Sequence record: OZ035800.1
Source of the DNA: Felixounavirus LF82P5
Strand: one strand, 5' to 3'
DNA length: 64,000 nucleotides
Below, piece by piece: positions 1 to 64,000 of this stretch (positions are counted from its first letter, which is position 1; every line of letters begins with the position of its first letter). The notes beneath the pieces are model-generated. The model had not been told where the DNA came from and did not search any database. It saw only the letters and a program-made list of their open reading frames with translations. A program made the position numbers and the translations under genes.

Positions 1-1024
1 GTCTAACTTAGATGCTAGATATTTTGTTAAAACTCAGTTATTAAACCAATCCTTAATGACTGTTTCTGTAGATAACCTTGAAAACCCTTCAGGTTTTAAT
101 CTTGGATATTCAGGTTTTGTCAGAAACAATCAGGTTGCTAGTGGACTGAGAGAATTGGCAATTCATGTTGCTCACTCTAATAAGACTGCTGCACATGCAA
201 GAGGAATCTCTTTTGTGTATGGCTCAAATGGACTGGCAACATTTACCTATGCCTATGACAAAAATGGTGACTATGCCGGAGAGGCACAGCTTTACACAAC
301 TGATTTTAAACCAACCCCTTCAGATATCGGTGCATACACTAAAGCTGAAACTGACCAGAAGATTGCACAGGCAGTAAGTGACTCTACAGACCTTAATAAA
401 ATCTACCCAGTTGGTATTGTAACGTGGTTTAACAGTAATGTTGACCCTAATACGGCACTTCCTGGTCTAACTTGGACGTACCTTAACAATGGTGTTGGTA
501 GAACTATCAGGATTGCAGCAGCAAACGGTTCAGATGTTGCTACAACAGGTGGTTCAGATTCTGTGACGCTAGCTGTTGGTAACTTACCATCACACACCCA
601 TAGTTTCTCTGCTACCACTTCATCTTTTGATTATGGTACGAAGAGCACTAATAGTACTGGTGGTCATACTCACTCTGTAAGTGGTACAACAAGTGCTGCT
701 GGTAACCACGCCCACCACTTAGGTCTGCTATTGGTTAATGGTGGTGATGCTCAGTATGGTTACACAACTGTTAGCAATAACAAGACGAGAACTCTTGACT
801 GGCTTGACAGAACTGATAACAAGTTCCCTAACACTAACACAACTGGTAACCATACACACACATGGTCTGGTACTACAAGTAACACTGGTGCTCACACCCA
901 CTCTGTAGGTATTGGTGCTCACACCCATACAGTTAGTGGTAACACTGGTGGTACAGGTTCTGGTTCAGCATTTAGTGTCACTAACCAGTTCTACAAGTTA
1001 ATGGCTTGGGTGAGAACTGCTTAA
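1..1024 (+). CDS. tail fibre protein, C-terminal part (5' end lies outside the window)
   Basis: Reading frame is open from window position 2 with no upstream stop; Gly/Ser/Thr-rich with seven or more HTHS/HTHT/HAHH (HxH) repeats, resembling metal-binding tips of T-even gp37/gp12 fibres. Confidence 0.5.
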   Translation, partial: SNLDARYFVKTQLLNQSLMTVSVDNLENPSGFNLGYSGFVRNNQVASGLRELAIHVAHSNKTAAHARGISFVYGSNGLATFTYAYDKNGDYAGEAQLYTTDFKPTPSDIGAYTKAETDQKIAQAVSDSTDLNKIYPVGIVTWFNSNVDPNTALPGLTWTYLNNGVGRTIRIAAANGSDVATTGGSDSVTLAVGNLPSHTHSFSATTSSFDYGTKSTNSTGGHTHSVSGTTSAAGNHAHHLGLLLVNGGDAQYGYTTVSNNKTRTLDWLDRTDNKFPNTNTTGNHTHTWSGTTSNTGAHTHSVGIGAHTHTVSGNTGGTGSGSAFSVTNQFYKLMAWVRTA

Positions 1025-1103
1025 TCCCTTGTTGACTGATTATTAAGATGGTGTTAATATTCTTTATGGGTATTCTCACCATCTTGGCTGATGAGGTGAT
1101 TAA

Positions 1104-1298
1104 ATGCCTACAATCCTAGCAATTCTTCTAAAAAATCTAGGTAGCTTCTTCTGGAAACTCATTTTATCCCTTCTAAGTGAATACATGATTGAGAAAGTGT
1201 TCTTTAAGCTTGCAAGATACCTTGCGAGTAAAACAGACACACCTATTGATGATGAGTTCGTAGATAACTTAGAAAAAGCTTTTAAGGGGGAGAAATAA
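1104..1298 (+). CDS. small membrane protein (holin-like?)
   Basis: ATG with GAGGTGA Shine-Dalgarno upstream; 64 aa with a hydrophobic N-terminal segment. Confidence 0.45.
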   Translation: MPTILAILLKNLGSFFWKLILSLLSEYMIEKVFFKLARYLASKTDTPIDDEFVDNLEKAFKGEK

Positions 1299-1670
1299 AT
1301 GAAGTGGCTAGAGGAAGCTTTTAAAAATAATATTGGTGCAATTGTAGTTGGTATTTTTAGTGTTATTGGGATGTATACCACTATGCAAGTTTCAAGTGGT
1401 AAGCAAGAAGTGTCTGTCACAACAAAGTTACAGCAGCTAGATAATTATTCCAAAAGTAACTATTCAGCTATTCGTGATTTACAGTCTGACATGAGACTGA
1501 TTCAGCTAGGGATGGAGAACCAGAAAGTTCAGTTAGAGAATGTTAAGGGTGAAAACGCAAAACTTACCAAAACTCTTGATAAATTCTCTGACAGTGTGAA
1601 TAATCTGGCTCAATCAGTATCAGCCCTCCAAGCTATTACTGAAAAGAACACAAAGAATACTGAAAAATAA
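1299..1670 (+). CDS. membrane-anchored coiled-coil protein
   Basis: GGGGAG Shine-Dalgarno; N-terminal TM helix (IGAIVVGIFSVIGMY) then heptad-like charged region; followed by a terminator. Confidence 0.5.
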   Translation: MKWLEEAFKNNIGAIVVGIFSVIGMYTTMQVSSGKQEVSVTTKLQQLDNYSKSNYSAIRDLQSDMRLIQLGMENQKVQLENVKGENAKLTKTLDKFSDSVNNLAQSVSALQAITEKNTKNTEK

Positions 1671-1675
1671 AGTTT

Positions 1676-1708
1676 AAGGCTCCTTTTTACGGGAGCCTTT
1701 TTTGTTTT
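1676..1708 (+). terminator. rho-independent terminator
   Basis: AAGGCTCC / GGAGCCTT stem with 8-nt loop followed by TTTTTTGTTTT. Confidence 0.7.
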
Positions 1709-2606
1709 ACTTACCTACTGACAGAGGTGCTTCAATCTTCCCTGCATGTTGGTAGTTGTTAATGCCACCAATAAAATCACTTGCAGTAAGATGTTTTAAG
1801 TCACTTAAAGTGTTAAGTGGTACACCAATCTCAAAAGTAGGTGCATGGAACTCTTCGTTGTTCATCAGTTCATAAACCTGCTTCATATGATTCTGATAAA
1901 TCTGAGTATCCCCAAAGACACCTATCAAGTATCGTGGAGTGTACCCAGTCATCTTACAAAGAACTTCCAGAATAAAACCATAAGACGCAATATTAAACGG
2001 AAGTCCTAAAAAGGTGTCTACAGAACGTTGATACCATTGTAAGTCAACTTCACCTTCGTTAGTGATATAAATCTGAAACAGAACATGACAAGGTGCTAAA
2101 GCCATCGAGTTGGCTGCAATATCTGCTGCATTCCAAGCATTAACAAGCATGTAACGGTCTGTGATATCACCTTTCATCTTCGTTACTAAGGTCTCTAACT
2201 GGTCTACAACACAACCATTATGACCTTCAAAGTTTCTCCACTGAACCCCGTAGATTCTCCCACCTGCATCCTCTAACCAGTCTTGCTCAGAAGAATAGTT
2301 AGAGCTTAACCAGCGTTTAAAGTCATCTGACCAGATAGTCCAGCGTTCTCCATCATTTTCACCCCAAGTGCGATAACGGAGTTCACCAAGTTTATTCTCA
2401 CCATTCAGGAACCATAAAGCTTCCCCAATAACTTGCCGTGTAAACACCTGTTTAGATGTTAAGAGTGGGAAACCAGTACGCATATCAAAACGAAACTGTG
2501 GTGGAGCAAATGCAGAGATAACATCTCCAGTTCGTGTAGTACGCAGTTCACCAACGGATAAAACATGGTTCAGGATATTTTTGTAACTTGAATCTGCTTG
2601 TGACAT
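1707..2606 (-). CDS. thyA: thymidylate synthase
   Basis: 299 aa; sequence resembles the ThyA family throughout; adjacent to DHFR as in the T4 td-frd pair. Confidence 0.85.
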   Translation of the reverse strand: MSQADSSYKNILNHVLSVGELRTTRTGDVISAFAPPQFRFDMRTGFPLLTSKQVFTRQVIGEALWFLNGENKLGELRYRTWGENDGERWTIWSDDFKRWLSSNYSSEQDWLEDAGGRIYGVQWRNFEGHNGCVVDQLETLVTKMKGDITDRYMLVNAWNAADIAANSMALAPCHVLFQIYITNEGEVDLQWYQRSVDTFLGLPFNIASYGFILEVLCKMTGYTPRYLIGVFGDTQIYQNHMKQVYELMNNEEFHAPTFEIGVPLNTLSDLKHLTASDFIGGINNYQHAGKIEAPLSVGK

Positions 2607-2607
2607 A

Positions 2608-3153
2608 TCAAAAGTGTCCTTTTACTTGTGGAACATAAATTTCAAAAGTTGCTTTACCATCCTCTGATGGTTTTGACTGTACCTTTGTAAATACACGGTT
2701 ATCATACAGCTTCTCAAAGAAGTTTTCAAAAGGTAAATGCACAGTAGCCTCTTCAGTAACTTTATGGAAGACTGTATGGAACACCACACCAGCATACGGT
2801 AAAGCATTGACAAGGACACCTGCACCACCAATTACAAAGACATCTTCATCAATAGAGCTATCAAGATACTTCAAAAATGCTCCAAAGGATTCTTTGCTGG
2901 CCTTAGCATACATTACACCATCTTTGCCAAAATCTATACCTAAGTATGGTACAGAATTTGTTAAGATTAGGTTTGCACGTTCTGGTAGAGGTTTACTACC
3001 CAGAGTCTTAAAAGTCTCATTACCCATGACTACTAAGTTATTTTTAGTGAGTCTCTTAAACTCTTGCATGTCCTGTTTATGTCGAGGCCACGGCATACCA
3101 GTCGGTGTACCAAATTCACCGTTTTCACCACTTGCAAATATTAGTTTAATCAT
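2608..3153 (-). CDS. folA: dihydrofolate reductase
   Basis: 181 aa; DHFR-like N-terminus (MIKLIFA...GxxGxMPW) and size; next to thyA. Confidence 0.8.
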   Translation of the reverse strand: MIKLIFASGENGEFGTPTGMPWPRHKQDMQEFKRLTKNNLVVMGNETFKTLGSKPLPERANLILTNSVPYLGIDFGKDGVMYAKASKESFGAFLKYLDSSIDEDVFVIGGAGVLVNALPYAGVVFHTVFHKVTEEATVHLPFENFFEKLYDNRVFTKVQSKPSEDGKATFEIYVPQVKGHF

Positions 3154-3410
3154 TTTGTAAACCCTTTCTTAATGAACCAGTTGATGACACTCTTCACAAC
3201 TTTACTACGATGGTAGATAAAATGTGGAGATGGTTGGTATGAACCATAAGCCCAGAAAGCGATAATTTCATTACACCCTGTGCATCGGGTACTTTCTTCA
3301 GCAATATGACCGTTGACTATTTCACTTACCTCACCTTGTAAGTCTGTACACCCGCAATGTGGACAACGGATAGGTGTTCCATCAGACTCATAGCAGTGTT
3401 CAATTTTCAT
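3150..3410 (-). CDS. zinc-ribbon protein
   Basis: 86 aa with CPHCGC...CTGC cysteine pairs; ATGA overlap with folA start. Confidence 0.45.
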   Translation of the reverse strand: MKIEHCYESDGTPIRCPHCGCTDLQGEVSEIVNGHIAEESTRCTGCNEIIAFWAYGSYQPSPHFIYHRSKVVKSVINWFIKKGFTK

Positions 3411-3926
3411 CTATTTAACCTCAAAAACTGGTTCAAGAACCAATATAAAGTCTACACAGTCATCTTCTTCATCCAGAATACCATCAAAGTTCTTAGGTAC
3501 AAAGTCGAAGAGGCTCATAGAATATCGGTCAGAAGTAACCCTGATAGTGTTCCCTATATTCTCTACAGTTAATATTGTACGGCTTTCTGTTACCTCACTT
3601 AGAAGATTACTCACAAAGTCATCTAAGAAGTGTTTCATCAGTGACTTGAAGCCTTTAGGGTAATCTGTACCAGAGTATGTTTCAATCTGAGGAACAAGCT
3701 TAACATTTATACTAGTCTTTGTTAAGAACGTTTTAGAGAACATGCTATCAGGTAGCTTACAAACAGTCTTTCCAGTACCTTCATGTTCAATCTCAACAAA
3801 ACCAGCTTCGTCGCCACATGTAACTATTTTAAAAGATGCTTCATTCTCATACTGTGAAGCCATAAACTTTTTAAGCATTTCTTTAAGGAAATCTGCATGA
3901 GCATCTTGTAAGTAGATATCAATCAT
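3411..3926 (-). CDS. hypothetical protein
   Basis: 171-aa ORF tightly packed in the minus-strand operon. Confidence 0.45.
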   Translation of the reverse strand: MIDIYLQDAHADFLKEMLKKFMASQYENEASFKIVTCGDEAGFVEIEHEGTGKTVCKLPDSMFSKTFLTKTSINVKLVPQIETYSGTDYPKGFKSLMKHFLDDFVSNLLSEVTESRTILTVENIGNTIRVTSDRYSMSLFDFVPKNFDGILDEEDDCVDFILVLEPVFEVK

Positions 3927-3939
3927 AGTTAATCACCTA

Positions 3940-4299
3940 TTATGGGAACAAGCACTTAATGTCATCGTTTTTGAAAACAAAACTTGTGTAGTTGTGGCCA
4001 TCAACATCCAACCAAACAGCCTGAACATCCACACCATCAAGATTGTGGTAAAGTTCTTTGATGAAGTGGTCTTTCACAATCTGGCTGCTAGTTGTTTCCA
4101 GCTTAATGTTCGAGATTGCTGAACCTACAGCCATATAGCCCATGACCCGTTTCTTCTCAGTATGCTTAATCTTACCATCTTTGTAAGCCATAATGAGATT
4201 GGAAAGAATTTTTACACCATAATACTTTTCAAGGTGAGTAGGTACACCATAAAAGCCTAATGCGAAGTTTTCAGAGTGGATAATGTTTTCACGTTTCAT
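3940..4299 (-). CDS. hypothetical protein
   Basis: 119-aa ORF, same orientation and packing as neighbours. Confidence 0.45.
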   Translation of the reverse strand: MKRENIIHSENFALGFYGVPTHLEKYYGVKILSNLIMAYKDGKIKHTEKKRVMGYMAVGSAISNIKLETTSSQIVKDHFIKELYHNLDGVDVQAVWLDVDGHNYTSFVFKNDDIKCLFP

Positions 4300-4300
4300 A

Positions 4301-4600
4301 TTAATCTGCCAACCTTAAATTGAAATTAACACCAAATTTTTCACATACTTCCAACATATACTCAAGGGAGACGTTACCAGTGAGATGGATTATGTTGGAT
4401 ACACGAGCCTGAGAGATACCACAAATTTTAGCAACTTGCTCTTGAGAAAGTCCTCTGGATTTAATCTCTCTCTTAAAACGATGTGCAACGAAGTCTCTCA
4501 TTTCGTCTACATCCATTGGACAAATATAACTCTCCATTTCAGCCTCTCTGTCAGCCTCCCAATCATCTTGTGGAGCATAAGGGTCAAAAACCTCATTCAT
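4301..4600 (-). CDS. helix-turn-helix DNA-binding protein (XRE-like)
   Basis: HTH signature LSQEQVAKICGISQARVSNI; start moved to internal ATG with GGAAG Shine-Dalgarno (track start 4630 is TTG). Confidence 0.5.
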   Translation of the reverse strand: MNEVFDPYAPQDDWEADREAEMESYICPMDVDEMRDFVAHRFKREIKSRGLSQEQVAKICGISQARVSNIIHLTGNVSLEYMLEVCEKFGVNFNLRLAD

Positions 4601-4805
4601 CTTTCTTCTTCCGTTTGCGTGAAGTGTCAATCAATGAATCTATGTTTGTAGCCCTAACCTTTTCACGTTCATCATTGAGATAATCATCAAGAGCCTTCTC
4701 AATCTGTGAATCATCTTGACAGATGACTGTAAAGACTGTAAAGCCATCTGTATCATCAATTATATTACCATAACCGCTTCTGGGATGTAACTTTTTAAGA
4801 GCCAT
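4593..4805 (-). CDS. hypothetical protein
   Basis: 70-aa ORF with ATG start and basic C-terminus. Confidence 0.4.
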   Translation of the reverse strand: MALKKLHPRSGYGNIIDDTDGFTVFTVICQDDSQIEKALDDYLNDEREKVRATNIDSLIDTSRKRKKKDE

Positions 4806-4806
4806 A

Positions 4807-5190
4807 TTAGATACCTGTACAGCTTCTGTTTTCTAAGAAATACTCAACACCATACATAGCTTTTTGCATCAAATCTTCTTTAAACTGAATACGATGATTG
4901 AGCATAGTTTGTACATCAATATCGTCATGGTGTTTCTCTTTAATATTTGCAGATTGTAGGAAATACTCTGCAAGAACACGATACTGATAGTCAGTTACCT
5001 TATCAGTCATCTCTGTCAAAGACTCTTCAGAGATTGGTTTAAGTAGCTCACCATTAGCCAGAGCAACACCTTTTACAATCTGGCAAGTGTCTTCTGGAAC
5101 ACCTGATAAGTCTACATTTGGAAGTTCTGTTGCATTGACTGGTAAATTCATTGCCATAACCATTGCAGCGGCTAATAAAATCTTTTTCAT
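4807..5190 (-). CDS. secreted protein of unknown function
   Basis: N-terminal signal peptide MKKILLAAAMVMAMNLPVNA; GAGGT Shine-Dalgarno. Confidence 0.55.
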   Translation of the reverse strand: MKKILLAAAMVMAMNLPVNATELPNVDLSGVPEDTCQIVKGVALANGELLKPISEESLTEMTDKVTDYQYRVLAEYFLQSANIKEKHHDDIDVQTMLNHRIQFKEDLMQKAMYGVEYFLENRSCTGI

Positions 5191-5389
5191 AATGACCTCA
5201 AAGTTATATTAAATTTTGTATTACATTGAGTATAAAAATAAGCTATAACACCTGACTTGTCAACAGATTTTATAGCTTATTTGGCAGATTTTTTATAAGG
5301 CTACTGCCATCCTTCCATACTTTACCGAACATCACCCTACTGAACCCGACCCTACCTCACCCGACCCAACCGAACCGTACCGAGCACAG

Positions 5390-5468
5390 CCTTATTAAAA
5401 GACCCTCTTTAAAGACCTTTTAAAAAGGTAAGTCTCATTTTAATGTAGCTGAGACTAACTACCCATAC
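5390..5468. repeat. repeated intergenic element, copy A
   Basis: About 79 bp: CCTTATTAAAAGACCCTCTTTAAAGACCTTTTAAAAAGG plus hairpin AGTCTCA-12 nt-TGAGACT; near-identical copy at 6788-6866. Confidence 0.6.
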
Positions 5469-5527
5469 CTCACCTTACCACGCCGAACAGCACCGGACTA
5501 TACCAGACCATGCCGAACATTGCCGAG

Positions 5528-5566
5528 CCTTATTAAAAGACCCTCTTTAAAGACCTTTTAAAAAGG
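5528..5566. repeat. repeated intergenic element, partial copy B
   Basis: 39-bp quasi-palindromic core identical to the start of copy A. Confidence 0.55.
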
Positions 5567-5585
5567 AGCCTCCGAAGAGGCTACC
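5555..5585 (-). terminator. rho-independent terminator (minus strand)
   Basis: On the minus strand AGCCTC-UUCG-GAGGCT hairpin followed by a U5 run, immediately downstream of the 5594..6034 stop. Confidence 0.55.
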
Positions 5586-5593
5586 TAGTCAAC

Positions 5594-6034
5594 TTAGAAA
5601 GGTTTTCTACGTTGCTTGTTAATGTTAGCTTTCATAGCAGCTAAATGGTTTTGCTGTTCAATTAGTCGTGAACGTTCTTGATGGCTAAGTACCATAGTGT
5701 TCACATTCTCAATCGCTTGAGTGGCTTGCTTTAAAGCACGACCAATCTTACCAGACATTTTACGTTTTGCAATAGTTGCTTGATGCTTAGGTTCAACCAC
5801 ACGATAACCAACACCCATTGAAGCAACCAGATAAATCTTCTCTTCTTTAAGAAGCTTCTCAATAAACTTCTCAAGTCGATTTAAGCGTGTAAGCGCATAA
5901 GCCTTCATTTCATCTTCGTACTTAACAATGTCACCTTGATAAGTTGGCTTCACAATACCTAAGAAGGTGTCCATCTCAGAATGTGATACAGTGTCACCGT
6001 AACTAAACTTTGCTGCTAATGCTTTTGTATTCAT
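5594..6034 (-). CDS. hypothetical protein
   Basis: 146-aa ORF with ATG start; flanked by repeat elements. Confidence 0.5.
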   Translation of the reverse strand: MNTKALAAKFSYGDTVSHSEMDTFLGIVKPTYQGDIVKYEDEMKAYALTRLNRLEKFIEKLLKEEKIYLVASMGVGYRVVEPKHQATIAKRKMSGKIGRALKQATQAIENVNTMVLSHQERSRLIEQQNHLAAMKANINKQRRKPF

Positions 6035-6036
6035 AA

Positions 6037-6642
<606 letters not shown>

Positions 6643-6787
6643 TTAGTTGATTGTTAAGTTGTTTGTAAAGAACCCTCAACAGAAGACTCTTTAGAAACTT
6701 GGTAGATTTTTAACGTGCATACTACCATCCACCCATACCGTGCCACACCACACCGGACCGTACCATTCCCAACCCTACTACACCAGA

Positions 6788-6866
6788 CCTTATTAAAAGA
6801 CCCTCTCCAAAGACCTTTTAAAAAGGTAAGTCTCATTTTAATGTAGCTGAGACTAACTACCCATAC
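6788..6866. repeat. repeated intergenic element, copy C
   Basis: Near-identical to 5390-5468 (one CC/TT difference); flanked by CA-rich tracts. Confidence 0.6.
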
Positions 6867-6994
6867 ATTACCGCACCATATTATACCCTACCCCACCATA
6901 CTTCACTGCACCGAGCCACGCATTACATCACTTAAAAACCCTTTTCAAAGACTCTTAAGTGATGCTGGTGAGTACCCGTTGGTTTATGATGCTC

Positions 6995-7022
6995 AGTATA
7001 CTCACCAAATTTCCTATGTCAA
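6995..7022 (-). promoter_or_regulatory. sigma70-like promoter (minus strand)
   Basis: Minus-strand TTGACA-16 nt-TATACT upstream of the 6037..6624 gene. Confidence 0.4.
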
Positions 7023-7178
7023 CAACTTTTATAAAAAAGTTCTGATAGCTATATGCGTCACGAAACAAAAGATTGTAAACAAGACACCCATTGCAAAAGA
7101 TGTGTCCAAAAGCTTACTTGCAACGTATGACAATACAAAGACAACCAGTATAAATAGAATGACTGTACTGAACATAGT

Positions 7179-8282
7179 TTACTCATAATCCCTAATAACT
7201 AGCCCTACAGGAAACTGTAAAGAACCTTTACGAGTCATCTTCTGGAACTGAACAGTTAAAGGTTTCCCGATAAACTCTTCAGGATGTTCAGCAAGATACT
7301 GTTTCTTCTCGTGTGTAGTTTTCCATGAAACATCTACAAAGACGTTAGGAAGAGTCTCTACAACGAACTTACCATGACCACGCTTATCGGTCTTTACACC
7401 AGTCACTTTAAACTCTTCAGTGTGCATCTTCTTGTGCTTAATCAAGAAGTATGAACGGTGACAACACTCATAGAAGGAGTCTTCAGAGATTGAACGGTAC
7501 ATTGCACCTTCAAACTTAGCTTCAACCCACTTATCATGAGCTTCATCAAACTCTTCCCAAGAATTTACACGACGAGATTTAACAGGAACAACTTTACAGC
7601 CGTCTCTAAAGTCATTCAATGGTGAAGTCTCAATAATATCTCTACGCTCAGGCCACGTTTTAGTACTGTCACAGATATCATACCAGTAGAACTTAAGTAA
7701 GTGTCTGTCAGGATTGTCTTCATTTTTAATCATAGAGACAATATCTTCTAAGTCCCACCCATGAGCATAAATCTCACCATCAAATTCATCAACATCTTTA
7801 TGGAGCCTCAACATTGCCATAATGTCAGGTATTAGCTCAGTAGGAATTTTATAAATAGTGTTCTCACGAGAATATGCTGTAAATACACTGCCAATGCTTA
7901 AGTGTCTTGAAATTCTACAACGTACACCATCAAGCTTCGGTTGGGCATCAGCAGGGAATTTCAAATACTTTGCATGGCTAACCTTTGCAGTATCATGAGC
8001 AAGCTGTACACCTACCTTCTCAGTATTCTGTGCAGACTCTTTTGTGTAAGCATAACCTTTGCGGTCAACTTGCTTTTTATACTTAGCAGCAACTTCAAAG
8101 AGGGCTTGCTGTTCAGCATTACGCTCATTCTTTTTACCGATGTTTTTAGGTTCTGCTGTATACTCTTCAAACATCATCTTGCCATTTTCTTTACCGTAGG
8201 TTGTAATAACTTTGTCACCTACAGCAACACATGACCAGACGTTAAAAGAGCCGTCTTTATTTTGTTTGTACAGAATTGTCAT
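7179..8282 (-). CDS. ATP-dependent DNA ligase
   Basis: 367 aa; adenylation motif I KLDGVRC; size like T7-type ligases. Confidence 0.75.
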   Translation of the reverse strand: MTILYKQNKDGSFNVWSCVAVGDKVITTYGKENGKMMFEEYTAEPKNIGKKNERNAEQQALFEVAAKYKKQVDRKGYAYTKESAQNTEKVGVQLAHDTAKVSHAKYLKFPADAQPKLDGVRCRISRHLSIGSVFTAYSRENTIYKIPTELIPDIMAMLRLHKDVDEFDGEIYAHGWDLEDIVSMIKNEDNPDRHLLKFYWYDICDSTKTWPERRDIIETSPLNDFRDGCKVVPVKSRRVNSWEEFDEAHDKWVEAKFEGAMYRSISEDSFYECCHRSYFLIKHKKMHTEEFKVTGVKTDKRGHGKFVVETLPNVFVDVSWKTTHEKKQYLAEHPEEFIGKPLTVQFQKMTRKGSLQFPVGLVIRDYE

Positions 8283-8485
8283 TTTCTCTTACCACCAATC
8301 TCTACGTCGATAACTTGAACATCGCCAGCAACATCAAACTTATGTATGATGCTTTCCACAGTATAAGTCCAACCATCAATGCGAACCATCTCACCTTCTC
8401 GTGGAACTATTGGATTACGTTGAGCTACAGTTGTAGTGGAGTGAACAACATCATAACGATAGATATAGTTTACTAGGACTTCCAT
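8279..8485 (-). CDS. hypothetical protein
   Basis: Start moved to internal ATG with GAGG Shine-Dalgarno; stop abuts the ligase start. Confidence 0.4.
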   Translation of the reverse strand: MEVLVNYIYRYDVVHSTTTVAQRNPIVPREGEMVRIDGWTYTVESIIHKFDVAGDVQVIDVEIGGKRK

Positions 8486-8495
8486 CGTGAAAACC

Positions 8496-8756
8496 TCACT
8501 CAATAACCGTAGTATGTGATTGTCCATTTTTGCCATAGCTGTAAGATGTTGTTGTTTGAGAGTTTGGACATCTGACAACAACAATATCTCTGCTTATAGC
8601 ATCACCATGTAACTTGTATACTCTGCAATCTTGCATCTCTGGTGGGAGGCTATAAGAAGCATTTTTATCTTCATAAGAAGGGTTGCAGCCAGATAGAAAA
8701 ATAACACCAAGCGCAATTACCACTTTCCACATAACACTACTCCTATTACTGTTCAC
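8496..8756 (-). CDS. putative lipoprotein
   Basis: Signal sequence with lipobox VIFLSGC. Confidence 0.45.
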   Translation of the reverse strand: MNSNRSSVMWKVVIALGVIFLSGCNPSYEDKNASYSLPPEMQDCRVYKLHGDAISRDIVVVRCPNSQTTTSYSYGKNGQSHTTVIE

Positions 8757-8901
8757 GATGTTCTACTTCTCTGTACGTTCGTCGATAGTATATAATAAGC
8801 TGTGCTAACTCGTTGCTTTTAACATCTGAACGTAGCAGTTGCCAATCAAAACCTTTACCGACTCTTCCATATAAACTAAACAGTTTTACTTTGCGTTTCA
8901 T
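8746..8901 (-). CDS. hypothetical small protein
   Basis: Track ORF trimmed to an internal Met to avoid overlap with the upstream gene. Confidence 0.3.
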   Translation of the reverse strand: MKRKVKLFSLYGRVGKGFDWQLLRSDVKSNELAQLIIYYRRTYREVEHREQ

Positions 8902-8917
8902 TTTGGTATACCAATAC

Positions 8918-9145
8918 TCAGAAGTCAATATTAATACGTTCGCCCTTAAGGACTCCAGTACGGTCTCTTGCAATCTTGCCGTCAACAATAAGGATATGTG
9001 CAGCCCTTAAAGAGTCACTATTAAAAGCTTTTACGAACTTACTAGGCATCACTACAATGGGCATCTCCTGAATCAACTCTGGAGTATAGCAATTGTCGTG
9101 AAGTTGCTGAATAACGTCTGCAAGTGTCATTTTTGATGTCTCCAA
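8918..9145 (-). CDS. hypothetical protein
   Basis: 75-aa ORF in operon context. Confidence 0.4.
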   Translation of the reverse strand: METSKMTLADVIQQLHDNCYTPELIQEMPIVVMPSKFVKAFNSDSLRAAHILIVDGKIARDRTGVLKGERINIDF

Positions 9146-9336
9146 TACTCAATGTCAATAAGTTCTTGTGCAATGCTTTTAAGGTTACCTTTCAAGAAAA
9201 CCTTCTCAGAACCTGAAAGAGATGAATTGTCAATTAACCTGTTCATTCTCTCAAACAACTTCTGCTTACGATTTTTGATAGTCTCCTTTGAAGCACCTTT
9301 CATCATTGCTGCATGGGTTCTTCCACGATGGCTCAT
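9127..9336 (-). CDS. hypothetical protein
   Basis: 69-aa basic ORF. Confidence 0.4.
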   Translation of the reverse strand: MSHRGRTHAAMMKGASKETIKNRKQKLFERMNRLIDNSSLSGSEKVFLKGNLKSIAQELIDIEYWRHQK

Positions 9337-9387
9337 AATCCCTCCTATACAAGATGTAGTATAAGGTACTCTTCCCTGAGCACCTTG

Positions 9388-9903
9388 TCAACTTAGTTTT
9401 GCAAACTCTCCGTGGAGTTTAATAGCAGCTTCACAGTAAGCTTTATGGGCTTCTTCTTCTGTTGTGTATGTTCCTATATGTATGGTCTTGCCATTATGGT
9501 TAATCTGGGCTATCCACTTACCAGACTTGCTTCTACTTGTGCCTTTTAAGTTTTTTGATGTTCTAGGTTGTCTCCTATTAGACATGTTCTGCTCTTTTGT
9601 GGCCTCTCTTAGATTGTCCCAAGCGTTATTCAAACCATCTCCATCTTTGTGGTCAATGTGTTTATCAGGCCACTTACCTGTCATCCAGAACCAAGCAATT
9701 CGGTGATTGCCTGTCCTGTATCCTAAAATCTGTGTGTGCATATACACACCAGACCTTGTGCGCTTAATTGCTCCGGCTTGGCTTCCAATAACCACCCTAC
9801 TACTATGTGGAGGTCTGCCAATCCATGTTAAGACCCCTGTTTCGGGGTCATAATCTAACCAAGACTTTAACTGTTCATGTGTGAATCCACAATCTCTCAT
9901 CAA
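9388..9903 (-). CDS. HNH homing endonuclease with AP2 DNA-binding domain
   Basis: HNH motif HIDHKDGDGLNNAWDNLREATKEQN; C-terminal AP2-like GKWIAQINHNGKTIHIGTYTTEEEA; 4-nt overlap with the polymerase gene. Confidence 0.8.
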   Translation of the reverse strand: MMRDCGFTHEQLKSWLDYDPETGVLTWIGRPPHSSRVVIGSQAGAIKRTRSGVYMHTQILGYRTGNHRIAWFWMTGKWPDKHIDHKDGDGLNNAWDNLREATKEQNMSNRRQPRTSKNLKGTSRSKSGKWIAQINHNGKTIHIGTYTTEEEAHKAYCEAAIKLHGEFAKLS

Positions 9904-12599
9904 TGCACCTCATACCAGCTCTTACCAACCTTACCTGTGCCAGTTACAAGCGTCTCACTCTTCAAACCTAAATTCTTAGATGCCTGACCATACATCCAGT
10001 CAGTTATGGCTTTAACTTCTTGAGTCATACTTTCTGGGCATTCCCAACTGTTTTCATCGTGGTATGCCAGCAAAAGCCTAGCACCGATTGCTGGTTTTCG
10101 TCCATTTAATTTTGTCAACCCTTCTTCACATGCTCTTCTACAAGCAAGGTTAATTGCCTCATTTTGAATCTGAGCCTCCGAACCCATAAGCAAATAATTC
10201 AATAACTTATGTGGAGATTTACACCACAACCAAGCTCCAGCAACCTTTACAAAACCCCCTTTAGAGATTGCAGCAGTCTTACCAAACACCTCTTCAAGTG
10301 CCTTTTTAGTTGCTTTGTAGTCAGCTTCCAAGTCATCTAGCAGCTTCTTAATTTTAGGCAAACGAATAAAGTAAGTCTGTTTAGTCAGCGCACCTTCCTG
10401 AGTAGTTGCAGCTTTAATCGTCTTAGCAAACTTCTCATCACCTGCACCGAACAGTAGTGCATAGATACCATTCTTAGCTTTCTTACGACCTTTGCTAATC
10501 TCATGAAGAAGATTCTCATCCTGAGTAGCTCGACAAGTCAAGATATCCTGCTCATCATTCAAGCTAAAGTAAATACTGTTCAGTGTATGTGCATCAGTCC
10601 CTGAATAGACAACGTACAGGTCATTCTCAGAGTCATAACGAAGGTACTTATCAATCTCTGGGTTGAGGTACTCATCAAAGTGTTTGCAGTAATAGCGTCC
10701 ATCTTCTTGACGAATAAACTCAATCTCTTCTTTACCTTGCGTTACCGCTTTGGTGAACTCTTTATCACCCATAAAGTTACAAAGAAGAACTAGCTGGGCT
10801 GAGTTCATATCTACAGAGACAACGTTAGTACCTTCCTCACAAATCCACACTGCCCTCATTGGTTCCCCATAGACAGCAGCACCAGACGGTACGTTTACAA
10901 TACCATATTGTGTCATACGTCCAGTTGAAGTACCAAATACCATTGCACCAGCACTAAGGCGACCATCTGGACGAATCTGGTTCAGCCAACCTTTCTCGTC
11001 ATCCTTTGAGTTCTCAATAGTTCTGCGTCGGTGCATCAAAGTATAGTACTTAGCAATCTTCTGTCCAAGCTCACCTTCAATCGTATCATAAGATGATTCA
11101 GTAAGTTTTGGTGAAGTACGGATTAAGCAAGGTTCAAGCAAATCTGTGTATTTCTTCACAGACCAGTTATGCTCGATGTACTGTACACCTTCATGTTCAA
11201 CATAACTCAAACCACACCGCTCAACCATTTCCTGCCACTTAGGATGCTTTGTAATCATCTTTTTATTGTCTTTGAAACGACAAACTTTGACAGGGCGACC
11301 ATCTGAGTCTTTCTTGTAGTTCCAGTCATCTGGAATCCAACCAACTGATTTCAAGTAGTCTTTAACAACTGCTACCTGAGTCATACGAGAAACTTCAAAC
11401 TCAATTGGTGTATATGGTGCATCAATCAAACCTGTGTAGCGACTTGACTCAAGTTCAAAGTGGTTAACAACATGACTGTTATAGTACTTCACAGTTTTGA
11501 CTGTTTTTACTGGCTTCCAGTCTTTGCATTTCTTACCAATCTTTGCGTTCAACTCATTGCAAATTGCACGAGCATCCTTCATTGCTACAAAACCTTCCTT
11601 GTACTCTTCACCAGTTACAGAGTTGGTTGGTGTATAGCAATTTCTCTTTTCAATGTTAAAAATCTTTGTAGTTGGTTTACCAAATGGCTTGATTTCGTAT
11701 GTCTGCATCTCACCGTTACGCACCTGCTGACGGTACTTTGTCTTAGGGTACTTGGTAATTCTCTTCAGTCCATCTGCATGACCAAATGTTTCAACATACT
11801 CATTCCAAGCTTTTGCAAACTCTTCTCCAGTCACTTTACCTTTGGTCTTAATAGTTGGTGGAAGGTGTGGTTCAACTTCTGAAGCAAGCTCATTAGTCAA
11901 CTTGTCAAGCTCCTTTACATGGAACTCCATAAGCTCCTTATCAGCTTTCCAACCATTGATAGCTTGTTGACTCATCCAGAAAGATGTTTCTTTAGCTCGC
12001 ATGTAGGTTTCATAAGTATCTACGCCACACTTCTTCAGCTTGAGATATTCATTATCCAGTGCACGTTTAGTTTTGGCGTTAATACGGATATCTTCTACAA
12101 CACGAGTGAAGATTTCTGCATTCCAAACACCCCAATGCTCAATCTCTGGCTTACGAACACCAACACGAGCACCCCATGCAGCCAAGCCATGAGCACCCTT
12201 ATAACCTTTTGGGGTTGGTCTATCCATCCACTGAACACGAGACTGGATAAGAGAATCCTGAAAGAAATTACTCCACGGTTTACACTTTGGATTATCAAAG
12301 TTCCACAAATCAGGTGCAATGTGATTGAAAACCCACCAGTCATAACCCAGACCATTATGGATGCAAAGTCGTTTTGCCTTTAACGCAAACTCAATACCTT
12401 CACGTAAACCGCCTTTGATGTACTTGGTGTATTTGTGACCGAGGATAGGCTCATCTGTAAAGACCCATACAGGTGGCTCTTCATCGTCAGATTTATAGTC
12501 TGCGAAAGCCATTACGTGCACTTTAGTGAACTCAAGGAGTAAACCATCAGTTTCTGTATCACCAACTAAATGTAAGTTTTTAAAATCTATGTTTTCCAT
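9900..12599 (-). CDS. DNA polymerase, family A, with 3'-5' exonuclease domain
   Basis: Exo I DTETDG; Pol A motif A DMNSAQLVLL, motif B RKKAKNGIYALLFGAG, motif C YHDE; start placed at ATG 12599 with GAGGGAG Shine-Dalgarno (track start 12629). Confidence 0.85.
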   Translation of the reverse strand: MENIDFKNLHLVGDTETDGLLLEFTKVHVMAFADYKSDDEEPPVWVFTDEPILGHKYTKYIKGGLREGIEFALKAKRLCIHNGLGYDWWVFNHIAPDLWNFDNPKCKPWSNFFQDSLIQSRVQWMDRPTPKGYKGAHGLAAWGARVGVRKPEIEHWGVWNAEIFTRVVEDIRINAKTKRALDNEYLKLKKCGVDTYETYMRAKETSFWMSQQAINGWKADKELMEFHVKELDKLTNELASEVEPHLPPTIKTKGKVTGEEFAKAWNEYVETFGHADGLKRITKYPKTKYRQQVRNGEMQTYEIKPFGKPTTKIFNIEKRNCYTPTNSVTGEEYKEGFVAMKDARAICNELNAKIGKKCKDWKPVKTVKTVKYYNSHVVNHFELESSRYTGLIDAPYTPIEFEVSRMTQVAVVKDYLKSVGWIPDDWNYKKDSDGRPVKVCRFKDNKKMITKHPKWQEMVERCGLSYVEHEGVQYIEHNWSVKKYTDLLEPCLIRTSPKLTESSYDTIEGELGQKIAKYYTLMHRRRTIENSKDDEKGWLNQIRPDGRLSAGAMVFGTSTGRMTQYGIVNVPSGAAVYGEPMRAVWICEEGTNVVSVDMNSAQLVLLCNFMGDKEFTKAVTQGKEEIEFIRQEDGRYYCKHFDEYLNPEIDKYLRYDSENDLYVVYSGTDAHTLNSIYFSLNDEQDILTCRATQDENLLHEISKGRKKAKNGIYALLFGAGDEKFAKTIKAATTQEGALTKQTYFIRLPKIKKLLDDLEADYKATKKALEEVFGKTAAISKGGFVKVAGAWLWCKSPHKLLNYLLMGSEAQIQNEAINLACRRACEEGLTKLNGRKPAIGARLLLAYHDENSWECPESMTQEVKAITDWMYGQASKNLGLKSETLVTGTGKVGKSWYEVH

Positions 12600-12658
12600 T
12601 TTTACTCCCTCTAAAATCATTAACCTCATACATTACTGCAAAAAATTATAAAAAGCAA

Positions 12659-12683
12659 GTTGACAATGTACTTGACAAGGTGT
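12659..12683 (+). promoter_or_regulatory. conserved tandem-TTGACA module (candidate early promoter or operator)
   Basis: GTTGACAATGTACTTGACAAGGTGT; 24 of 25 nt identical to 56049-56073; both sit in divergent intergenic regions. Confidence 0.45.
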
Positions 12684-12857
12684 TAATCTTTGCGAAGTGG
12701 GTTTTTACTTAAAAGGTTACTTAACAGTTTAACTATACAGATACTTTAAAACTCTTAAAAGATTATTTAATAGCTTTTTAAAAAGCTTTAAAGTATAACG
12801 TATAGAATACGTTAAGATAAAAGATTAAAACTTAATAGTTACTTAAAAGAGGCTTAC

Positions 12858-13280
12858 ATGCAGAAAATGTTTGTTCACCCAGACATAGCTGACTTTGTTA
12901 GAGCTTTGCAGAAGTTGGAAGAACTTGACATTGCTGCTCAACGGGAATATGCTCACCATCACAGGAGAATGGTTGATATACAACATGAAATAGAGTTGTC
13001 TGAAGACTATGAAGATGACTTAAAATGCTCTGTATTTGAGCATATGAAAGATGTTGCTACAGCGAGACGTAAAGCTAAAGACACAGTTGCTTTACTAGAT
13101 TCTCTTAAAAAGAGGTTGCAAAGTGGTACAGACCTGTGTAATCTAGCATCACTGATTAACGATGTTGAAACTTCTTGGGATAGGCACTATTATCCACGTT
13201 CTGAAAAGACACTTGACTTTTCTTCATCCGAAAACTTAAAATGTTCTAGAAAGAAACTTAACCAACTGAGAGAGAAATAA
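12858..13280 (+). CDS. hypothetical protein
   Basis: 140-aa ORF, first gene of the plus-strand block. Confidence 0.5.
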   Translation: MQKMFVHPDIADFVRALQKLEELDIAAQREYAHHHRRMVDIQHEIELSEDYEDDLKCSVFEHMKDVATARRKAKDTVALLDSLKKRLQSGTDLCNLASLINDVETSWDRHYYPRSEKTLDFSSSENLKCSRKKLNQLREK

Positions 13281-13281
13281 T

Positions 13282-14082
13282 ATGAATATCGATGTAGAAA
13301 AGATGCTTGAAGAGAAAGGTGTTGATGAAGCATTCTTAATCAATGCCGTAGAAAGCATGGCTATGATTCTTCGTGGTAATAACTACACAGAACAGTTTAT
13401 GCCTGCAAGCTATAACTTGCCTGAAGACAAGTCTGATAACGGTGCTTTTGCAGAACAGGTTAATATGATGTTGACAGACACTACACTTGCTCTGGCATCT
13501 ATTGCGGTTGGTGTTGATGCACTTGCTGAGTTCATTTTTTATGAAATGCAAAAGAATGACTATATCAGGATGTCAGACGAAGATAAGGAACTGTTGCTGA
13601 CTAAGGACACAGATTTCATTATTGATACGCTTATCTCATCAACGAGTGCTGTTATGGCTGCTCTTGAGAAGCGAATGGAAGAGAAGCTGTCACGATATGA
13701 AAAGCTTGATTGGGGTGTAGAGGAATTAAACCCACGAATCAAAGAGATTATCCAGCAAACCAAAGATTCTTTGGAAGAAGCTGTAAAAAATGATTCTGTA
13801 GCTGACATAGAACCACTTCAGGTGAAAGTTGCATTGATGATTCCAGCCATCTCTACGATGATGAATATCGTTGCACTAATCCAGCTTTCACAGATGATGG
13901 GCACAAGCATTGAGTTCATTGAGAGTATGACTGGTGGTGTTAGTATGCAAGCAATCAATGATGTTCTGGTGAGCATTGGTGCTTCAATCATTGAAGAGAA
14001 GCTTCGCATTAACTTTGGTGATGATTTTGTGAAGCAAATCTCAGCTATGGCTGAAAAAGAGTCTGCTGAGCAACTGCACTAA
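13282..14082 (+). CDS. hypothetical protein
   Basis: 266-aa acidic ORF, 1-nt spacing to the upstream gene. Confidence 0.5.
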   Translation: MNIDVEKMLEEKGVDEAFLINAVESMAMILRGNNYTEQFMPASYNLPEDKSDNGAFAEQVNMMLTDTTLALASIAVGVDALAEFIFYEMQKNDYIRMSDEDKELLLTKDTDFIIDTLISSTSAVMAALEKRMEEKLSRYEKLDWGVEELNPRIKEIIQQTKDSLEEAVKNDSVADIEPLQVKVALMIPAISTMMNIVALIQLSQMMGTSIEFIESMTGGVSMQAINDVLVSIGASIIEEKLRINFGDDFVKQISAMAEKESAEQLH

Positions 14083-14098
14083 GTCTTTATAAATCTTA

Positions 14099-14124
14099 CA
14101 AGCCTCCTTAGTTGGGGGCTTTTT
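14099..14124 (+). terminator. rho-independent terminator
   Basis: AGCCTCC-6 nt-GGGGGCT hairpin followed by TTTTT. Confidence 0.5.
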
Positions 14125-14143
14125 AGTAATTAAGGGAGATAAA

Positions 14144-14887
14144 ATGAGTAATATTATCGCATTTACTGGAAAGGCACGCTCTGGAAAAGACACCTCATGT
14201 TCTATTGTGAAGAACATCTTAGAGGATGAGTACGGCTACAATGTTGCTGTAATGGCCTTTGCAGACAACCTTAAACTGTCTGCATCAAAGATATTTGACC
14301 TGACTTGGAATGACCTGTATGGTGAAACTAAAGAGACTCCACAGGTATTTGACTTATCATATCCTGAACTGATGTTTAAAGTTACGGAAGCTATGGAGTT
14401 CACCTTCAGAGATGAACGTTACCATATGGACTTCAAGCTTATGTCAGAGTTAACCGGACGATTAATCATGGAGCTTAAGAAGGTTGCTAAACCTACCCTA
14501 TTAACACGTCTGGGATTTAGTAAAAAGTATAAATTCTCATCAAGACAAATTCAACAGATTTGGGGTACTGAAGTTGTCCGTAAAGTAATGGGCGACAAGT
14601 TCTGGTCTAAAGACCTTGAAAAAAGAATGGTTAGATTCCATGAAATGTGCTCACTTAGAAATCAATATGGTTTTGTCTTAATCAGTGATTTAAGATTTGA
14701 CTCTGAAGCTGAATGGCTGAGTAGATTTGCACACCAAACTATTGAAGTAAAAAGAGACAATGTGGACAAAGTTTCATCACATGTTTCAGAAAATGGGATT
14801 TCTACAAAATATGAGCGTGACATTATTCATAATAATGGTACTCTTGCAGACCTTGAGAACAAGCTAAGAGCCATCATTAAAGTTTAA
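14144..14887 (+). CDS. deoxynucleoside monophosphate kinase
   Basis: N-terminal P-loop FTGKARSGKDT, closely resembling the T4 gp1 dNMP kinase N-terminus (SGVKRSGKDT). Confidence 0.65.
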   Translation: MSNIIAFTGKARSGKDTSCSIVKNILEDEYGYNVAVMAFADNLKLSASKIFDLTWNDLYGETKETPQVFDLSYPELMFKVTEAMEFTFRDERYHMDFKLMSELTGRLIMELKKVAKPTLLTRLGFSKKYKFSSRQIQQIWGTEVVRKVMGDKFWSKDLEKRMVRFHEMCSLRNQYGFVLISDLRFDSEAEWLSRFAHQTIEVKRDNVDKVSSHVSENGISTKYERDIIHNNGTLADLENKLRAIIKV

Positions 14888-14895
14888 AAGAGAGA

Positions 14896-15096
14896 ATGAA
14901 GATGAGAGTAAAAGACAATTTTAAAGTTATTGACCACCGTTTAGTGGAACTCTCATCTCTTTCCAATGAGGTAATGATTGAACGTCTTAAGAGAGTTGAA
15001 TCACGAAGGAAAGAGATTGCAGATGAAATTCATGAACTGGACAAGATTGAAAATGGATTGAAGGCAGAACTACAACGAAGAGGTGCTAATGTCTAA
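14896..15096 (+). CDS. hypothetical coiled-coil protein
   Basis: 66-aa charged ORF. Confidence 0.4.
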   Translation: MKMRVKDNFKVIDHRLVELSSLSNEVMIERLKRVESRRKEIADEIHELDKIENGLKAELQRRGANV

Positions 15097-17074
15097 GGGT
15101 CGTAAATTGAAAGAGGCTGGTCAGTTTGTTGGTCATTGCGCATGTCCACGTTGTGGTTCATCAGATGCTGGTTCAATCTATCATCATGACGATGGTTCTT
15201 ATTCAATGACTTGCTTTAGTTGTAACAAAGGTTTCCCAGAGTGGGATTTTGATAAAGGACAAATCGTGAGCACTTATTCTACTGGTTCAGACAATAAAAA
15301 CCGTACTTTCCGTGGAATGGATTTAGACGATGTGAAAGAAAACCTTGAAGCAATGGACTTAAAGGACAGGAAGATTCCTGCAAAAGTTCTTGAGCGTTTG
15401 GGTATCAAGGTTGACATTGACAGTGATGGTGAAATTGACGCGCATTTCTACCCAACTTACAAACGCAATGAAGATGGCAAGCTAGAGCATGTTGGCTACC
15501 GTGTTCGTCACCGTTACCCAGAAGACCATCCAAAAGAGCACCTACGAGGTAAGTTAAAAGACTTTTCTGGTGGTGTTGGAGACATTAAAGGTGAACTGGC
15601 AATGTTCGGTTCATGGATTGCTCCAGAAGGTGGTAACCGTCTATTCATCTGGGAAGGTGAGATGGAATGTGCGACAGCAATCTATATGACTTCTCTTGCG
15701 ATTAAGGACAAATCTCGTCGTAAGAATTACTGTCACGTATCTGTTCCATCAGGTGCAAACATCAAGTCTATCAAGGATAACTATCAGTACATTACATCAT
15801 TTGATGAGATTTACTTGTGCTTTGATAACGATGAAGCAGGTGCTAAAGCCACTAAAGAGGCTGCTGGTATCCTACCTATTGAGAAGGTTCGTTTATTCCA
15901 GTATCCAGAAGGTGTAAAAGACCTTAACGAGTGGTGGACAAAGTTCTATAAAGAAAAAGATACAGTTCTGGAAGGATTTAAGCAGCGTATCTACAATGCA
16001 CCCCGTTACTGCCCTGCTGGTATCAAGAACTTCGCAGATGGTTTTGAGGCAATGAAGAATCGTGGTCAGATTCCATTGATTCCTTTCCCAGAATCTTTCG
16101 GAGATTTGAACAGACTGACTTATGGCGGTTATGGTTTAGGTGAGATTACAACTATTGCAGCACCATCTTCAGTAGGTAAGTCAGCTTACACTCGTGAGAT
16201 GATTTACTCAGCTTGGAAAGAAACTGATTATAATATCGGTGTAATTCCTGTAGAAGATACCTATGAAGAGTTGATGGAGATGCTCTGTGCAATCCACCTG
16301 AGCAAGCAGATTTCTGAGATTCCTTATGACGAACGTGATTGGGATGAATTGAAGAAGGCACACGCAGAACTGTCTAAAGGTCGTCGTATCCACATCGTTG
16401 ACCATCAAGGGGCAATTGACCAAGATAACTTGCTGGAGTTTGTTGACTATCTTGTTAACAGCTTAGACTGTAAGATTATTATTCTTGACCCTATCACGTT
16501 AGCCCTGTCACGTTCTGATACGGATGAAGAAGAAGTTTTGTCTGAGCTATTGCGTCGTTGCAAACGCTACCAGTATGCGCAGGTAAACGTATGTCACGTT
16601 CGTAAGAGTGCAGGCGGTCAGAAAGCTAACTCTGAAGGTGGAGATATCTCTGAAGAGGATATCAAAGGTTCTGGTGCGTATTTTCAGATTTCTATGAACA
16701 ACATTCTGTTAATGCGTAACAAGGTTGACCCAGACCCTGTTAAGAAAAACTTGACAAAAATCAAGTTAACTAAGTGTCGTCGTCATGGTAAGTCAACAGG
16801 TATTGCTGGTCATACTTGGTACAATCCAGATACAGGCCGTCTTATCAAAGCTTCTGGATGTGGTGTTGATATTGATGGTGCAGCAGAAAATATTCGCCAG
16901 CAGTTTGGTATTGGTGAAGCTGAAGACCATTACGATGACTCTTTGCCACATTATGAGGACGAAGTGTTTGACCGTGAGACTGGTGAAGTCTATACTGAAG
17001 AGCAGCGTCAAAGCTCAACGATTCCACCTGTATTAAGTGAGGATGCAGATGACTGCCCGTTCGAAACTGAGTGA
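15083..17074 (+). CDS. DNA primase/helicase (T7 gp4-like)
   Basis: N-terminal Cys4 zinc ribbon (CPRCGS...CFSCNKG), TOPRIM glutamate and DxD (CFDNDEAG), Walker A APSSVGKS. Confidence 0.85.
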   Translation: MLMSKGRKLKEAGQFVGHCACPRCGSSDAGSIYHHDDGSYSMTCFSCNKGFPEWDFDKGQIVSTYSTGSDNKNRTFRGMDLDDVKENLEAMDLKDRKIPAKVLERLGIKVDIDSDGEIDAHFYPTYKRNEDGKLEHVGYRVRHRYPEDHPKEHLRGKLKDFSGGVGDIKGELAMFGSWIAPEGGNRLFIWEGEMECATAIYMTSLAIKDKSRRKNYCHVSVPSGANIKSIKDNYQYITSFDEIYLCFDNDEAGAKATKEAAGILPIEKVRLFQYPEGVKDLNEWWTKFYKEKDTVLEGFKQRIYNAPRYCPAGIKNFADGFEAMKNRGQIPLIPFPESFGDLNRLTYGGYGLGEITTIAAPSSVGKSAYTREMIYSAWKETDYNIGVIPVEDTYEELMEMLCAIHLSKQISEIPYDERDWDELKKAHAELSKGRRIHIVDHQGAIDQDNLLEFVDYLVNSLDCKIIILDPITLALSRSDTDEEEVLSELLRRCKRYQYAQVNVCHVRKSAGGQKANSEGGDISEEDIKGSGAYFQISMNNILLMRNKVDPDPVKKNLTKIKLTKCRRHGKSTGIAGHTWYNPDTGRLIKASGCGVDIDGAAENIRQQFGIGEAEDHYDDSLPHYEDEVFDRETGEVYTEEQRQSSTIPPVLSEDADDCPFETE

Positions 17075-17330
17075 TAGCTATAAAAGAGAGGGGTTCACAC
17101 CCTTCTTTGAAGAAAAAAGTTTAAATAAATTTCATGAAGAGTGTTTGACAAAGATTGATAGGTTCTATAGAATGCTCCACATGAAATGCGATGGAGAAGT
17201 TGAAATAGAACAACAGTTCCATCAAAGTATGATTACAGTCATCATTACACTGCCTCAGCATAATATTGGTTGGCTGTTTATAATGAAAGAAAATGTGTTT
17301 GAATATCAAGTATATCGGAGAATATCATGA
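17037..17330 (+). CDS. hypothetical protein
   Basis: 97-aa ORF overlapping the primase-helicase 3' end; ATGA overlap with the next small ORF. Confidence 0.3.
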   Translation: MRMQMTARSKLSDSYKREGFTPFFEEKSLNKFHEECLTKIDRFYRMLHMKCDGEVEIEQQFHQSMITVIITLPQHNIGWLFIMKENVFEYQVYRRIS

Positions 17331-17476
17331 AACACTCTAAAGCATTTGAAAAAGTTTTTGGGGATTCCTTAAAAGCCACTGCTGGAAAACCAGCAAAATA
17401 CTATGAAGAAAAACGTGTAAGAACTGGAAAAACTGCACGTAAAGCAGCTTCTAAAGATAAGCACAACTTCCAGTAA
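17327..17476 (+). CDS. small basic protein
   Basis: 49-codon ORF (MKHSKAFEKVFGDSLK...) with GGAG Shine-Dalgarno; below the ORF-track size cutoff. Confidence 0.3.
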   Translation: MKHSKAFEKVFGDSLKATAGKPAKYYEEKRVRTGKTARKAASKDKHNFQ

Positions 17477-17548
17477 TTAGTATTTGACAATAGAGTATCA
17501 ACAAATTAGAATTGGTACTCTTCATAAATTGAGATAGAGGTTTAAATA

Positions 17549-18406
17549 ATGTCTAAAGTTGTTAAAATGAAAGCTCCGGTAGAGAAGTACAACGGTACTG
17601 AACGTCAAACTCTGCGTTACCTGCTGAAAGATGTCTGGTTTTATTACCTGAACACTTCACCACGTCCGGGTAAAGGTAAATCTATTGACAAGAAATTCCC
17701 AGGAAAAGATTGTAACTACAGCGTATCAATTCTGGCAGAAGACGGTAACAAACTCTTTAAAGAGTTTACTAAGTCTAAGAAGAACCCAGAAGGTTGGGAT
17801 AAAGTTACTACTGAAGCAGTTGATGCAGATGACTTCGAAGAGAAGTTTGGTTGCAAACCACCTTTTGAAGCAGACACTTACTACATCTTGAAAGTAAGTC
17901 GTGCAGCAGCTTATAAAGATGGTGCTGTATGGACAGCTAAACAGTCATTCCCTGTAATGCTGATTGAAGAAGTAAACGGTAAACGTGTAGCTGTTAAACA
18001 GCCGATGAAGAAAATCAAAGCTCAAGCATCTGATAAGCATGAAGATGATAAGAACTATGATGTAATTCATCCAGATATTGCAGTTGGTAACGGTTCTTTT
18101 GGTAGTGTGATTCTTTCTACTCACTTCTACACTTTTGAGAACAATGTTCTGACTAAACCTATTCAGGAACAGTTTATCATTGATACTCTTGTACCTTACA
18201 CTGGTGGTAACGGTGCTAATGGTGAACCTGAACTGGATGAAGATGAACTGGCTATGCTTGGTCTTGATGGTGTCGAAGATAACGGTGAAATCACTGAAGA
18301 AGACGCAACAGACCATAAATCTTCGAATGATTCTGATGATGGTGATGATGAAGATTTGCCAGACCCAGATGACGAAGAGGATGAAGACTTCGATACAGAA
18401 GACTAA
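17549..18406 (+). CDS. single-stranded DNA-binding protein (T7 gp2.5-like)
   Basis: 285 aa with a long acidic C-terminal tail (DDGDDEDLPDPDDEEDEDFDTED); sits between primase-helicase and exonuclease. Confidence 0.55.
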   Translation: MSKVVKMKAPVEKYNGTERQTLRYLLKDVWFYYLNTSPRPGKGKSIDKKFPGKDCNYSVSILAEDGNKLFKEFTKSKKNPEGWDKVTTEAVDADDFEEKFGCKPPFEADTYYILKVSRAAAYKDGAVWTAKQSFPVMLIEEVNGKRVAVKQPMKKIKAQASDKHEDDKNYDVIHPDIAVGNGSFGSVILSTHFYTFENNVLTKPIQEQFIIDTLVPYTGGNGANGEPELDEDELAMLGLDGVEDNGEITEEDATDHKSSNDSDDGDDEDLPDPDDEEDEDFDTED

Positions 18407-18421
18407 TCTCTAAAAGTTACT

Positions 18422-18452
18422 TTAAAGCCCTGTACTTAGTATGGGGCTTTTT
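18422..18452 (+). terminator. rho-independent terminator
   Basis: AAAGCCC-13 nt-GGGCTTT hairpin followed by a T run. Confidence 0.45.
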
Positions 18453-18468
18453 CATATGGAGAGCCATA

Positions 18469-19515
18469 ATGGAGAAGTACACATTAACAAAACTTCCCGA
18501 TTCAGTTACACATGTTTTTATTGACTCTGACAGCATTGCTTATAAAGGTGCTTGTGTAGTTGAGAAAGCAAAATATAAATACGTCAATAAACTCACAGCA
18601 GAAGAATCTGAACCATTTGACAATGCGAAAGATGCTGCAAGATGGTTAGCAGACCAGAGAATCCTTGTGGAAGAACTTGGCCTGACATTTGATGAAGATG
18701 AATGGGAAAGACAGACTTGGAAAGAAGCTAAGAGTGAAAAAGAAGCTATCATGGCTACTCAACAGGTGCTTCAGGAATGGCTTAAGATTGTTGGTAAAGA
18801 AAGAACTTGGGTAGGTTATTTAACAGAGAAAGGTGTGCATAAACATAAAGACATTAAAGGTCTTGAGCACCAATATCAAGGTAACCGTAAAGATGCTGTC
18901 ACACCAACACACTTAGTCGCTTGTCGTGAATACCTTCTGTCAAGACCAGAGTTCAAACTAATTCTTGATGGATTTGAAGCCGATTCTATCGTTATTGCTA
19001 AAGCTGAAAAGATGGGTAAAAAGGCTGCCTTGATGAGTATTGATAAAGACCTTCGCCAAGCTGAAGGGACTTACTGCATTGATATGACCTATGAAAAGTC
19101 GCCTTTGATTTTCATTGCTGACAACAACGTAGGTGAAATTTGGGATTGCCCAATAAAATCAACACCAAAAGCTAAGAAGACAGTTGGTGTAGGTTTTAAA
19201 TTCCTTTGTTATCAAGCTGTGGCTGGTGACAATGCTGATAATTATTTTGGTTTAAAGGGTGTTGGTAAGGCTACTGTAATGAAAGCCCTTGAAGGTAAAA
19301 ATACTTATAAAGAGTGTCTTGATGCTATCTATGAACTTTATGCTAAGAAAGAGTCATACACTTATGTATCATGGGATGGTCAAACAATTACCAGAACACC
19401 TTTAGAGTTAATGCAGCAACACTTTTTCTTAGCTTATCAGGAAAGAAACAAGAAAGACGATTTCACTTTTGATAAGTATGGGTGGACACCAAATGTTAAC
19501 TCAACAAACTCTTAA
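18469..19515 (+). CDS. 5'-3' exonuclease (T7 gp6 / FEN-like)
   Basis: Motifs SIDKDLRQ and QAVAGDNADNYFGLKGVG match the T7 gene 6 signatures (SCDKDFKT, KGDITDGYSGIAGWG). Confidence 0.7.
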   Translation: MEKYTLTKLPDSVTHVFIDSDSIAYKGACVVEKAKYKYVNKLTAEESEPFDNAKDAARWLADQRILVEELGLTFDEDEWERQTWKEAKSEKEAIMATQQVLQEWLKIVGKERTWVGYLTEKGVHKHKDIKGLEHQYQGNRKDAVTPTHLVACREYLLSRPEFKLILDGFEADSIVIAKAEKMGKKAALMSIDKDLRQAEGTYCIDMTYEKSPLIFIADNNVGEIWDCPIKSTPKAKKTVGVGFKFLCYQAVAGDNADNYFGLKGVGKATVMKALEGKNTYKECLDAIYELYAKKESYTYVSWDGQTITRTPLELMQQHFFLAYQERNKKDDFTFDKYGWTPNVNSTNS

Positions 19516-19993
19516 AGAATACCTGCACTATGACCCCGAAACAGGGGTCTTTACTTGGTTAGTTGGTAGAAGAGGTAAGGCCAAAGCTGGCTCAGTAGCA
19601 GGTCTTAAACACCATAGTGGTTATATCTATATAAAACTCTTCGGAAAAAGATATGCAGCACACAGACTGGCATTCTTGTATATGAAAGGCTACCTCCCAA
19701 AATTTGTTGACCACAAGAATGGTATCAGGCACGACAACTGGTTCGACAATTTGAGAGAGTGTAGCAGGTCAGACAACAACTGCAATGCAGTCAAAAGAAA
19801 AGATAATAAGTCTGGTGTGAAGGGTGTATATTACCACAAGCAAAGAGGTAGATGGGCTGCACAAGTCAAGCATAATAAAGTATGCTACCATCTAGGTTTA
19901 TTTGACTCTATCACTGAGGCTGAATCAGTTGTCAAAAAGAAAAGAGAAGAACTACATAAAGAGTTTTCAAATCACGGAGAAGCTTATGAATGA
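19469..19993 (+). CDS. HNH homing endonuclease with AP2 domain
   Basis: HNH motif VDHKNGIRHDNWFDNLRE...DNNCN; AP2-like GVKGVYYHKQRGRWAAQV; N-terminal YDPETGV motif shared with 9388..9903. Confidence 0.8.
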   Translation: MISMGGHQMLTQQTLKEYLHYDPETGVFTWLVGRRGKAKAGSVAGLKHHSGYIYIKLFGKRYAAHRLAFLYMKGYLPKFVDHKNGIRHDNWFDNLRECSRSDNNCNAVKRKDNKSGVKGVYYHKQRGRWAAQVKHNKVCYHLGLFDSITEAESVVKKKREELHKEFSNHGEAYE

Positions 19994-20487
19994 AGATTAA
20001 AGGATTTGGCAATTGCCCTACCTATGGTCATTGGGTGTCTTTATGTGGGGAAGTTGACCCCACTAAACATTTTGGCTTTGTCTATTTAGTGCACTGTAAG
20101 AAGACTGGACAATATTATATCGGAAAGAAACAGCTTAACAGTGTGACCAAAAGAAAAGTTGCTGGGAAGACTCGGAAGAAGGTAGTCACTAAGGAAAGTG
20201 ATTGGATGACTTATGAGACTTCTTCCGAGTATATTAAAAAAGATATTGAGAGCTTTGGAAAAGAATTTTTTGACTTTTACATTATTCAGACCTACTACAC
20301 AAAAGGTGGCCTAGTCTATGGTGAAGCAAACCTTCAACATAAATTCGATGTAATGACAAAAAGGATTGACTCGAAGCTCAGACTCTTCTACAATGCCAAT
20401 ATTGCAGCAATTAAGTTTATCACTAAAGAAACTTATGAAGATGCTGAAAAAAGAATCCATAAGGTAATGAAAGCAAATTGTGCTTGA
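19990..20487 (+). CDS. possible GIY-YIG-like nuclease
   Basis: FVYLVHCKKTGQYYIGKK fits the G-I-Y...Y-I-G spacing with an Arg about 10 aa later; weak. Confidence 0.35.
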   Translation: MKIKGFGNCPTYGHWVSLCGEVDPTKHFGFVYLVHCKKTGQYYIGKKQLNSVTKRKVAGKTRKKVVTKESDWMTYETSSEYIKKDIESFGKEFFDFYIIQTYYTKGGLVYGEANLQHKFDVMTKRIDSKLRLFYNANIAAIKFITKETYEDAEKRIHKVMKANCA

Positions 20488-20508
20488 TAACTATTGAGAG
20501 AGAATAAA

Positions 20509-20739
20509 ATGTTTAACAAAAGCAAAGCTGTGAGTCATGTAGCAAAAGTTGACAGCAAGATTGAAGAACTTGAGCGCATCCTTGCAAATGCTAGAGAGTC
20601 AATAATCAAAGAAGTTGAAGCTGTTGAATCTCAAATGCAGCACCTAATGCTTAAACGTCAAGAGCTACGTGAGCATCTAGAATATATTGAAACACGAGAG
20701 CTAAAAGTTAACAGATTTTTAAGGAGTCCAAATGTTTAA
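20509..20739 (+). CDS. hypothetical coiled-coil protein
   Basis: Track start 20494 is TTG; moved to ATG 20509 with GAGAG Shine-Dalgarno. Confidence 0.45.
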   Translation: MFNKSKAVSHVAKVDSKIEELERILANARESIIKEVEAVESQMQHLMLKRQELREHLEYIETRELKVNRFLRSPNV

Positions 20740-21487
20740 CTCAAGAGAAGCAGTAAAAAACTGGAATCTTCGTTGTGGAAACACTCAAAAGCAACCTTAC
20801 AGTTATGAGTATTGGGAATCTTTAAAATCCCAGTCTCTGTGTATGCTGGAAGAAGCAAAAGAGCTTGTAAAAGCAATTGAAGAGAAAGACCCCATTGAGA
20901 CACTGGATGCTCAGGCAGATTTGCAATATGTTCTTGATGGTCTGATTTATCTGTCACAACATGACCATAACGGTGCTATGAAAGCTGTTTGCCATAATAA
21001 TGACCTGAAGTACACAGATGACTATGAAGAAGCTTTAAAACGTCTTGCAGACATTGAAAAGCGTACTGGTCAAGAGTGTGTTATCAGAATGTCAGTAGTT
21101 GATGGTAAAGAGTGGTATGCGATTGTCCGTGCAGCCGATGGGAAGATTATGAAGCAATCAAATCTCCCTAAAGTACAGCTTGGTGAATACATTGTAGAAC
21201 TTGAAAGCCAAGAACTTTTTGTGGTAGTATCTGAGACATGCGTTATCTGCAAAGGTATTGTAGGTAGCTTAAAGGATTTGGGTGTAGATGGTTTTGTAGA
21301 AGTTAATCCAATTACCTCTAAAGCAGATAAAGATTTCTGTAAAGAGAATGGACTATGGATTGCAGATATTATCTACTATGATGGTGAGCAGTTCCATGTA
21401 ACCTCATACCCGAAACTGAATTATGATGCTAATAACCTGAAGTGTTGGTTAAAAGGGGTTGGTTATAATGGATTCACAGAACATTAA
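20732..21487 (+). CDS. MazG-like nucleotide pyrophosphohydrolase domain protein
   Basis: N-terminal EExxE...E.LD..ADL pattern (LEEAKELVKAIE...ETLDAQADLQYVLDGL). Confidence 0.35.
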   Translation: MFNSREAVKNWNLRCGNTQKQPYSYEYWESLKSQSLCMLEEAKELVKAIEEKDPIETLDAQADLQYVLDGLIYLSQHDHNGAMKAVCHNNDLKYTDDYEEALKRLADIEKRTGQECVIRMSVVDGKEWYAIVRAADGKIMKQSNLPKVQLGEYIVELESQELFVVVSETCVICKGIVGSLKDLGVDGFVEVNPITSKADKDFCKENGLWIADIIYYDGEQFHVTSYPKLNYDANNLKCWLKGVGYNGFTEH

Positions 21488-21791
21488 TAAAGAGGGTGTG
21501 GCTCAGAAGAGCCACTTCTCAAACTACAATATTTCTATGACGGTGTTTATGAATGACCCGTTACTAGAAAAATATGGTGAGACTCCAGATACACTTCTGG
21601 ACAATGAACAAGTTTTAAAAGCAGTCCTGTACAAATATGGGATTGATATTGAGAAAGAGTATTCTTTTGAAATCTGCCAACACAGAAATACTTTTGGGAA
21701 AGTTGTAATGGCTCCACTCTTCATGGGTGTAGAAAGGACTGACTATGGTTGGTTATATCTAAAAAGAAACTTGGAGAAATACCGTGTCTAA
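21459..21791 (+). CDS. hypothetical protein
   Basis: 110-aa ORF. Confidence 0.4.
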   Translation: MVIMDSQNINKEGVAQKSHFSNYNISMTVFMNDPLLEKYGETPDTLLDNEQVLKAVLYKYGIDIEKEYSFEICQHRNTFGKVVMAPLFMGVERTDYGWLYLKRNLEKYRV

Positions 21792-22119
21792 AACAAAAAA
21801 GCTATCTTATGATGACATTATCTCAGGTGCTAAGTTAGGTGTTGACAGTATCGGACAAGATATCAAGCACGGAGACACAGTCATGTACTGTGATGACCGA
21901 AGAGGAAGAAGTGCAATCTTGTTTGGAAGGATTGTTTGCAAGATGCGAGGTAATTACGTTGTTGCAGACATGGATGTGAACGTTACACAAAAACTTGAAA
22001 CAATTATGGATGATAATACATCATCATGGCTCCTGAATTGTATGCACACTTCTTCAGTCACAAAAGTAAGTGATAAGTTTTACGATATGTGGCAGAATGA
22101 GCAAATTTTCAAGATTTAA
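21784..22119 (+). CDS. hypothetical protein
   Basis: 111-aa ORF followed by a terminator. Confidence 0.45.
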   Translation: MSKTKKLSYDDIISGAKLGVDSIGQDIKHGDTVMYCDDRRGRSAILFGRIVCKMRGNYVVADMDVNVTQKLETIMDDNTSSWLLNCMHTSSVTKVSDKFYDMWQNEQIFKI

Positions 22120-22125
22120 ACTAGG

Positions 22126-22147
22126 GAGCCTCTTCGGAGGCTCTTTT
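22126..22147 (+). terminator. rho-independent terminator
   Basis: GAGCCTC-TTCG-GAGGCTC hairpin followed by TTTT. Confidence 0.65.
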
Positions 22148-22165
22148 CATCTGTAGGATTCGAAA

Positions 22166-24400
22166 ATGATTAAGACAATTAAAAAATCAAATGGTACAGT
22201 AGTAAGCTTTGACCCAGAAAGACTGAATAAGTGGGCATCATGGGCAGATAAACGTGGAATTATCTGGTCAGAAGTCACTATGGAAGCTATGAAACGTGTC
22301 TATGAAGGTTGCACTACAAAAGAGATGCACCAAGCCATGATTGATGTTTGTGTTGATAAACAAACTCAAGAGTACTCAGATATGGCTGGACGACTGCTTT
22401 TGGGTATTATCTACAAAGAAGCCTTTGGAGGCTTTACTAAGGTTCCTACGCTGATTACCTTCGTTAAAAATATGGAGAGAGCAGGACTTTGGGAGAAGAT
22501 GGATTATTCACAGGAAGAGCTTGAATACCTGCAAGGTTACATCGTGCACTCAAAAGATATCTCTTACGGTTATGCAGTCTTGAAACAGTTCAGAGACAAG
22601 TACGGCATCCGTGATATTAAAACGGGAAGACTGTTTGAGTCACCACAATTTATGTTTATGGGTATGGCTATGAAAGCCTTTGAGAAGCAACCAAAGCACC
22701 GTAGACTGCAAGATGTTATCAAGCTGTACACTTACCTATCTGACCTGAAGATTAACGCTCCTACGCCTTATTTAAACGGTTTAAGAGCCACCAAGTCAGG
22801 CTATGCGTCATGCTGTTTGATTAAGGCAAATGATACTGCTGAATCACTTGGTATTGCTGCAAAGGTTGCTTATGATATGACTACAAAGCAAGCTGGTATT
22901 GGTATGCTGATGGAGACTCGCACTATTGGTGATGGTATCCGTCAAAATACTATTGAGCACATGGGTAAACTACCTTATTACAAGCTTGTACGTTCATCTG
23001 TAGAGGCAAACAAACAGAAGAGTCGTGGTGGTTCAGCTAATAACTTCTACACTGCTCTAGACCCGCAGATTGAAGATTTACTGCGTTTGAAGCACCCTAC
23101 AACGGTTCCTTCTAAACGTATTAATGAGATGGACTACTCATTCGGCACAAACGATTATTTCTGGCAGTGTGTTCAGTATGATACAGATTGGTTGCTATTC
23201 TCTTACAAAGATGCACCAAAACTCTATGACATGTTCTACACAGCATCTGCTGATGAGTTTGCTATGGCAGTTGGTCATGCAGTACATTCAGGTGTTAAGC
23301 ACAGACGGGTAAAGGCTCGTGAAATTGCTAAGCTGTTTATTCAACAGCGTTATGCTACAGGTCGTGTGTATCCATTCTTCACTAACAATGCAAACACACA
23401 TACACCATTTAAAGAACCATTGAAGATGTCAAATCTTTGTATGGAAATTGTATTGCCAGTGTATGGTTTTGAGAAAGAGACAGACCTTTACAGATATGAT
23501 GCTGTGAAAGAGGATGGTGAGGTGGCTCTTTGCTTCCTAGCTAGTTTGGTTGCAGGGAGAATTTCAGAAGATGAATACGCTGACGTTGCTTATTATGCTC
23601 TTGCAATGGTTGACTCCGTTATTGACCTTATGGATTATCCGTATCCGTCGATGCGTAACCACGTTCAGAAGCGTCGTTCTGTTGGGATTGGCCTTACAAA
23701 TGTGGCTCATTACCTTGCGAAGAACTACGTGAACTACTCTTCACGAGCAGGTAAAACGAAACTTCATGAACTGGCAGAGATGCACTCTTACTATCTGCAT
23801 GAAGCCTCTCTGAGACTTGCTAAAGAGCGTGGCGTTCCAGAATACATGAAGTTCACTAAGTATCCTGAAGGCTGGGTTCCTCCAAAGACAGCTAACAAGA
23901 AGATTGATGAAAAGCATGATGCAAAACTACGATATGATTGGGATGACTTAGCACAACGTATCAAAGAAAATGGTGGAATCCGAAACTCTGTATTAGAAGC
24001 TTACATGCCTAATGAGAGTTCTTCACTGGCAACCAATACGACAAATGGCTTGTATCCAATTCGTGACTTTATTTTAACTAAAAAGTCTGCAACTGGTAAC
24101 GTACTGTTTATTGTTCCAGATTATGAAGAGTTGAAGTATGTATATGAAATTGCTTGGGGTATTGACACCTTTGATATGATTGATTGTTATGCAATTGTTC
24201 AAAAGTTCACTGGTCAAGCTATCTCTTCAGACTTCTATGTTGACTATGCAAAGTCTAAGAAGGTATCATTGGCTCAAGCTCTGAAGTACATGATTTATGC
24301 CAACTCGGTAGGTATGAAAACCATGTACTATCTGAACAGCCGTATCGGTGTAGGTAAATCTGCACTGCAAGATGCTTATTGCGAGGGTTGTGGTGTTTAG
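22166..24400 (+). CDS. nrdA: ribonucleoside-diphosphate reductase, large subunit
   Basis: 744 aa; class I RNR large-subunit-like sequence; followed by nrdB. Confidence 0.85.
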   Translation: MIKTIKKSNGTVVSFDPERLNKWASWADKRGIIWSEVTMEAMKRVYEGCTTKEMHQAMIDVCVDKQTQEYSDMAGRLLLGIIYKEAFGGFTKVPTLITFVKNMERAGLWEKMDYSQEELEYLQGYIVHSKDISYGYAVLKQFRDKYGIRDIKTGRLFESPQFMFMGMAMKAFEKQPKHRRLQDVIKLYTYLSDLKINAPTPYLNGLRATKSGYASCCLIKANDTAESLGIAAKVAYDMTTKQAGIGMLMETRTIGDGIRQNTIEHMGKLPYYKLVRSSVEANKQKSRGGSANNFYTALDPQIEDLLRLKHPTTVPSKRINEMDYSFGTNDYFWQCVQYDTDWLLFSYKDAPKLYDMFYTASADEFAMAVGHAVHSGVKHRRVKAREIAKLFIQQRYATGRVYPFFTNNANTHTPFKEPLKMSNLCMEIVLPVYGFEKETDLYRYDAVKEDGEVALCFLASLVAGRISEDEYADVAYYALAMVDSVIDLMDYPYPSMRNHVQKRRSVGIGLTNVAHYLAKNYVNYSSRAGKTKLHELAEMHSYYLHEASLRLAKERGVPEYMKFTKYPEGWVPPKTANKKIDEKHDAKLRYDWDDLAQRIKENGGIRNSVLEAYMPNESSSLATNTTNGLYPIRDFILTKKSATGNVLFIVPDYEELKYVYEIAWGIDTFDMIDCYAIVQKFTGQAISSDFYVDYAKSKKVSLAQALKYMIYANSVGMKTMYYLNSRIGVGKSALQDAYCEGCGV

Positions 24401-24455
24401 TTTTAACAACTATGAGGGTCGTAAAAGACCCTCTAAAAATAACTTTGGAGAGAGT

Positions 24456-24713
24456 ATGAAGGACTTAATAGCAAATCATGAGTGGCCAATTTATCTGCTC
24501 TACAAACCTCGGAAAACGTTGTACTATGTAAGTAGTACAGATATGATGATAAAACAAAATGATGACTCATGGGTCGATGGTGTGTCATACATCTCTACAG
24601 CAGATGGTAAAATCTATGCAAGACCATATGAGATGTTCAATGAAGAAAATTGGGAAGTTCTAGACCGAAAACAAGCCTTAGAAATGATAAAGAAAGGAGA
24701 AATCACACTATGA
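24456..24713 (+). CDS. hypothetical small protein between nrdA and nrdB
   Basis: Track ORF trimmed to ATG with GGAGAG Shine-Dalgarno; ATGA overlap with nrdB start. Confidence 0.4.
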   Translation: MKDLIANHEWPIYLLYKPRKTLYYVSSTDMMIKQNDDSWVDGVSYISTADGKIYARPYEMFNEENWEVLDRKQALEMIKKGEITL

Positions 24714-25783
24714 TTAACCAACACCCAATCTTTTTAGGTGGTGAGAGAAAGACATTTGACTCACTTAATAAACACTACCCAAAAATCTTTGAGCTTTATA
24801 AACAACAAAAAGCACAAGATTGGTCAGAAGATGAGTTCCCTTTTGAACAATCACGTCTTGATTTTGAGAGTGTCCCAGCATCAATGTCAGGTGTAATGCT
24901 TGAGATTCTTAAGTGGCAGTGGGAAGCAGATACCCAAGTTGCTAAGAGCTTGGCATTCGCCTTTGCACCATTCATCTCTGATGACATCTATGCAACTGCA
25001 ATTATGAAGCAGTCTGAGATTGAAAACCTACATGCTCTTACTTACTCAGAGATTGTAAGGCAATGTATTAAAAACCCTGAAACAATCTTAGATGAGATTA
25101 ACCAGAATGTTGCTGTGCAAGACCGATTAAAAACTGTGAATCGTGTTCTTGAAGAATTACTGGATGAAGGCATAAACTATCGTCTCAGTTATGTGCGTGA
25201 CTCACTTCTGGACAAAGACCCATTACACTTCCATAAAGTGATTCTAAAAGGTCTATTTGCAGTGACTGCACTTGAAGGTATTTCCTTCATGGCATCCTTT
25301 GCATGTACCTTTGCACTTGATGCTCAGGATAAATTTCAGGGTATTGCTCAAGCTGTCCAGAAAATTATGCTTGATGAAATCCTTCACACTAAAATTGATA
25401 TTGAAGTTTTAAAAGAAACTTTAAGAGATGATGAGTGGCAGAAAGCTTTTCAACAAATTCTTCCAGAGATTAAAGTAATCTTAGATGAAGTAGTTGAAAG
25501 TGAAGAGAAATGGTCGTATTATATCTTCTCCGAAGGACGTGCTGTAGTTGGCTTAAATACAAAGCTTCTTCATGAGTGGGTTTACTATAATGCTGCCCCA
25601 CTGTATGATATGTTTGGAATTCCCAGAGATTTTGTAGCTCCTAAAGAACCACCTTTGAAGTACATGATTAAGAAGATGGAAATTGATAAAGAGCAGAATG
25701 CTAATCAGGAGCAACAGAACGGTGCGTACCTGTTGAATACTGTTGTAGATGATTTGAATAGTGGATTTTTAGAGGTTCCTTAA
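24710..25783 (+). CDS. nrdB: ribonucleoside-diphosphate reductase, small subunit
   Basis: Start moved to ATG (MINQHPIF) with AGGAGA Shine-Dalgarno; class I R2-like sequence. Confidence 0.85.
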   Translation: MINQHPIFLGGERKTFDSLNKHYPKIFELYKQQKAQDWSEDEFPFEQSRLDFESVPASMSGVMLEILKWQWEADTQVAKSLAFAFAPFISDDIYATAIMKQSEIENLHALTYSEIVRQCIKNPETILDEINQNVAVQDRLKTVNRVLEELLDEGINYRLSYVRDSLLDKDPLHFHKVILKGLFAVTALEGISFMASFACTFALDAQDKFQGIAQAVQKIMLDEILHTKIDIEVLKETLRDDEWQKAFQQILPEIKVILDEVVESEEKWSYYIFSEGRAVVGLNTKLLHEWVYYNAAPLYDMFGIPRDFVAPKEPPLKYMIKKMEIDKEQNANQEQQNGAYLLNTVVDDLNSGFLEVP

Positions 25784-26025
25784 TGACTTATGTAATTTAC
25801 TCCAAAACTGGATGCCCTCAGTGTGAGACTGCAAAGAATTTTGCAAAAGCTCGTGGTATTGACCATGTTGTGAGAATGTTAGGGCAGGACTATGAACTAT
25901 CAGACCTGATGGATATTGCACAGATGCCAGTGCGTCAGATGCCATTCATCATGAAAACTGATGGGCAAAACCTAAAGCCTGTTGGAACGCTACAGAATTT
26001 TATGGCAGAGGTGAATAATGCTTAA
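25783..26025 (+). CDS. nrdH: glutaredoxin-like protein (NrdH/NrdC-like)
   Basis: 80 aa with CPQC redox motif near the N-terminus; sits between nrdB and nrdD. Confidence 0.7.
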   Translation: MTYVIYSKTGCPQCETAKNFAKARGIDHVVRMLGQDYELSDLMDIAQMPVRQMPFIMKTDGQNLKPVGTLQNFMAEVNNA

Positions 26026-26224
26026 ACGCCTTTGGGAAGGTTTGGTTGTTGATGCACCAGCTATTGTGATTGGTATGCTTATTGTTAACCTATTTACTGA
26101 CTTTGAACAAGGTTCATTGTTTGGAGCTATGTTACTATGGGTTATCTTCGAAATATTAGAGATACAGTTAGGTATCACTGAAAAACTAAGAGAACTCTTT
26201 TCGAAGTTTTCTAAAAAGATTTAA
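26018..26224 (+). CDS. small membrane protein
   Basis: 68 aa with two hydrophobic segments. Confidence 0.35.
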   Translation: MLKRLWEGLVVDAPAIVIGMLIVNLFTDFEQGSLFGAMLLWVIFEILEIQLGITEKLRELFSKFSKKI

Positions 26225-26231
26225 AATGAAA

Positions 26232-26253
26232 GGGTCTCTTCGGAGACCTTTTT
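26232..26253 (+). terminator. rho-independent terminator
   Basis: GGGTCTC-TTCG-GAGACC hairpin followed by TTTTT. Confidence 0.6.
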
Positions 26254-26272
26254 AGCATGTAAAGGGGCAATA

Positions 26273-28417
26273 ATGAACAAAGTACAGATTATTAAAAAGA
26301 ACGGCTCACTTGAAGAACCTGATATCAAAAAAGTTTTAGCAGCAGTCACAAAGTCAGCTAACAGAGTTGGTTATAAAGAGCTTCCACCAGATGTTACTCA
26401 AGCTCTTGAGTCAGCATTTATGAGGATTCTGGTAAAGTCCACTAAGCAGAATAATTTGCTAATTTCTGTAAATGATATTCACAGTATTGTTGAGGGTGCT
26501 TTGGCAGAAGTCAATCACGAGATTTATGAGTCTTACTCAACATATAGAAATTACCGTAAAGAAGTTGCTCAAAATTGGGATGAGCTTTACCAGAAGACCA
26601 AAGATACACTCTTCTTAGGTGACCGAGAAAACGCTAATTTTGACAGCAGTTTAATTTCTACAAAAGGTTCAATTATTCGTGGTTATCTGACTAAAGAAAT
26701 CTTTAAACAGTACCACTTAACACCAGAGGAACTTGAAGCCATTGAAAAAGGGTTTATCTATATCCATGATTTAAGAGACCTAATTTTTGGTGGTATCAAC
26801 TGTTGCCTGTTTGACATTGGTAAAGTCCTGAAAGGTGGCTTTGAAATGTCTGGCATCGAATATTGTGAACCGAAGTCTGTACTGTCAGCCTTACAGGTTA
26901 TTGGTGATGTAGTTCTTTCAGCAACTGCACAGCAATTTGGTGGCTTTACTTTAGCAGAGATTGATAAGGTACTCATACCGTATGCTAAGAAGTCTCTACG
27001 CTATCATGCTGAGAAAGCAGCATCTTATGGTATTCCTAAAGAACATTACCACAATTATGTCATGGAGCAGCTACAGATTGAACTGACTCAAGGTTTCCAG
27101 TCACTTGAAATGAAACTAAACACTGTACCTTGTAGTCGTGGGGATTTTGCATTTACAACTTTGACATTTGGTTTACTTGATTCAGATATGTCCAATGAAG
27201 ATAACCGACTGCAATATATGATTGCAAGTACTCTCCTAGATGTTCGTATTAATGGACAAGGTAAGAGCAAGAAACCTGTTGTATTCCCTAAACTGGTTTA
27301 TATTTATGACCAGAAGAGACATAATGAGAATATCTGTCAAGGCCACCTGTACAGTAAAGCTATTGAGTGTTGCTCTAAAGCAATGTACCCAGATTTCTTA
27401 AGTGTGTCTGGTCATGGTGCTGTAGCAGGGGCTTTTGAGCGTTCTGGCAAGGTAATTTCACCGATGGGTTGCAGAGCTTTCTTATCCCCATATCTTAACG
27501 AGAATGGAGAAGAGTTCTACGTTGGTCGTGCTAATATTGGTGCTGTATCTTTGAACTTACCAATGATTTACCAGTATTCTAAAGAGAATGGTTTAGATTT
27601 CTGGAAAGAGCTTGATAAGTACCTAGAGATGATTCGTAGTTTCCACAAGAAACGTTACGAAATGATTGCTAATATGCCAGCAAGTTCTAACCCTCTTGCA
27701 TTTACACAAGGTGGTCTGTACAAAGGAACTAAGAAGCCTACTGACAAGGTTGGTTGGGATATTGTGAAGTCCTTCACAGCTTCTTTTGGTGTTACTGCGC
27801 TTGATGAGCTATCTGTTCTTGCTGAAGGTAAACGACTTCATGAAGTTGGAAGCTGTAGTTTTGCATACGATGTTCTGGCATACATCAACATGAAAACTGA
27901 AGAGTTTAAAAATGAAGATGGCTTCTTATATGCCGTCTATGGTACTCCAGCAGAATCACTTTGCGGAACTCAGTTAAAACAGTTCAGAGATATGTTTGGC
28001 GTTATCAAAGGTGTTTCTGATAAGGAATACTTTACAAACAGTTTCCATATGAATGTTGCAGCAGACATCTCACCATTTAAGAAGCAGGACTTAGAAGAGC
28101 CATTCTTCCATATCTGTAGAGGTGGCAGAATCCAGTATGTCAGGGTAGCTAACCCAGAAAACTTACCAGCACTTAAAAGCTGTATTACCAGAGGGATGTT
28201 GAAAGGTTTCTATCAGGGACTTAACTTTGACTTAGCAATCTGTGAACATTGTGGTAACAGACCAAAATCAGATGTTGAAGAGTGTGAAGTTTGTCACTCA
28301 CATGATATCTCTGTGATTAACAGGGTGTGTGGTTATCTTGGATGGACTAAGATTAAAGGTGAATCACGAATGAATGATGCAAAAATCGCTGAGATTCGTG
28401 ACAGAGTTTCTATGTAA
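26273..28417 (+). CDS. nrdD: anaerobic ribonucleoside-triphosphate reductase
   Basis: 714 aa; C-terminal glycyl-radical motif RVCGYLG and zinc-ribbon cysteines CEHCGN...CEVCHSH. Confidence 0.85.
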   Translation: MNKVQIIKKNGSLEEPDIKKVLAAVTKSANRVGYKELPPDVTQALESAFMRILVKSTKQNNLLISVNDIHSIVEGALAEVNHEIYESYSTYRNYRKEVAQNWDELYQKTKDTLFLGDRENANFDSSLISTKGSIIRGYLTKEIFKQYHLTPEELEAIEKGFIYIHDLRDLIFGGINCCLFDIGKVLKGGFEMSGIEYCEPKSVLSALQVIGDVVLSATAQQFGGFTLAEIDKVLIPYAKKSLRYHAEKAASYGIPKEHYHNYVMEQLQIELTQGFQSLEMKLNTVPCSRGDFAFTTLTFGLLDSDMSNEDNRLQYMIASTLLDVRINGQGKSKKPVVFPKLVYIYDQKRHNENICQGHLYSKAIECCSKAMYPDFLSVSGHGAVAGAFERSGKVISPMGCRAFLSPYLNENGEEFYVGRANIGAVSLNLPMIYQYSKENGLDFWKELDKYLEMIRSFHKKRYEMIANMPASSNPLAFTQGGLYKGTKKPTDKVGWDIVKSFTASFGVTALDELSVLAEGKRLHEVGSCSFAYDVLAYINMKTEEFKNEDGFLYAVYGTPAESLCGTQLKQFRDMFGVIKGVSDKEYFTNSFHMNVAADISPFKKQDLEEPFFHICRGGRIQYVRVANPENLPALKSCITRGMLKGFYQGLNFDLAICEHCGNRPKSDVEECEVCHSHDISVINRVCGYLGWTKIKGESRMNDAKIAEIRDRVSM

Positions 28418-28571
28418 AACTTGACATGGTGGTGTGAGTCTTGATAGGCTTACATCACCTTTTTTATTGGATGTTAGATATGGCAGAGAGTATTATTGGG
28501 TTGTTCATAGGTTCTGTCTTACTAGGGTTCTTTTTAGGACTCTCTTATTGTGAATTAAGAGGCAAGTTAAA

Positions 28572-28772
28572 ATGTTTAAAATATCAAAAGCGTTGATATA
28601 CATTCTCCACATTCTAATCTTCTTATTTGGGGTTAGTGTTATGGTATGGGGTTTTTCAGACCCACAATGGAGTTTCGCATATCAGGGTCAGATGGATTTA
28701 TGGTCATGCTTCAAACCATTTTTAGGGTTAGTCATAGCATTCAGTGCATTGCCAACTAAGGTGAAATTATGA
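28572..28772 (+). CDS. small membrane protein
   Basis: 66 aa with two predicted TM helices. Confidence 0.4.
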   Translation: MFKISKALIYILHILIFLFGVSVMVWGFSDPQWSFAYQGQMDLWSCFKPFLGLVIAFSALPTKVKL

Positions 28773-29164
28773 TTAAGTTGAACAAAAAACAGTTAGAGTG
28801 GATTAAAGATTATGCCTCAGAGTGTGGCTCTTGCGAAAAGAATCACGTAAGATATTCAACATTCCATACGACCTTCACATTGTACCTCAGCGACAACGTT
28901 CTAAGTGATTCCGTAGAAGATGGTGTAGCGTTACCTAATGAATTGCTTGACAAATTAGCTGTAGTCTCTGGAACTTGGTCTGAAGAAGACGGTCATGAAT
29001 TATCTAACGATGTTGTCTTCTACACTCTTGAAAACATTATGAATCCAGAGTACATTATACTAATGACTTGTGCACAAGATTGTGTGCCATTACAAAACTT
29101 CATTAAAGAACACTGCGAAGAATTTATTACTAAACAGGTTCCTTGTCAGGTGGTGTTTGAATGA
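28769..29164 (+). CDS. hypothetical protein
   Basis: 131-aa Cys-rich ORF. Confidence 0.4.
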   Translation: MIKLNKKQLEWIKDYASECGSCEKNHVRYSTFHTTFTLYLSDNVLSDSVEDGVALPNELLDKLAVVSGTWSEEDGHELSNDVVFYTLENIMNPEYIILMTCAQDCVPLQNFIKEHCEEFITKQVPCQVVFE

Positions 29165-29460
29165 GTAAAACAATTCGAAGAAAAGGTTTAAAGAACGTTC
29201 ATGGACTCTATGAGTGGAGAAATGAGGTACGTAACAGAGAAAATGCTTCAGATGTCTACTTCCATTCTGATATGATGTCCAGAAAAGGTGGCTCTTACGA
29301 CTTCACAAGCCAGCCTTGTAGAGAGATTAAGAAGGCCACTAAACGTCTTACAAGAACACAAATAAGGCAGCTTTCTAAGACATCCTTCTTAGATGAAGAT
29401 TTTGATATTGATAGCAAGTCTCCAAAGAAAGCCGCTAAGAACACTTATATGTATTGGTGA
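29161..29460 (+). CDS. hypothetical protein
   Basis: 99-aa basic ORF. Confidence 0.4.
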   Translation: MSKTIRRKGLKNVHGLYEWRNEVRNRENASDVYFHSDMMSRKGGSYDFTSQPCREIKKATKRLTRTQIRQLSKTSFLDEDFDIDSKSPKKAAKNTYMYW

Positions 29461-29469
29461 GGTAACTAG

Positions 29470-29955
29470 ATGAATTACATGGAGATTCGACCATTTGACA
29501 CAGCTAATGGTGAAGGGGTTCGTGTAAGCCTCTTCGTAGCTGGTTGTAAGCATCACTGTGAAGGTTGCTTTAATAAGGAATCTTGGAAGTTTAATGCTGG
29601 TAAAGAGTTCACTTATGCAAACCTTTATGGCATCATTAAGTTAATGGATGATAATGCCATCAGTGGGCTGTCAATACTTGGTGGAGAACCTCTGGATGAT
29701 AGAAACATTCAAGAGGTTACCAACATATGCAAACGTATTAAAACCGTTTACCCAGAAAAATCTATCTGGCTCTGGACAGGTTTTCAGTTACATGAAAAAA
29801 TTCACCTTGATGTGATGAAATATGTTGACGTGGTGATTGATGGTAAGTATGATTCATCTAAACCAACAGTTAAACCGTATCGTGGTTCAGATAACCAAAA
29901 CCTCTGGAGAAAAGAGTACGGATGGCAAGGTGATTGTCAGTGGAGAGCAGAGTGA
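29470..29955 (+). CDS. nrdG: anaerobic ribonucleotide reductase activating protein (radical SAM)
   Basis: 161 aa; cysteine cluster CKHHCEGC near the N-terminus; downstream of nrdD. Confidence 0.8.
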   Translation: MNYMEIRPFDTANGEGVRVSLFVAGCKHHCEGCFNKESWKFNAGKEFTYANLYGIIKLMDDNAISGLSILGGEPLDDRNIQEVTNICKRIKTVYPEKSIWLWTGFQLHEKIHLDVMKYVDVVIDGKYDSSKPTVKPYRGSDNQNLWRKEYGWQGDCQWRAE

Positions 29956-30051
29956 TTATTCTGGCAAATGGACTAAGGTATAACTCCAATTGGTATCACT
30001 GAAGAAGAACTTCATAAGTTCTGTATTAAACTTTAATGAGAGAGACTAAAA

Positions 30052-30318
30052 ATGGGAATTTTAGGTAATATGAAAGCTGGATTCTTGAAGGCACTGGAAA
30101 AAGCAGCAGCAATTGTTTCTATGACTGGAAAGCAGGTCGGTGTAGATGCTTCAGCGGTTGCACAGGTTCTTGCAAGCCAAATTGAACAGCAGCCTTACAT
30201 CTACGTAGGACGTGGTAAAGGTGGTAAGAAACAAGCCCACCGCCAATCTGGTGCAGCAGCTATTAAACGAGCAGCTAAGAAAGCTCGTAACCGTAAACGT
30301 AACAAGAAGGTTAAATAA
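30052..30318 (+). CDS. hypothetical protein with basic C-terminus
   Basis: 88 aa ending in a Lys/Arg-rich tail. Confidence 0.4.
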   Translation: MGILGNMKAGFLKALEKAAAIVSMTGKQVGVDASAVAQVLASQIEQQPYIYVGRGKGGKKQAHRQSGAAAIKRAAKKARNRKRNKKVK

Positions 30319-30320
30319 CC

Positions 30321-30641
30321 ATGAGCAAAGTTTATAACACTCGTAAATTACAGATTTTCGTACTGTGCCAGTTTATGGCTAAAGAATACAACTTCTACTA
30401 TTGTGGTACAGGTTTTATTAGCGATGATGATGGCTCATACCTCCCATTCAAAGAAGCTGTAAAACTCTTTAATGAAGAGAAAAGCTCTAAGAAAGATATT
30501 GAAAAGGTTAAGCTAACCTACAGCAAGAAAGATAAGAAGATTATCTGCCTAGATAACTTTGTGAAAGTTACTAGAGAAGCAAAAGAGTTTATGGATGAGA
30601 GTGATATTTCATTCACAAGCATCTTGAAAGTAGCTCAGTAA
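30321..30641 (+). CDS. hypothetical protein
   Basis: 106-aa ORF. Confidence 0.4.
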   Translation: MSKVYNTRKLQIFVLCQFMAKEYNFYYCGTGFISDDDGSYLPFKEAVKLFNEEKSSKKDIEKVKLTYSKKDKKIICLDNFVKVTREAKEFMDESDISFTSILKVAQ

Positions 30642-30692
30642 ACAGATACTATAAGGGGACTGTAAAGGTTCCCTTTTTATTTTGGAGGTAAA

Positions 30693-31208
30693 ATGTATCT
30701 GTCAAACCTGAAACGTTCGGTTGCAATGTCAGTTCTAAGACTCAGCTTTGATGAGCGTCAAGAGTTTATAGACTCCCACAAATATGACCCTTCAAATTCT
30801 AATCACATGGTTCTTTGGAATCGTGATAACTTCCGTGAAAGAGCACTTGTCCGTTATTACCCACACTACACAATAGATAACCTGTATGAATGGTGTGTTG
30901 TGAAGAACACCATTGCAACACTGAACAATCTTTGCAGGTATACGGGTAAGCAAACATTTACATTAGGTCATCACAAACCTGTTACAAAAGGTGGTGAACA
31001 TCACTGTGCAAACTGGTTTATCCAAACTAAAACTGATAACCAGAAGCAAGGAGATAGCCTCCTAAGTATCCCTAAGATGACCTATGAAGAGCAAGAGAAA
31101 TATATCAAAAATAATATGCCAGATGTGCTTGACAACAACTATACAGATTTGGCAATATCTCTCCTGTTGAAGTTCGAGACAGTTTATAGGGCAACTTATA
31201 ATGGCTAA
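30693..31208 (+). CDS. HNH-like endonuclease
   Basis: TLGHHKPVTKGGEHHCANWFIQTKTDNQKQGD resembles HNH (His-His...Asn...Asn) nuclease motifs. Confidence 0.45.
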   Translation: MYLSNLKRSVAMSVLRLSFDERQEFIDSHKYDPSNSNHMVLWNRDNFRERALVRYYPHYTIDNLYEWCVVKNTIATLNNLCRYTGKQTFTLGHHKPVTKGGEHHCANWFIQTKTDNQKQGDSLLSIPKMTYEEQEKYIKNNMPDVLDNNYTDLAISLLLKFETVYRATYNG

Positions 31209-31479
31209 AGAAAAGTGGGAGATTTTACCATTAGTCAGTGAAGGAGGTAATGGTTGTGAAATGTACATGATACGTGGTCATGTTCCAGAGCCAATTGCAC
31301 TTGAGATGGTAAACAACTTTACAGATGGTTCTTACAAAGACTTAGGCGAACCAACTGTCAAGCAACAATGGGTTAAACCTGTACCAGACAGCACAGGTAA
31401 CTGTAGTGTACTTTATCACGTTGTAGACCCTGCAAAATGCAAATCTGCAATGGCAGTAACAAACGTAACTTTTGATTGA
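31201..31479 (+). CDS. hypothetical protein
   Basis: 92-aa ORF. Confidence 0.4.
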   Translation: MAKEKWEILPLVSEGGNGCEMYMIRGHVPEPIALEMVNNFTDGSYKDLGEPTVKQQWVKPVPDSTGNCSVLYHVVDPAKCKSAMAVTNVTFD

Positions 31480-31490
31480 GAGAGAAAACT

Positions 31491-32372
31491 ATGAAAACAT
31501 CTATCCGTGTTACAGTTCATTCACCAACTAAAGGAACTCATGAAGAAGAGTTTAACATCATCCAATTTCCTTCTGGTGAGATTGGTGGACACTTTTCTCC
31601 AGAGTTTGTTGATTTCACTGCTTATGCAGCATCATCCATCAACAATGTGATTATGATTGTAAAAGGTTATGATAAGGATACATTGTTTGCTGTGGCACTT
31701 GCTAAAGAAGCAATTGATGATTTAATTCCTCATGATTATGCTTTAAAGACTGTCATCTTTTACTACTTACCAAATGCACGTTATGACCGTCACATGTTTA
31801 AAGGCGACGCAGCAGCTTTAAAGGTTTTTGCTAAACAGGTAAATGCAATGGGATTTGGTGCAGTCTGTGCAGTTGACCCTCACAGTTACGTTCCAGATAA
31901 CCTGTTTAACTGCTTCCAGAGTATTCCTCAAAAGGAGATTGCAGTTCACTACGCAAATGACCCACTGATTGATTACTTAGTAGCCCCAGATGCAGGTGCT
32001 GCTAAGAAGATTGCAGAGACTGCTAAAGAGGTGGATAAACCATACATCACAATGTCTAAGGTGCGTAACCTTAAGACTGGTGAAATTACTGGTATGCGAA
32101 TCCTTGACGATGTTGATTTGACAGATAAAACTGTCATGATTCTGGATGATATTTGTGATGGAGGTCGAACCTTCATAGAAGCAGCCAAACATCTTCGTGA
32201 AGCAGGTGCAAAACGTGTGGAACTCTATGTAACTCATGGTATTTTCTCTAAAGATGTTGAAAACTTGCTTGACAATGGTATTGACCATATCTACACTACA
32301 AACTCTTTAGGGGAAGCTAAAGACCGTGGCTTAACACATTATAGCCAAGTTACTGTAGCAAACCTTGATTAA
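31491..32372 (+). CDS. prs: ribose-phosphate pyrophosphokinase (PRPP synthetase)
   Basis: PRTase-type motif MILDDICDGGRT and VDPHS-type element; start moved to ATG with GAGAGAG Shine-Dalgarno. Confidence 0.65.
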   Translation: MKTSIRVTVHSPTKGTHEEEFNIIQFPSGEIGGHFSPEFVDFTAYAASSINNVIMIVKGYDKDTLFAVALAKEAIDDLIPHDYALKTVIFYYLPNARYDRHMFKGDAAALKVFAKQVNAMGFGAVCAVDPHSYVPDNLFNCFQSIPQKEIAVHYANDPLIDYLVAPDAGAAKKIAETAKEVDKPYITMSKVRNLKTGEITGMRILDDVDLTDKTVMILDDICDGGRTFIEAAKHLREAGAKRVELYVTHGIFSKDVENLLDNGIDHIYTTNSLGEAKDRGLTHYSQVTVANLD

Positions 32373-32381
32373 AACTTTATA

Positions 32382-32402
32382 GGGGCTTCCAAGCCCCATT
32401 TT
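32382..32402 (+). terminator. hairpin (weak terminator)
   Basis: GGGGCTT-CC-AAGCCCC hairpin followed by ATTTTG. Confidence 0.35.
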
Positions 32403-32417
32403 GAGAGAGATTAAAAG

Positions 32418-34199
32418 ATGACTAAATCACTTTATGCAGTACCAGCAGGTTTAAATGCAGATGCTTACAAATCTGGTCATGTTTACCAGTATCCTAGCGC
32501 AACAGAGTACTTGATGTTCAATCTGACACCACGTAGCGACAAATGGTTTAACAGCCCCTTAGCAATTGACGGTGTAGTGGCTTTTGGTATTCAACGTTTT
32601 GTTAAAGATTACTTGATAGACCACTGGAATGCCACTTTCTTTGAACGTGATAAAAAAGAAGCAATTGACGAAATCTTAGAAGTCATGAATGGTGTTCTGG
32701 GCAAAGATGCTATCGGTCGAGAGCATTGGGAAGCACTCCACGATTTAGGTTATCTACCAGTTGAAGTATATGCTGTAGAAGAAGGTACAGTTGTCCCGAT
32801 GCGTGTCCCAATGATTGTCTTCCAGAACACTGTTTCAGGCTTCCATTGGGTAGCAGGTTATCTGGAAGATGCTTTCTCTGCTGAGATTTGGAAGGCTTGC
32901 ACCATTGCGACTATTGCATTGCACTACAAACGTATATGTAAGAAGTGGGCTGACCTTACTTGTGACAATGACCTACATTTACCTTATCAGTGTCACGACT
33001 TTGCTATGCGTGGTATGTCCGGCTTTACTGATGACGCATTTAACGCTGTAGGTCACTTAACCAGCTTTAAAGGAACCGATAGCTTCCCTGCTGTATACAC
33101 GGCTAAACGCATCTATGGACAGTCTTACCCAATCTCTGATATTGGTAGTTCTGTACCAGCCACTGAACACTCTGTAATGTGTGCAAACATTGCTTGGGAA
33201 GGTGGTAATGAGTTGATTGAAGAAGAAAGACGCTTTAAAGGTGAGTTACAAACCTTCCGTCGTTTCTTAACAGAAACTTACCCAACAGGTATTGCAAGCA
33301 TTGTTTCAGATACTTATAACTTCTGGAGAACTGTGTCAGAAATCTTACCAGCACTTCGTAAAGAAATTATGGAACGTGATGGCAAACTGGTAATTCGCCC
33401 TGACTCTGGAGACCCTGTACATATTGTCACAGGTTATAAAGCAATCCACTTAGAATGTGCTAAGAAGGCTTATTACGAGCACCTAAGCAAGCTGGAAGCC
33501 AGTGACACAATGTTGAATGCTGTTCTGAACATGAAGCTTGAGAACATCAACTATGGTATTGCTGGATGGCTACTGTCAGAAGGCTACGAGATGGTTGTTG
33601 ACAGAGAAGACTTTGAAGTTGCTGATACAGTGATGTTGAAAAATGCTTATATGGTTGGTTCTGCAAACGTTGTAACACGTCCTGTAGCTGAGATTGATGG
33701 AGCTATTAAGACACTGTACAACATCTTTGGGGGAACTATTAACTCTAAAGGCTTTAAAGTACTGGATGAGCATATTGGACTTATTTATGGCGACTCTATC
33801 ACGTTGGAACGTGCAAATGAAATACTGAAGCGTTTGTATGAAATGGGTTTTGCAAGCTCTAACGTAGTGTTTGGTGTAGGTTCTTACACTTACCAGTACA
33901 TGACTCGTGACACCTTTGCATTTGCTGTCAAAGCAACCCTTGCAAGCATTGGTGGTAAAGAGATTATGCTTGCAAAAGACCCTAAAACAGATAGTGGTGT
34001 TAAGAAGTCTGCTTTTGGTGGTGTAGCACCTATGTGGGATGGTGAAAATCTGAAAGCTGTAGATGGCTATGGGTTCCAGAGCTTTGCAGATGCACTTGAA
34101 CATCCAGCTTGTGCTTTACGTCTAGTCTTTAGTGACTCTGAGCAGTTCGGCTACACAACTCTTGGTGATATTCGAAATAATATTGACAAGCAGCTTTAA
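32418..34199 (+). CDS. nadV: nicotinamide/nicotinate phosphoribosyltransferase family protein (NadV-like)
   Basis: N-terminal DAYKSGH motif typical of the NAPRTase/NAMPT family; sits next to prs. Confidence 0.6.
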   Translation: MTKSLYAVPAGLNADAYKSGHVYQYPSATEYLMFNLTPRSDKWFNSPLAIDGVVAFGIQRFVKDYLIDHWNATFFERDKKEAIDEILEVMNGVLGKDAIGREHWEALHDLGYLPVEVYAVEEGTVVPMRVPMIVFQNTVSGFHWVAGYLEDAFSAEIWKACTIATIALHYKRICKKWADLTCDNDLHLPYQCHDFAMRGMSGFTDDAFNAVGHLTSFKGTDSFPAVYTAKRIYGQSYPISDIGSSVPATEHSVMCANIAWEGGNELIEEERRFKGELQTFRRFLTETYPTGIASIVSDTYNFWRTVSEILPALRKEIMERDGKLVIRPDSGDPVHIVTGYKAIHLECAKKAYYEHLSKLEASDTMLNAVLNMKLENINYGIAGWLLSEGYEMVVDREDFEVADTVMLKNAYMVGSANVVTRPVAEIDGAIKTLYNIFGGTINSKGFKVLDEHIGLIYGDSITLERANEILKRLYEMGFASSNVVFGVGSYTYQYMTRDTFAFAVKATLASIGGKEIMLAKDPKTDSGVKKSAFGGVAPMWDGENLKAVDGYGFQSFADALEHPACALRLVFSDSEQFGYTTLGDIRNNIDKQL

Positions 34200-34213
34200 A
34201 AGTATATGATAAG

Positions 34214-34235
34214 AGGCTCCTACGGGAGCCTTTTT
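34214..34235 (+). terminator. rho-independent terminator
   Basis: AGGCTCC-TACG-GGAGCCT hairpin followed by a T run. Confidence 0.6.
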
Positions 34236-34252
34236 AATTTCTGGAGAAAACT

Positions 34253-34588
34253 ATGAAAATCAAAGAGATGAACATCAACATTGTCTTAGAAGAACGTTGG
34301 GAGAACATCAAGAAGCCTGAAGATGGCCATAAGTTTCTTAACAAAATTTTAGTAGCAGCTAAAGAAGAACTGACTGGCAAGGTCGCAGCAGCAATTACAA
34401 TAAAGGTCTGTGTAAAAGGTCTTCCAGATAATCACCAATTTGCACTTGACGAGTTTAAAGAAAGCTTCTACAATCCAAACAAACAGATGCTTGAAAGTAA
34501 CTTTGCAGTATCTACAAGTATCGTCCATGACAGAAGCTTTATCCTTTACAAGAATATGAGAGGTGAGTCATGCAAGCATATTGGATAG
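34253..34588 (+). CDS. hypothetical protein
   Basis: 111-aa ORF. Confidence 0.45.
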   Translation: MKIKEMNINIVLEERWENIKKPEDGHKFLNKILVAAKEELTGKVAAAITIKVCVKGLPDNHQFALDEFKESFYNPNKQMLESNFAVSTSIVHDRSFILYKNMRGESCKHIG

Positions 34589-34746
34589 AAATTTTACTGT
34601 CACTTGGTGGCGTAGCAGTGTTTGTTTACCTTCTTTGTAAGTACTATGCAGAGCACAAAAAATGTGACTACTGTAATGGGGAAGGTTATACAAGAGCAGG
34701 TTGTTGCCCTATGTGTGGTGGTTCTGGTAAAATGTTTAACAAGTAA
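34570..34746 (+). CDS. small membrane-anchored zinc-ribbon protein
   Basis: 58-codon ORF (below track cutoff): hydrophobic helix then CDYCNGEGY...CPMCGGSG. Confidence 0.3.
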   Translation: MQAYWIEILLSLGGVAVFVYLLCKYYAEHKKCDYCNGEGYTRAGCCPMCGGSGKMFNK

Positions 34747-34774
34747 TTTAACAGTAAACTAAGAGGAAAGTATT

Positions 34775-37141
34775 ATGCGCATGGTAAACGACCACGCAGA
34801 AGTGATTAAGAGTTCAACTTCTTTAGAGACGTCTCAAGCACAGATTACAATGACACCTGAAATGTTCAGCCTTTTGAGTTCTGGTGTATATACCTTTAAA
34901 GAAAGGGCAGTGATTCGTGAACTGTCATGTAACGCAGTAGATGCTCAGAAAGAGGCTGGAAAAGAGAACATCCCGTTCCATGTGCATTTGCCTACTCGTT
35001 TTGAGCCTTACTTTGAAGTTCGTGATTTTGGAACTGGATTAACTCATGACAAAGTTATGAGCTTGTACCTAAACTACGGGGCTTCTACAAAGAATGACTC
35101 CAATGACTACATTGGTGCAATGGGTATCGGCTCAAAGTCACCATTTGCAATTGCTCAGTCATTCACAGTATCTAGCTATGTTGATGGTGTTGTTAATAAG
35201 TACTCTGTTTACCTTGAGAATGGTATCCCTCAAGTAACTAAGCTGACAACTAACCCAACAAAAGAACCTAATGGTTTAGCTGTACGTGTGGCAGTTGCTG
35301 ACCACCGTATCTCAAAGTTCTTTGAAGAGGCTGGTCACGTATACTCATACTTTGCTGTAAAACCAGAGAGTAATGTGGAGTATAATGATATATTAGCAGA
35401 TATGGATGTGATTGCTCGTGAAGAAGGTGTCTATGATGCCATGACTCATAAGCATAGCTGGCGTTCAAGCAGCAATAGAACAGAGTTTAACGTGGTTATG
35501 GGTAATATTGCCTACCCAGTTAATATGGAGGCATTACTTGGTGATGATTTCTTCAAAGTATTACCAGAATTTTTCCGCAGGAGCATAGACCTTGTAAACA
35601 TCTACATGCCTATTGGTTCAGTTGCTATTGCAGCTTCTCGTGAAGCATTGCAGATGAATGACACGACAAAAAATGTTATCATCGAGGCTACTAAAAAGAT
35701 AACTGAAGCAATTACAAAGGATGTTATCAAGAAAGTTAATAGTCAACCTACACTCATGGATGCTGCACAGGCTTATGCTGAGTTACGCTTAAACTCACGA
35801 GAGATGTTTAATGTTGTGTGTCCAAAGCTAGAGTGGGGAGGTGTTAAGCTTGATTCTCTGGAAGAAGAATTACTAAACATTCGTCGTGGAATTATCTACG
35901 CAGAAGACGGCTCAGTCATTTATGAACGTGACGGCAAAGGCAATATTAAGGTTGATAGGAACGGGAACAATATTCCTAAAGTAGATTATCTTTATGACCC
36001 AGTTGCTTATGTCAAATTCAACTCTTTAGAGAGTAAGATTCGTGCAACATCGCTTTCCTACACTCAAGAGGCAAGCATGTTCAATATCTTTGGCGCAATG
36101 CGTAAAAGCCAAATTGAACAGTTTTTGTTTGTTATAAATGACCGTCGCAATAAAAACGGTACTGAGAAGACTGTAGGACGCAATCAAATCTTGCGTGGTG
36201 CATGTCGAGACTATGCCAGTGAGTCTAGTCTGTTTCACAGATACAATGGTATTGTATTTGTATTCTCGACTGAAAAAGAGCTAGATGACTTAGTCAATCT
36301 ACACAAACTTGATAAAAGCTTGTTAAAGATTGTGAAGATGTCTGAGAAGGAACACCATTATCAGCGTAAAGAAGCTGTAAGAGGTGTTGTAAAACTCTGG
36401 AAAGCTGTTCCAGCAGAAGGTGTAGCTTCCTATAAAGAGGTTTCAGAGGACTTTGATACAATTGAAGAGCCTCAGCTTTACATTAAGGCAGTTGGTGATA
36501 CAGTTGATGGTAGATGTTTTTGCTCATCTCCAGAAGATGTAGCTAAGTCAGTTGCTAATGTTACAGGTAAGACAGTCTATGTTTTCCGAAAAGCAAATTG
36601 GAAAAAGATACCAGAAGATTGGATTGAAGTAGATGAGAAACTCTTGAACGACAGCTTAACTGATGTTCACTGGATTAACCATAACAGATATATGACGCGT
36701 ATCTATATGAATGGTGTCCTTGACCTTACAAGCAGTTGGATTATTGCCAGAAACTTTACGTTTAATAACAGGAAGATTTCTCGCGGGTATTGTTATTCAA
36801 GGGATACTATTAAGACAATCTTCTTAGAAGGGAATGAAGATGCTGTTGAGGCAATGTTTGGTAAGATTCAGTATGTGGCTGCACCGTTTGCATACACTTA
36901 CACTATCAGTGTTCTTCAGGATTTGAAGTCATGCCTTGATAATGACACAAAACTGTACAAAAAGATTAAGAAAGCAGGTGACCGCATGGTTATCAAGCTG
37001 ACAAACTATCTTTCAAAAAGAAAACAAGAAAACTTCTTGCTTTCACACTTAGATTGGAATAAAGTATCACCTATCGAAGTGAGTAAGTTTTTAGGCTTTG
37101 ATGTGAAGTGTGTTCCAGAAGGGACTACAATTTACGATTAA
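34775..37141 (+). CDS. rIIA: rIIA-like protein with GHKL-type ATPase domain
   Basis: 788 aa; Bergerat-fold motifs N-box ELSCNAVDA, G1 DFGTGL, G2 GAMGIGSKS at the N-terminus; followed by an rIIB-sized gene. Confidence 0.55.
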   Translation: MRMVNDHAEVIKSSTSLETSQAQITMTPEMFSLLSSGVYTFKERAVIRELSCNAVDAQKEAGKENIPFHVHLPTRFEPYFEVRDFGTGLTHDKVMSLYLNYGASTKNDSNDYIGAMGIGSKSPFAIAQSFTVSSYVDGVVNKYSVYLENGIPQVTKLTTNPTKEPNGLAVRVAVADHRISKFFEEAGHVYSYFAVKPESNVEYNDILADMDVIAREEGVYDAMTHKHSWRSSSNRTEFNVVMGNIAYPVNMEALLGDDFFKVLPEFFRRSIDLVNIYMPIGSVAIAASREALQMNDTTKNVIIEATKKITEAITKDVIKKVNSQPTLMDAAQAYAELRLNSREMFNVVCPKLEWGGVKLDSLEEELLNIRRGIIYAEDGSVIYERDGKGNIKVDRNGNNIPKVDYLYDPVAYVKFNSLESKIRATSLSYTQEASMFNIFGAMRKSQIEQFLFVINDRRNKNGTEKTVGRNQILRGACRDYASESSLFHRYNGIVFVFSTEKELDDLVNLHKLDKSLLKIVKMSEKEHHYQRKEAVRGVVKLWKAVPAEGVASYKEVSEDFDTIEEPQLYIKAVGDTVDGRCFCSSPEDVAKSVANVTGKTVYVFRKANWKKIPEDWIEVDEKLLNDSLTDVHWINHNRYMTRIYMNGVLDLTSSWIIARNFTFNNRKISRGYCYSRDTIKTIFLEGNEDAVEAMFGKIQYVAAPFAYTYTISVLQDLKSCLDNDTKLYKKIKKAGDRMVIKLTNYLSKRKQENFLLSHLDWNKVSPIEVSKFLGFDVKCVPEGTTIYD

Positions 37142-37220
37142 AGTGTTTGACAAGGGGCTTCAAAGCCCCTTAGAATAGCCTCACAAATTGATTGATTAAC
37201 TAACAAGAGAGAGTAATAAG

Positions 37221-38330
37221 ATGACTACTAAAACTAAAGCACAGATTGACGCAGAAATTTACAAACTGGTTAAAGAAGGTAAGCTGACCAAAACAGCTAT
37301 TGCACAGAAATTTAACACTTCAACCCGTTCAGTTGGTCGTGCTGTAGAGCGTCATGAAGCAACCTTAAAAGGGAAGAAGAAGGTGACTTCTACACCAGCT
37401 ACGAAGACTTTGAAGCAAGTTGCTAAGACTTTTAAAAAGAAAGCTGGCAAACCAGTTGAAAAGGTCGTTAAAGACGCTGTACAGAAAGCTCCAGTAAATA
37501 AACTGCACGAAGCTATGCAGAAAGATGACAAGATTGAGTACATGATTACTGGTGATTCTGTAATTATGACTTATGGTTCAGAATCTGAAATTGTTGAGTC
37601 TACTCATCCGAACTATCAAGAGATTGTAGTTCATGTTGTGAAAGGTGAGTTCAAGAAAGCATTTGAACTGATGAACATTCGTAAGTCTATCGAAAACTTC
37701 ACTCAGGGTGCTATCACAATCAAAGGCGACAAGCTATTCTACGGTGCTGTTGAGATGCGTTCTACTCTGGTTGACCGTATTCTTCACATGATGAAAACTG
37801 GCGATAAAGGTTTTGAACGACTTGTAATGTTCTTCGAAAAACTGATGGAAAACCCATCTAAAGATTCTGTAGAACAACTTTGGGGATTTGTATCTCACCT
37901 TGATGTTGAAATTGATGAAGAAGGCTACATCATTGGTTGGAAGAAAGTCTCTACTCGTGAAGGCAAGCTGGTTGACTCTCACACCTACAAAGTGCCTAAT
38001 GATTTGGGTAACATTGTAGAAATGCCACGTTGGATGGTTGATAATAACCGTAACGTAACTTGCTCTCAAGGTCTTCATGTTGGTGCTTGGGATTATGTTC
38101 GTTGCTTCTCAGGTGATACAATCCTGAAGGTTCGCGTACATCCACGAGATGTTGTATCTGTTCCAACTGATTACAACGATATGAAGATGCGTTCCTCTCG
38201 TTATGAAGTTGCAGCAATCGTTGATAATCAACGTAAAGTGCTGGAAGCATGGGACGGTAAGACTGAAGCTTTGCATGTCATCGTTGGCACTGCTGGTGAA
38301 CTCATCTCTCAACGTAAACGTGAAATCTAA
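37221..38330 (+). CDS. rIIB: rIIB-like protein
   Basis: 369 aa directly downstream of the rIIA-like gene; N-terminal HTH-like segment and Lys-rich linker; assignment by context. Confidence 0.45.
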   Translation: MTTKTKAQIDAEIYKLVKEGKLTKTAIAQKFNTSTRSVGRAVERHEATLKGKKKVTSTPATKTLKQVAKTFKKKAGKPVEKVVKDAVQKAPVNKLHEAMQKDDKIEYMITGDSVIMTYGSESEIVESTHPNYQEIVVHVVKGEFKKAFELMNIRKSIENFTQGAITIKGDKLFYGAVEMRSTLVDRILHMMKTGDKGFERLVMFFEKLMENPSKDSVEQLWGFVSHLDVEIDEEGYIIGWKKVSTREGKLVDSHTYKVPNDLGNIVEMPRWMVDNNRNVTCSQGLHVGAWDYVRCFSGDTILKVRVHPRDVVSVPTDYNDMKMRSSRYEVAAIVDNQRKVLEAWDGKTEALHVIVGTAGELISQRKREI

Positions 38331-38345
38331 TAAGTAATTTCTTAA

Positions 38346-38368
38346 AAGGCTGCTTCGGCGGCCTTTTT
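38346..38368 (+). terminator. rho-independent terminator
   Basis: GGCTGC-TTCG-GCGGCC hairpin followed by TTTTTT. Confidence 0.55.
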
Positions 38369-38370
38369 TA

Positions 38371-38398
38371 TTTGTATTTTGTGCAGAGTGCTGTATAA
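38371..38398 (+). promoter_or_regulatory. sigma70-like promoter
   Basis: Perfect -10 TATAAT with a weak -35; the spacer contains the TTGTGCAG motif also found in the 42540-42719 repeats. Confidence 0.4.
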
Positions 38399-38430
38399 TT
38401 GTTGTCACGATAAACTAAACAGGAGAACCA

Positions 38431-38979
38431 ATGAAGAAATTGATTCTAGGTTTGTGCTTAATGTTTACAGCACACTTATCTTATGCAGTTGACTGCCCAG
38501 AGCTATCAATTAGCCAAAAAGTGAACATGTTAAAAGCTTACCAGTATGGTGAGAATAACATGGGTAAAGGTTGGGGTATCACTCTAGCAGCTATAGCCTT
38601 ACAAGAGTCAGAGTTAGGTCTGAAGGTAGAAAATAAAAAGACCCATGACTATGGTATCTTCCAGAATCACTTGAAGACTGTTGTAAAGCGTAACAAAATT
38701 AGTCCTAATGTTGCTAAAAAGAAACTCTTAAAAGACTTTGACTATGCTGCGAAGGAAACTCACAAAGAGCTTGAGTTTTGGACAAAGGTGCATGGTCAGC
38801 CAAAGTCAAAGAAGACTTTACAAAAAGTTTTAGCATCATATAATGCTGGGTATTCGTACAGAATCCCTAAAGCTAAGAAATATTCTCAAGATGTCTATAA
38901 CAACATGAAAGTTATTGCTCAATGTGAATTTGCAACAAACATTTCTAAGGTAAACCATGAAAAAATTAAAAAAGTCTGA
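38431..38979 (+). CDS. secreted lytic transglycosylase-like protein
   Basis: Signal peptide MKKLILGLCLMFTAHLSYA; SLT-like catalytic segment ALQESELG...YGIFQN. Confidence 0.5.
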   Translation: MKKLILGLCLMFTAHLSYAVDCPELSISQKVNMLKAYQYGENNMGKGWGITLAAIALQESELGLKVENKKTHDYGIFQNHLKTVVKRNKISPNVAKKKLLKDFDYAAKETHKELEFWTKVHGQPKSKKTLQKVLASYNAGYSYRIPKAKKYSQDVYNNMKVIAQCEFATNISKVNHEKIKKV

Positions 38980-39652
38980 TGAAGTACTGTGTCATGCTTA
39001 CGACTTACATCCTCATGAGTTAGGTCTTGATTCCTGTGTATGGACTCCAGAACAGTGTAGGGATTTTGAAGACACTGCAAGAGAAGTTGTATGTTCACTC
39101 GAAGAGTTCCACACATCAGAACCAATTGTGAATGTTGTAGATAAAGAGACTGGACAAACTATAGGTGTAAGTCGTGATAGCTTAGTCATAGTCAATAAAG
39201 ACCTTGTAGAAAAAGGGAATCTCATCTTAGCAGATATTGATGGTGTTCTTACAAATTTTAATCACGAAGATTGTTCAACGGAATTGACTGACGGTTCATT
39301 CTCGCAGTACACTAATCTTCTTGACTCTGTAAGAGCAAAACCAACGTATGTTTTCAATATCATTGATGCAATTGCTAATCATGCTGCTGTTGGACTCTTG
39401 ACAGCGAGAGGTGAATCTCAGAGAATACCTACTGAGATGTTTTTAAGGCATAACACAGAGCATGACTACATGCTTTTTATGCGTGGTTTTGGGACTAACT
39501 CTATAAGCGCAGAAAGTTTGAAAGTGAGGATGATTCAGTCTTGCATTCTGCCTTACTTTAATATAGTATGTTTTATAGAAGACACAGAGAAGAATGTGCA
39601 GAAGGTGAACAGAATCCTTCCACACATTAAAACCATGTTAGTTAAACATTGA
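38957..39652 (+). CDS. HAD-superfamily phosphatase (5'-nucleotidase-like)
   Basis: HAD motif I LILADIDGVLTNF (DxDGxL). Confidence 0.4.
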   Translation: MKKLKKSDEVLCHAYDLHPHELGLDSCVWTPEQCRDFEDTAREVVCSLEEFHTSEPIVNVVDKETGQTIGVSRDSLVIVNKDLVEKGNLILADIDGVLTNFNHEDCSTELTDGSFSQYTNLLDSVRAKPTYVFNIIDAIANHAAVGLLTARGESQRIPTEMFLRHNTEHDYMLFMRGFGTNSISAESLKVRMIQSCILPYFNIVCFIEDTEKNVQKVNRILPHIKTMLVKH

Positions 39653-39662
39653 GAGAAAACTT

Positions 39663-40127
39663 ATGAACAATATCATTACGGTAGCACTGGACGATACGGT
39701 AAACAAATCTGCAATAGTTCGTAAAATGATTCAAGGTAACTTTGAAGGTAAAATTTTTCGTGCTGTTAATGTAAAAGCTGATGGCAGCATTCGTGAATAT
39801 CGTGCATTATTGAATGTTAAAAAACACGTAAAAGGTGCTGGTTCAACTACTGCACACAAAGAAAACCTGATGACTATCTATGATATGGGCAAGGCTTCAG
39901 AGTTAGGTGCTGAAGGTATCGTTAAAGAAGGTGCTCCGTATCGCTCTTTCAATCTGGAAACTACTCTTATGCTTTCCTTTACAAGTGGTTCTAAAACAAT
40001 CACTTATCTCTTTACTGATGCTGCAACGGTATCTGCTATTAAGGATAGCACTGTCAAAGCTGGCGTAGTTGCTGCTGCAAAAGCTTCTTCGATGGCTGCG
40101 AATATCCTTGCTAAAGTCCTCGGTTAA
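39663..40127 (+). CDS. hypothetical protein
   Basis: 154-aa Ala/Lys-rich ORF followed by a terminator. Confidence 0.45.
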   Translation: MNNIITVALDDTVNKSAIVRKMIQGNFEGKIFRAVNVKADGSIREYRALLNVKKHVKGAGSTTAHKENLMTIYDMGKASELGAEGIVKEGAPYRSFNLETTLMLSFTSGSKTITYLFTDAATVSAIKDSTVKAGVVAAAKASSMAANILAKVLG

Positions 40128-40138
40128 GGTTAAGATAC

Positions 40139-40160
40139 AGGCTCCTTCGGGAGCCTTTTT
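40139..40160 (+). terminator. rho-independent terminator
   Basis: AGGCTCC-TTCG-GGAGCCT hairpin followed by TTTTT. Confidence 0.65.
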
Positions 40161-40179
40161 CATTTTAGGAGATTGTTAA

Positions 40180-40527
40180 ATGACATTTAAAGAGTTCTGT
40201 CAAGCTACTTTCATAATTGTTTTCTTAGTTGGTGCAGGTGTCTGGGGAGGATACTCTTACAGAGACTATCAAGTTGCTGAAACTGAGCTAAATAATGAGA
40301 AACTAATAAGTGTTGCTAAAGATGCTTATCAGGAAGGTTTAGCCACACTCAGCACCAATTACAAAAATGATTTGAAAGATGTGCTTGCTAAGAATAAGCA
40401 TACAAAAGAGGTACTAACATATGAAAAAACTAAGCCAGAGTTTTATAATGTTTGTGTTACTGATAACTATGTCAGGGTGTTCAACGAACAAAGTGAGCAG
40501 TACATTCAAAAACTCCCAAGTAAGTGA
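40180..40527 (+). CDS. i-spanin-like protein
   Basis: 115 aa: N-terminal TM helix then charged periplasmic-type region; a lipoprotein ORF overlaps its 3' end in another frame. Confidence 0.35.
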   Translation: MTFKEFCQATFIIVFLVGAGVWGGYSYRDYQVAETELNNEKLISVAKDAYQEGLATLSTNYKNDLKDVLAKNKHTKEVLTYEKTKPEFYNVCVTDNYVRVFNEQSEQYIQKLPSK

Positions 40528-40690
40528 GGGTGATAAGTACACCCAAGAAGAATCACGGTATATCATCAAAGGCAACACAGGCAGCGATGTAGCAGCAGCC
40601 CTTGAGTTCTATCGTGACGGCTTTTACCAGTGCACAATCAAAGCTAACAACCTTATTGACATGATTTTATTAGGGAATAAGCAGCAATGA
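40421..40690 (+). CDS. o-spanin-like lipoprotein
   Basis: Signal plus lipobox LLITMSGC; ATG with AGAGG Shine-Dalgarno; overlaps 40180..40527 by about 107 nt. Confidence 0.35.
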   Translation: MKKLSQSFIMFVLLITMSGCSTNKVSSTFKNSQVSEGDKYTQEESRYIIKGNTGSDVAAALEFYRDGFYQCTIKANNLIDMILLGNKQQ

Positions 40691-40956
40691 CAGAGAATCA
40701 AGATACTTTTTACGTAGAAGGGTACTTACTGTTACCACGACCAAAAGAGACTTATATGCGAATTGATTTCTCACCAACCATTATGGATAATGTGATGTGC
40801 CATATCTTTATGCAAGGTGTCACAGCACAGCTTAAACATGTTGGTAAAGAGTGCAAAATAAAGGTTGACACTCATCCAGAAATCAAAGAGAATCACTACA
40901 CATGGTTCTTACCAGATTCTAAAGAAATCTTAGCAGTTCTTAAAACGAGGAAGTAA
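40687..40956 (+). CDS. hypothetical protein
   Basis: 89-aa ORF. Confidence 0.4.
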   Translation: MTENQDTFYVEGYLLLPRPKETYMRIDFSPTIMDNVMCHIFMQGVTAQLKHVGKECKIKVDTHPEIKENHYTWFLPDSKEILAVLKTRK

Positions 40957-40958
40957 CT

Positions 40959-41285
40959 ATGCAGATTAATGGAAGAGACTTTGTAGCCGTTTACTATGAG
41001 AAAGGTAAAGAAGTTGGCGTAGCACAAGTATCTTACGGCAATGGTAAGTGGCTATATGGAACAATCGCAGTAGTAGGAACAAGAAGTGATACAAAAACCT
41101 TTAAAGATTGTGTTGACCTTCTTGAAGAATCCATCCAGAATCATTGGTGTCTGATATGGATGACTGATAACGAAGTGATGGAGCGTTTCAAAAAGATTGA
41201 TATCAACATTGACAGTATTGAGCATGTTGATTTATATGAACTAACTGAGAAGGTAAACTATGAAAGTAATACTAGCCAGAGATAA
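40959..41285 (+). CDS. hypothetical protein
   Basis: 108-aa ORF. Confidence 0.4.
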   Translation: MQINGRDFVAVYYEKGKEVGVAQVSYGNGKWLYGTIAVVGTRSDTKTFKDCVDLLEESIQNHWCLIWMTDNEVMERFKKIDINIDSIEHVDLYELTEKVNYESNTSQR

Positions 41286-41487
41286 AAAGACACGAAAACT
41301 TATAAGGTCAGCAGTATTCATTGGACGAAATGAGGTCATCCCATTTACAGCAAATGATGTGATAGCTTACAGGAAGAACTTAGTATTCACTGACTGCTTA
41401 CGTGGCTTCATCTCTGAACCATTGGAAGACTTTAAAAGTCGTTGTGGTAAAGGTATCATCATTCAAGAGGCAATTATTCATGGCTGA
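41260..41487 (+). CDS. hypothetical protein
   Basis: 75-aa ORF. Confidence 0.35.
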   Translation: MKVILARDKKTRKLIRSAVFIGRNEVIPFTANDVIAYRKNLVFTDCLRGFISEPLEDFKSRCGKGIIIQEAIIHG

Positions 41488-41680
41488 CTTCTGTAAAGAC
41501 TGTTCTATCGAAATGTTCGGACGTGATACAGGTGACTTAAAAGGTCTTATCACTGAAGATGATTTTAAAGCTGGTTATGCAATGCCAGTAATCTGTGAAG
41601 GTTGTGGGTGCATCTGGGTAGACCATGAGGGGCAACGTGTAAAACCTTCAGAAGATAAAGAATCTTGGGAGAGATGCTAA
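41480..41680 (+). CDS. small zinc-binding protein
   Basis: Track ORF trimmed to internal ATG; cysteine pairs CKDC...CEGCGC. Confidence 0.35.
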   Translation: MADFCKDCSIEMFGRDTGDLKGLITEDDFKAGYAMPVICEGCGCIWVDHEGQRVKPSEDKESWERC

Positions 41681-42466
41681 ATGGGTATTGTAAAAATCAT
41701 CAATGGTGATATCTTTGCTGCATTTGATAAAGGTAAGTTTGACATCATTGGTCATGGTTGTAACTGCATGAACCTAATGGGCGCAGGTATCGCTGACAAG
41801 ATTTCTAAACTTTACCCAAAAGCATATGAGACCGATACAGAAGTTTATCTCTATGCAGGTGGTATAGGTCACAAACCCTGTGAGAATTTACTAGGTAATT
41901 TCTCTGTAGCACGCTTAAAACAAGGTCGTATAGCTAACCTTTACACTCAGCTTAAGACTGGTAAAGATGCCCGATACAGTGCTTTAGAGTCATCTTTGAA
42001 ACAGCTTAACAGATACTGTGAAGTTAATCAGTTGAAGAAAGTTGGTTTACCTATGATTGGTGCAGGTATCGGTGGACTTGACCCTCAAGCCATCACAGTT
42101 ATCATCAATCAGGTGATGAAGAGTGTAGATGTTTATCTGTATGTCTATGAAGGCGAGATGTACCACAAGTTACGCTCAGGTTGGAAGAACTACTGTGAAC
42201 CAGAATACTTTGCAGGTGTAGCAGTGTTCACAGATAACGCAGTTACCCTCTTCAGACGAAGAAAAGGTAAGATACATCAAAGTAACCCTCCGGTTGAAAA
42301 GATGTCTCTAAGTAACGCTCTAGTTACCCACCTGTCAAAGAGCAATCACAGAATTGCTGTAACATTTGGTAGTGATGCAGAAGCTTATATCTATGCAAGA
42401 ACTGATGAGGATATCGAGGCAATCTTCTCTTCACCAGAAGTTACCTTCTTAGACGCAAAGAACTAA
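41681..42466 (+). CDS. macro-domain protein (putative ADP-ribose-binding/hydrolase)
   Basis: N-terminal GDI...DII.HGCNCMNLMGAGIA and GLPMIGAGIGGL resemble macro-domain signatures (GDIT...VNAAN.LLGGGGV; FPAISTGVYG). Confidence 0.45.
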   Translation: MGIVKIINGDIFAAFDKGKFDIIGHGCNCMNLMGAGIADKISKLYPKAYETDTEVYLYAGGIGHKPCENLLGNFSVARLKQGRIANLYTQLKTGKDARYSALESSLKQLNRYCEVNQLKKVGLPMIGAGIGGLDPQAITVIINQVMKSVDVYLYVYEGEMYHKLRSGWKNYCEPEYFAGVAVFTDNAVTLFRRRKGKIHQSNPPVEKMSLSNALVTHLSKSNHRIAVTFGSDAEAYIYARTDEDIEAIFSSPEVTFLDAKN

Positions 42467-42539
42467 GAAACTCTGTAGGATATTCACAATAGCCTAAGCC
42501 TTTCTTATCTGGTAAATTTTTCAGGTAAGGAGGGCTTTT

Positions 42540-42561
42540 TCATTTTAGAATTGTGCAGGTA
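42540..42561 (+). repeat. iteron-like direct repeat R1
   Basis: TCATTTTAGAATTGTGCAGGTA; identical to R4. Confidence 0.6.
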
Positions 42562-42612
42562 GAGTTCTGTAGAGAAATCTGTAGAGAGAATTTTGAACTC
42601 CAAAGAGAAAAT

Positions 42613-42634
42613 TCATTTTCAAACTGTGCAGGTA
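42613..42634 (+). repeat. iteron-like direct repeat R2
   Basis: TCATTTTCAAACTGTGCAGGTA. Confidence 0.6.
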
Positions 42635-42651
42635 ATCTCCAAAGAGCTTTT

Positions 42652-42673
42652 TCATTTTCAAAACGTGCAGACC
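42652..42673 (+). repeat. iteron-like direct repeat R3
   Basis: TCATTTTCAAAACGTGCAGACC. Confidence 0.55.
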
Positions 42674-42696
42674 CCGCTCAGGTCGGGCAAGAAAAA

Positions 42697-42718
42697 TCAT
42701 TTTAGAATTGTGCAGGTA
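42697..42718 (+). repeat. iteron-like direct repeat R4
   Basis: TCATTTTAGAATTGTGCAGGTA. Confidence 0.6.
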
Positions 42719-42733
42719 GGTTTTTATAGACAG

Positions 42734-42772
42734 CCAGCCCAACCCCTCTCCCCCTCTTACTCCCCCTCTCCC
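42734..42772 (+). other. polypyrimidine (C-rich) tract
   Basis: CCAGCCCAACCCCTCTCCCCCTCTTACTCCCCCTCTCCCC, strongly out of character for a roughly 39% GC genome. Confidence 0.6.
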
Positions 42773-42894
42773 CAAAAGTCAAGAGAAAAATTTGTAGCGG
42801 ATTGAAAAATAATTCTTGATTTGCGTTCTGTTTTGTGGTAGTCGTGCGCACCCGTTTCATTACAGTTTTGCCAAAAATATTTTTAAAATTTTTA

Positions 42895-42986
42895 TTGACT
42901 CTTTGAACGTGGTTATCTAATATTTACATCAACGGGGAGGGAATGACCTTCCCCACTAAATAAAATCCTAAACTGGAGATTCAAAA
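42895..42986 (+). promoter_or_regulatory. promoter-hairpin-RBS cassette, copy 1
   Basis: TTGACT-17 nt-TAATAT, then GGGGAGGGAATGACCTTCCCC hairpin, then ...CCTAAACTGGAGATTCAAAA-ATG. Confidence 0.6.
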
Positions 42987-43175
42987 ATGGCATCAAGAAA
43001 AATTAAAGTTGGCGATGAGGTTAACATTAAGCACGAATACTCTTACAAAATGCTAACTATACGCTCTTATAAGGTTTATCAGGTGGAAGCTATCCACAAA
43101 GATAATACTTTTTCCTTAAAAGGGTATAGCGAACGTTTCCCTGCTGAACTCTTTGAGAAATGGAGCGCGAAATAA
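42987..43175 (+). CDS. hypothetical small protein
   Basis: 62-aa ORF driven by cassette copy 1. Confidence 0.5.
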   Translation: MASRKIKVGDEVNIKHEYSYKMLTIRSYKVYQVEAIHKDNTFSLKGYSERFPAELFEKWSAK

Positions 43176-43381
43176 TGCTTTACAGTCGCGAATTGATGGT
43201 TACAACTAACGTTAACACAAAGGCAAAACGTTTTTACATGCAAATCTGTGGCGTATGGTCCAGAATATCAGAAGCTGACTATTGCAACTATGTAGAAACA
43301 GCTATAAACTCTAATTGCTACCTTACAAGAAATACTAAAAAATTTACGAGACAGACAGCAATTTACTACTACGATAAATAA
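43175..43381 (+). CDS. hypothetical small protein
   Basis: Start at ATG overlapping the upstream stop (TAATG); 68 aa. Confidence 0.4.
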   Translation: MLYSRELMVTTNVNTKAKRFYMQICGVWSRISEADYCNYVETAINSNCYLTRNTKKFTRQTAIYYYDK

Positions 43382-43395
43382 AAAGTACTTTACAA

Positions 43396-43424
43396 GGGGC
43401 TTATAGTTCGATAAAGTAAGCCCC
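43396..43424 (+). other. intergenic hairpin upstream of conserved leader
   Basis: GGGGCTTA-13 nt-TAAGCCCC then the conserved leader ...CCTTAAACTAGGAGATTCAAAA-ATG; no T run. Confidence 0.4.
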
Positions 43425-43467
43425 AGATAAAGAGCTTTACACAATCCTTAAACTAGGAGATTCAAAA

Positions 43468-44010
43468 ATGAAATGCTATCACGGAACTACTCAAGAAAAT
43501 TTCCTCAACCTGATTAATAACGGTGATAAACCATCAGGCGCATGGAATTGTTCGGATATGGACGGCAATTTTTACGTGTATCCAGAAAATAAAATCTATG
43601 GCGACGATGAGGAAGAAATAGCATCAGAGGGCATTCAGCAAGCTCTAGGCAATGCCACTATCACCGCAGCTTTTCAGATGAAGACTCAAAATATTGTTAT
43701 CTTAGAACTCGATATTCCAGAGGATGAGCTAAATGATGATTATTCTTGTGATAATATGTCGAGTGTAGCAAGTTTTACAGAGTACTTTGATGTAAATTGG
43801 ATTAAAAAGGTCTATACAACAGAGTTTAACGCTATGTATTCACCTTTTTGTCTTCCTTCATTGGATAACCCAAATTTAAACTATCTTGATGAGTCTCTGG
43901 AGCTTCTTGCTAAAAGTGTTCAACAGTCGGACAGTATTCAGGTTTATTGTGACATCATGGATACACTGACAGGAAACATTGCAGAAGAGGATTTAAAGAG
44001 CTTTTTCTAA
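43468..44010 (+). CDS. hypothetical protein
   Basis: 180-aa acidic ORF with conserved leader and RBS. Confidence 0.5.
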   Translation: MKCYHGTTQENFLNLINNGDKPSGAWNCSDMDGNFYVYPENKIYGDDEEEIASEGIQQALGNATITAAFQMKTQNIVILELDIPEDELNDDYSCDNMSSVASFTEYFDVNWIKKVYTTEFNAMYSPFCLPSLDNPNLNYLDESLELLAKSVQQSDSIQVYCDIMDTLTGNIAEEDLKSFF

Positions 44011-44041
44011 AAACCTATGCAATCACCTTATAAACACTAAT

Positions 44042-44062
44042 CAGCCCCTTGTAGGGGCTTTT
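44042..44062 (+). terminator. hairpin (weak terminator)
   Basis: AGCCCC-TTGTA-GGGGCT followed by TTT. Confidence 0.35.
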
Positions 44063-44076
44063 AGAGGGCTTAAATC

Positions 44077-44310
44077 ATGCTTACAACCATTTACCTCATC
44101 CTTTCCATCTGTAATGGTCATTCATGTGATTTTAAAGGGCTTGAAGAGTTTACAGGAAGTAAAGAAAATGCTATTCAAGTTTGCCAGATAGCAAGACAAG
44201 ACTATCCCGCTAGTGATGATATACAATGTTACTTTAAGACAGAAGATGAAGACGGTATCTATTTTGACAGCGTAGATGGTCAGTATGAAATTATCATTGA
44301 AAAAGACTAG
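44077..44310 (+). CDS. hypothetical small protein
   Basis: 77-aa ORF. Confidence 0.45.
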   Translation: MLTTIYLILSICNGHSCDFKGLEEFTGSKENAIQVCQIARQDYPASDDIQCYFKTEDEDGIYFDSVDGQYEIIIEKD

Positions 44311-44401
44311 ACAAGCCTGATAAAAATCTGTAAATTGTCAATCAACGGGGAGGGAATGACCTTCCCCACTAAGTACAATCCTTAAACTAGGAGATTCAAA
44401 A
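44308..44401 (+). promoter_or_regulatory. promoter-hairpin-RBS cassette, copy 2
   Basis: TAGACA-17 nt-TAAATT, the same GGGGAGGGAATGACCTTCCCC hairpin, AGGAG RBS; -35 overlaps the upstream stop codon. Confidence 0.55.
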
Positions 44402-44743
44402 ATGGCTTATGTAACCGTAATTACCGATAAAGAAAATTCATCTTGGTCAACTCAAGTAAGTGATAAGATGTCACCTATGCAGTGCCTAAAATACTTTGAA
44501 CAGTGGAACAAAGGCGAGGACACAAGCCCCTTTCAAGTGATGCAGATTATCCATGTAGATAACGAAGGGAATAAAACGGTTTTAAATAGTGAGTACTACG
44601 CAAGCCGTTTTGAAACGAGAAGTAAAACAATGAAGCTTTTACGTGAATCCGGTTATGCCCATATCGCCGCGTTAATCTGGGATGACCTGCTAAAAAACCA
44701 ACGTATCAGCTATGTAAAACCTGAAAAAATATTCATCAGTTAA
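44402..44743 (+). CDS. hypothetical protein
   Basis: 113-aa ORF driven by cassette copy 2. Confidence 0.5.
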   Translation: MAYVTVITDKENSSWSTQVSDKMSPMQCLKYFEQWNKGEDTSPFQVMQIIHVDNEGNKTVLNSEYYASRFETRSKTMKLLRESGYAHIAALIWDDLLKNQRISYVKPEKIFIS

Positions 44744-44774
44744 TCAATAACTTACAAAAAACTTTTAAAAAAAT

Positions 44775-44796
44775 GTTGACAATACCCCTTGACATT
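44775..44796 (+). promoter_or_regulatory. tandem TTGACA module (third copy, divergent)
   Basis: GTTGACAATACCCCTTGACATT; same tandem -35-like architecture as 12659 and 56049. Confidence 0.35.
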
Positions 44797-44872
44797 GGTA
44801 ACTTTGTTCGAGGGGGTTTATCTAAAAGGGATTCACTTAAAAGATTCTTTATAGATAAGCTCAAAAAATTAC

Positions 44873-44966
44873 TTGCAATCAGCTATCAAAACAAGTAAAT
44901 TACTAATCAACGGGGAGGGAATGAACTTCCCCACTAAACAAAGCCCTTAAACTAGGAGATTCTAAA
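44873..44966 (+). promoter_or_regulatory. promoter-hairpin-RBS cassette, copy 3
   Basis: TTGCAA-17 nt-TAAATT, hairpin GGGGAGGGAATGAACTTCCCC, AGGAG RBS. Confidence 0.55.
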
Positions 44967-45497
44967 ATGAACAAGTTCAAAGCTATCAACTACATCCGTT
45001 CAAATGCTGTAATGTCTAAGCCTGTAAAAGATACATACGAATTTCGTTGTAATGGGGTACACTTTGCAACCATCACTAAGTCAGAAAACGGGGCTTATTA
45101 TGTACATCGTCGTAATGTTGCAACCGTTGTAGTCTCTCACTTTATGCAAGCTGTAGCGGAATTATTACCGTTATTCTTAGAGATTTACTTAAATGAGTGT
45201 AAAAACGTTCACAACCACGTTAAAAACCTTTTAAACGGTTATAAAATGGCTTATGAACGCTCTATCAAGTCACTAAACAAGTTTTACAATGCACCTGCAA
45301 ATACTGTTTCAATGGCTTATGATGTAAACGGTGAGTTAGTTAGTCTCTTTAAAGTGGAAGAGATTAAACTGTATAATTTACGTCCTAGTGGTTACTCTAA
45401 GACTCTTGGTGAAGGTTTAACGTTCAATATCAAGAACTTAGAAAAAACTTTAAAAGATATTGAAAAAGATATTGACGAGACACTTAAAAGTCTGTAA
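44967..45497 (+). CDS. hypothetical protein
   Basis: 176-aa ORF driven by cassette copy 3. Confidence 0.5.
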   Translation: MNKFKAINYIRSNAVMSKPVKDTYEFRCNGVHFATITKSENGAYYVHRRNVATVVVSHFMQAVAELLPLFLEIYLNECKNVHNHVKNLLNGYKMAYERSIKSLNKFYNAPANTVSMAYDVNGELVSLFKVEEIKLYNLRPSGYSKTLGEGLTFNIKNLEKTLKDIEKDIDETLKSL

Positions 45498-45563
45498 ATT
45501 GTCAATCAACGGGGAGGGAATGACCTTCCCCACTAAATAAAGTCCTAAACTGGAGTTATCAAG
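45472..45563 (+). promoter_or_regulatory. promoter-hairpin-RBS cassette, copy 4
   Basis: TTGACG-17 nt-TAAATT where TAA is the stop codon of the upstream gene; same hairpin; GGAG RBS. Confidence 0.6.
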
Positions 45564-45827
45564 ATGGAAAACGTAGAATTAACCACACTTTTACAAATTG
45601 CAACCGACAAAGAAAACGTAGCTTTATTTCACCGCATCGAAAGTGATTTGTTCAATGGTGAAATCATCAAAGAGTCTTACGAGGTTGTTGGATTCAAAGA
45701 TGGTAAAACATTTGGATTCTTTGACCTCGAAAAAGGCAACGCTGTTACAAAATATGATGTTTTATCTTGTGAGATTCTTACAAAATACAACGAAAAAAGG
45801 CTTGCAACATACGCTAATATGCAGTAA
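45564..45827 (+). CDS. hypothetical small protein
   Basis: 87-aa ORF driven by cassette copy 4. Confidence 0.5.
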   Translation: MENVELTTLLQIATDKENVALFHRIESDLFNGEIIKESYEVVGFKDGKTFGFFDLEKGNAVTKYDVLSCEILTKYNEKRLATYANMQ

Positions 45828-45893
45828 ATTACTAATCAACGGGAGGCGATAACCTCCCCACTAAATAAAACCCTTAAACTAGGAGATTCAAAA
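45802..45893 (+). promoter_or_regulatory. promoter-hairpin-RBS cassette, copy 5
   Basis: TTGCAA-17 nt-TAAATT (TAA is the upstream stop), variant hairpin GGGAGGCGATAACCTCCCC, AGGAG RBS. Confidence 0.55.
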
Positions 45894-46142
45894 ATGGCAA
45901 CTATCCGCGCTACTGTTAACGAGTTCGGTTTTTCCTCTCTGGATGTTAAATTTGACATTGCAGGCACTGATAACGCCTTTGAAATGGTGAAAGGTCTTAT
46001 CAGTCAGACCATCAAAGACTATAATCCTTCTGATGAGTTCTGGAAAGAAACAAAACAGGAAGTTCTCAAAGAGGGTTATTCTTATCACTATTGGGGTGAA
46101 AAAATTGTCTCTCTGTACTACGACAAAGAAGGCACTAACTAA
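45894..46142 (+). CDS. hypothetical small protein
   Basis: 82-aa ORF driven by cassette copy 5. Confidence 0.5.
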   Translation: MATIRATVNEFGFSSLDVKFDIAGTDNAFEMVKGLISQTIKDYNPSDEFWKETKQEVLKEGYSYHYWGEKIVSLYYDKEGTN

Positions 46143-46182
46143 ACGCCGCAGCGGGGCTAAATAGCCCCAGATACCTTTATAC

Positions 46183-46204
46183 AGCCCCTCATAGGGGCTT
46201 TTTT
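46183..46204 (+). terminator. rho-independent terminator
   Basis: AGCCCC-TCAT-AGGGGCT followed by TTTTTT; preceded by a second hairpin GGGGCT-AAAT-AGCCCC. Confidence 0.7.
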
Positions 46205-46205
46205 A

Positions 46206-47801
46206 CGTCTATCCAATCCTTATACAATCCCTTTCCCTTTCCTTTCCAGAATCTTATCAGACCTTAAAAACAATAACTCTATAGTCTACTCTATAACCCT
46301 TTATCAAATCAACTTAAATATAAGCCCATAACCCGAAAGGGAAGGGCAACCATTAAAACGCTCTATAAAGCTCTATAACAGCCTTATCAACCTAACTTAA
46401 GGGATTGCATTAACCTATCTTAAAAAGCTCTTTACAGGGCTTTATAGAGCCTTAAAAGAATCTTATAAGGGTGTAAGCTTTATCATCTCGTTAGCTATCT
46501 TGTGAATAACTAAAAAGGGCTATGAGATAGGAATCTATCGAATCCTATTGATAGTGTCTAAAAAGTATGTTATAGGGGCTATAAAGTTACTTTGAAGTAG
46601 CTTAAAAGTTACGTAAATGCTAGCCCCCTTAACATTCTCTTAACAAATTCTTAACAATCCCTACATAGTTATGCTTGTTAGCAACTTGTTAGCCCCTTGT
46701 TAAATCTCTGTTAAGACCACGTAAAAGCCTTGTAAGAGCCTTTGACATAGCCTTAAAAGCTCCTGTAAAGCCCTATAAAGAGCTTTCTTCATAGTTGGGG
46801 TGTAATTACTAGGAAGAGCCTTAAAAGAGCTTACAAGGAGCTATAGAGAGCTTTTAAGAGGTATGTTTAAAGAGTCACTAAGAGGGAAAGGGAACGATAA
46901 GAAAAGAGATAGTGACCATGTTAATAGCTTGTTAAAAAGATTAAATACTTGTTAGAAACTTGTTAATTATCTTAACAAAATAACTCTTTAAAATTAACTT
47001 GTTAGCTCTTGTTAGTCATCTGTTAAGCCTCTGTAAAGACTATTCAGCAACTGTTAAGAAACTGTTACAGCCTTGTTAGTTCTGTTAAGAATCTGTTAAG
47101 ACCTTTGAAGAGCTGTTAAGAAGATGTGAGAACTGTTAAGAGATTGTTAAGGATATTTTAAAATTTTGCAAAGTACTTGTAAGGGAGCTGTTAAGGGCTA
47201 CCAAGCAGATATACATCTTCTACAGATATTTTTGAGTTCCTTCAAAGACCCTAAAAAATGACTTGACAGTCCTATTTTATAAAAATTTTAAGATTCTGAA
47301 TAATTACCTATACAGTCTTTTAAAAATACAGGTAGAAACAGGTTTATAAGATACCTTGTTAGTACCGTGTTAGACCTTGTGAGATAAGGTCTGTAAAGAT
47401 ATTCCTGTTAAGTTTGTTAAAACAGTCTATATAGAGGCTTAGTAATACCTAGTGAACACCTATAGAGAGTGTCATAGCTTACATAGAGATTAAGAGGTGT
47501 ATAGGAGCTTCTAAGAGTGTGTAGAGAGATGGTTAAGATGATTGTATAGGTTGTTTAGAAGGCTTGTTAGAAGAGTGTTTAGATGGCTATTTAGAAGGGC
47601 TATACAGAGGGCTATTAAGACCACTAGATAGTTGCTAAGATACTATATAGTACTATATAACTATATAGAGAGTAAGATTAAGAAGGTTGTTAAGAAGGGT
47701 AGATATTTTGTTCACATATGATGGTGACCCAGAGGTTGGGACAACCGATAAAATTTTATAAAAATTAAAAAGCCCCCAATTAAGGAGGCTCTTAAGATAT
47801 T
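46206..47801. other. 1.6-kb repeat-dense region with no ORF of 60 codons or more
   Basis: No track ORF on either strand; dense short direct and inverted repeats (CTGTTAAG, CTTGTTAG, AGCCTTAAAAG, CTATAAAGAGC, TTTAGAAGG, ACTATATA). Confidence 0.6.
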
Positions 47802-48425
47802 TTAAATCAGTGTTTCCAGAACTGTCTTCAGTGATGACTTGGTTGTCTGATAAAAATGAGTAAATCCATTGTTGTTATCGAATATCTGCATCATGATATC
47901 ATCTCCCTTGATTGGGTACACTCGGATATCATAGTGAAAACCATTAAAGACACAAGAACCACTACAGAATGCACTAAAGTCAGCCACTGAGATGTACTCT
48001 TCATGACCTGTGATTTTTATACAGACACCCTTACTTGGTCTCTTAGGGTTGATATCTTCCATCACAGACATACTCTGTCCACCAAGAGATACCATAGTGA
48101 CCACTTTACGGTTCTTCTGTCTAAAGTACATCTTAACTTTCTGTAAAGTGTCTTCATAGAACGGATAAGACCTTTCTACAAAGATTCCTTCAAGTGGCTC
48201 TTTACCATTTTCAACTTCTCGGTTATGCCGTACTGCAAAGATAATTTGTTCGAACCAGTCAAGATTTTCTTCGGAGAGTGCTTCTCGAACATCACTCCAG
48301 TCAAGTACTAGGTAGTTACCTTCAACTTCTTTTAAGTTATCTTTTTCCATAGATATCACACCATTATCGTAAAACTTGATATTCTGGTACTGCGAATTTA
48401 TTACTATTGTTCTTGATGAGGTCAT
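47802..48425 (-). CDS. hypothetical protein
   Basis: 207-aa ORF, last gene of a compact minus-strand block. Confidence 0.45.
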   Translation of the reverse strand: MTSSRTIVINSQYQNIKFYDNGVISMEKDNLKEVEGNYLVLDWSDVREALSEENLDWFEQIIFAVRHNREVENGKEPLEGIFVERSYPFYEDTLQKVKMYFRQKNRKVVTMVSLGGQSMSVMEDINPKRPSKGVCIKITGHEEYISVADFSAFCSGSCVFNGFHYDIRVYPIKGDDIMMQIFDNNNGFTHFYQTTKSSLKTVLETLI

Positions 48426-48828
48426 CCTCTGAAACTAAAAATGTAATACCACATAAGTGTCTGTAACGACTATCATACTCGAATATCTTAAACAGATATT
48501 TACCATCATGATAAACCTGTTGCACTTCACCTTCTGCAACAATCTCGCCTGTAATAAAATTTTTTAGTTTATACACATTACCAACTTTAGGTACTGTTTT
48601 CATCTCAGGCTCTTTTAGTGCTACACCTATTTTTGCATCACCGAGTAAATGAGAACTCTCAAAAGCTACGTGTTTCATATAAGCTTCTGAACATTCCCAA
48701 ATAAAACAATGTACAAGAATCTTAGCAGCATGTCTTGAACAGTTCAACTTATCACAAATTTCTGTGTACATCTCATCTTTAGTGGAATTGTCAAGCATTG
48801 CTCTTTGCACTACTTCTTTAATTTTCAT
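48364..48828 (-). CDS. hypothetical protein
   Basis: 154-aa ORF. Confidence 0.45.
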   Translation of the reverse strand: MKIKEVVQRAMLDNSTKDEMYTEICDKLNCSRHAAKILVHCFIWECSEAYMKHVAFESSHLLGDAKIGVALKEPEMKTVPKVGNVYKLKNFITGEIVAEGEVQQVYHDGKYLFKIFEYDSRYRHLCGITFLVSEDDLIKNNSNKFAVPEYQVLR

Positions 48829-49246
48829 AAGCTCTCCGAATAACCCTATTAAGCATCTCTAAAGTCAGCTTTCCAGATTCTAAATGCGGCATAACAAGCT
48901 TTAAAGCTTTTTCAACATCATGCACAACATCTATTATACCTTCTGCATAGGCTTCCACAAGGATATCTTTTACGTTTTGTGGATTACCTTTTTGTGGTAT
49001 CACTAGGCACATATCAAACTCATTTGCTTGAGGATGGTTCTTACCACGCCAGTAACCATCTTTGTTAAAGCTGATGTAGTCACCGTGGTAAAAGTGTACA
49101 CCATTAGCTTTAAACTTCTCCAGCACAAGGCATTGAATTGGGTATTCAGTATTCCACTCCCTGACTCCTATAACCTTCACTGTTGCGATGTACTCCTGTG
49201 TTTTTGCATCTATGATGTCAAGTTCTTGACCAGCAATGATTTGCAT
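48818..49246 (-). CDS. hypothetical protein
   Basis: 142-aa ORF. Confidence 0.45.
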   Translation of the reverse strand: MQIIAGQELDIIDAKTQEYIATVKVIGVREWNTEYPIQCLVLEKFKANGVHFYHGDYISFNKDGYWRGKNHPQANEFDMCLVIPQKGNPQNVKDILVEAYAEGIIDVVHDVEKALKLVMPHLESGKLTLEMLNRVIRRAYEN

Positions 49247-49299
49247 ATTCGCTACCTTCTAAGTTTCTACAAAGGGGCTATCAAGTAACCCCTAAGTTA

Positions 49300-49524
49300 T
49301 TACTCAGACTTTTCAGTCTTCTTATCGGATTTCTTACTAGTCTTCTTCTCAGCCTTCTGCTCAGGTTCCTTCTCAGAAGTTGCCTTGATAACCATATCAA
49401 GAAGCTCTGATAAGTCACTCTTCAGCAAAGTAACAGGCTGCTCGTTGTAGAAGTTTTTGTCAAGATAAACTTTGAACTCTTCTATAGAAGGAAATCCAAA
49501 AATTGGTACAGGTGTCTTAATCAT
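49300..49524 (-). CDS. hypothetical protein
   Basis: 74 aa with Lys/Ser-rich C-terminus. Confidence 0.4.
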   Translation of the reverse strand: MIKTPVPIFGFPSIEEFKVYLDKNFYNEQPVTLLKSDLSELLDMVIKATSEKEPEQKAEKKTSKKSDKKTEKSE

Positions 49525-49600
49525 TACTTAGTCTCTCCATAGGCATCTTTTAAGATTGCCTTGTTAATCATTTCAGCGATTGCAAAACGAACACATACAG

Positions 49601-50134
49601 CTATAATTGTAGGTTGCATTCTTTACTTACCTCTTCAAGTTTAACCTCAGAATCCTTAAGTCGTTTCTTATAAACTCTGAACCTCATTAGTGAGATGATG
49701 ATACCAGCTAAAGGAACAACATACAAGTACCAGACATCATGCAACTTTGCAGTAATCTGTGTAATGGTCAAGTCTTGAGCTATACAACTGATTGCTGATA
49801 CTACCAGTAACATTGCTAAGAAGAACGCCAATACCATAACAATACTTAGGCATCCTCTGGCATGGTGTTCATGCTTAATACACTTGTTCTTTTCATCAAC
49901 AACCATGTTGTAGTCGTTTGTAAAGTCTCTGTAGAAAGCTTTCAAGTATTCTTGACTGTAGCCCTCAAAGCAACCTGTACCGTACCAATAATCACCACCA
50001 AAATGTGCTATGATACCGGTATCTCCATTCGGTTTGGTTACTCTAAGAGAAGTATGATGACCAGTCTTCTGGTAATCTATTTTGTATCTTTCTTCGTAAA
50101 TCATTTCCCAACCCCTCTCAATCGTTTGTTCCAC
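49601..50134 (-). CDS. membrane protein of unknown function
   Basis: 177 aa with two hydrophobic helices in the C-terminal half. Confidence 0.45.
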   Translation of the reverse strand: MEQTIERGWEMIYEERYKIDYQKTGHHTSLRVTKPNGDTGIIAHFGGDYWYGTGCFEGYSQEYLKAFYRDFTNDYNMVVDEKNKCIKHEHHARGCLSIVMVLAFFLAMLLVVSAISCIAQDLTITQITAKLHDVWYLYVVPLAGIIISLMRFRVYKKRLKDSEVKLEEVSKECNLQL

Positions 50135-50319
50135 TCAAGGTCAACAAGCCTTTGCAGGACTTTCCCTCTAGGTGTTACACCCTTTAAATCTGCATCGTAG
50201 CAACGGTAAAAGTCACCTTCAGCGTGTTTACCATAGCATTTTCTGATATTCTGGCTCCTACGATACTGCTCTAACAGGGACAGTTTGTAGTAGTTTTCAA
50301 CTGTAGTTAGTTTTTTCAT
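50101..50319 (-). CDS. hypothetical protein
   Basis: 72-aa ORF. Confidence 0.35.
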   Translation of the reverse strand: MKKLTTVENYYKLSLLEQYRRSQNIRKCYGKHAEGDFYRCYDADLKGVTPRGKVLQRLVDLEWNKRLRGVGK

Positions 50320-50861
50320 TCTTTCACCATAGCATTTCTGAACTGGCGTTGAGTCTCTCTTGTAATTTCGTTTGGAGTAAACCCTGCTTTTAGCATATCT
50401 CTGAAAAGAACTTCTAAATGGTTCCTCTCAATGATGTAAATGGCATTCTGAATAGCTGTTTTGCGCTCCTTCAGGTCACTACTAATCTCTTCGCACTTAC
50501 TGGTAAGTTCTGTGTCAACTTTCTTATAGACTGGCATAACATGTGCGTAGCAACCTTTATTAGTCTCCATGAAAAATTTAAAAGATTCTTCAGAGTCCTT
50601 TAGAGCAATCCCTATAAAGTTTTTGTAAGCACCTGTGAAAGATAAGGAATCAATCTCAGCAGTTGAGTATACAGTCCCTGCACACAGTCTTGCAGAAGTA
50701 CTGAATGTGTGGTTTGGTGTTGTGTCAAAGTCTAAGTTCTTCAGTGGTCGGAAATAAACTGTACCATTGTGTGAGATGTGTGTTACAACAGCCTCAACAC
50801 TCTTTGAAGGATTCTGTTTAACATACAAAATAATTTTATCGTGTTCTTTCACTTTAGCCAT
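50316..50861 (-). CDS. hypothetical protein
   Basis: 181-aa ORF. Confidence 0.45.
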   Translation of the reverse strand: MAKVKEHDKIILYVKQNPSKSVEAVVTHISHNGTVYFRPLKNLDFDTTPNHTFSTSARLCAGTVYSTAEIDSLSFTGAYKNFIGIALKDSEESFKFFMETNKGCYAHVMPVYKKVDTELTSKCEEISSDLKERKTAIQNAIYIIERNHLEVLFRDMLKAGFTPNEITRETQRQFRNAMVKE

Positions 50862-50933
50862 ATCTATTCTCCAGAAACTAAAAAGGGAACTACCTCTCGA
50901 TAGCTCCCATCATAATCAATATTGTATACTCGG

Positions 50934-51515
50934 TCAAGAGTATTTTTTAGGCAGCAATGCACTGCGCTTGTTGCTCTCTTCACTCAATAGTGCAATGAAA
51001 TCATCACTTTTACCTTTCCACGGGCTGAATGAAGGGATATGTTCACGGATAGCCTCGATAACCGTCTTAAGTGCCGTGTTCTTCATCCACCAATCAGAAT
51101 CTGCTGATGCCACCACGTAGTATCCACCGTCATCAGTTAAAATTGGCTCTGAAATACATGGTGAAATCAAAGTGGTGATAATTGAACCATTGTTCATGTA
51201 GTATGTGCGTTTCATAACCTTTTCAAGAAGCTTGTGAAGGTCGCCAAACAATGTTACAAGTTCTTTGTGGTCAATATCTTTTTCGAGGTTTGCTCGATAC
51301 TTCAATAGTGCAGCATCAACCTCTCTGTCATTGAACTTGAAATATTGAACCTCTTCAACAAGGCAAACACTGATATTGTTGACATTCATAGTCAACTTGC
51401 AAACTTTTACAGGAGAGTTGATATTTGGTTGAAAAAGTGCAATACAACCTTCAATATTTCCAAAATGTTGTACCAGTGTTACTTGTGGAGTAATATTCTG
51501 TTGCTCTTCGGACAT
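50934..51515 (-). CDS. hypothetical protein
   Basis: 193-aa ORF. Confidence 0.45.
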   Translation of the reverse strand: MSEEQQNITPQVTLVQHFGNIEGCIALFQPNINSPVKVCKLTMNVNNISVCLVEEVQYFKFNDREVDAALLKYRANLEKDIDHKELVTLFGDLHKLLEKVMKRTYYMNNGSIITTLISPCISEPILTDDGGYYVVASADSDWWMKNTALKTVIEAIREHIPSFSPWKGKSDDFIALLSEESNKRSALLPKKYS

Positions 51516-51859
51516 TACAGTTTCCTCATTAAATACTTTTTAAGTTGTGTGTTAGGTTTCTCAAAAACTTCTATAGAAGATATCTTGACAGATTCACCTC
51601 GCATACCAGTATGTTTGAATATGTAATACTCTAACATCCCTATGTACTTTGCTGGTAAGTCATGCTTGACATACACCGTTACAGAATCTTCAAATTCGAC
51701 AACCTTCGTACCATCTTTGTAGTTAAACTCTTTAGGATGGTTGTAGTTATCTATGTCGTACATTAAAAATAGTCTTTTACGTTGTAAGTCAAGCTTATTT
51801 GTTAAAGACTCTTTGATATCTGAGAAGTTTTTGTAAACTGTGACATGGAGCTTACTCAT
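51515..51859 (-). CDS. hypothetical protein
   Basis: 114-aa ORF; 1-nt overlap with neighbour. Confidence 0.45.
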   Translation of the reverse strand: MSKLHVTVYKNFSDIKESLTNKLDLQRKRLFLMYDIDNYNHPKEFNYKDGTKVVEFEDSVTVYVKHDLPAKYIGMLEYYIFKHTGMRGESVKISSIEVFEKPNTQLKKYLMRKL

Positions 51860-52145
51860 CGTTAAACTCTCTGACGAAGAAATAGTTGACTTTATTATTA
51901 CCTACCATAAGGTCAAAGCAGGTATTCTCAAAAGGTTTGTTGTAGGCATCATATGAAACGTATGGGTCAGATACTTGCTTAGTACTTAACTTCTTACTTG
52001 ATGGGTTTAAGAGGCCACCATACAGCTTCTTGATAGCCTCTTCTACAACAGACCAGATAATTTCGTCAGTAATTTCTTCGTACAGGTCAAGTTCACGCTC
52101 TAGTGAGAAGTCACAAATAGGGAAAACAACCTGTACTTTACTCAT
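51852..52145 (-). CDS. hypothetical protein
   Basis: 97-aa ORF. Confidence 0.45.
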   Translation of the reverse strand: MSKVQVVFPICDFSLERELDLYEEITDEIIWSVVEEAIKKLYGGLLNPSSKKLSTKQVSDPYVSYDAYNKPFENTCFDLMVGNNKVNYFFVREFNDE

Positions 52146-52534
52146 TAACGAATCACCTGTGAGACTTGAATTGCTTCAGTTACTGACAAGTCACCTACTT
52201 TCTCTTCTTTGATAAAAGTGAAGGTGAGTTCAACAGGCTCTTGCTCTTCTTGCTCAACTGGAATGCCATTAAGCTCATCGCGGATTGATTGAGTTGTCCA
52301 GTCTTCTCCACCATCTGGATAATGGATGGCGTAACGAGGAAACTCCATATCATACCAGCCAAATACAGGACAACCATCTTCATCATCTCGCATTCTGCGA
52401 AGGGTGCTACCTGAGCCTGTAAAGCGAAGACTAATATTCCCATTACACTCAAAAATCACTGCGTCGGCAAGTCCAGCATCTTCTCGACCATCATGTCCAA
52501 AAGTGTCAACTTTTACTTGAATCTCTTTATTCAT
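52145..52534 (-). CDS. hypothetical protein
   Basis: 129-aa acidic ORF. Confidence 0.45.
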   Translation of the reverse strand: MNKEIQVKVDTFGHDGREDAGLADAVIFECNGNISLRFTGSGSTLRRMRDDEDGCPVFGWYDMEFPRYAIHYPDGGEDWTTQSIRDELNGIPVEQEEQEPVELTFTFIKEEKVGDLSVTEAIQVSQVIR

Positions 52535-52925
52535 AAAAACCTCTCTCTGCTTGTTCGATTTTTGCTCTTAAAACTTCACAACGTTCTATGTGATATCTGG
52601 CCTCATGCTCATGTGTTGCCAAAGTCCTTTCAAGAACTGTTTTATAGTAACTCGCAAGCTGCTCTCTTGTCAAGGGGTGTTCTGAAATAATATCAAGGCC
52701 ACTTTCCCCTAGAGTATTAAACTGCCCGTGTTCATTTACATGGTAAGTCTCAAACTTGAACAGGCCGTTGTTAGCAGATTCAATAGGTGATAGTTCAGCC
52801 AACTCAACAGTGAACATTGTGTGTACCCTATCACCAATTGTAACAATGTTACTCCCAATGATTCTCACCATTGAGCCATTGCGAGTGTACTTAAAAGCCC
52901 CAACATCATCAGCCCAAAGTTTCAT
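52527..52925 (-). CDS. hypothetical protein
   Basis: 132-aa ORF. Confidence 0.45.
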   Translation of the reverse strand: MKLWADDVGAFKYTRNGSMVRIIGSNIVTIGDRVHTMFTVELAELSPIESANNGLFKFETYHVNEHGQFNTLGESGLDIISEHPLTREQLASYYKTVLERTLATHEHEARYHIERCEVLRAKIEQAERGFYE

Positions 52926-52943
52926 AGTTTTCTCCTTAGAAAA

Positions 52944-52967
52944 TAAAAAAGGCTCCCGAAGGAGCCT
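52944..52967 (-). terminator. rho-independent terminator (minus strand)
   Basis: On the minus strand AGGCTCC-UUCG-GGAGCCU hairpin followed by a U6 run, downstream of the endolysin stop. Confidence 0.6.
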
Positions 52968-52976
52968 ATGAAGATA

Positions 52977-53441
52977 TTACTTTGGGTATACACTGTCAAG
53001 ATAAATGTCAGCTTCCATTCTACGTCTGTTTTTCAGGCCGTTTGAAGTGACCTTCTTACCTTTGACTGTAACCTTGTTCCACCACTGCATAGCTTCTGCA
53101 CAACCGACCTTATTACCAGCATTGTGGCGCTTGATAAATGTGGAATCCTGCATAGCTGTGATACCGATGTTGTATGTTTCACTTACAAGTGCATCAAACT
53201 CGTTCTGAGAAGTTGGAACCTTGATGGCTTTATTCACTGCTGCAACGAATTTTTCAACATCTGCAAGAAGATACTGTTCAGCTTGTTCAGCAGTAATTTT
53301 CATACCCATCTTAACAGGTTTTCCGTCAATACGGATTGTTCCATAACCGATTGTTGGGATTCCGGCAGAGTCTTCGTAAGCCTCTAACTTCAGACCTTCA
53401 AAGAACTTAATAGCCTCTAAACCTTTTCTTGAGAGTTGCAT
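52977..53441 (-). CDS. endolysin, T4-lysozyme-like (GH24)
   Basis: 154 aa; GLKLEAYEDSAGIPTIGYG contains the Glu-8 aa-Asp-5 aa-Thr catalytic arrangement of T4 lysozyme. Confidence 0.7.
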   Translation of the reverse strand: MQLSRKGLEAIKFFEGLKLEAYEDSAGIPTIGYGTIRIDGKPVKMGMKITAEQAEQYLLADVEKFVAAVNKAIKVPTSQNEFDALVSETYNIGITAMQDSTFIKRHNAGNKVGCAEAMQWWNKVTVKGKKVTSNGLKNRRRMEADIYLDSVYPK

Positions 53442-54574
53442 TATGCCTCCCCTGCTGGATTAACTGTAACTGTTGCTGCGTTAGATGTTACAGAGCCACC
53501 TGCACCAGTAACTACACAGGTGTAGCTTCCTGAATCAGCAGCGGTTGCACCTTCTTTGGTGTAAGTTGCAGTAGTTGCATCGAGGATGTCTTCCTCACCT
53601 TTCTTCCACTGGTAACTTGTTGCACCTGTTGCCACAACATTCAGCGTTAAGGTATCACCTTCAGTGATTCCTTGATTGGTTGGCTGTTGAGTGATTACTG
53701 GAAGTGCGTTCACAGTTACTACAGCAGCATTAGATTCCACTGCACCACCTGCACCTGTTACAACGCAAGTGTATGAACCTGCATCTGCTGGCAGAGCACC
53801 AGACTTGCTATAGGTGGCATCTGTAGCCGAAGGAATGTCAGAGCCATCTTTCTTCCACTGATAACCTGTTGCACCTGTTGCAGTCACTTCCAAGTTGATG
53901 TTTCCACCCTCATTGATAGTCTGGCTAGAAGGTTGTTGTGTAATCACAGGTAGTGCGTTCACAGTCACTGTTGCTGCATCTGAGGTAACACTTGTTCCAC
54001 CCTCTCCAGATACAACACAAGTATAAGAACCAGCATCAGAAGGTGCTACAGACTGTTTTGTGTAGGTTGCAGATGTGGCGCTAGTGATATCCTCACCATC
54101 CTTTTTCCATTGATATCCAGTGGCATTAGTTGCAATAATGCTTAGGGTAAGTGTACCACCTTCATTTACTGTTTGATTGGTTGGTTGCTGAGTAATTGAT
54201 GGTGGCTTGATAGCGTCCTTCAACTTAGCATTCAACATTGAGAATGGTTTAACTCTTGCCAGCCATTCACAATAAACTGTATCAACGTCTTTACCATTGA
54301 TAATTGCATATTGTAAGTCCATGAAGAAGTCAGAAGTTCTCATTTGAGCACCAACGCTATAAAGCAACTCATCACTAAATGGAACTTTGTAGTCTGGTTT
54401 GTAGTCAAACTTCTCAACTTCTGCGATATCAGCTTCAGGCCAATATGAGCTATAGGTGAGTGGTAAAATAGCCTCTTGATATGTTCTAAAATCATATCTC
54501 TTACCAGCCTTTACATTTGCAATGAAGCCCTTCACAAACTCTTTGAAGTCTGGGTAAGTCTTTGCTTTAATCAT
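53441..54574 (-). CDS. protein with three tandem Ig-like domains
   Basis: N-terminal roughly 130-aa domain plus three repeats of about 80 aa (ITQQP...YQWKKDG...AGSYTCVV...VTVN). Confidence 0.55.
   Translation of the reverse strand: MIKAKTYPDFKEFVKGFIANVKAGKRYDFRTYQEAILPLTYSSYWPEADIAEVEKFDYKPDYKVPFSDELLYSVGAQMRTSDFFMDLQYAIINGKDVDTVYCEWLARVKPFSMLNAKLKDAIKPPSITQQPTNQTVNEGGTLTLSIIATNATGYQWKKDGEDITSATSATYTKQSVAPSDAGSYTCVVSGEGGTSVTSDAATVTVNALPVITQQPSSQTINEGGNINLEVTATGATGYQWKKDGSDIPSATDATYSKSGALPADAGSYTCVVTGAGGAVESNAAVVTVNALPVITQQPTNQGITEGDTLTLNVVATGATSYQWKKGEEDILDATTATYTKEGATAADSGSYTCVVTGAGGSVTSNAATVTVNPAGEA
53460..54200. repeat. tandem DNA repeats (three units of about 250 bp) encoding the Ig-like domains
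   Basis: Repeated blocks on the plus strand such as CACCTGCACCAGTAACTACACAGGTGTAGCTTCCTG / CACCTGCACCTGTTACAACGCAAGTGTATGAACCTG. Confidence 0.5.
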
Positions 54575-54942
54575 TTCTTTTTAGCCTCTAAATGTGCGTT
54601 TAGTCTAAAATAACCTTTGTGATGCGGAGATACATCACCAACAACAATACCTTTAACCTTATAACCTTTACCAATTACATACTGGATATCCATAAGGAAT
54701 CTTCCAAGACCAACAATATGGAACATTGGATATAATAGATTCTCAGAATCTGGAATATTGATTTCAGGTTTGTAGGTACGCTGTTCGCTTGTTGGTGTAA
54801 TATCTTCTTCAGGCCACTTACTGAGTCTCCATGTCAAAGGTGTTGGGATAACATCATTAAGGTTGTACCTTTCACCATTTTGCACGGAATTGATATAGGA
54901 TTGTAGGAAGCAATAAAAGTCTTTTGCACTCTTAGCTTTCAT
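54571..54942 (-). CDS. paralogue of the N-terminal domain of 53441..54574
   Basis: MKAKSAKDFYCFLQSYINSVQNGERY... aligns with MIKAKTYPDFKEFVKGFIANVKAGKRY...; shared ...FLMDIQYVI motif. Confidence 0.45.
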   Translation of the reverse strand: MKAKSAKDFYCFLQSYINSVQNGERYNLNDVIPTPLTWRLSKWPEEDITPTSEQRTYKPEINIPDSENLLYPMFHIVGLGRFLMDIQYVIGKGYKVKGIVVGDVSPHHKGYFRLNAHLEAKKK

Positions 54943-54989
54943 TAAATATCCTTATAAATAGTTAAAGGGGCATCAGCCCCTATTCACAC

Positions 54990-55580
54990 TTAAGCTTTGG
55001 TCTTAAGTAGGTTCTTAAGTTTTTTAAGATTCATACTCTCATCAAACTTAAAACCAAATCCATTGACATAATCAATGAACTCGGATTTCTTACTAAGTGA
55101 CAATGCGTAACTCATATCAAAGTTCTTACTTGTTTCTGCGTCTGGACTAGAGTTCACATCAAATGAAATTTCTGTAGGCTCTTGCTTACTTTTTCTCATA
55201 TTATCAACCAACAAACATGTATAGTTTGCTGGATAGAAGTTTACACTACCATCAACGTAGCTGTACTTATTATTATGGATAAGGTTGGAAAATACCTTAA
55301 GAAATGTTTCTGAGTCGTGGCAAACAAGTTTGAATTGGCTGCTCTCTCCAAGCGCAACTAATGAGTACGGACTTTCACTATCAAAGTCATAATTTGGATT
55401 CGATGCCGTCACTGTTACACGCATCAAGTTATTAGCAATAGTCTTCTGTTTAAAAGAATTTTGAACATAGTGAAGACCTCTATCACACTGATTGACTAGC
55501 TCTTTAAGTAGGTCATTTGCATATGGTGAATTAATTGATACAGAGCCATCACTATTGTAATTAAAACTTACTGTTAACAT
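54990..55580 (-). CDS. hypothetical protein
   Basis: 196-aa ORF. Confidence 0.45.
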   Translation of the reverse strand: MLTVSFNYNSDGSVSINSPYANDLLKELVNQCDRGLHYVQNSFKQKTIANNLMRVTVTASNPNYDFDSESPYSLVALGESSQFKLVCHDSETFLKVFSNLIHNNKYSYVDGSVNFYPANYTCLLVDNMRKSKQEPTEISFDVNSSPDAETSKNFDMSYALSLSKKSEFIDYVNGFGFKFDESMNLKKLKNLLKTKA

Positions 55581-55807
55581 TTTTCAGTTCTCCTGCGATT
55601 TATAATTTTGCTGCAATAGAGAAACGAAGTAAACTCACTGGAAGAAACCATCAAGTGTTGTTCACTAGATTGAGCCATTGCCCTGAAATACATTCCAGTC
55701 AAAGCATCATAGTGACTATTCTTTCCAATTGAGGTTATATAGCCATGACTCTTTGCAGTTTGATATAAATCTATAATATCTGCGATTTCTAATTGGGAAC
55801 TACACAT
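55574..55807 (-). CDS. hypothetical protein
   Basis: 77-aa ORF. Confidence 0.35.
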   Translation of the reverse strand: MCSSQLEIADIIDLYQTAKSHGYITSIGKNSHYDALTGMYFRAMAQSSEQHLMVSSSEFTSFLYCSKIINRRRTEKC

Positions 55808-55971
55808 AGATAATCCTCTTGTCTTCTGTAATTTTGAAAGAACAGGTACAGACCAATTTCAGAGGATGAATAGTAGATTAACTCTACCCTTTTTGATTCC
55901 TTACAGTGATTGGTATTCTTACCTTTCTTCGGTTTATTTGATTTTCTCATTAAGTCTCCTTTGTAGAACAA
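55789..55971 (-). CDS. hypothetical small basic protein
   Basis: 60-aa ORF, first gene of the minus-strand block. Confidence 0.3.
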   Translation of the reverse strand: MFYKGDLMRKSNKPKKGKNTNHCKESKRVELIYYSSSEIGLYLFFQNYRRQEDYLCVVPN

Positions 55972-56048
55972 GGCAGACCTACAGCTTTAAGTAAGATGGT
56001 ACAGTAATCCATACAACAAGTCAAGAACTATTGCAAGTTAAAAAAGTT

Positions 56049-56073
56049 GTTGACAAAGTACTTGACAAGGTGT
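56049..56073 (+). promoter_or_regulatory. conserved tandem-TTGACA module (second copy)
   Basis: GTTGACAAAGTACTTGACAAGGTGT; downstream shares ACTTAAAAGGTT with the 12659 copy; TATAAATA at about 56079. Confidence 0.45.
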
Positions 56074-56199
56074 AGGCTTATAAATACTTAGAAGATAACT
56101 TAAAAGGTTCCTCTAAAAAGGCTATTTAAACAGATATCTTTCTGGATATCTATCTTTTATCTTAAAAGCCTTTTAAGAGGTCTTATAAGAGGCATACCA

Positions 56200-56571
56200 A
56201 TGAAAAACAGAACAAACAAAGGCCAGTTTAAAAAAGGCCAGTCTGGAAACCCATCTGGAAGACCGAAAGGCTCTCGTAACAAAAGCTCACTCGTAAAAGC
56301 TCAACTGACCATTGATAATTCTGCTGAGTTTGCTGCAAAGTTGTTTGAGGCAATTGTTACAAGGGACGCTGCTAAGCTTGCAGAGTTCGGTTTAAACACA
56401 GATGACGTAACCATCAAGAGCATGATTGAGGTCGGTAAAACTATCTTTACTCACTCAGCAGGTGAGATGAAGGCACTTGCAGCAGACACTAAGAAGACTC
56501 CTGATAATGGTGGTCAACAACAGACAGATAACAAACCAACGTTCTCTGCTGTAGCGACTCTCAAAAAATAA
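56200..56571 (+). CDS. hypothetical protein with GNPSGRPKG motif
   Basis: 123 aa; N-terminal basic KGQFKKGQSGNPSGRPKGSRNK. Confidence 0.45.
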   Translation: MKNRTNKGQFKKGQSGNPSGRPKGSRNKSSLVKAQLTIDNSAEFAAKLFEAIVTRDAAKLAEFGLNTDDVTIKSMIEVGKTIFTHSAGEMKALAADTKKTPDNGGQQQTDNKPTFSAVATLKK

Positions 56572-56652
56572 TTTTAAAAGGTGTTGACAGACTCTACAAA
56601 GTTGCTCTAAAGTCTGTCACATCAAACAACAGATGAGAGAAGAGAGTAAAAT

Positions 56653-58068
56653 ATGAGCGAGTTATTTAAACATGCGCACCTTCATGCAGGTCGAACTGAA
56701 AATGGTGCTGTAAACCATACTTCATCAATGTCTGCTCTGGTAGACTTCTACAAAGCCGCTGGCTCAAGCCGTAGCAATGTAGAAATCTTACCAGACCTGT
56801 TCTACAAAGCTTTGCGTGAGGATGTTGATGTTGCAGTTCGTATTTTACTGCATATGCGAGATGTACGAGAAGGTATGGGTGAGCGTAAAGCTTTCCGAAC
56901 TGTTTTACTTCAAGCGATTGAAGATAAAGTTTTAGAGCCTACACAGGTTCTTCGCATTATGGACAAGATTGCAGAACTTGGTCGTTTTGATGACTTCAAA
57001 ATCTTCGTAGGTACTCGTTTCGAGACAGATGCCTTCAAACATTTAGAAGCAGCATTACTAGACCCTGCAACAGCAGGTTTAGCAGCTAAGTGGTTGCCAC
57101 GAGTAAAACCACGCCACAAACAGTTTGTAAAACGTTTCTGTAAGTTTGCAAACTTAAGTGAGAAGGAGTATCGCACACTGTTATCTGCACTGTCTGATAC
57201 GGTTGAGCAAAAAATCTCTGCGAATGAGTTTGGTAAGATTGACTACAGCAAGATTCCTTCACTCGCTGCTGCACGTTACCAAAAACTCTTTAACCGTAAA
57301 GATGGGGAACGTTACAAAGCTTACATCGAGTCACTCTCAAAAGGTGAGTCTAAGATTAACGCTGGTGCTGTTTACCCATACGATGTGATTAAATCTATTA
57401 AGTATGGTAATGCAGATGTTGCTAATGAGCAGTGGAAAGCACTTCCAAACTGGATGGCAGAAGGTGAAAACATCTTGTGTATGACTGATGTTTCAAGCTC
57501 AATGTCTTGGGTGAATCTTGGCTCAATTACTGCCCTTGATATTGGTGTATCACTTGCCTTATATGTAGCAGAACGCAATACAGGTTGCTTTAAAGATGAG
57601 TTAATGGTCTATTCAACAAACCCTCATTTCATTGAACTGAGTGGTGATTTACGAAACCGTCATCGTCAGGTAATGCGTCATGTTGAATATGGTTCAACTA
57701 ACTTACAAGCAGCTTTTGACCGTATTCTTGAGATAGGTAAGAGAAACAACTTGACTCAGAAAGATATGCCAAGTAAGCTTATCATCTTCTCCGATATGGA
57801 GTTCAATCAGGTTGATGGAGCTAACGGTCGTACAAACTTTGAAGCAATTCAGAGTAAGTACAAAAAAGCTGGATATGAGATGCCACAACTAGTATTCTGG
57901 TACTTAGCAAACCGTAATGGTACTTGCGAAGTGTCTGTTAAGGATAATGGTGTAGCAATGGTATCAGGGTTCTCTCCAGCCACTTTAAAAGCTCTGCTTG
58001 GTGGTGAGAAGTTTGACCCAATCAGCGTAATGCTCAAAGCAGTAATGATTGACCGTTACATCTGGTAA
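56653..58068 (+). CDS. vWA-domain protein with N-terminal helical domain (possibly Ro60/TROVE-like)
   Basis: 471 aa; MIDAS-type DxSxS (MTDVSSSMS) with downstream Thr and LIIFSDMEF; helical N-terminal half; directly upstream of the tRNA array. Confidence 0.45.
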   Translation: MSELFKHAHLHAGRTENGAVNHTSSMSALVDFYKAAGSSRSNVEILPDLFYKALREDVDVAVRILLHMRDVREGMGERKAFRTVLLQAIEDKVLEPTQVLRIMDKIAELGRFDDFKIFVGTRFETDAFKHLEAALLDPATAGLAAKWLPRVKPRHKQFVKRFCKFANLSEKEYRTLLSALSDTVEQKISANEFGKIDYSKIPSLAAARYQKLFNRKDGERYKAYIESLSKGESKINAGAVYPYDVIKSIKYGNADVANEQWKALPNWMAEGENILCMTDVSSSMSWVNLGSITALDIGVSLALYVAERNTGCFKDELMVYSTNPHFIELSGDLRNRHRQVMRHVEYGSTNLQAAFDRILEIGKRNNLTQKDMPSKLIIFSDMEFNQVDGANGRTNFEAIQSKYKKAGYEMPQLVFWYLANRNGTCEVSVKDNGVAMVSGFSPATLKALLGGEKFDPISVMLKAVMIDRYIW

Positions 58069-58086
58069 AAAGTTTTAAAAAGGGTA

Positions 58087-58115
58087 TTGACAATGTGTTT
58101 GATACCCTTTAATAT
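58087..58115 (+). promoter_or_regulatory. sigma70-like promoter for the tRNA array
   Basis: TTGACA-17 nt-TAATAT; the -35 is embedded in the inverted repeat AGGGTAT...ATACCCT. Confidence 0.55.
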
Positions 58116-58233
58116 GTTCTACATAGAAACGAAATGAGAGCTTTTCTAAGATACTGAAAAATATTTTAAAAAAGTTCTTGACAACCACTAAAAAATAATG
58201 TTAAAGTGGTTACATAGAGTTTGAAAAGTTTAT

Positions 58234-58310
58234 CTCTGTTTAGCTCAGCTTGGTAGAGCGTTCCGTTTGGGGCGGTAAGGCCGGAGGTTCAAGTCCTCCA
58301 ACAGAGACCA
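58234..58310 (+). tRNA. tRNA-Pro (anticodon TGG)
   Basis: Hand-folded cloverleaf: acceptor CTCTGTT/AACAGAG, D-stem GCTC/GAGC, anticodon loop TTTGGGG, T-arm GGAGG-TTCAAGT-CCTCC, encoded CCA. Confidence 0.6.
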
Positions 58311-58317
58311 AATTAAT

Positions 58318-58395
58318 GTTCCAGTAGACAAAATGGTAAAGTCACCACTCTTTCAAAGTGGATATTTGAGGGTTCAAATCCCTTCTGGAACGCCA
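58318..58395 (+). tRNA. tRNA-Glu (anticodon TTC)
   Basis: Acceptor GTTCCAG/CTGGAAC, anticodon stem CCACT/AGTGG, loop CTTTCAA, T-loop TTCAAAT, CCA. Confidence 0.65.
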
Positions 58396-58402
58396 GTTTT
58401 GA

Positions 58403-58475
58403 CAGAAGACCAATTGCAGCAAACTTAATCTTATTCATCTGACACGAAATCGGACAAAGAAGAGATTTGGTCTGG
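58403..58475 (+). ncRNA. stem-closed structured element E1 (candidate small RNA)
   Basis: 5' CAGAAGACCAATTGCAGCAA ... 3' TTTGGTCTGG; 7-bp closing stem AGACCAA/TTGGTCT. Confidence 0.35.
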
Positions 58476-58486
58476 TCATTAAGAAT

Positions 58487-58563
58487 TGCGGGTATAGAGA
58501 AAGGGCGTCTCACATGTCTCATTAGCATGGTATCGGCAGGTTCGACTCCTGCACCCGCCTCCA
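58487..58563 (+). tRNA. tRNA-Met (anticodon CAT)
   Basis: Anticodon stem CATGT/GCATG, loop CTCATTA, T-arm GCAGG-TTCGACT-CCTGC; U1-C72 mismatch in the acceptor stem. Confidence 0.55.
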
Positions 58564-58569
58564 ATTTTG

Positions 58570-58629
58570 CAGAAGACCGTATTCAGCAACAAAATACTTT
58601 TTGCGGATAAAAGAAAAAACACGGTCTGG
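58570..58629 (+). ncRNA. stem-closed structured element E2
   Basis: 5' CAGAAGACCGTATTCAGCAA ... 3' CACGGTCTGG; closing stem AGACCG/CGGTCT. Confidence 0.35.
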
Positions 58630-58640
58630 CAATGTATTAA

Positions 58641-58717
58641 GGTTAGGAAGCACATAAGGTATGTGCGGTCGCCTGTTAAGCGAATGGCACAGGGTTCGAA
58701 TCCCTGACTAACCGCCA
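58641..58717 (+). tRNA. tRNA-Asn (anticodon GTT)
   Basis: Acceptor GGTTAGG/ACTAACC, D-stem GCAC/GTGC, loop CTGTTAA, T-arm CAGGG-TTCGAAT-CCCTG, CCA. Confidence 0.6.
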
Positions 58718-58726
58718 AATTTAAAT

Positions 58727-58814
58727 GTGTCGTTATCCCGTAGATGGTAGCGGTGGGGACTGTAAATCCCTTGTCATTGAGACTCGGTAGGTTCGACTCC
58801 TACACGGCACACCA
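58727..58814 (+). tRNA. tRNA-Tyr (anticodon GTA), long variable arm
   Basis: Anticodon stem GGGGA/TCCCT, loop CTGTAAA, 14-nt variable arm, T-arm GTAGG-TTCGACT-CCTAC, CCA. Confidence 0.6.
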
Positions 58815-58820
58815 AATAAA

Positions 58821-58898
58821 GGTTATGTAGTTTAATCTGGTTAAAATACTCCCCTGTCACGGGAGATGATGAGGGTTCAAATCCCTTCGTAACCGCCA
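58821..58898 (+). tRNA. tRNA-Asp (anticodon GTC)
   Basis: Anticodon stem CTCCC/GGGAG, loop CTGTCAC, T-arm GAGGG-TTCAAAT-CCCTT, CCA. Confidence 0.65.
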
Positions 58899-58985
58899 AA
58901 TTATAATAAGTATTTCAAGATGATGTTTTGAGATGGCTATTTAGCCCCTCCCTTAAAGAGTTCTTACGAGTATTCTTTAAAGGAG

Positions 58986-59062
58986 CAGAAGACCAAATTC
59001 AGCAAGTACGTATGATATTTTCAAGCCAATTTAATTTTGAAAAAATTTAAAACTTGGTCTGG
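58986..59062 (+). ncRNA. stem-closed structured element E3
   Basis: 5' CAGAAGACCAAATTCAGCAA ... 3' ACTTGGTCTGG; 7-bp closing stem. Confidence 0.35.
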
Positions 59063-59075
59063 CTCAACAAATTTA

Positions 59076-59207
59076 CAGAAGACCGTTTACAGCAAAACTT
59101 AAACAATCTATTTCTCCGGTAAAGAAAAGGCGAAGGTTCGATTCCTTCACTCGGCAGATGTCGAGTTGGTGTAATGGTAGCACTTAAGATGATAAACAAC
59201 GGTCTGG
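59076..59207 (+). ncRNA. stem-closed element E4 with embedded permuted tRNA-like module (candidate Y-RNA-like RNA)
   Basis: 8-bp closing stem AGACCGTT/AACGGTCT; inner helix CTTAA/TTAAG; T-arm GAAGG-TTCGATT-CCTTC; acceptor-like helix ACTCGGC-AGAT-GTCGAGT capped by a 4-nt loop; D-arm GTGT-AATGGTA-GCAC. Confidence 0.4.
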
Positions 59208-59356
59208 TAATTATCTTTGTAGATAAGTTATTAAGCTTACCTGTGAGTATGCGACCACAAAGGGTGAAAGGGTAAATTCTAGATTTAAACCCAACAAGGC
59301 ACATCGCTACAGACCTTAAGCAAGTCTGGGTAGCTTATCTACAAAGATAATTTAAT

Positions 59357-59432
59357 GGAAGTGTAGCAGAATGGTGATGCGGCAGACTTTTAATCTGACA
59401 GGCGATGGGTTCGAATCCCTCCACTTCTACCA
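59357..59432 (+). tRNA. tRNA-Lys (anticodon TTT)
   Basis: Acceptor GGAAGTG/CACTTCT, anticodon stem CAGA/TCTG, loop CTTTTAA, weak T-stem, CCA. Confidence 0.5.
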
Positions 59433-59436
59433 ATAT

Positions 59437-59513
59437 GGTTCAGTCGCAGATAAGGTAATGCAGGGGTCTCATAAGCCCTATGAATGTGGGTTCGATTCCC
59501 ATCTGAACCTCCA
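59437..59513 (+). tRNA. tRNA-Met or tRNA-Ile2 (anticodon CAT)
   Basis: Acceptor GGTTCAG/CTGAACC, loop CTCATAA, T-arm GTGGG-TTCGATT-CCCAT, CCA. Confidence 0.55.
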
Positions 59514-59514
59514 A

Positions 59515-59590
59515 GCTGGTATAGTTAAGAAGGTTATAACACTCCCCTGATAAGGGAACATCGGTGGTTCGATTCCACCTACCAGTACCA
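59515..59590 (+). tRNA. tRNA-Ile (anticodon GAT)
   Basis: D-stem GTTA/TAAC, loop CTGATAA, T-arm GGTGG-TTCGATT-CCACC, CCA. Confidence 0.6.
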
Positions 59591-59605
59591 ATTTCAATAA
59601 AGTTG

Positions 59606-59634
59606 TTGACATTGAGATGTGACCACTTTATAGT
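59606..59634 (+). promoter_or_regulatory. internal sigma70-like promoter within the tRNA array
   Basis: TTGACA-17 nt-TATAGT. Confidence 0.5.
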
Positions 59635-59837
59635 AACCTTAGTTTTCGTTGCGTAGCGTCTATTTTGCAAATTTAAAATAAATGCAAACGACAATGTTTT
59701 TCTGGCAGTAGCTTGATAGGCTAAACACCAGTGAGGTCTTCCAATCCCTCATCAAAGAATTTGGCGTACTCGCCCACGGTATGATTAATAAGGTGGGCAT
59801 CTTTAAGGGCTTTCTAAGAGAGTCTTTAAAGATTAAT

Positions 59838-59914
59838 GCACCCTTAGTTCAATTGGATAGAGCAACGGTCTTCTAAATCGTTAGTTACAGGTTCGAATCC
59901 TGTAGGGTGTGCCA
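59838..59914 (+). tRNA. tRNA-Arg (anticodon TCT)
   Basis: Acceptor GCACCCT/AGGGTGT, D-stem GTTC/GAGC, loop CTTCTAA, T-arm ACAGG-TTCGAAT-CCTGT, CCA. Confidence 0.65.
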
Positions 59915-60062
59915 AATAGTTAGCAGATTGCTTAGACGACCTTATCGGGTCTCCGTGTAAGGAGGTGGTCTGTATCTCATGTTTTCCAGAACATGTAAAT
60001 AATCTGAGAAGGGGCTTTACAGTGTTGCGAAAATACGGTAAGCTTCGAATTATAGTTTTAAT

Positions 60063-60133
60063 AGGGGTGAGCTATGGCAGCAATAGAGTCTCCAAAATTC
60101 TTGATTAGAGTTCGAATCTCTACACCCCTGCCA
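60063..60133 (+). tRNA. tRNA-like sequence with degenerate anticodon arm (possible pseudogene)
   Basis: Good acceptor AGGGGTG/CACCCCT, D-stem CTAT/ATAG and T-arm TAGAG-TTCGAAT-CTCTA, but no pairable anticodon stem and only about 68 nt. Confidence 0.3.
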
Positions 60134-60147
60134 GAACAGGTGCTTGT

Positions 60148-60552
60148 ATGAAACTTTGTAGAAAATGTTCTCAAGAAAAGCCTTTAAGCTGCTTTCATAA
60201 AAGAGGTAATGGCTATCAGTCTGCTTGCAAAGATTGTAAAGCTAAGTACTCAGCAAAGAGATACAAAGAAGACCCTACTTATAAAGCAAAAAGAAAAGTT
60301 AGGGCGAAATATGACAAAAAGAGGAACAGAGAGTTCCTTAGTAGATATAAAAAGTTTTGCAAATGCAGAATATGTGGCGAATCTGAGCCAGTAGCTTTGG
60401 ATTTTCATCACTTAGACCCTAAAGAGAAAGATTTTGCTCCAAGCAATCTTAAGACTTACTCTAGAGGCACTATTAAGCGTGAAGTCCGTAAGTGTGTTGT
60501 GCTTTGTTCAAACTGTCATAGGAAAGTTCATGCAGGACTGTTAAGTATTTAA
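60148..60552 (+). CDS. HNH endonuclease embedded in the tRNA array
   Basis: 134 aa; Cys-rich zinc-binding N-terminus and HNH core DFHHLDPKEKDF...CSNCHRKVH. Confidence 0.7.
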   Translation: MKLCRKCSQEKPLSCFHKRGNGYQSACKDCKAKYSAKRYKEDPTYKAKRKVRAKYDKKRNREFLSRYKKFCKCRICGESEPVALDFHHLDPKEKDFAPSNLKTYSRGTIKREVRKCVVLCSNCHRKVHAGLLSI

Positions 60553-60565
60553 CAGTCTTATTAGG

Positions 60566-60655
60566 GGTAGGTAGCGGCTAATGGCAGCCAAACAGTCTTG
60601 AAAACTGTTGCCACTGTAGAGATACGGTGAGGGTTCGACTCCTTTACTTACCGCC
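60566..60655 (+). tRNA. tRNA-Ser (anticodon TGA), long variable arm
   Basis: Anticodon stem ACAGT/ACTGT, loop CTTGAAA, roughly 20-nt variable arm, T-arm GAGGG-TTCGACT-CCTTT. Confidence 0.6.
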
Positions 60656-60811
60656 TAATAAGATTTAAAGCCAAGCTTCATTCGGATGTTGCTTTGGTAT
60701 CCCTCGTGTATTGTCGTACACGCACAGTAAAGCACCTAGTAGGTGTCACGGAGAAGAGATAATATCAAGCTCTCCAAAGGTTCTAGTCACCGGATTAAAC
60801 AAGACTATGCA

Positions 60812-60832
60812 AAGACCAAATTAGGTCTTTTT
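60812..60832 (+). terminator. hairpin plus T run inside the tRNA array
   Basis: AGACC-AAATTA-GGTCT followed by TTTTT. Confidence 0.4.
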
Positions 60833-60911
60833 AGAGGGCTTCTAAGGTTATTACAGCTTGTTGTGGAACCTTGTTGCTTAGGTTCTTAGAAGTTCTCTAA
60901 AAAGATTTAAT

Positions 60912-60988
60912 GCACCTATAGCCCAATTGGTAGAGGCAGCAGACTTAGAATCTGCTCAGTGTGAGTTCGAATCTCTCTAGGTGTACCA
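60912..60988 (+). tRNA. tRNA with Leu-type anticodon TAG, short variable arm
   Basis: Acceptor GCACCTA/TAGGTGT, Leu-like D-arm GCC-CAATTGGTAGA-GGC, 6-bp anticodon stem AGCAGA/TCTGCT, loop CTTAGAA, 5-nt variable region. Confidence 0.45.
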
Positions 60989-60995
60989 AATTAAT

Positions 60996-61071
60996 GCAGG
61001 TGTAGCAAAATGGTTATGCGGCTGACTCTTAATCAGTAAGACGATGGGTTCAATTCCCTCCACCTGTACCA
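60996..61071 (+). tRNA. tRNA-Lys (anticodon CTT)
   Basis: Acceptor GCAGGTG/CACCTGT, loop CTCTTAA, same weak T-arm as the other Lys tRNA, CCA. Confidence 0.5.
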
Positions 61072-61077
61072 AACATT

Positions 61078-61153
61078 GGGGTCATAGTTTATATGGTTAA
61101 AATTCGAGTTTTGCAAACTTGGGAACTGAGTTCAATTCTCAGTGACTCCACCA
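61078..61153 (+). tRNA. tRNA-Ala (anticodon TGC)
   Basis: Anticodon stem CGAGT/ACTTG, loop TTTGCAA, T-arm CTGAG-TTCAATT-CTCAG, CCA. Confidence 0.55.
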
Positions 61154-61159
61154 ATTAGT

Positions 61160-61234
61160 GCATCCATAGTTTAAACGGGAAAATTACAGTCTTCCAAACT
61201 GAGGTTGAGGGTTCGATTCCCTCTGGATGCTCCA
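61160..61234 (+). tRNA. tRNA-Gly (anticodon TCC)
   Basis: Acceptor GCATCCA/TGGATGC, loop CTTCCAA, T-arm GAGGG-TTCGATT-CCCTC, CCA. Confidence 0.6.
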
Positions 61235-61241
61235 AATTAAT

Positions 61242-61317
61242 GCTCCTATCGTATAATTGGCTATTACGGTTGCCTTGTAAGCAACTTATCAGGGTTCGAA
61301 TCCTTGTGGGAGCACCA
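61242..61317 (+). tRNA. tRNA-Thr (anticodon TGT)
   Basis: Anticodon stem GTTGC/GCAAC, loop CTTGTAA, T-arm CAGGG-TTCGAAT-CCTTG, CCA. Confidence 0.65.
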
Positions 61318-61321
61318 ATTC

Positions 61322-61408
61322 AGAGGTCAAGTGAAAGACCGCTTTGAGTCAACTGAAGACCGTAACAAATCCCACGGAGTTGAGTTAGCGGCACAACTTC
61401 AGACCTCT
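61322..61408 (+). ncRNA. stem-closed structured element E5
   Basis: Perfect 7-bp closing stem AGAGGTC/GACCTCT enclosing about 73 nt with two AGACCG motifs and internal hairpins; no T-loop. Confidence 0.3.
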
Positions 61409-61413
61409 TTCAT

Positions 61414-61488
61414 ACTCGCTTAGTTTATATGGTAAAACATCACCCTTACAAGATGAAGAAAAAGGTTCAAGTCCTTTAGTGAGTACCA
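61414..61488 (+). tRNA. tRNA-Val (anticodon TAC)
   Basis: D-stem GTTT/AAAC, loop CTTACAA, T-arm AAAGG-TTCAAGT-CCTTT, CCA. Confidence 0.55.
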
Positions 61489-61489
61489 T

Positions 61490-61567
61490 GTTCCAGTATC
61501 CCAATTGGCAGAGGATGCAAGCTCAAACCTTGTACTAGTGACGGTTCGAATCCGTCTTGGAACACCA
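61490..61567 (+). tRNA. tRNA with Leu-type anticodon CAA, short variable arm
   Basis: Leu-like D-arm TCC-CAATTGGCAGA-GGA, anticodon stem GCAAG/CTTGT, loop CTCAAAC, T-arm GACGG-TTCGAAT-CCGTC, CCA. Confidence 0.45.
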
Positions 61568-61572
61568 ATTTT

Positions 61573-61648
61573 GCAGGATTAGTTCAAATGGATAGAGCAA
61601 CAGTCTACGAAGCTGTTAATAGGGGTTCGAATCCCTTATCCTGCGCCA
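61573..61648 (+). tRNA. tRNA-Arg (anticodon ACG)
   Basis: Acceptor GCAGGAT/ATCCTGC, loop CTACGAA, T-arm AGGGG-TTCGAAT-CCCTT, CCA. Confidence 0.6.
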
Positions 61649-61667
61649 ATTTAAAGAGGCTATTTAG

Positions 61668-62225
61668 ATGAGATATTTGAAGTATGCTTCATGGATTTTC
61701 TTAGCTTTGTTAGAGCCATTTGCAGCAATCTTAGCAGTTATCTTAGCACCTTTCGTAGTTCCATTCTACAGTGAGAAGAAAGGACATCTCCCTTTTGGAT
61801 TCAGATGGATGGAGACATATGACAACCAAATTGATGGTGATAAAGGTCATGTCGAACGATGGGCTAAGATTAGAAAGATTGGTAAGCTTGGTGTCTATAT
61901 GCAGAGAGTTGGTTGGCTCTGGAGAAACAAAGCTTATAACTTCTCTTACCATGTGTTAGGAAGAGATGTAAAAGATGTTACTAAGTGGAAAGGCAATATC
62001 AATGTAAGTTCTAACCCTGAAGATAATCAGACAGGTTATCTCCTAATGTGGAACAGTAATGCTTGGGGATTATTCGCTTTTGTACCATCAATTAAAATCT
62101 TTGGTAAACAATTCTACTGGAGAATTTATGTTGGGTGGAAACTTAAAAGTGTTGTCCCAGAAGAAAGGGCATTCTCAAGGGAAAGAGTTATGTTGGCATT
62201 CTTTATTCATCCACTAAGAAAATAA
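61668..62225 (+). CDS. membrane protein of unknown function embedded in the tRNA array
   Basis: 185 aa with AGAGG Shine-Dalgarno; hydrophobic N-terminus (WIFLALLEPFAAILAVILAPFVVPF). Confidence 0.5.
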   Translation: MRYLKYASWIFLALLEPFAAILAVILAPFVVPFYSEKKGHLPFGFRWMETYDNQIDGDKGHVERWAKIRKIGKLGVYMQRVGWLWRNKAYNFSYHVLGRDVKDVTKWKGNINVSSNPEDNQTGYLLMWNSNAWGLFAFVPSIKIFGKQFYWRIYVGWKLKSVVPEERAFSRERVMLAFFIHPLRK

Positions 62226-62233
62226 AGATTTAA

Positions 62234-62309
62234 AGGGGATTAGTTTACAAGGTTAAAACCTCGGTCTTTGAAATCGAAGAAGTTGGTTCAATTCCAACAT
62301 CCCCCGCCA
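62234..62309 (+). tRNA. tRNA-Gln (anticodon TTG)
   Basis: D-stem GTTT/AAAC, anticodon stem TCGGT/ATCGA, loop CTTTGAA, T-arm GTTGG-TTCAATT-CCAAC, CCA. Confidence 0.55.
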
Positions 62310-62311
62310 AT

Positions 62312-62390
62312 GCTCCATTACTCCAATTGGCAGAGAGGCCAGACTTAAAATCTGTGTTATGTATCGGTTCGAATCCGATATGGAGTACCA
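62312..62390 (+). tRNA. tRNA with Leu-type anticodon TAA, short variable arm
   Basis: Leu-like D-arm CTC-CAATTGGCAGA-GAG, anticodon stem CAGA/TCTG, loop CTTAAAA, T-arm ATCGG-TTCGAAT-CCGAT, CCA. Confidence 0.45.
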
Positions 62391-62395
62391 AATTT

Positions 62396-62471
62396 AGCGG
62401 TATAGCATAACTGGCAATGCAACAGTCTCTGAAGCTGTCTTATTAAGGTTCAAATCCTTATGCCGCTGCCA
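62396..62471 (+). tRNA. tRNA-Gln (anticodon CTG)
   Basis: D-stem GCAT/ATGC, anticodon stem ACAGT/GCTGT, loop CTCTGAA, T-arm TAAGG-TTCAAAT-CCTTA, CCA. Confidence 0.55.
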
Positions 62472-62502
62472 CTTCTAAGGGTTCTTACGAGAGTCCTTAA
62501 AT

Positions 62503-62578
62503 GTGGCCTTATCATAAATGGTAATGACCCATGCTGTGAACATGGTCTATACGGGTTCAAATCCCGTAGGTCACCCCA
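62503..62578 (+). tRNA. tRNA-His (anticodon GTG)
   Basis: Anticodon stem CCATG/CATGG, loop CTGTGAA, T-arm ACGGG-TTCAAAT-CCCGT, CCA. Confidence 0.6.
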
Positions 62579-62583
62579 ATTTA

Positions 62584-62658
62584 TAGTCCAAGTAGCTTAT
62601 ATGGTTAAAGCGCGTGTCTGAAAAACATGAGAAGAGGGTTCAAATCCCACTGGACTAC
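62584..62658 (+). tRNA. tRNA-Phe (anticodon GAA)
   Basis: Perfect acceptor TAGTCCA/TGGACTA, loop CTGAAAA, T-loop TTCAAAT; D-arm register uncertain. Confidence 0.45.
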
Positions 62659-62676
62659 CAATTTCAAAGGTGCTTA

Positions 62677-63411
62677 ATGAAAGAGATGACAGAACAAGGT
62701 AAGGAGATTTTTAATCTCTTAAAAACCGGTAGAGGGTTTTCTAATCCCCTTATTACTGGTGCAGCAGTTCTCGGTGGAACCGTAGCTGCCTCTACATCAC
62801 TTGTAAGCTCTATTAGCTCTGTATCAGACCCTACAGTAAAGGATAAGCTTGTTGCTGCTGGACTTACAACAGTTCTGCTTAACAGCTTTACCACGAGTCT
62901 GACAAGCACTACATCAACTACCAAAACACTAACAGATTACGGTCAAAAGTCCATTGATGAGTTTTCATCACGTATGCAGGTAGCAAAAGGTTACTCTAAT
63001 GTTATGGGTGCAGCAGGTGAACAAGTTGGCTGTACACCATTTAGTGGTATTATGGGTGTTGCTACAGAGTATGGTCAAAAAGCTATTGACACGATTAACA
63101 GTACACTAGATAGTGTTAACGATGTGTTAAGTGACTTACAAGATGCTATTGATAAGGGTCTTGATACTGTTTCTGATTTAGCTAACCAAGCTGTTAGTAA
63201 GATTAATGAAGGTATCTCAAAGATTACAGCTTATGCAGATGAAGTTGTGCAGATGATTGAAGAAGAAGCTGCCCTTATTGCAGAGTACCTTAAAACGAAT
63301 ATCAATGGGTTCTTAGCAGGTATCTTACCAGACTGGTTTGATGATGCCTGTAAAACTGGTGTAATTGACACTATTGCAACACCAGAAATGAAGAGCGCAT
63401 TACAGAAATAA
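62677..63411 (+). CDS. Ser/Thr-rich protein of unknown function
   Basis: Track ORF begins with GTG inside tRNA-Phe; start moved to ATG 62677 with AAAGG Shine-Dalgarno. Confidence 0.45.
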   Translation: MKEMTEQGKEIFNLLKTGRGFSNPLITGAAVLGGTVAASTSLVSSISSVSDPTVKDKLVAAGLTTVLLNSFTTSLTSTTSTTKTLTDYGQKSIDEFSSRMQVAKGYSNVMGAAGEQVGCTPFSGIMGVATEYGQKAIDTINSTLDSVNDVLSDLQDAIDKGLDTVSDLANQAVSKINEGISKITAYADEVVQMIEEEAALIAEYLKTNINGFLAGILPDWFDDACKTGVIDTIATPEMKSALQK

Positions 63412-63412
63412 T

Positions 63413-63505
63413 GGAAGATTAACCCTAAAAGGTAAGGGAGCAGTTTGCTAAACTGCCAGTAGCTGAGAAATCGGTGTACCAGTTCAAGTCTGGTATCTTC
63501 CTCCA
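63413..63505 (+). tRNA. tRNA-Ser (anticodon GCT), long variable arm
   Basis: Perfect acceptor GGAAGAT/ATCTTCC, anticodon stem GCAGT/ACTGC, loop TTGCTAA, 20-nt variable arm, T-arm ACCAG-TTCAAGT-CTGGT, CCA. Confidence 0.65.
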
Positions 63506-63509
63506 ATTT

Positions 63510-63585
63510 GAATCCGTGACAGAAATGGATATGTACCTGTCTGCAAAACAGGTTTATAAGGGTTCGAGTCCCTTCGGATTCTCCA
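63510..63585 (+). tRNA. tRNA-Cys (anticodon GCA)
   Basis: Perfect acceptor GAATCCG/CGGATTC, anticodon stem CCTGT/ACAGG, loop CTGCAAA, T-arm AAGGG-TTCGAGT-CCCTT, CCA. Confidence 0.65.
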
Positions 63586-63621
63586 AGTTATTTTACTCTC
63601 TCTCAATTAAAATAATAATAA

Positions 63622-63681
63622 TGCCCTGCTATAAGTATTCTTCCTTTCGCTACCGAAGAGTATTTTTAGACAGGGCTTTTT
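63622..63681 (+). terminator. large hairpin terminator closing the tRNA array
   Basis: GCCCTG...CAGGGC stem enclosing an imperfect inner hairpin, followed by TTTTTT. Confidence 0.5.
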
Positions 63682-63807
63682 TACAGAGTTATACTTTATA
63701 GGAAGACTTATACAGTATGTCTCTGACGTACATTGTGGTTTCTCCTTGACGGTCTCTGTGCCGTCTTTTTTAAGGGGAAACATGGTTAATTATTTGGAGA
63801 AAACATA

Positions 63808-64000
63808 ATGAGCGAGACCGTTTACAAAGAACTTTATGAAGCTAATAAAAAGCTAGAATTTATGCAGAACACTATCATGGCAATTGCAGATAGATTATCT
63901 GTAGCAACAGGTATTGATATTAAAGAAGCATCTATGGATGCACTTCTTGATGCTGTTGATGAAAAGTTCGAAGTTAAGAAAGAAGAGACTGCTACAGACT
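63808..64000 (+). CDS. hypothetical protein (3' end outside the window)
   Basis: ATG with GGAGA Shine-Dalgarno; frame open to the window end (MSETVYKELYEANKK...). Confidence 0.4.
   Translation, partial: MSETVYKELYEANKKLEFMQNTIMAIADRLSVATGIDIKEASMDALLDAVDEKFEVKKEETATD

What the first reader, a model, noticed from the sequence alone, without database searches (positions are those of the whole stretch)
59076..59207. Stem-closed RNA element carrying a circularly permuted tRNA-like module inside the tRNA array
Between tRNA-Asp and tRNA-Lys an 8-bp long-range stem (AGACCGTT / AACGGTCT) encloses about 115 nt containing, in order: an inner helix strand CTTAA, a spacer, a canonical T-arm (GAAGG-TTCGATT-CCTTC), a 7-bp acceptor-like helix whose two strands are joined by a 4-nt loop (ACTCGGC-AGAT-GTCGAGT), a D-arm (GTGT-AATGGTA-GCAC) and the partner strand TTAAG. 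This is a tRNA fold permuted at the anticodon loop, with the anticodon stem opening into a long helix. That architecture is what I recall for bacterial Y-RNA-like RNAs (Ro60-binding stem plus tRNA-like domain), and a vWA/TROVE-like protein is encoded about 1 kb upstream. A split or permuted tRNA gene is the alternative.
Basis: partly seen in the sequence, partly recalled or inferred. Interest (0 to 1): 0.85.

Follow-up and report, generated by a model that had tools for sequence, protein, structure and literature searches.

The report
Phage Y-RNA-like RNA beside Ro60-like gene
The element is a real, conserved small RNA gene with a tRNA-like middle, one of four related RNAs beside a Ro60-like phage protein, and their shared stem "handle" matches the amoeba Class I RNAs, whose function is unknown and which were reported as unique to Dictyostelia.

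Summary
Window 59073-59210 (+) folds as described: closing stem, inner helix, variable arm, T-arm, 7-bp acceptor-like hairpin and D-arm. The window is a Felixounavirus. All four share the handle AAG-stem-UUACAGCAA ... stem-CUG.

The same handle lies on the gene strand next to homologous genes in very different phages: 114 hits against 11 on the opposite strand, 88 of them within 1 kb, with 54 different helix sequences. In at least ten loci it encloses the same T/acceptor/D module. Several of those loci give sub-threshold full-length matches to Rfam YrlA, up to 39.6 bits.

I conclude it is a Y-RNA-like partner of a divergent Ro60-like protein. It is YrlA-like in its tRNA module but not a formal YrlA member: no 5' GNCGAA motif and no Rfam hit.

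The handle reproduces the Dictyostelium Class I RNA signature (Rfam RF01414, eight on-target hits, seven at 15-25 bits). Expression and protein binding are untested.

The parts
56653..58068 (+). Gene for a 471-aa Ro60-like ring protein (HEAT-repeat ring plus vWA domain). Pfam calls it DUF2828 + DUF7788; PHROG 850 calls it 'RNA-binding protein'.
58087..58207 (+). Two sigma-70-like promoters (58087-58115 and 58178-58207) in front of the tRNA / small-RNA array.
   Evidence: No + strand terminator-like site lies between them and the next promoter at 59606, so the four elements appear to sit in one tRNA transcription unit (inference).
58400..58478 (+). Short stem-closed element 1. Outer stem TGAC/GTCA; handle helix 58407-58413 / 58467-58473; CAGCAA 58417-58422; conserved G 58474.
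   Evidence: Hit by the phage-only covariance model R1 at 20.7 bits, E 0.064.
58567..58632 (+). Short stem-closed element 2. Outer stem TTGC/GCAA; handle helix 58574-58580 / 58621-58627; CAGCAA 58584-58589.
   Evidence: R1 27.9 bits, E 0.0014, the best hit in the window. Rfam Dicty_Class_I_RNA 24.0 bits. In other Felixounaviruses the outer stem is TTAC/GTAA, a compensatory change.
58983..59065 (+). Short stem-closed element 3. Outer stem GAGC/GCTC; handle helix 58990-58996 / 59054-59060; CAGCAA 59000-59005.
   Evidence: R1 15.6 bits, E 0.93, which is marginal.
59073..59210 (+). Element 4, the finding: the handle plus a circularly permuted tRNA-like domain.
   Evidence: Orthologue alignment with compensatory changes.
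59080..59095 (+). 5' half of the handle: helix strand AGACCGUU (59080-59087) followed by the motif UUUACAGCAA (59086-59095).
   Evidence: Sequence. Across phages the helix start lies exactly 10 nt before CAGCAA: 98 hits at that spacing on the gene strand against 25 on the other strand.
59198..59206 (+). 3' half of the handle: AACGGUCU plus the conserved unpaired G.
59098..59127 (+). Inner-helix 5' strand CUUAA (59098-59102), CUAU (59108-59111, matching YrlA's YUAY) and the variable-arm hairpin (59111-59127).
   Evidence: The variable arm is kept with a different sequence in phage Maleficent. YUAY is described in PMC4201824.
59132..59148 (+). T-arm GAAGG-UUCGAUU-CCUUC.
   Evidence: Invariant in the Ounavirinae alignment. 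Partial tRNA model hit of 22-23 bits.
59149..59166 (+). Acceptor-like hairpin ACUCGGC-AGAU-GUCGAGU.
   Evidence: three of its 7 pairs change on both sides and stay paired among five Ounavirinae (for example ACCCUUC/GAAGGGU in Maleficent).
59167..59188 (+). UG (the tRNA positions 8-9 equivalent), D-arm GUGU-AAUGGUA-GCAC (59169-59183), and inner-helix 3' strand UUAAG (59184-59188).
   Evidence: Near-identical D-arms (GUGUAAYGGUAGCAY) occur in the distant loci L011 4557-4670 and L035 4789-4897.

Best explanation
The element is a non-coding RNA gene of the Y-RNA kind. It is transcribed with the phage tRNAs from the promoters just downstream of the Ro60-like gene and cut out of the precursor.

Its closing 'handle' has five parts: a variable outer stem, an A-rich bulge, a helix that always opens with A-U and G-C pairs, the single-stranded UUACAGCAA, and a closing CUG. 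I propose that this handle docks onto the ring protein encoded at 56653-58068. The interior is an exchangeable module. In copy 4 it is a tRNA look-alike (T-arm, acceptor-like hairpin, D-arm, variable arm; no anticodon loop). In copies 1-3 it is only a short A-rich loop or hairpin, parallel to YrlA and YrlB in bacteria.

By analogy with Ro60/Rsr-Y RNA particles, the RNA would gate the ring or tether it to other factors. The tRNA-like module could recruit tRNA-recognising enzymes or act as a tRNA decoy during infection.

Shown here: the structure is conserved and covaries; the family is tightly linked, in a strand-specific way, to genes of this protein family across distant phages; the protein has the Ro60 fold.

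Inferred: transcription and processing, direct binding of the handle by the protein, and any role of the tRNA-like module.
For: (1) Structure. The minimum-energy fold matches the description. Orthologues in Felixounavirus, Mooglevirus and Suspvirus keep the acceptor-like stem through double changes at 3 of 7 pairs, and keep the handle, T-arm and D-arm.

(2) Four paralogous copies share the handle, and their outer 4-bp stems covary: UGAC/GUCA, UUGC/GCAA, GAGC/GCUC, UUAC/GUAA.

(3) The protein has the Ro60 fold. It is 33% identical over its full length to mycobacteriophage proteins annotated 'Ro-like RNA binding protein'.

(4) Family. I scanned 82 non-Ounavirinae loci carrying a homologous gene, with a fixed-register test: a helix of at least 6 bp starting 10 nt before CAGCAA, with its partner strand followed by G.
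- 114 hits on the gene strand against 11 on the other strand.
- 88 of the 114 lie within 1 kb of the gene.
- 57 of the 82 loci have at least one.
- That is about 5.4 per 10 kb, against 0.45 per 10 kb per strand in 1.06 Mb of unrelated viral DNA.
- 54 different helix 7-mers occur among 82 unique elements.
The family is present in phages of Mycobacterium, Listeria, Staphylococcus, Enterococcus, Campylobacter and Klebsiella.

(5) At least ten loci hold the same T / acceptor / D module inside the handle. YrlA (RF02553) scores 39.6 bits (E 2e-7, full length) on Klebsiella phage FBKp34, 39.1 and 29.6 on L011, 39.2 on L028 (model positions 24-84 only), 24.7 on L014 and 21.4 on Rumpelstiltskin.

(6) A covariance model built only from other phages ranks the four Felix copies among the six best hits in the 64-kb window: 27.9, 20.7, 15.6 and 15.5 bits.

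(7) Control: the 24-kb tRNA array of phage T5 has no hit on the tRNA strand. No T5-like record appeared among the rows shown, but I did not check directly that T5 lacks the gene.

(8) Literature. Bas63 gp130 is described as Ro60-like, and its authors guessed that Y RNAs hide among the tRNA genes (PMC11482910). Phage phiLo Ro60 binds two phage-encoded Y-like RNAs (PMC12135203).
Against: There are no expression data and no binding data.

This copy gets no Rfam YrlA hit even in a 166-nt search at E <= 10. It lacks GNCGAAN0-1G near its 5' end.

Single-sequence folding is not significant (z -1.73).

The phage-only covariance model is weakly discriminating. Copies 3 and 4 score about 15.5 bits, E about 1, and two unrelated sites score 16-17 bits.

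The helix requirement was part of my family definition, so pairing percentages within the selected set are circular. Only the strand asymmetry, the proximity to the gene and the background rate are independent evidence.

25 of 82 loci showed no element under the exact-CAGCAA rule.

gp130 alone, from a plasmid or inserted in T7, counters the ppl defence (PMC11482910). That activity therefore does not need the Felix RNAs.
Confidence: 0.72

Rival explanations
1. The RNAs are real and act in trans, but not through the neighbouring Ro60-like protein. They might be decoys or sponges for a host tRNA-targeting defence nuclease, or ligands of another RNA-binding protein, as Class I RNA binds the RRM protein Rnp1A in Dictyostelium.
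For: gp130 counters ppl without the phage RNAs. In Dictyostelium the only proven direct binder of a Class I RNA is an RRM protein (PMC7919456). The tRNA-like module suggests mimicry.
Against: 88 of 114 same-strand elements lie within 1 kb of the gene, in phages as different as mycobacteriophages, Listeria phages and Campylobacter phages. Several of those loci show no tRNA array in the fetched stretch (SEP9 and Rumpelstiltskin). Conserved linkage of this kind is the pattern seen for Rsr and YrlA (PMC4201824).
Confidence: 0.12
2. The repeated stems are punctuation marks of the tRNA precursor, meaning recognition sites for processing RNases. Copy 4 merely encloses a decayed tRNA.
For: All four copies sit between tRNAs in one apparent transcription unit. 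The protein gene often neighbours tRNA arrays.
Against: Three elements stand in tandem right after the gene in Staphylococcus phage SEP9 and in mycobacteriophage Rumpelstiltskin, with no tRNA beside them. The T5 tRNA array has none. The T, acceptor and D arms are conserved or covary across genera and recur in at least ten distant loci, which is not decay. The stems (4 + 8 bp) are short for RNase III.
Confidence: 0.08
3. It is a circularly permuted or split tRNA gene whose transcript is rearranged into a working tRNA.
For: T-arm, 7-bp acceptor helix and D-arm in permuted order. Partial tRNA model hit of 22-23 bits.
Against: There is no anticodon loop; the 'anticodon stem' runs into the handle. 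There is no CCA. ARAGORN calls nothing here, and the 27 tRNAs already cover all 20 amino acids. The tRNA score is below the 29-bit threshold. The same handle closes copies without tRNA parts.
Confidence: 0.03
4. The interval encodes a protein on the minus strand. ORF 59047-59304 (85 aa) is annotated as a hypothetical CDS in phage wV8, with a similarity note to a Felix O1 protein.
For: An ORF exists. It is annotated in wV8 with a note of similarity to a Felix O1 protein.
Against: Its sequence contains GIEPSPF, the reverse translation of a T-arm. Neighbouring ORFs that overlap true tRNAs on the wrong strand show the same thing (GFEPS, GFEPC, GIEPT). Substitutions among orthologues preserve RNA pairing on the + strand.
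Confidence: 0.02

Closest known systems
YrlA / YrlB, the bacterial Y RNAs bound by Rsr (Chen et al. 2014, PMC4201824; Rfam RF02553)
   Same: Encoded close to a Ro60-fold protein and on the same strand. A long terminal stem encloses a tRNA-like domain in the order variable arm, T-arm, acceptor-like hairpin, D-arm. YUAY comes before the variable arm. Shorter sister RNAs lacking the tRNA module are encoded alongside. Relatives of this element score up to 39.6 bits on the YrlA model.
   Different: The partner protein is DUF2828/DUF7788, not Pfam TROVE. The terminal stem carries UUACAGCAA instead of GNCGAAN0-1G. This copy has no YrlA hit, and no relative reaches the 69-bit threshold. There are four copies, embedded in a phage tRNA array.
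Class I RNAs of dictyostelid amoebae (Aspegren 2004; Avesson 2011; Kjellin 2021, PMC7919456; Rfam RF01414)
   Same: A terminal stem of about 6-8 bp whose sequence varies and covaries. The conserved start AAG and end CUG. The motif (C)CUUACAGCAA directly after the 5' stem strand. A variable interior with an A-rich tract before the 3' strand. Length about 45-70 nt for the short copies. Many clustered copies. The Rfam model hits eight phage elements and nothing else in about 142 kb searched.
   Different: One nucleotide fewer lies between the opening G and CAGCAA. All scores are below the 41.5-bit threshold. The setting is bacterial promoters and co-transcription with tRNAs, not DUSE promoters. 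Some phage members carry large inserts, including tRNA-like domains. The known amoeba binder is an RRM protein. I could not test whether dictyostelids have a DUF2828 protein.
Yrl1 / Yrl2 of Thermus phage phiLo with phage Ro60 (PMC12135203)
   Same: A phage-encoded Ro60-fold protein with several adjacent small stem-closed RNAs. The phiLo structures are among the best structural matches to the window protein.
   Different: The phiLo protein is a recognisable TROVE protein, and its RNAs carry the CGAA motif. No tRNA-like domain or UUACAGCAA motif is mentioned in the passages I read.
Circularly permuted tRNA genes (Cyanidioschyzon merolae) and two-piece tmRNA
   Same: tRNA elements appear in permuted order in the gene.
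   Different: Those are processed into molecules with a complete anticodon arm or a tag reading frame. Here the anticodon loop is absent and replaced by a conserved protein-handle-like stem.

Membership tests
YrlA (Rfam RF02553; Chen et al. 2014) | Encoded within about 4 kb of a Ro60 orthologue and on the same strand | tested here: met
   The element starts 1005 nt after the stop of ORF 56653-58068, on the same strand. The ORF has the Ro60 fold, although it is not a Pfam TROVE member.
YrlA (Rfam RF02553; Chen et al. 2014) | tRNA-like domain in the order V arm, T-arm, acceptor-like stem-loop, D-arm, closed by a long stem | tested here: met
   Covariation in the acceptor-like stem.
YrlA (Rfam RF02553; Chen et al. 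2014) | Conserved YUAY at the start of the V loop | tested here: met
   CUAU at 59108-59111, immediately before the V hairpin. CUAC, CUAU and CUAA occupy the same place in L011 and L087. A 4-nt match is weak evidence on its own.
YrlA (Rfam RF02553; Chen et al. 2014) | GNCGAAN0-1G motif near the 5' end (the proposed Rsr contact) | tested here: not met
   The 5' region reads AGAAGACCGUUUACAGCAA. The only GGCGAAG (59130-59136) forms the 5' side of the T-stem, which is the wrong place.
YrlA (Rfam RF02553; Chen et al. 2014) | Covariance-model score at or above the gathering score (69 bits) | tested here: not met
   No YrlA hit at E <= 10 in 2.1-kb and 166-nt searches. Relatives reach 21-39.6 bits.
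YrlA (Rfam RF02553; Chen et al. 2014) | Bound by the Ro60 orthologue in vivo; tRNA-type modifications; substrate for RNase P | not testable with these tools
   Needs immunoprecipitation, modification mapping and cleavage assays.
Dictyostelid Class I RNA (Rfam RF01414; Kjellin et al. 2021) | Short terminal stem joining the 5' and 3' ends; structure conserved, sequence variable | tested here: met
   (54 distinct helix 7-mers among 82 elements).
Dictyostelid Class I RNA (Rfam RF01414; Kjellin et al. 2021) | 11-nt motif CCUUACAGCAA adjacent to the 5' stem strand | tested here: met
   Copy 4 reads GUUUACAGCAA. Copies 1-3 read AAUUGCAGCAA, GUAUUCAGCAA and AAAUUCAGCAA. The phage consensus is UUACAGCAA, against D. 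discoideum CCUUACAGCAA. CAGCAA was a search criterion, so its invariance in my set is by construction.
Dictyostelid Class I RNA (Rfam RF01414; Kjellin et al. 2021) | Conserved ends: start AAG, end CUGU | tested here: met
   All four copies read GAAGACC ... GGUCUGG, that is AAG ... CUG followed by G instead of U. The phage consensus is AAAGG ... CCUGU.
Dictyostelid Class I RNA (Rfam RF01414; Kjellin et al. 2021) | Covariance-model score at or above the gathering score (41.5 bits) | tested here: not met
   Copy 2 scores 24.0 bits and copy 4 scores 12.8 bits. Elements in other phages score 15.5-25.2 bits.
Dictyostelid Class I RNA (Rfam RF01414; Kjellin et al. 2021) | Length 42-65 nt; DUSE promoter about 60 nt upstream; dictyostelid genome | tested here: not met
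   Copies 1-3 measure 54-71 nt helix to helix, and copy 4 measures 126 nt. The setting is bacterial-type promoters in a phage genome.
tRNA / permuted tRNA gene | Complete cloverleaf including an anticodon stem with a 7-nt loop; model score of at least 29 bits | tested here: not met
   ARAGORN makes no call. RF00005 gives 22.0-22.9 bits, partial. No anticodon loop is present.
Ro60 / TROVE proteins (for ORF 56653-58068) | Sequence membership in Pfam TROVE (PF05731) | tested here: not met
   One search finds only DUF2828, DUF7788 and a weak VWA_2 match. A profile search against PDB sequences gives only a weak hit to the Ro60 vWA domain, E 0.26.
Ro60 / TROVE proteins (for ORF 56653-58068) | Fold: HEAT-repeat ring closed by a vWA domain with a MIDAS motif | tested here: met

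The most novel reading that the evidence does not exclude
The phage RNAs and the dictyostelid Class I RNAs are one RNA family, defined by the handle AAG-stem-UUACAGCAA ... stem-CUG. The conserved partner of that family is the DUF2828 branch of Ro60-like ring proteins.

If so, Class I RNAs would be the 'Y RNAs' of a DUF2828 protein in amoebae. Those RNAs are abundant, developmentally regulated, of unknown mechanism since 2004, and published as unique to Dictyostelia. The RNA-protein pair may have moved between phage or bacterial prey and amoebae. In phages the handle serves as a universal adaptor for exchangeable modules: a permuted tRNA-like domain, an unpermuted tRNA, and larger conserved inserts.
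Probability: 0.35. Interest if true: 0.9.

Novelty: new variant of a known kind. Interest (0 to 1): 0.8.

Why it matters
- It supplies concrete candidate RNA partners, with coordinates, for the Felixounavirus Ro60-like protein. The orthologue of that protein in Bas63 (gp130) was shown to counter the ppl defence, and its authors could only guess that Y RNAs hide among the tRNA genes.
- It shows that the Ro60 / Y-RNA partnership extends to the DUF2828 protein family, which matched 709 phage records, with a distinct RNA handle. The 2014 YrlA survey collected only genomes annotated with a TROVE domain.
- These intervals carry no RNA annotation in the records examined, and in wV8 the interval holds a probably spurious CDS.
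- The handle reproduces the signature of Dictyostelium Class I RNAs. This contradicts the published view that the signature is restricted to Dictyostelia. It also gives a directly testable hypothesis for their mechanism: binding to a Ro60-like DUF2828 protein.

Tried and rejected
- Searching distant loci for the Felix-specific GACC/GGTC helix found nothing beyond chance. The helix sequence is not conserved; only its register and flanks are.
- MAFFT alignment of eight tRNA-like family members was too poor to use for covariation. I used orthologues and per-sequence folds instead.
- Reciprocal test: I scanned IMG/VR for AAAGGN5TTACAGCAA. A pattern of 14 specified bases is too unspecific for a database of that size, so the test says nothing either way.
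- The phage-only covariance model R1 has low information content (0.70 bits per position). It separates copies 3 and 4 poorly from background.
- Sequence searches of the protein against the PDB gave only a weak Ro60 vWA match. The fold comparison was needed.
- I could not determine whether Dictyostelium encodes a DUF2828 protein. The AlphaFold-database library was unavailable. The paper listing the four Class I RNA-binding proteins (Avesson 2011) is not held. Motif searches in the partial proteome supplements found only an unrelated vWA protein.
- Literature searches found no paper linking Class I RNAs to Ro60, Y RNA or TROVE. They found none on DUF2828 RNA partners and no Felix O1 small-RNA transcriptome.
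- The guessed accession for Bas63 was wrong. Orthology of gp130 to the window ORF therefore rests on the preprint's description.
- Rejected: permuted tRNA gene, minus-strand ORF, and tRNA-array punctuation (see the rival explanations).
Full report
**What the window is.** The 3-kb stretch around the finding is 100% identical to Felixounavirus LF82P5 and 96-99% identical to the best-matching Felix O1-like phages listed. The last 6 kb of the window is a tRNA array: 27 tRNAs, all on the + strand, covering all 20 amino acids.

**The observation.**
- Closing stem AGACCGTT / AACGGTCT (59080-59087 / 59198-59205).
- Inner helix CTTAA / TTAAG (59098-59102 / 59184-59188).
- T-arm (59132-59148).
- 7-bp acceptor-like hairpin with a 4-nt loop (59149-59166).
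- D-arm (59169-59183).

Two features were not listed: a 4-bp outer stem (59073-59076 / 59207-59210) and a variable-arm hairpin (59111-59127). RNAfold gives this structure as the minimum-energy fold. The energy is not exceptional for the composition, with z = -1.73, so the single sequence proves little.

**The element is one of four.** The string AGAAGACCnnnnnCAGCAA occurs four times without mismatch at 58404, 58571, 58987 and 59077. No shuffle out of 100 reached the observed count. Each copy has a matching GGTCTGG downstream. All four fold the same way: a 4-bp outer stem, a 3-nt bulge (AGA), a 7-8-bp helix, then CAGCAA, and on the 3' side a single bulged G. The outer stems differ and covary: UGAC/GUCA, UUGC/GCAA, GAGC/GCUC, UUAC/GUAA. 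Copy 2 is UUAC/GUAA in other Felixounaviruses. Only the fourth copy holds the tRNA-like interior. The others hold 30-45 nt of A-rich loop or small hairpins.

**The neighbouring protein.** ORF 56653-58068 ends 1005 nt upstream on the same strand. Pfam calls it DUF2828 + DUF7788 with a weak vWA match and no TROVE hit. PHROG 850 calls it 'RNA-binding protein'. Sequence searches against the PDB give only a marginal match to the vWA domain of Ro60.

The AlphaFold model, built on 32 homologues (pLDDT 87.6, pTM 0.88), settles the question.
- The eleven best Foldseek matches are all Ro60, Rsr or phage TROVE structures. The best is 2i91_A, E 1.4e-7, TM 0.66.
- The MIDAS residues D279, S281 and S283 are invariant.
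- By tblastn the protein is about 33% identical over its full length to mycobacteriophage proteins annotated 'Ro-like RNA binding protein'. It has relatives in 709 phage records, from phages of Listeria, Staphylococcus, Enterococcus, Bacillus, Campylobacter, Vibrio, Aeromonas and others.

[quoted passage not shown] Its authors speculate that some of the tRNA genes may be Y RNAs, and they define none (PMC11482910).

**Orthologues.** Copy 4 aligns across Felixounavirus (wV8), Mooglevirus (Silverhawkium, Maleficent) and Suspvirus (mistaenkt). The handle, T-arm and D-arm are invariant. The acceptor-like stem reads ACUCGGC/GUCGAGU, then ACACG/CGUGU, then ACCCUUC/GAAGGGU. RNAalifold counts double, pair-preserving changes at 3 of its 7 pairs, and one more in the variable arm. 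This is selection on RNA structure on the + strand. It also argues against the minus-strand ORF 59047-59304, which wV8 annotates as a CDS. That ORF's product contains GIEPSPF, the reverse reading of a T-arm, as do other spurious ORFs over tRNAs here.

**A family across distant phages.** I fetched 80 IMG/VR loci with homologues (five nearly identical, the rest 39-47% identical) and GenBank loci from seven further phage groups. The Felix helix sequence GACC/GGTC is not conserved in them, but the architecture is.

Immediately after mycobacteriophage Rumpelstiltskin gp54 stand three tandem elements: TGGACGC-TAA-CAGCAA ... GCGTCCA-G and two more like it. The middle one holds a T-arm, an acceptor-like hairpin and a D-arm.

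A scan for a helix followed by CAGCAA shows a sharp preference for a helix start exactly 10 nt before CAGCAA: 98 hits on the gene strand against 25 on the other strand. With the stricter rule (helix opens [A/U]G, at least 7 bp, partner strand followed by G) there are 71 hits on the gene strand and 1 on the other.

With a fixed-register rule applied to the 82 non-Ounavirinae loci:
- 114 hits on the gene strand against 11 on the other strand;
- 88 of the 114 lie within 1 kb of the gene (37 upstream, 51 downstream);
- 57 loci have at least one.

The density near the gene is about 5.4 per 10 kb. It is 0.45 per 10 kb per strand in 1.06 Mb of unrelated viral DNA, and zero on the tRNA strand of the 24-kb T5 tRNA array. 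In the window itself, hits outside the cluster are at that background level.

The consensus is aAAAGGAUnnUUACAGCAAAcuA ... AAACnnAUCC-UG-uu. There are 54 different helix 7-mers among 82 unique elements, and three to five Watson-Crick pair types at each variable helix position. Because pairing and CAGCAA were selection criteria, the independent evidence is the strand bias, the proximity to the gene and the background rate.

A covariance model built only from non-Ounavirinae members places the four Felix copies among the six best hits in the window. The scores are 27.9 bits (E 0.0014), 20.7 (E 0.064), 15.6 and 15.5. The last two are not separable from two unrelated hits at 16-17 bits.

**The tRNA-like module recurs.** Inside the same handle, a T-arm, an acceptor-like hairpin and a D-arm in that order occur in L011 (twice by my scan, plus a third Rfam hit), L014, L025, L031, L035, L047, Rumpelstiltskin and Klebsiella phage FBKp34. 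The D-arm GUGUAAYGGUAGCAY is nearly the same in Felix, L011 and L035.

Rfam's YrlA model (RF02553, threshold 69 bits) matches several of these over its full length but below threshold:
- FBKp34 4707-4814: 39.6 bits, E 2e-7;
- L011 4307-4407: 39.1 bits;
- L011 4425-4538: 29.6 bits;
- L014: 24.7 bits.

L028 4865-4927 scores 39.2 bits over model positions 24-84 only, and Rumpelstiltskin scores 21.4 bits over part of the model. In the FBKp34 alignment the YrlA model covers the CUA, the inner stem, and the T, acceptor and D arms, but starts after the CAGCAA handle. The Felix copy itself gets no YrlA hit, even when only 166 nt are searched.

The published YrlA survey collected genomes annotated with a TROVE domain and described GNCGAAN0-1G as the 5' motif (PMC4201824). 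The DUF2828-linked class seen here carries a different 5' motif (UUACAGCAA) and reaches at most 39.6 bits on the current Rfam YrlA model. Other family members carry other interiors. These include an unpermuted tRNA (L047 4734-4833; tRNA model 52.9 bits) and two further conserved insert types of about 95-130 nt and 200-250 nt. The handle therefore behaves as a constant adaptor for variable modules, as is said of Y RNAs.

**An unexpected match.** The relaxed Rfam searches repeatedly returned RF01414, Class I RNA from Dictyostelium, and it fell exactly on these elements:
- window copy 2: 24.0 bits;
- window copy 4: 12.8 bits;
- FBKp34: 25.2, 23.6 and 15.5 bits;
- L061: 23.4 bits;
- Listeria phage LMSP-25: 23.1 bits;
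- Staphylococcus phage SEP9: 22.9 bits.

That family hit nothing else in about 142 kb searched on both strands. All scores are below its 41.5-bit threshold.

The model consensus reads GaUcuC-CUUACAGCAA-UuaAAac ... GagAuC-UG. The curated D. discoideum sequences read GUUGAC-CUUACAGCAA-AUCUUACA ... GUCAAC-UG. The defining paper lists these features: 42-65 nt; a roughly 6-bp terminal stem with many compensatory changes; an 11-nt motif next to the 5' stem strand; conserved start AAG and end CUGU; a variable interior; clustered multi-copy genes. It concludes that the class is unique to Dictyostelia, after searching a range of eukaryotes and Myxococcus (PMC7919456).

The phage handle shares all the RNA-intrinsic features. 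It has one nucleotide fewer between the opening G and CAGCAA. I found no paper connecting Class I RNAs with Ro60, Y RNAs or TROVE.

I could not test whether dictyostelids encode a DUF2828 protein. The AlphaFold-database library was unavailable, the paper naming the four Class I RNA-associated proteins is not held, and the supplement searches were uninformative. That DUF2828 proteins occur in eukaryotes rests on my own knowledge of Pfam and on the plant papers returned.

**How it most likely works.**

Shown:
- a conserved, covarying RNA structure;
- four paralogues;
- tight, strand-specific linkage of the handle to genes for a Ro60-fold protein across very distant phages;
- a tRNA-like module related to YrlA.

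Inferred:
- The RNAs are made from the promoters at 58087 and 58178 as part of the tRNA precursor. No + strand terminator-like site lies before 59606.
- They are trimmed by tRNA-processing enzymes.
- The handle binds the ring protein.
- The module tethers or gates it, as Y RNA does for Rsr and PNPase (PMC4201824, PMC12135203).
- The tRNA-like copy may recruit tRNA-recognising enzymes or imitate tRNA.

One published result cuts against an obligatory role. gp130 alone protects T7 from ppl, so the RNAs may modulate the protein or serve another function.

**Verdict.** By function and architecture it is a Y-RNA-like RNA. It is not a formal member of YrlA or of the Class I family by their thresholds and full definitions. 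I rate it a new variant of a known kind. The open possibility is that it unites two RNA families previously thought unrelated.

Noticed in passing
window 59209-59352 (+): A conserved structured RNA of about 145 nt lies between element 4 and tRNA-Lys. It has a closing stem of about 24 bp, MFE -48.3 kcal/mol and z -5.9; no shuffle out of 200 folded as well. The closing stem shows compensatory changes in Mooglevirus and Suspvirus. Inside it is a small hairpin, AGAC-CUUAAGCAA-GUCU-GG, which reads AAACC-CUUUAGCAA-GGUUU-G in relatives. That hairpin looks like a minimal version of the handle, with the motif as its loop.
   Followed up: partly
window 58899-58985 (+): The spacer between tRNA-Asp and element 3 folds into three hairpins. 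MFE -23.3 kcal/mol, z -4.1, and 1 of 200 shuffles folds as well. Function unknown.
   Followed up: no
window 59532-59837 (+): Sub-threshold Rfam matches to permuted tmRNA (59532-59716, 29.6 bits, threshold 47) and to tmRNA (59648-59837, 15.9 bits). They lie in the 250-nt gap between tRNA-Ile and tRNA-Arg, which also holds the strongest promoter-like site (59606-59634).
   Followed up: no
window 59047-59304 (-), also 58313-58564 (-), 58479-58718 (-), 59440-59694 (-): Minus-strand ORFs of 79-85 aa run across tRNAs and the elements. Their products contain GFEP or GIEP, the reverse reading of T-arms. The first is annotated as a hypothetical CDS in phage wV8, with a similarity note to a Felix O1 protein. 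All are probably spurious.
   Followed up: partly
window 60148-60552 (+): An HNH endonuclease ORF (PHROG 2255, E 1.5e-45) sits inside the tRNA array. In phage mistaenkt an annotated HNH homing endonuclease gene is inserted between tRNA-Asn and tRNA-Asp, inside the stretch that holds the elements. The array is therefore a target for homing genes.
   Followed up: no
L047 4734-4833; L008 3840-4064, L020 628-833, L033 4409-4659, L035 4066-4318; L008 4276-4370, L009 3133-3232, L014 149-280, L020 1265-1373, L033 4734-4828: Other interiors occur inside the same handle. One is an unpermuted tRNA-like insert (tRNA model 52.9 bits). One is a conserved insert class of 200-250 nt. One is a class of 95-130 nt sharing CCUUUCUGGAGGGGAAAGCAAAAACUCGCC.
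   Followed up: partly
L025 190-657; L083 1428-1979; L083 5808-7019; L028 10696-10922: Large phage RNAs lie near the Ro60-like gene: GOLLD (117 bits, threshold 150) and ROOL (88.5 bits, threshold 99). An RtcB-type gene, annotated 'tRNA-splicing ligase', lies about 1.3 kb downstream of the gene in Listeria phage LMSP-25, which recalls the bacterial rsr-yrlBA-rtcBA operon. L028 also holds a group I intron.
   Followed up: no
L031 6895-7015 and 7025-7137; L087 5003-5113; L011 4358-4485; L050 9184-9302: Unusually long tRNA-model matches of 111-128 nt occur next to the elements. One of them is annotated as a 114-nt tRNA-Asp in Klebsiella phage FBKp34. They may contain introns or be fused with handle elements.
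   Followed up: no
window 56125-56158 (-): A small hairpin, AGAUAUC-6 nt-GAUAUCUG, lies in the gap before ORF 56200-56571. It scored 17.0 bits with the handle model because of its AG...CUG closing pairs. It has no CAGCAA and is probably a terminator-like hairpin.
   Followed up: no

Follow-up and report, generated by a model that had tools for sequence, protein, structure and literature searches.

The window analysed here is a 64,000-nt stretch of Felixounavirus LF82P5 DNA (OZ035800.1), the last 6 kb of which carry an array of 27 tRNA genes on the + strand (Table 1). The array is preceded by a gene for a 471-aa protein, whose likeness to Ro60 comes from the fold search only: comparison of the sequence with the PDB returned no match and the TROVE domain was not detected by sequence, while the top 11 PDB fold matches of its AlphaFold2 model (pLDDT 89) are all Ro60, Rsr or phiLo Ro60 structures (E-values 2e-8 to 1e-6), including Xenopus Ro60, D. 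radiodurans Rsr and Ro60 from the Thermus phage phiLo. We regard this protein as a very divergent Ro60; the DUF2828 family groups together more than 2,000 homologues from many phage types. A preprint describes a homologue, Bas63 gp130, as Ro60-like and as acting against the ppl defence system; some of the "tRNAs" near its gene, it speculates, may be Y RNAs.

Between the Ro60-like gene and tRNA-Lys(UUU) we found four Y-RNA-like elements, E1 to E4, each composed of a variable 4-bp outer helix, a conserved asymmetric bulge and an AGACCnnn/nnnGGUCU helix (the conserved bulged helix reads CAGA-AGACC / GGUCU-G-G), followed by the motif CAGCAA. E4 additionally contains a permuted tRNA-like module, in which the order of the parts (V-T-acceptor-D) is the same as in YrlA (Chen et al. 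2014, PMC4201824). The subject of this analysis is the segment that separates E4 from tRNA-Lys (59208–59356), which begins 1.14 kb downstream of the 471-aa ORF and on the same strand, i.e. within the distance from a Ro60 gene that is expected of a Y RNA. Judging from their consensus matches, the two promoter sites that precede tRNA-Pro probably start a transcription unit that includes the segment; after them, no further promoter-like site occurs on the + strand until 59606.

Table 1. Features of the Ro60-like gene and tRNA region discussed in the text (positions in the 64,000-nt window; L043, L044, L045 and L047 are more distant loci described in the text)
Feature	Position	Strand	Basis or remark
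Ro60-like protein gene, 471 aa, DUF2828 + DUF7788/vWA	56653..58068	+	Pfam, AlphaFold2 model, fold search
Two sigma-70-like promoter sites (58087, 58178), upstream of tRNA-Pro	58087..58207	+	Consensus matches only
E1, Y-RNA-like element	58403-58475		
E2, Y-RNA-like element	58570-58629		
E3, Y-RNA-like element	58986-59062		
E4, Y-RNA-like element with permuted tRNA-like module	59076-59207	+	Ends 1 nt before P1
E4 module, T arm	59132-59148		
E4 module, closed acceptor stem	59149-59155 / 59160-59166		
E4 module, D arm	59169-59183		
P1, 5' strand	59209..59232	+	Repeat finding, folding, covariation; contains the 19-mer
P2 hairpin, loop motif GAGUAUGCG (59245-59253)	59237..59267	+	Minimum-free-energy folds
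P3 hairpin, tipped by AUUCUAGAUU	59270..59292	+	Invariant alignment columns, fold
P4 hairpin, CAGAC/GUCUG, 9-nt loop CUUAAGCAA (59315-59323)	59310..59328	+	Stem covariation, constant loop
P1, 3' strand	59329..59352	+	Repeat finding, folding, covariation
Spacer UAAU, 4 nt, from P1 to the first base of tRNA-Lys(UUU)	59353..59356	+	
tRNA-Lys(UUU)	59357..59432	+	Directly 3' of the segment; adjacency kept in L043, L044, L045 and L047 (simpler hairpin in L047)
16-bp hairpin before tRNA-Arg(UCU)	59799-59833		
Hairpin with 27-nt arms before tRNA-Leu(UAG)	60820-60911		

The first-pass annotation described a pair of 19-bp inverted repeats at this site, and these are real and non-random, with only two copies in the window. 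The 19-mer AATTATCTTTGTAGATAAG is located at 59209-59227 on the + strand and its exact reverse complement at 59334-59352, 4 nt higher than the initially reported position of about 59330-59348; even with 3 mismatches allowed these two are the only matches in the 64 kb (expected 0.04). A repeat finder extended the arms to 22 nt (59209-59230 and 59331-59352, 95% complementary, with 100 nt between them), for which our own estimate of the chance expectation is ~4e-5 (a 22-nt inverted repeat with at most one mismatch, within 150 nt, in 64 kb). Read as + strand RNA and allowing for G.U pairs, the arms form a perfect 24-bp helix without any bulge, P1 (AAUUAUCUUUGUAGAUAAGUUAUU / GGUAGCUUAUCUACAAAGAUAAUU). 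The + strand RNA of the segment folds with an energy of -50.2 kcal/mol (z = -5.06), which was equalled by none of 200 shuffled sequences. The interior folds as a multi-branch core with the hairpins P2, P3 and P4, the last of which stacks directly onto the 3' strand of P1. An inner hairpin had been noted before as CAGACC-N9-GGTCTGG; it exists, its exact form being CAGAC-CTTAAGCAA-GTCTG (59310-59328), with 5 bp and a 9-nt loop.

Relatives of the segment were collected from IMG/VR by means of the protein encoded upstream, from the GenBank records of Felixounavirus, Mooglevirus and Suspvirus, and from contigs with more distant homologues of the protein; the region is matched by at least 413 phage records. 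In an alignment of 22 distinct relative sequences over the 24-pair helix, 98.5% of the cells are paired in P1, as compared with 29–44% in controls in which the 3' partners were slid by 1–3 columns. Changes on both sides of the helix are found at four pairs (UA to CG in 7 sequences, UA to CG in 10, GC to CG in 10 and UG to GC in 10), and at columns 16/138 one A-U pair has been lost from both strands together. The P4 stem covaries as well (GC to AU in 7 sequences). Most of the P1 variants seen in single sequences are transitions that yield G.U pairs, and G.U is present in all or many sequences at columns 21/133, 24/130 and 25/129, where the other strand would have an A.C mismatch. P1 and P4 are under selection for pairing, and the pairing of P1 works only on the + strand.

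The same data bear on the possibility that the signal resides in the DNA, i.e. that the near-perfect 22-bp inverted repeat forms a cruciform or a symmetric site for a dimeric protein, as at an origin or a homing-endonuclease site. The repeat could indeed make a cruciform, but the transitions that are tolerated as G.U pairs in the + RNA would be A.C mismatches in a cruciform or on the other strand, the covariance model built from the alignment scores 165.5 bits on the + strand versus 48.8 bits on the - strand, and the sequence of the arms is not kept in three more distant lineages (L043, L044 and L045, see below), unlike what would be expected of a protein site. We therefore consider a DNA-level signal very unlikely, and the G.U pattern likewise contradicts an RNA read from the minus strand. 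The long-stemmed RNA, one of the two readings suggested in the first-pass annotation, is supported by the covariation in P1, by G.U pairs that make sense on the + strand only, and by closing helices of unrelated sequence in distant phages.

Each arm can also fold on itself, and the local TTATC/GATAA hairpins proposed earlier are real, albeit weak (-3.4 and -3.0 kcal/mol, versus -29 kcal/mol for the duplex between the arms); the segment reaches -48.3 kcal/mol with P1 and -25.5 kcal/mol with the local hairpins, so the repeats are not simply a by-product of two independent local structures. Because each arm is itself palindromic, the local hairpins fit the close relatives, with 96.5% of the cells paired, yet they are energetically trivial. 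They are absent from the 5' arm of the CRP22-like and Mooglevirus/Suspvirus clades and from both arms of L043, and in L045 they are reduced to a trivial 3-bp stem in the 3' arm only (-0.8 kcal/mol). They also leave unexplained the covarying columns 13/141, 20/134 and 25/129, which fall into their loops or outside them, and the paired deletion.

The homologue in L043, whose upstream protein is 63% identical to that of the window, was identified by the covariance model (6278-6421, 76 bits). Those in L044 (56% identity) and in L045 (Yersinia phage P778; 53%) were first located by reading and folding, and a model search with the filters off gave the same coordinates, weakly (15.4 and 13.7 bits). 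All three segments are ~150 nt long and end 0–10 nt before tRNA-Lys(UUU). Each is closed by a helix of 22–30 bp that is unrelated in sequence to the window's, the duplex energies lying between -27.6 and -35.3 kcal/mol. The architecture and its site directly 5' of tRNA-Lys(UUU) are kept in Felixounavirus, Mooglevirus, Suspvirus and these three more distant lineages, and in six lineages the closing helix has 22–30 pairs, i.e. at least the ~20 bp of double strand expected of an RNase III stalk. Natural variants are also informative. In L011 the T arms of E4 and tRNA-Lys have recombined and the whole segment is deleted, hence the segment is dispensable, at least in some conditions. In phage ESCO56 the segment is intact despite the loss of E3, most of E4 and tRNA-Lys/Met/Ile; its retention does not depend on either neighbour.

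The interior of the segment folds as a multi-branch core in all lineages. The stem of P2 varies by lineage (GUG/CAC, GGGG/CCCC, CUAU/AUAG), while a GAGUAUGC-type loop recurs in every lineage, in several as a variant: AGUAUGCG is identical in L043, L044 has the related GAGUAGGC and L045 has GUAUGC. The tip of P3, AUUCUAGAUU, is invariant in Felixounavirus, Mooglevirus and Suspvirus and reads ACUAGU in L043, so that its CUAG is kept in L043 and is not kept in L044 or L045; the outer stem of P3 is GGG/CCC in some clades and AGC/GCU in others. In P4 the 9-nt loop follows the pattern C-Y-U-W-AGCAA in all six lineages, on a stem that has changed four times. The stem forms found are CAGAC/GUCUG, CAGACC/GGUCUG, CAAACC/GGUUUG, CAGUC/GACUG (L043), CUGUUC/GAACGG (L044) and AAAGUC/GACUUU (L045). 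A scan of all fetched loci revealed that hairpins of the P4 type are confined to homologues of the segment, and none was found in 75 more distant loci that carry the Ro60-like protein. Constant loops on changing stems argue that the enclosed RNA is itself functional. Taken together, these results make us highly confident that the + strand of the segment specifies a functional, structured RNA element.

The other reading suggested in the first-pass annotation, a miniature inverted-repeat transposable element or some other mobile insertion, was prompted by a ~150-bp segment bounded by inverted repeats of 19–22 bp, and genes for HNH homing endonucleases do enter and leave this tRNA region in relatives. 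However, the window contains a single copy without a flanking direct repeat, the site before tRNA-Lys(UUU) is the same in all genera, and the arms exhibit compensatory changes and G.U pairs; in L043-L045 they differ in sequence and yet pair. A search for the 19-mer in 185,579 bacterial genomes yielded only unpaired single matches attributable to chance, and among the relatives there is no empty site other than the T-arm-to-T-arm deletion in L011. The single copy, the lack of a target-site duplication, the fixed position and the lack of spread in bacteria therefore speak against a miniature inverted-repeat element, and we find a mobile origin extremely improbable. The segment does not code for protein either. 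The window does contain an 85-aa ORF on the minus strand (59047-59304; "hypothetical protein, similar to wV8_gp048"), which is annotated in AYO145A, UAB_Phi87 and wV8, but it runs antisense to E4 and half of the segment, close relatives (L004, L015, L019) carry frameshifts in it, many stops interrupt it in the Mooglevirus and Suspvirus clades, and it has no match in Pfam; the chance that the segment is part of a real gene of this kind is negligible.

Several other assignments were considered and rejected. A search of Rfam over 57000-64000 (E ≤ 1) gave no match within the segment, and neither ARAGORN nor the Rfam tRNA model detected a tRNA or tRNA-like cloverleaf in 59208-59356, the tRNA-like module belonging to E4. 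The stem is not followed by a U-tract and no terminator was called. A hammerhead-like core (CUGUGAG..GAAA) is not conserved and has no match in Rfam. The likeness of P4 to the anticodon stem-loop of tRNA-Lys (CAGA/UCUG, CUU..AA) does not extend beyond the CRP22-like clade and the clade of the window, and is therefore probably a coincidence.

P1 is not the only hairpin that precedes a tRNA in this array, two simpler ones being found before tRNA-Arg(UCU) and tRNA-Leu(UAG). The leaders of tRNA-Lys(UUU), tRNA-Arg(UCU) and tRNA-Leu(UAG) have a common outer stem (UCUUU.../...AAAGAU) and a junction UU(U)AAU|G directly before the tRNA, and the L043 version of the tRNA-Leu(UAG) leader hairpin shares the 10-mer CUUUGUAGAU with P1 of the window. 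In L047, where the protein is 48% identical, tRNA-Lys(UUU) is preceded by a 16-bp hairpin and tRNA-Glu by a further long one. The P1 helix may belong to a family of tRNA-leader hairpins that serve the processing or stabilisation of the precursor, of which the segment would be the most elaborate member. The P4 loop CUUAAGCAA is also complementary over 9 bases to UUGCUUAGG of the tRNA-Leu(UAG) leader (60874-60882). This pairing was not adopted: it holds in the window's own clade of close Felix O1-type relatives, but elsewhere the substitutions are not compensated, which leaves the 5-bp AGCAA/UUGCU core as its only general part.

A possible link between the segment and the Ro60-like protein is suggested by the motif in the P4 loop. 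In the non-coding DNA at 58069-59356 AGCAA occurs at five sites on the + strand, all of them within E1-E4 or P4. Elements composed of a stem and CAGCAA also flank homologous genes in distant phages, and in Vibrio phage phi-pp2 (L046) and in L048 the gene's own 5' leader contains CAGCAA. Across 75 loci whose proteins are 39–47% identical, CAGCAA occurs within 1 kb of the gene 131 times on the strand of the gene versus 41 times on the opposite strand, with at least one site in 64 of the 75, and conserved bases precede it (G at -9, U at -6, UA at -2/-1). GNCGAA is absent from 59208-59356, as is any classical Ro60-binding motif. The segment lacks the canonical motif of a Y RNA and therefore we do not file it as one; the pairing of the 5' and 3' ends into a long stem, another mark of Y RNAs, is present in the form of the 24-bp P1, with covariation.

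P4 resembles the module of E1-E4 in having an AGAC(C)/(G)GUCU stem with AGCAA 3–4 nt later, in a transcription unit that is presumably common to both. P4 looks like a collapsed E element; its form in the CRP22-like clade (GACCCUUUAGCAA-GGUCUG) resembles E4 (GACCGUUUACAGCAA...GGUCUGG). There are also clear differences. The module of E1-E4 is a closing helix with an AGA/G bulge, whereas that of the segment is an unbulged side hairpin within a longer helix, and P1 lacks the bulged closing helix (..AGA-AGACC.. / ..GGUCU-G..) that defines E1-E4. Furthermore, P4 has AAGCAA or UAGCAA at a shorter spacing, without the C of CAGCAA: the loop variants CUUAAGCAA, CUUUAGCAA and CCUUAGCAA all contain an unchanged AGCAA, have no C before it and keep a spacing of 3–4 nt (one element in L031 likewise has UAGCAA). 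Neither the Mooglevirus/Suspvirus clade nor L043, L044 or L045 retains the AGAC-type stem of P4. Since P4 differs from the E1-E4 module in these respects, it is the 5-nt motif on which the link to the protein rests.

Based on these observations we propose that the arms pair in the + transcript, and that the resulting 24-bp P1 closes a ~145-nt non-coding RNA with P2, P3 and P4 inside. Transcription would start at the promoters at ~58.1 kb and yield one precursor with the tRNAs and E1-E4. Cleavage by RNase P at the 5' end of tRNA-Lys would then set the 3' end of the RNA 0–4 nt after P1, leaving a nearly blunt hairpin that may resist exonucleases, while the 5' end could be generated when the abutting E4 matures, or else by endonucleolytic cleavage, for which RNase III acting on P1 is a candidate. 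In the most speculative step, the Ro60-like protein could recognise the AGCAA module of P4, with P1 serving as a rigid stalk; given the stem-plus-AGCAA module that P4 has in common with E1-E4 and with the RNAs found beside this protein family elsewhere, the RNA would be a fifth, atypical partner of this protein, by analogy with the several Y RNAs per genome of bacteria and the two Yrl RNAs of phage phiLo. To the explanation in full, in which a stable ~145-nt RNA is cut from a precursor of Y-like RNAs and tRNAs and may in addition act as such a partner, we assign a probability of about 0.5.

The main competing explanation is that the segment is purely cis-acting, a leader hairpin for processing or stability between the block of Y-like RNAs and the tRNA-Lys/Met/Ile block, which would act as an RNase III stalk or an exonuclease block and whose excised interior would be functionless. 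It agrees with a helix whose length is held at ~22–30 bp while its sequence changes, with the shared outer stem and junction of the three window hairpins that stand directly before tRNAs, and with the long hairpins before tRNA-Lys and tRNA-Glu in L047; RNase III substrates are of a size class of about two helical turns, and RNase III is reported to act on the precursor of the T4 tRNA cluster. A functionless interior, however, should be free to drift, and the constancy of the P4 loop over four changes of its stem in six lineages, along with the recurrence of the P2 loop motif in every lineage, indicates that it is not. Moreover, E1 and E2 need no such hairpin, because they are joined to their downstream tRNAs by plain 12-nt spacers, and ESCO56 retains the segment although E4 and tRNA-Lys, which it would separate, are largely deleted. 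We regard a purely cis-acting role as possible but rather doubtful.

Returning to the explanation that we prefer, with an RNA of its own as the product, it can be tentatively extended to the whole protein family. The RNA would then be a dedicated part of a phage ribonucleoprotein system not recognised before, in which the DUF2828 Ro60 might read a code consisting of a helix plus (C)AGCAA instead of the classical Y-RNA motif; the segment would display this code on a side hairpin of a 24-bp stalk, which could for instance tether or gate the protein in a manner unlike E1-E4, and the RNA might thereby aid an anti-ppl activity of the Bas63 gp130 type. We offer this extension as a conjecture that is somewhat unlikely to hold in all its parts.

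Felix O1-type phages are classic typing and therapy phages of Salmonella and E. coli. Annotations of their tRNA region leave the long spacers empty or fill them with spurious ORFs, and one of these spacers is a conserved structured RNA. The cluster looks like a complete phage Ro60/Y-RNA system, with a Ro60-fold protein, a Y-like RNA that mimics tRNA, three simpler ones and a long-stem RNA, and judging from its motifs a large phage branch of the Ro60 family may recognise RNA by another code. The coordinates, motifs and structures given here make the idea of nearby Y RNAs put forward in the preprint directly testable. Our literature searches revealed no description of the segment RNA or of the E elements, and nothing relevant on DUF2828 or on transcriptomics or non-coding RNAs of Felixounavirus.

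Among known systems the closest comparison is with Y RNAs that have no tRNA-like module, namely YrlB of S. Typhimurium and M. smegmatis, Yrn2 of D. radiodurans, and Yrl1 and Yrl2 of phiLo. Ro60 of phage phiLo binds two phage-encoded Y-like RNAs (Yrl1/Yrl2) and the host PNPase (PMC12135203), and bacteria carry a tRNA-like Y RNA plus a long-hairpin Y RNA, with several Y RNAs per genome (PMC4201824). Like these RNAs, the segment shares its strand with a Ro60-fold gene ~1 kb away, its ends pair into a long stem around a structured interior, it would be processed together with neighbouring RNAs from one precursor, and its position beside the tRNA-like E4 matches the pattern of one tRNA-like and one long-hairpin RNA (PMC4201824). 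The motifs bound by Ro60 are a bulged GGUCCGA helix in animals, GNCGAAN0-1G in YrlA/YrlB and CGAA in the phiLo Yrl RNAs. The segment, in contrast, has neither GNCGAA/CGAA nor the GGUCCGA motif nor a bulge in the stem, P1 being a perfect helix of 24 bp; it is longer (~145 nt versus the usual 80–130 nt), its core is a multi-branch junction instead of a small pyrimidine-rich loop, and its putative partner is a very divergent Ro60 of the DUF2828 type.

RNase III stalks, such as those around 16S and 23S rRNA in the rRNA operon and the processing sites in T7 early mRNA, also have flanks that pair over 20 bp or more and keep their length while the sequence changes. They differ from the segment, which encloses only ~96 nt, would be cleaved only putatively, and abuts with P1 a tRNA whose cleavage by RNase P would alone free the 3' end. 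The setting of the segment is similar to that of T4 species 1 and 2 (rnaC and rnaD), small stable RNAs of unknown function that are encoded in the tRNA cluster of T4 and mature from the same precursor; to our knowledge no Ro60-like gene adjoins rnaC and rnaD. The RNA of the segment, which appears to be undescribed, thus seems best placed within the Ro60-associated or tRNA-cluster non-coding RNAs.

The 471-aa DUF2828/DUF7788/vWA protein encoded at 56653-58068 (plus strand) has the Ro60 fold as its top 11 PDB fold matches, and searches of the PDB by sequence returned no match. At least 2,249 homologs are present in the protein database, with phage-like contigs as their main source. The motif CAGCAA shows strand-specific enrichment at loci of such homologs (the 75 loci L075-L149, plus L031, L032 and L046-L048): within 1 kb of the DUF2828 Ro60-like genes, it occurs in the 75 loci 131 times on the same strand vs. 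41 times on the opposite one. Its context is conserved across DUF2828 Ro60-like loci, with UA immediately 5', U at -6 and G at -9. In Vibrio phage phi-pp2 (L046, ~2968-2980) and in another distant locus (L048, ~2961-2970), CAGCAA lies within the 5' leader of the Ro60-like gene itself, a placement that hints at autoregulation of this gene.

Several other elements precede tRNA genes or lie among them (see table). The second long hairpin, preceded by a mini hairpin (AAGACC-AAAUUA-GGUCUU), exhibits covariation of its arms between clades, and its loop carries a conserved UUGUUGCU, which is complementary to AGCAACAA. In the window, the stretch UUGCUUAGG (60874-60882) from this hairpin could base-pair with the complete nine-base loop of P4, an inner hairpin of the ~145-nt structured segment 5' of tRNA-Lys(UUU); this extended match shows no covariation in other clades. 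P4 (59310-59328) also resembles the anticodon stem-loop (59383-59399) of the neighboring tRNA-Lys(UUU) in its CAGA/UCUG stem and in the CUU..AA ends of its loop, but this is probably a coincidence, because the stems are no longer alike in other clades. The 16-bp hairpin before tRNA-Arg(UCU) shares with the segment the junction between AAAGAUUAAU and a following G.

Between tRNA-Ile and tRNA-Arg, weak Rfam matches to tmRNA and permuted tmRNA were found below the gathering scores; ARAGORN called no tmRNA. This region includes a degenerate T-arm-like piece, GAGGUCUUCCAAUCCCUC (~59732-59749). Distant phages have in common a conserved block with, in this order and spaced apart, GAGAGCTTTAGTGG, a T arm, CACTAAAGG, AAAATAACACGAGGCGAC and GCGCCTACTCTTAA, which looks like a tRNA-like or tmRNA-like RNA.

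Positions of features in the window and in related loci
Feature	Position	Strand	Remark
E1	58403-58475		Y-RNA-like element
E2	58570-58629		Y-RNA-like element
Imperfect 17-bp hairpin	58948-58985		CTCCCTTAAAGAGTTCT-tacg-AGTATTCTTTAAAGGAG; directly 5' of E3
E3	58986-59062		Y-RNA-like element
E4	59076-59207		Y-RNA-like element with permuted tRNA-like module
wV8_gp048-like ORF	59047-59304	-	antisense to E4 and segment; "hypothetical protein" in GenBank relatives
Weak tmRNA-match region / possible tRNA-like or tmRNA-like block	59532-59837; L044 ~5560-5775; L045 ~6980-7200; L047 ~5655-5880		
16-bp hairpin	59799-59833		AUCUUUAAGGGCUUUC-UAA-GAGAGUCUUUAAAGAU; 4 nt 5' of tRNA-Arg(UCU)
HNH homing-endonuclease ORFs	60148-60552; L036 484-972; L040 542-970	+ (window)	
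Second long hairpin	60820-60846 / 60885-60911 (region 60812-60911)		27-nt arms; directly 5' of tRNA-Leu(UAG)

The location of the HNH ORF within the tRNA array varies among relatives, which indicates that insertion and loss are frequent in this region. Two natural deletions affect the region. In L011 (~6456-6546), recombination between the T arms of E4 and tRNA-Lys took out the segment together with the adjoining 3' part of E4 and 5' part of tRNA-Lys. In phage ESCO56 (L042, 1180-1400), tRNA-Asp, E3 and tRNA-Lys/Met/Ile are missing, as is most of E4, and the segment is intact despite these neighboring deletions. The hairpin directly 5' of E3 is kept in L011 and in the distant lineage L043. The wV8_gp048-like ORF is probably a spurious annotation copied from record to record; its reading frame is not conserved.

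None of the four elements E1-E4, situated between the Ro60-like gene and the segment, is annotated or has an Rfam match. They share a variable outer helix of 4 bp, followed by a conserved bulge (5' AGA / 3' G), then an AGACCnnn/nnnGGUCU helix and, after it, CAGCAA. The permuted tRNA-like module of E4 comprises a T arm (59132-59148), a closed acceptor stem (59149-59166) and a D arm (59169-59183), an architecture of the type found in YrlA, the tRNA-like bacterial Y RNA.
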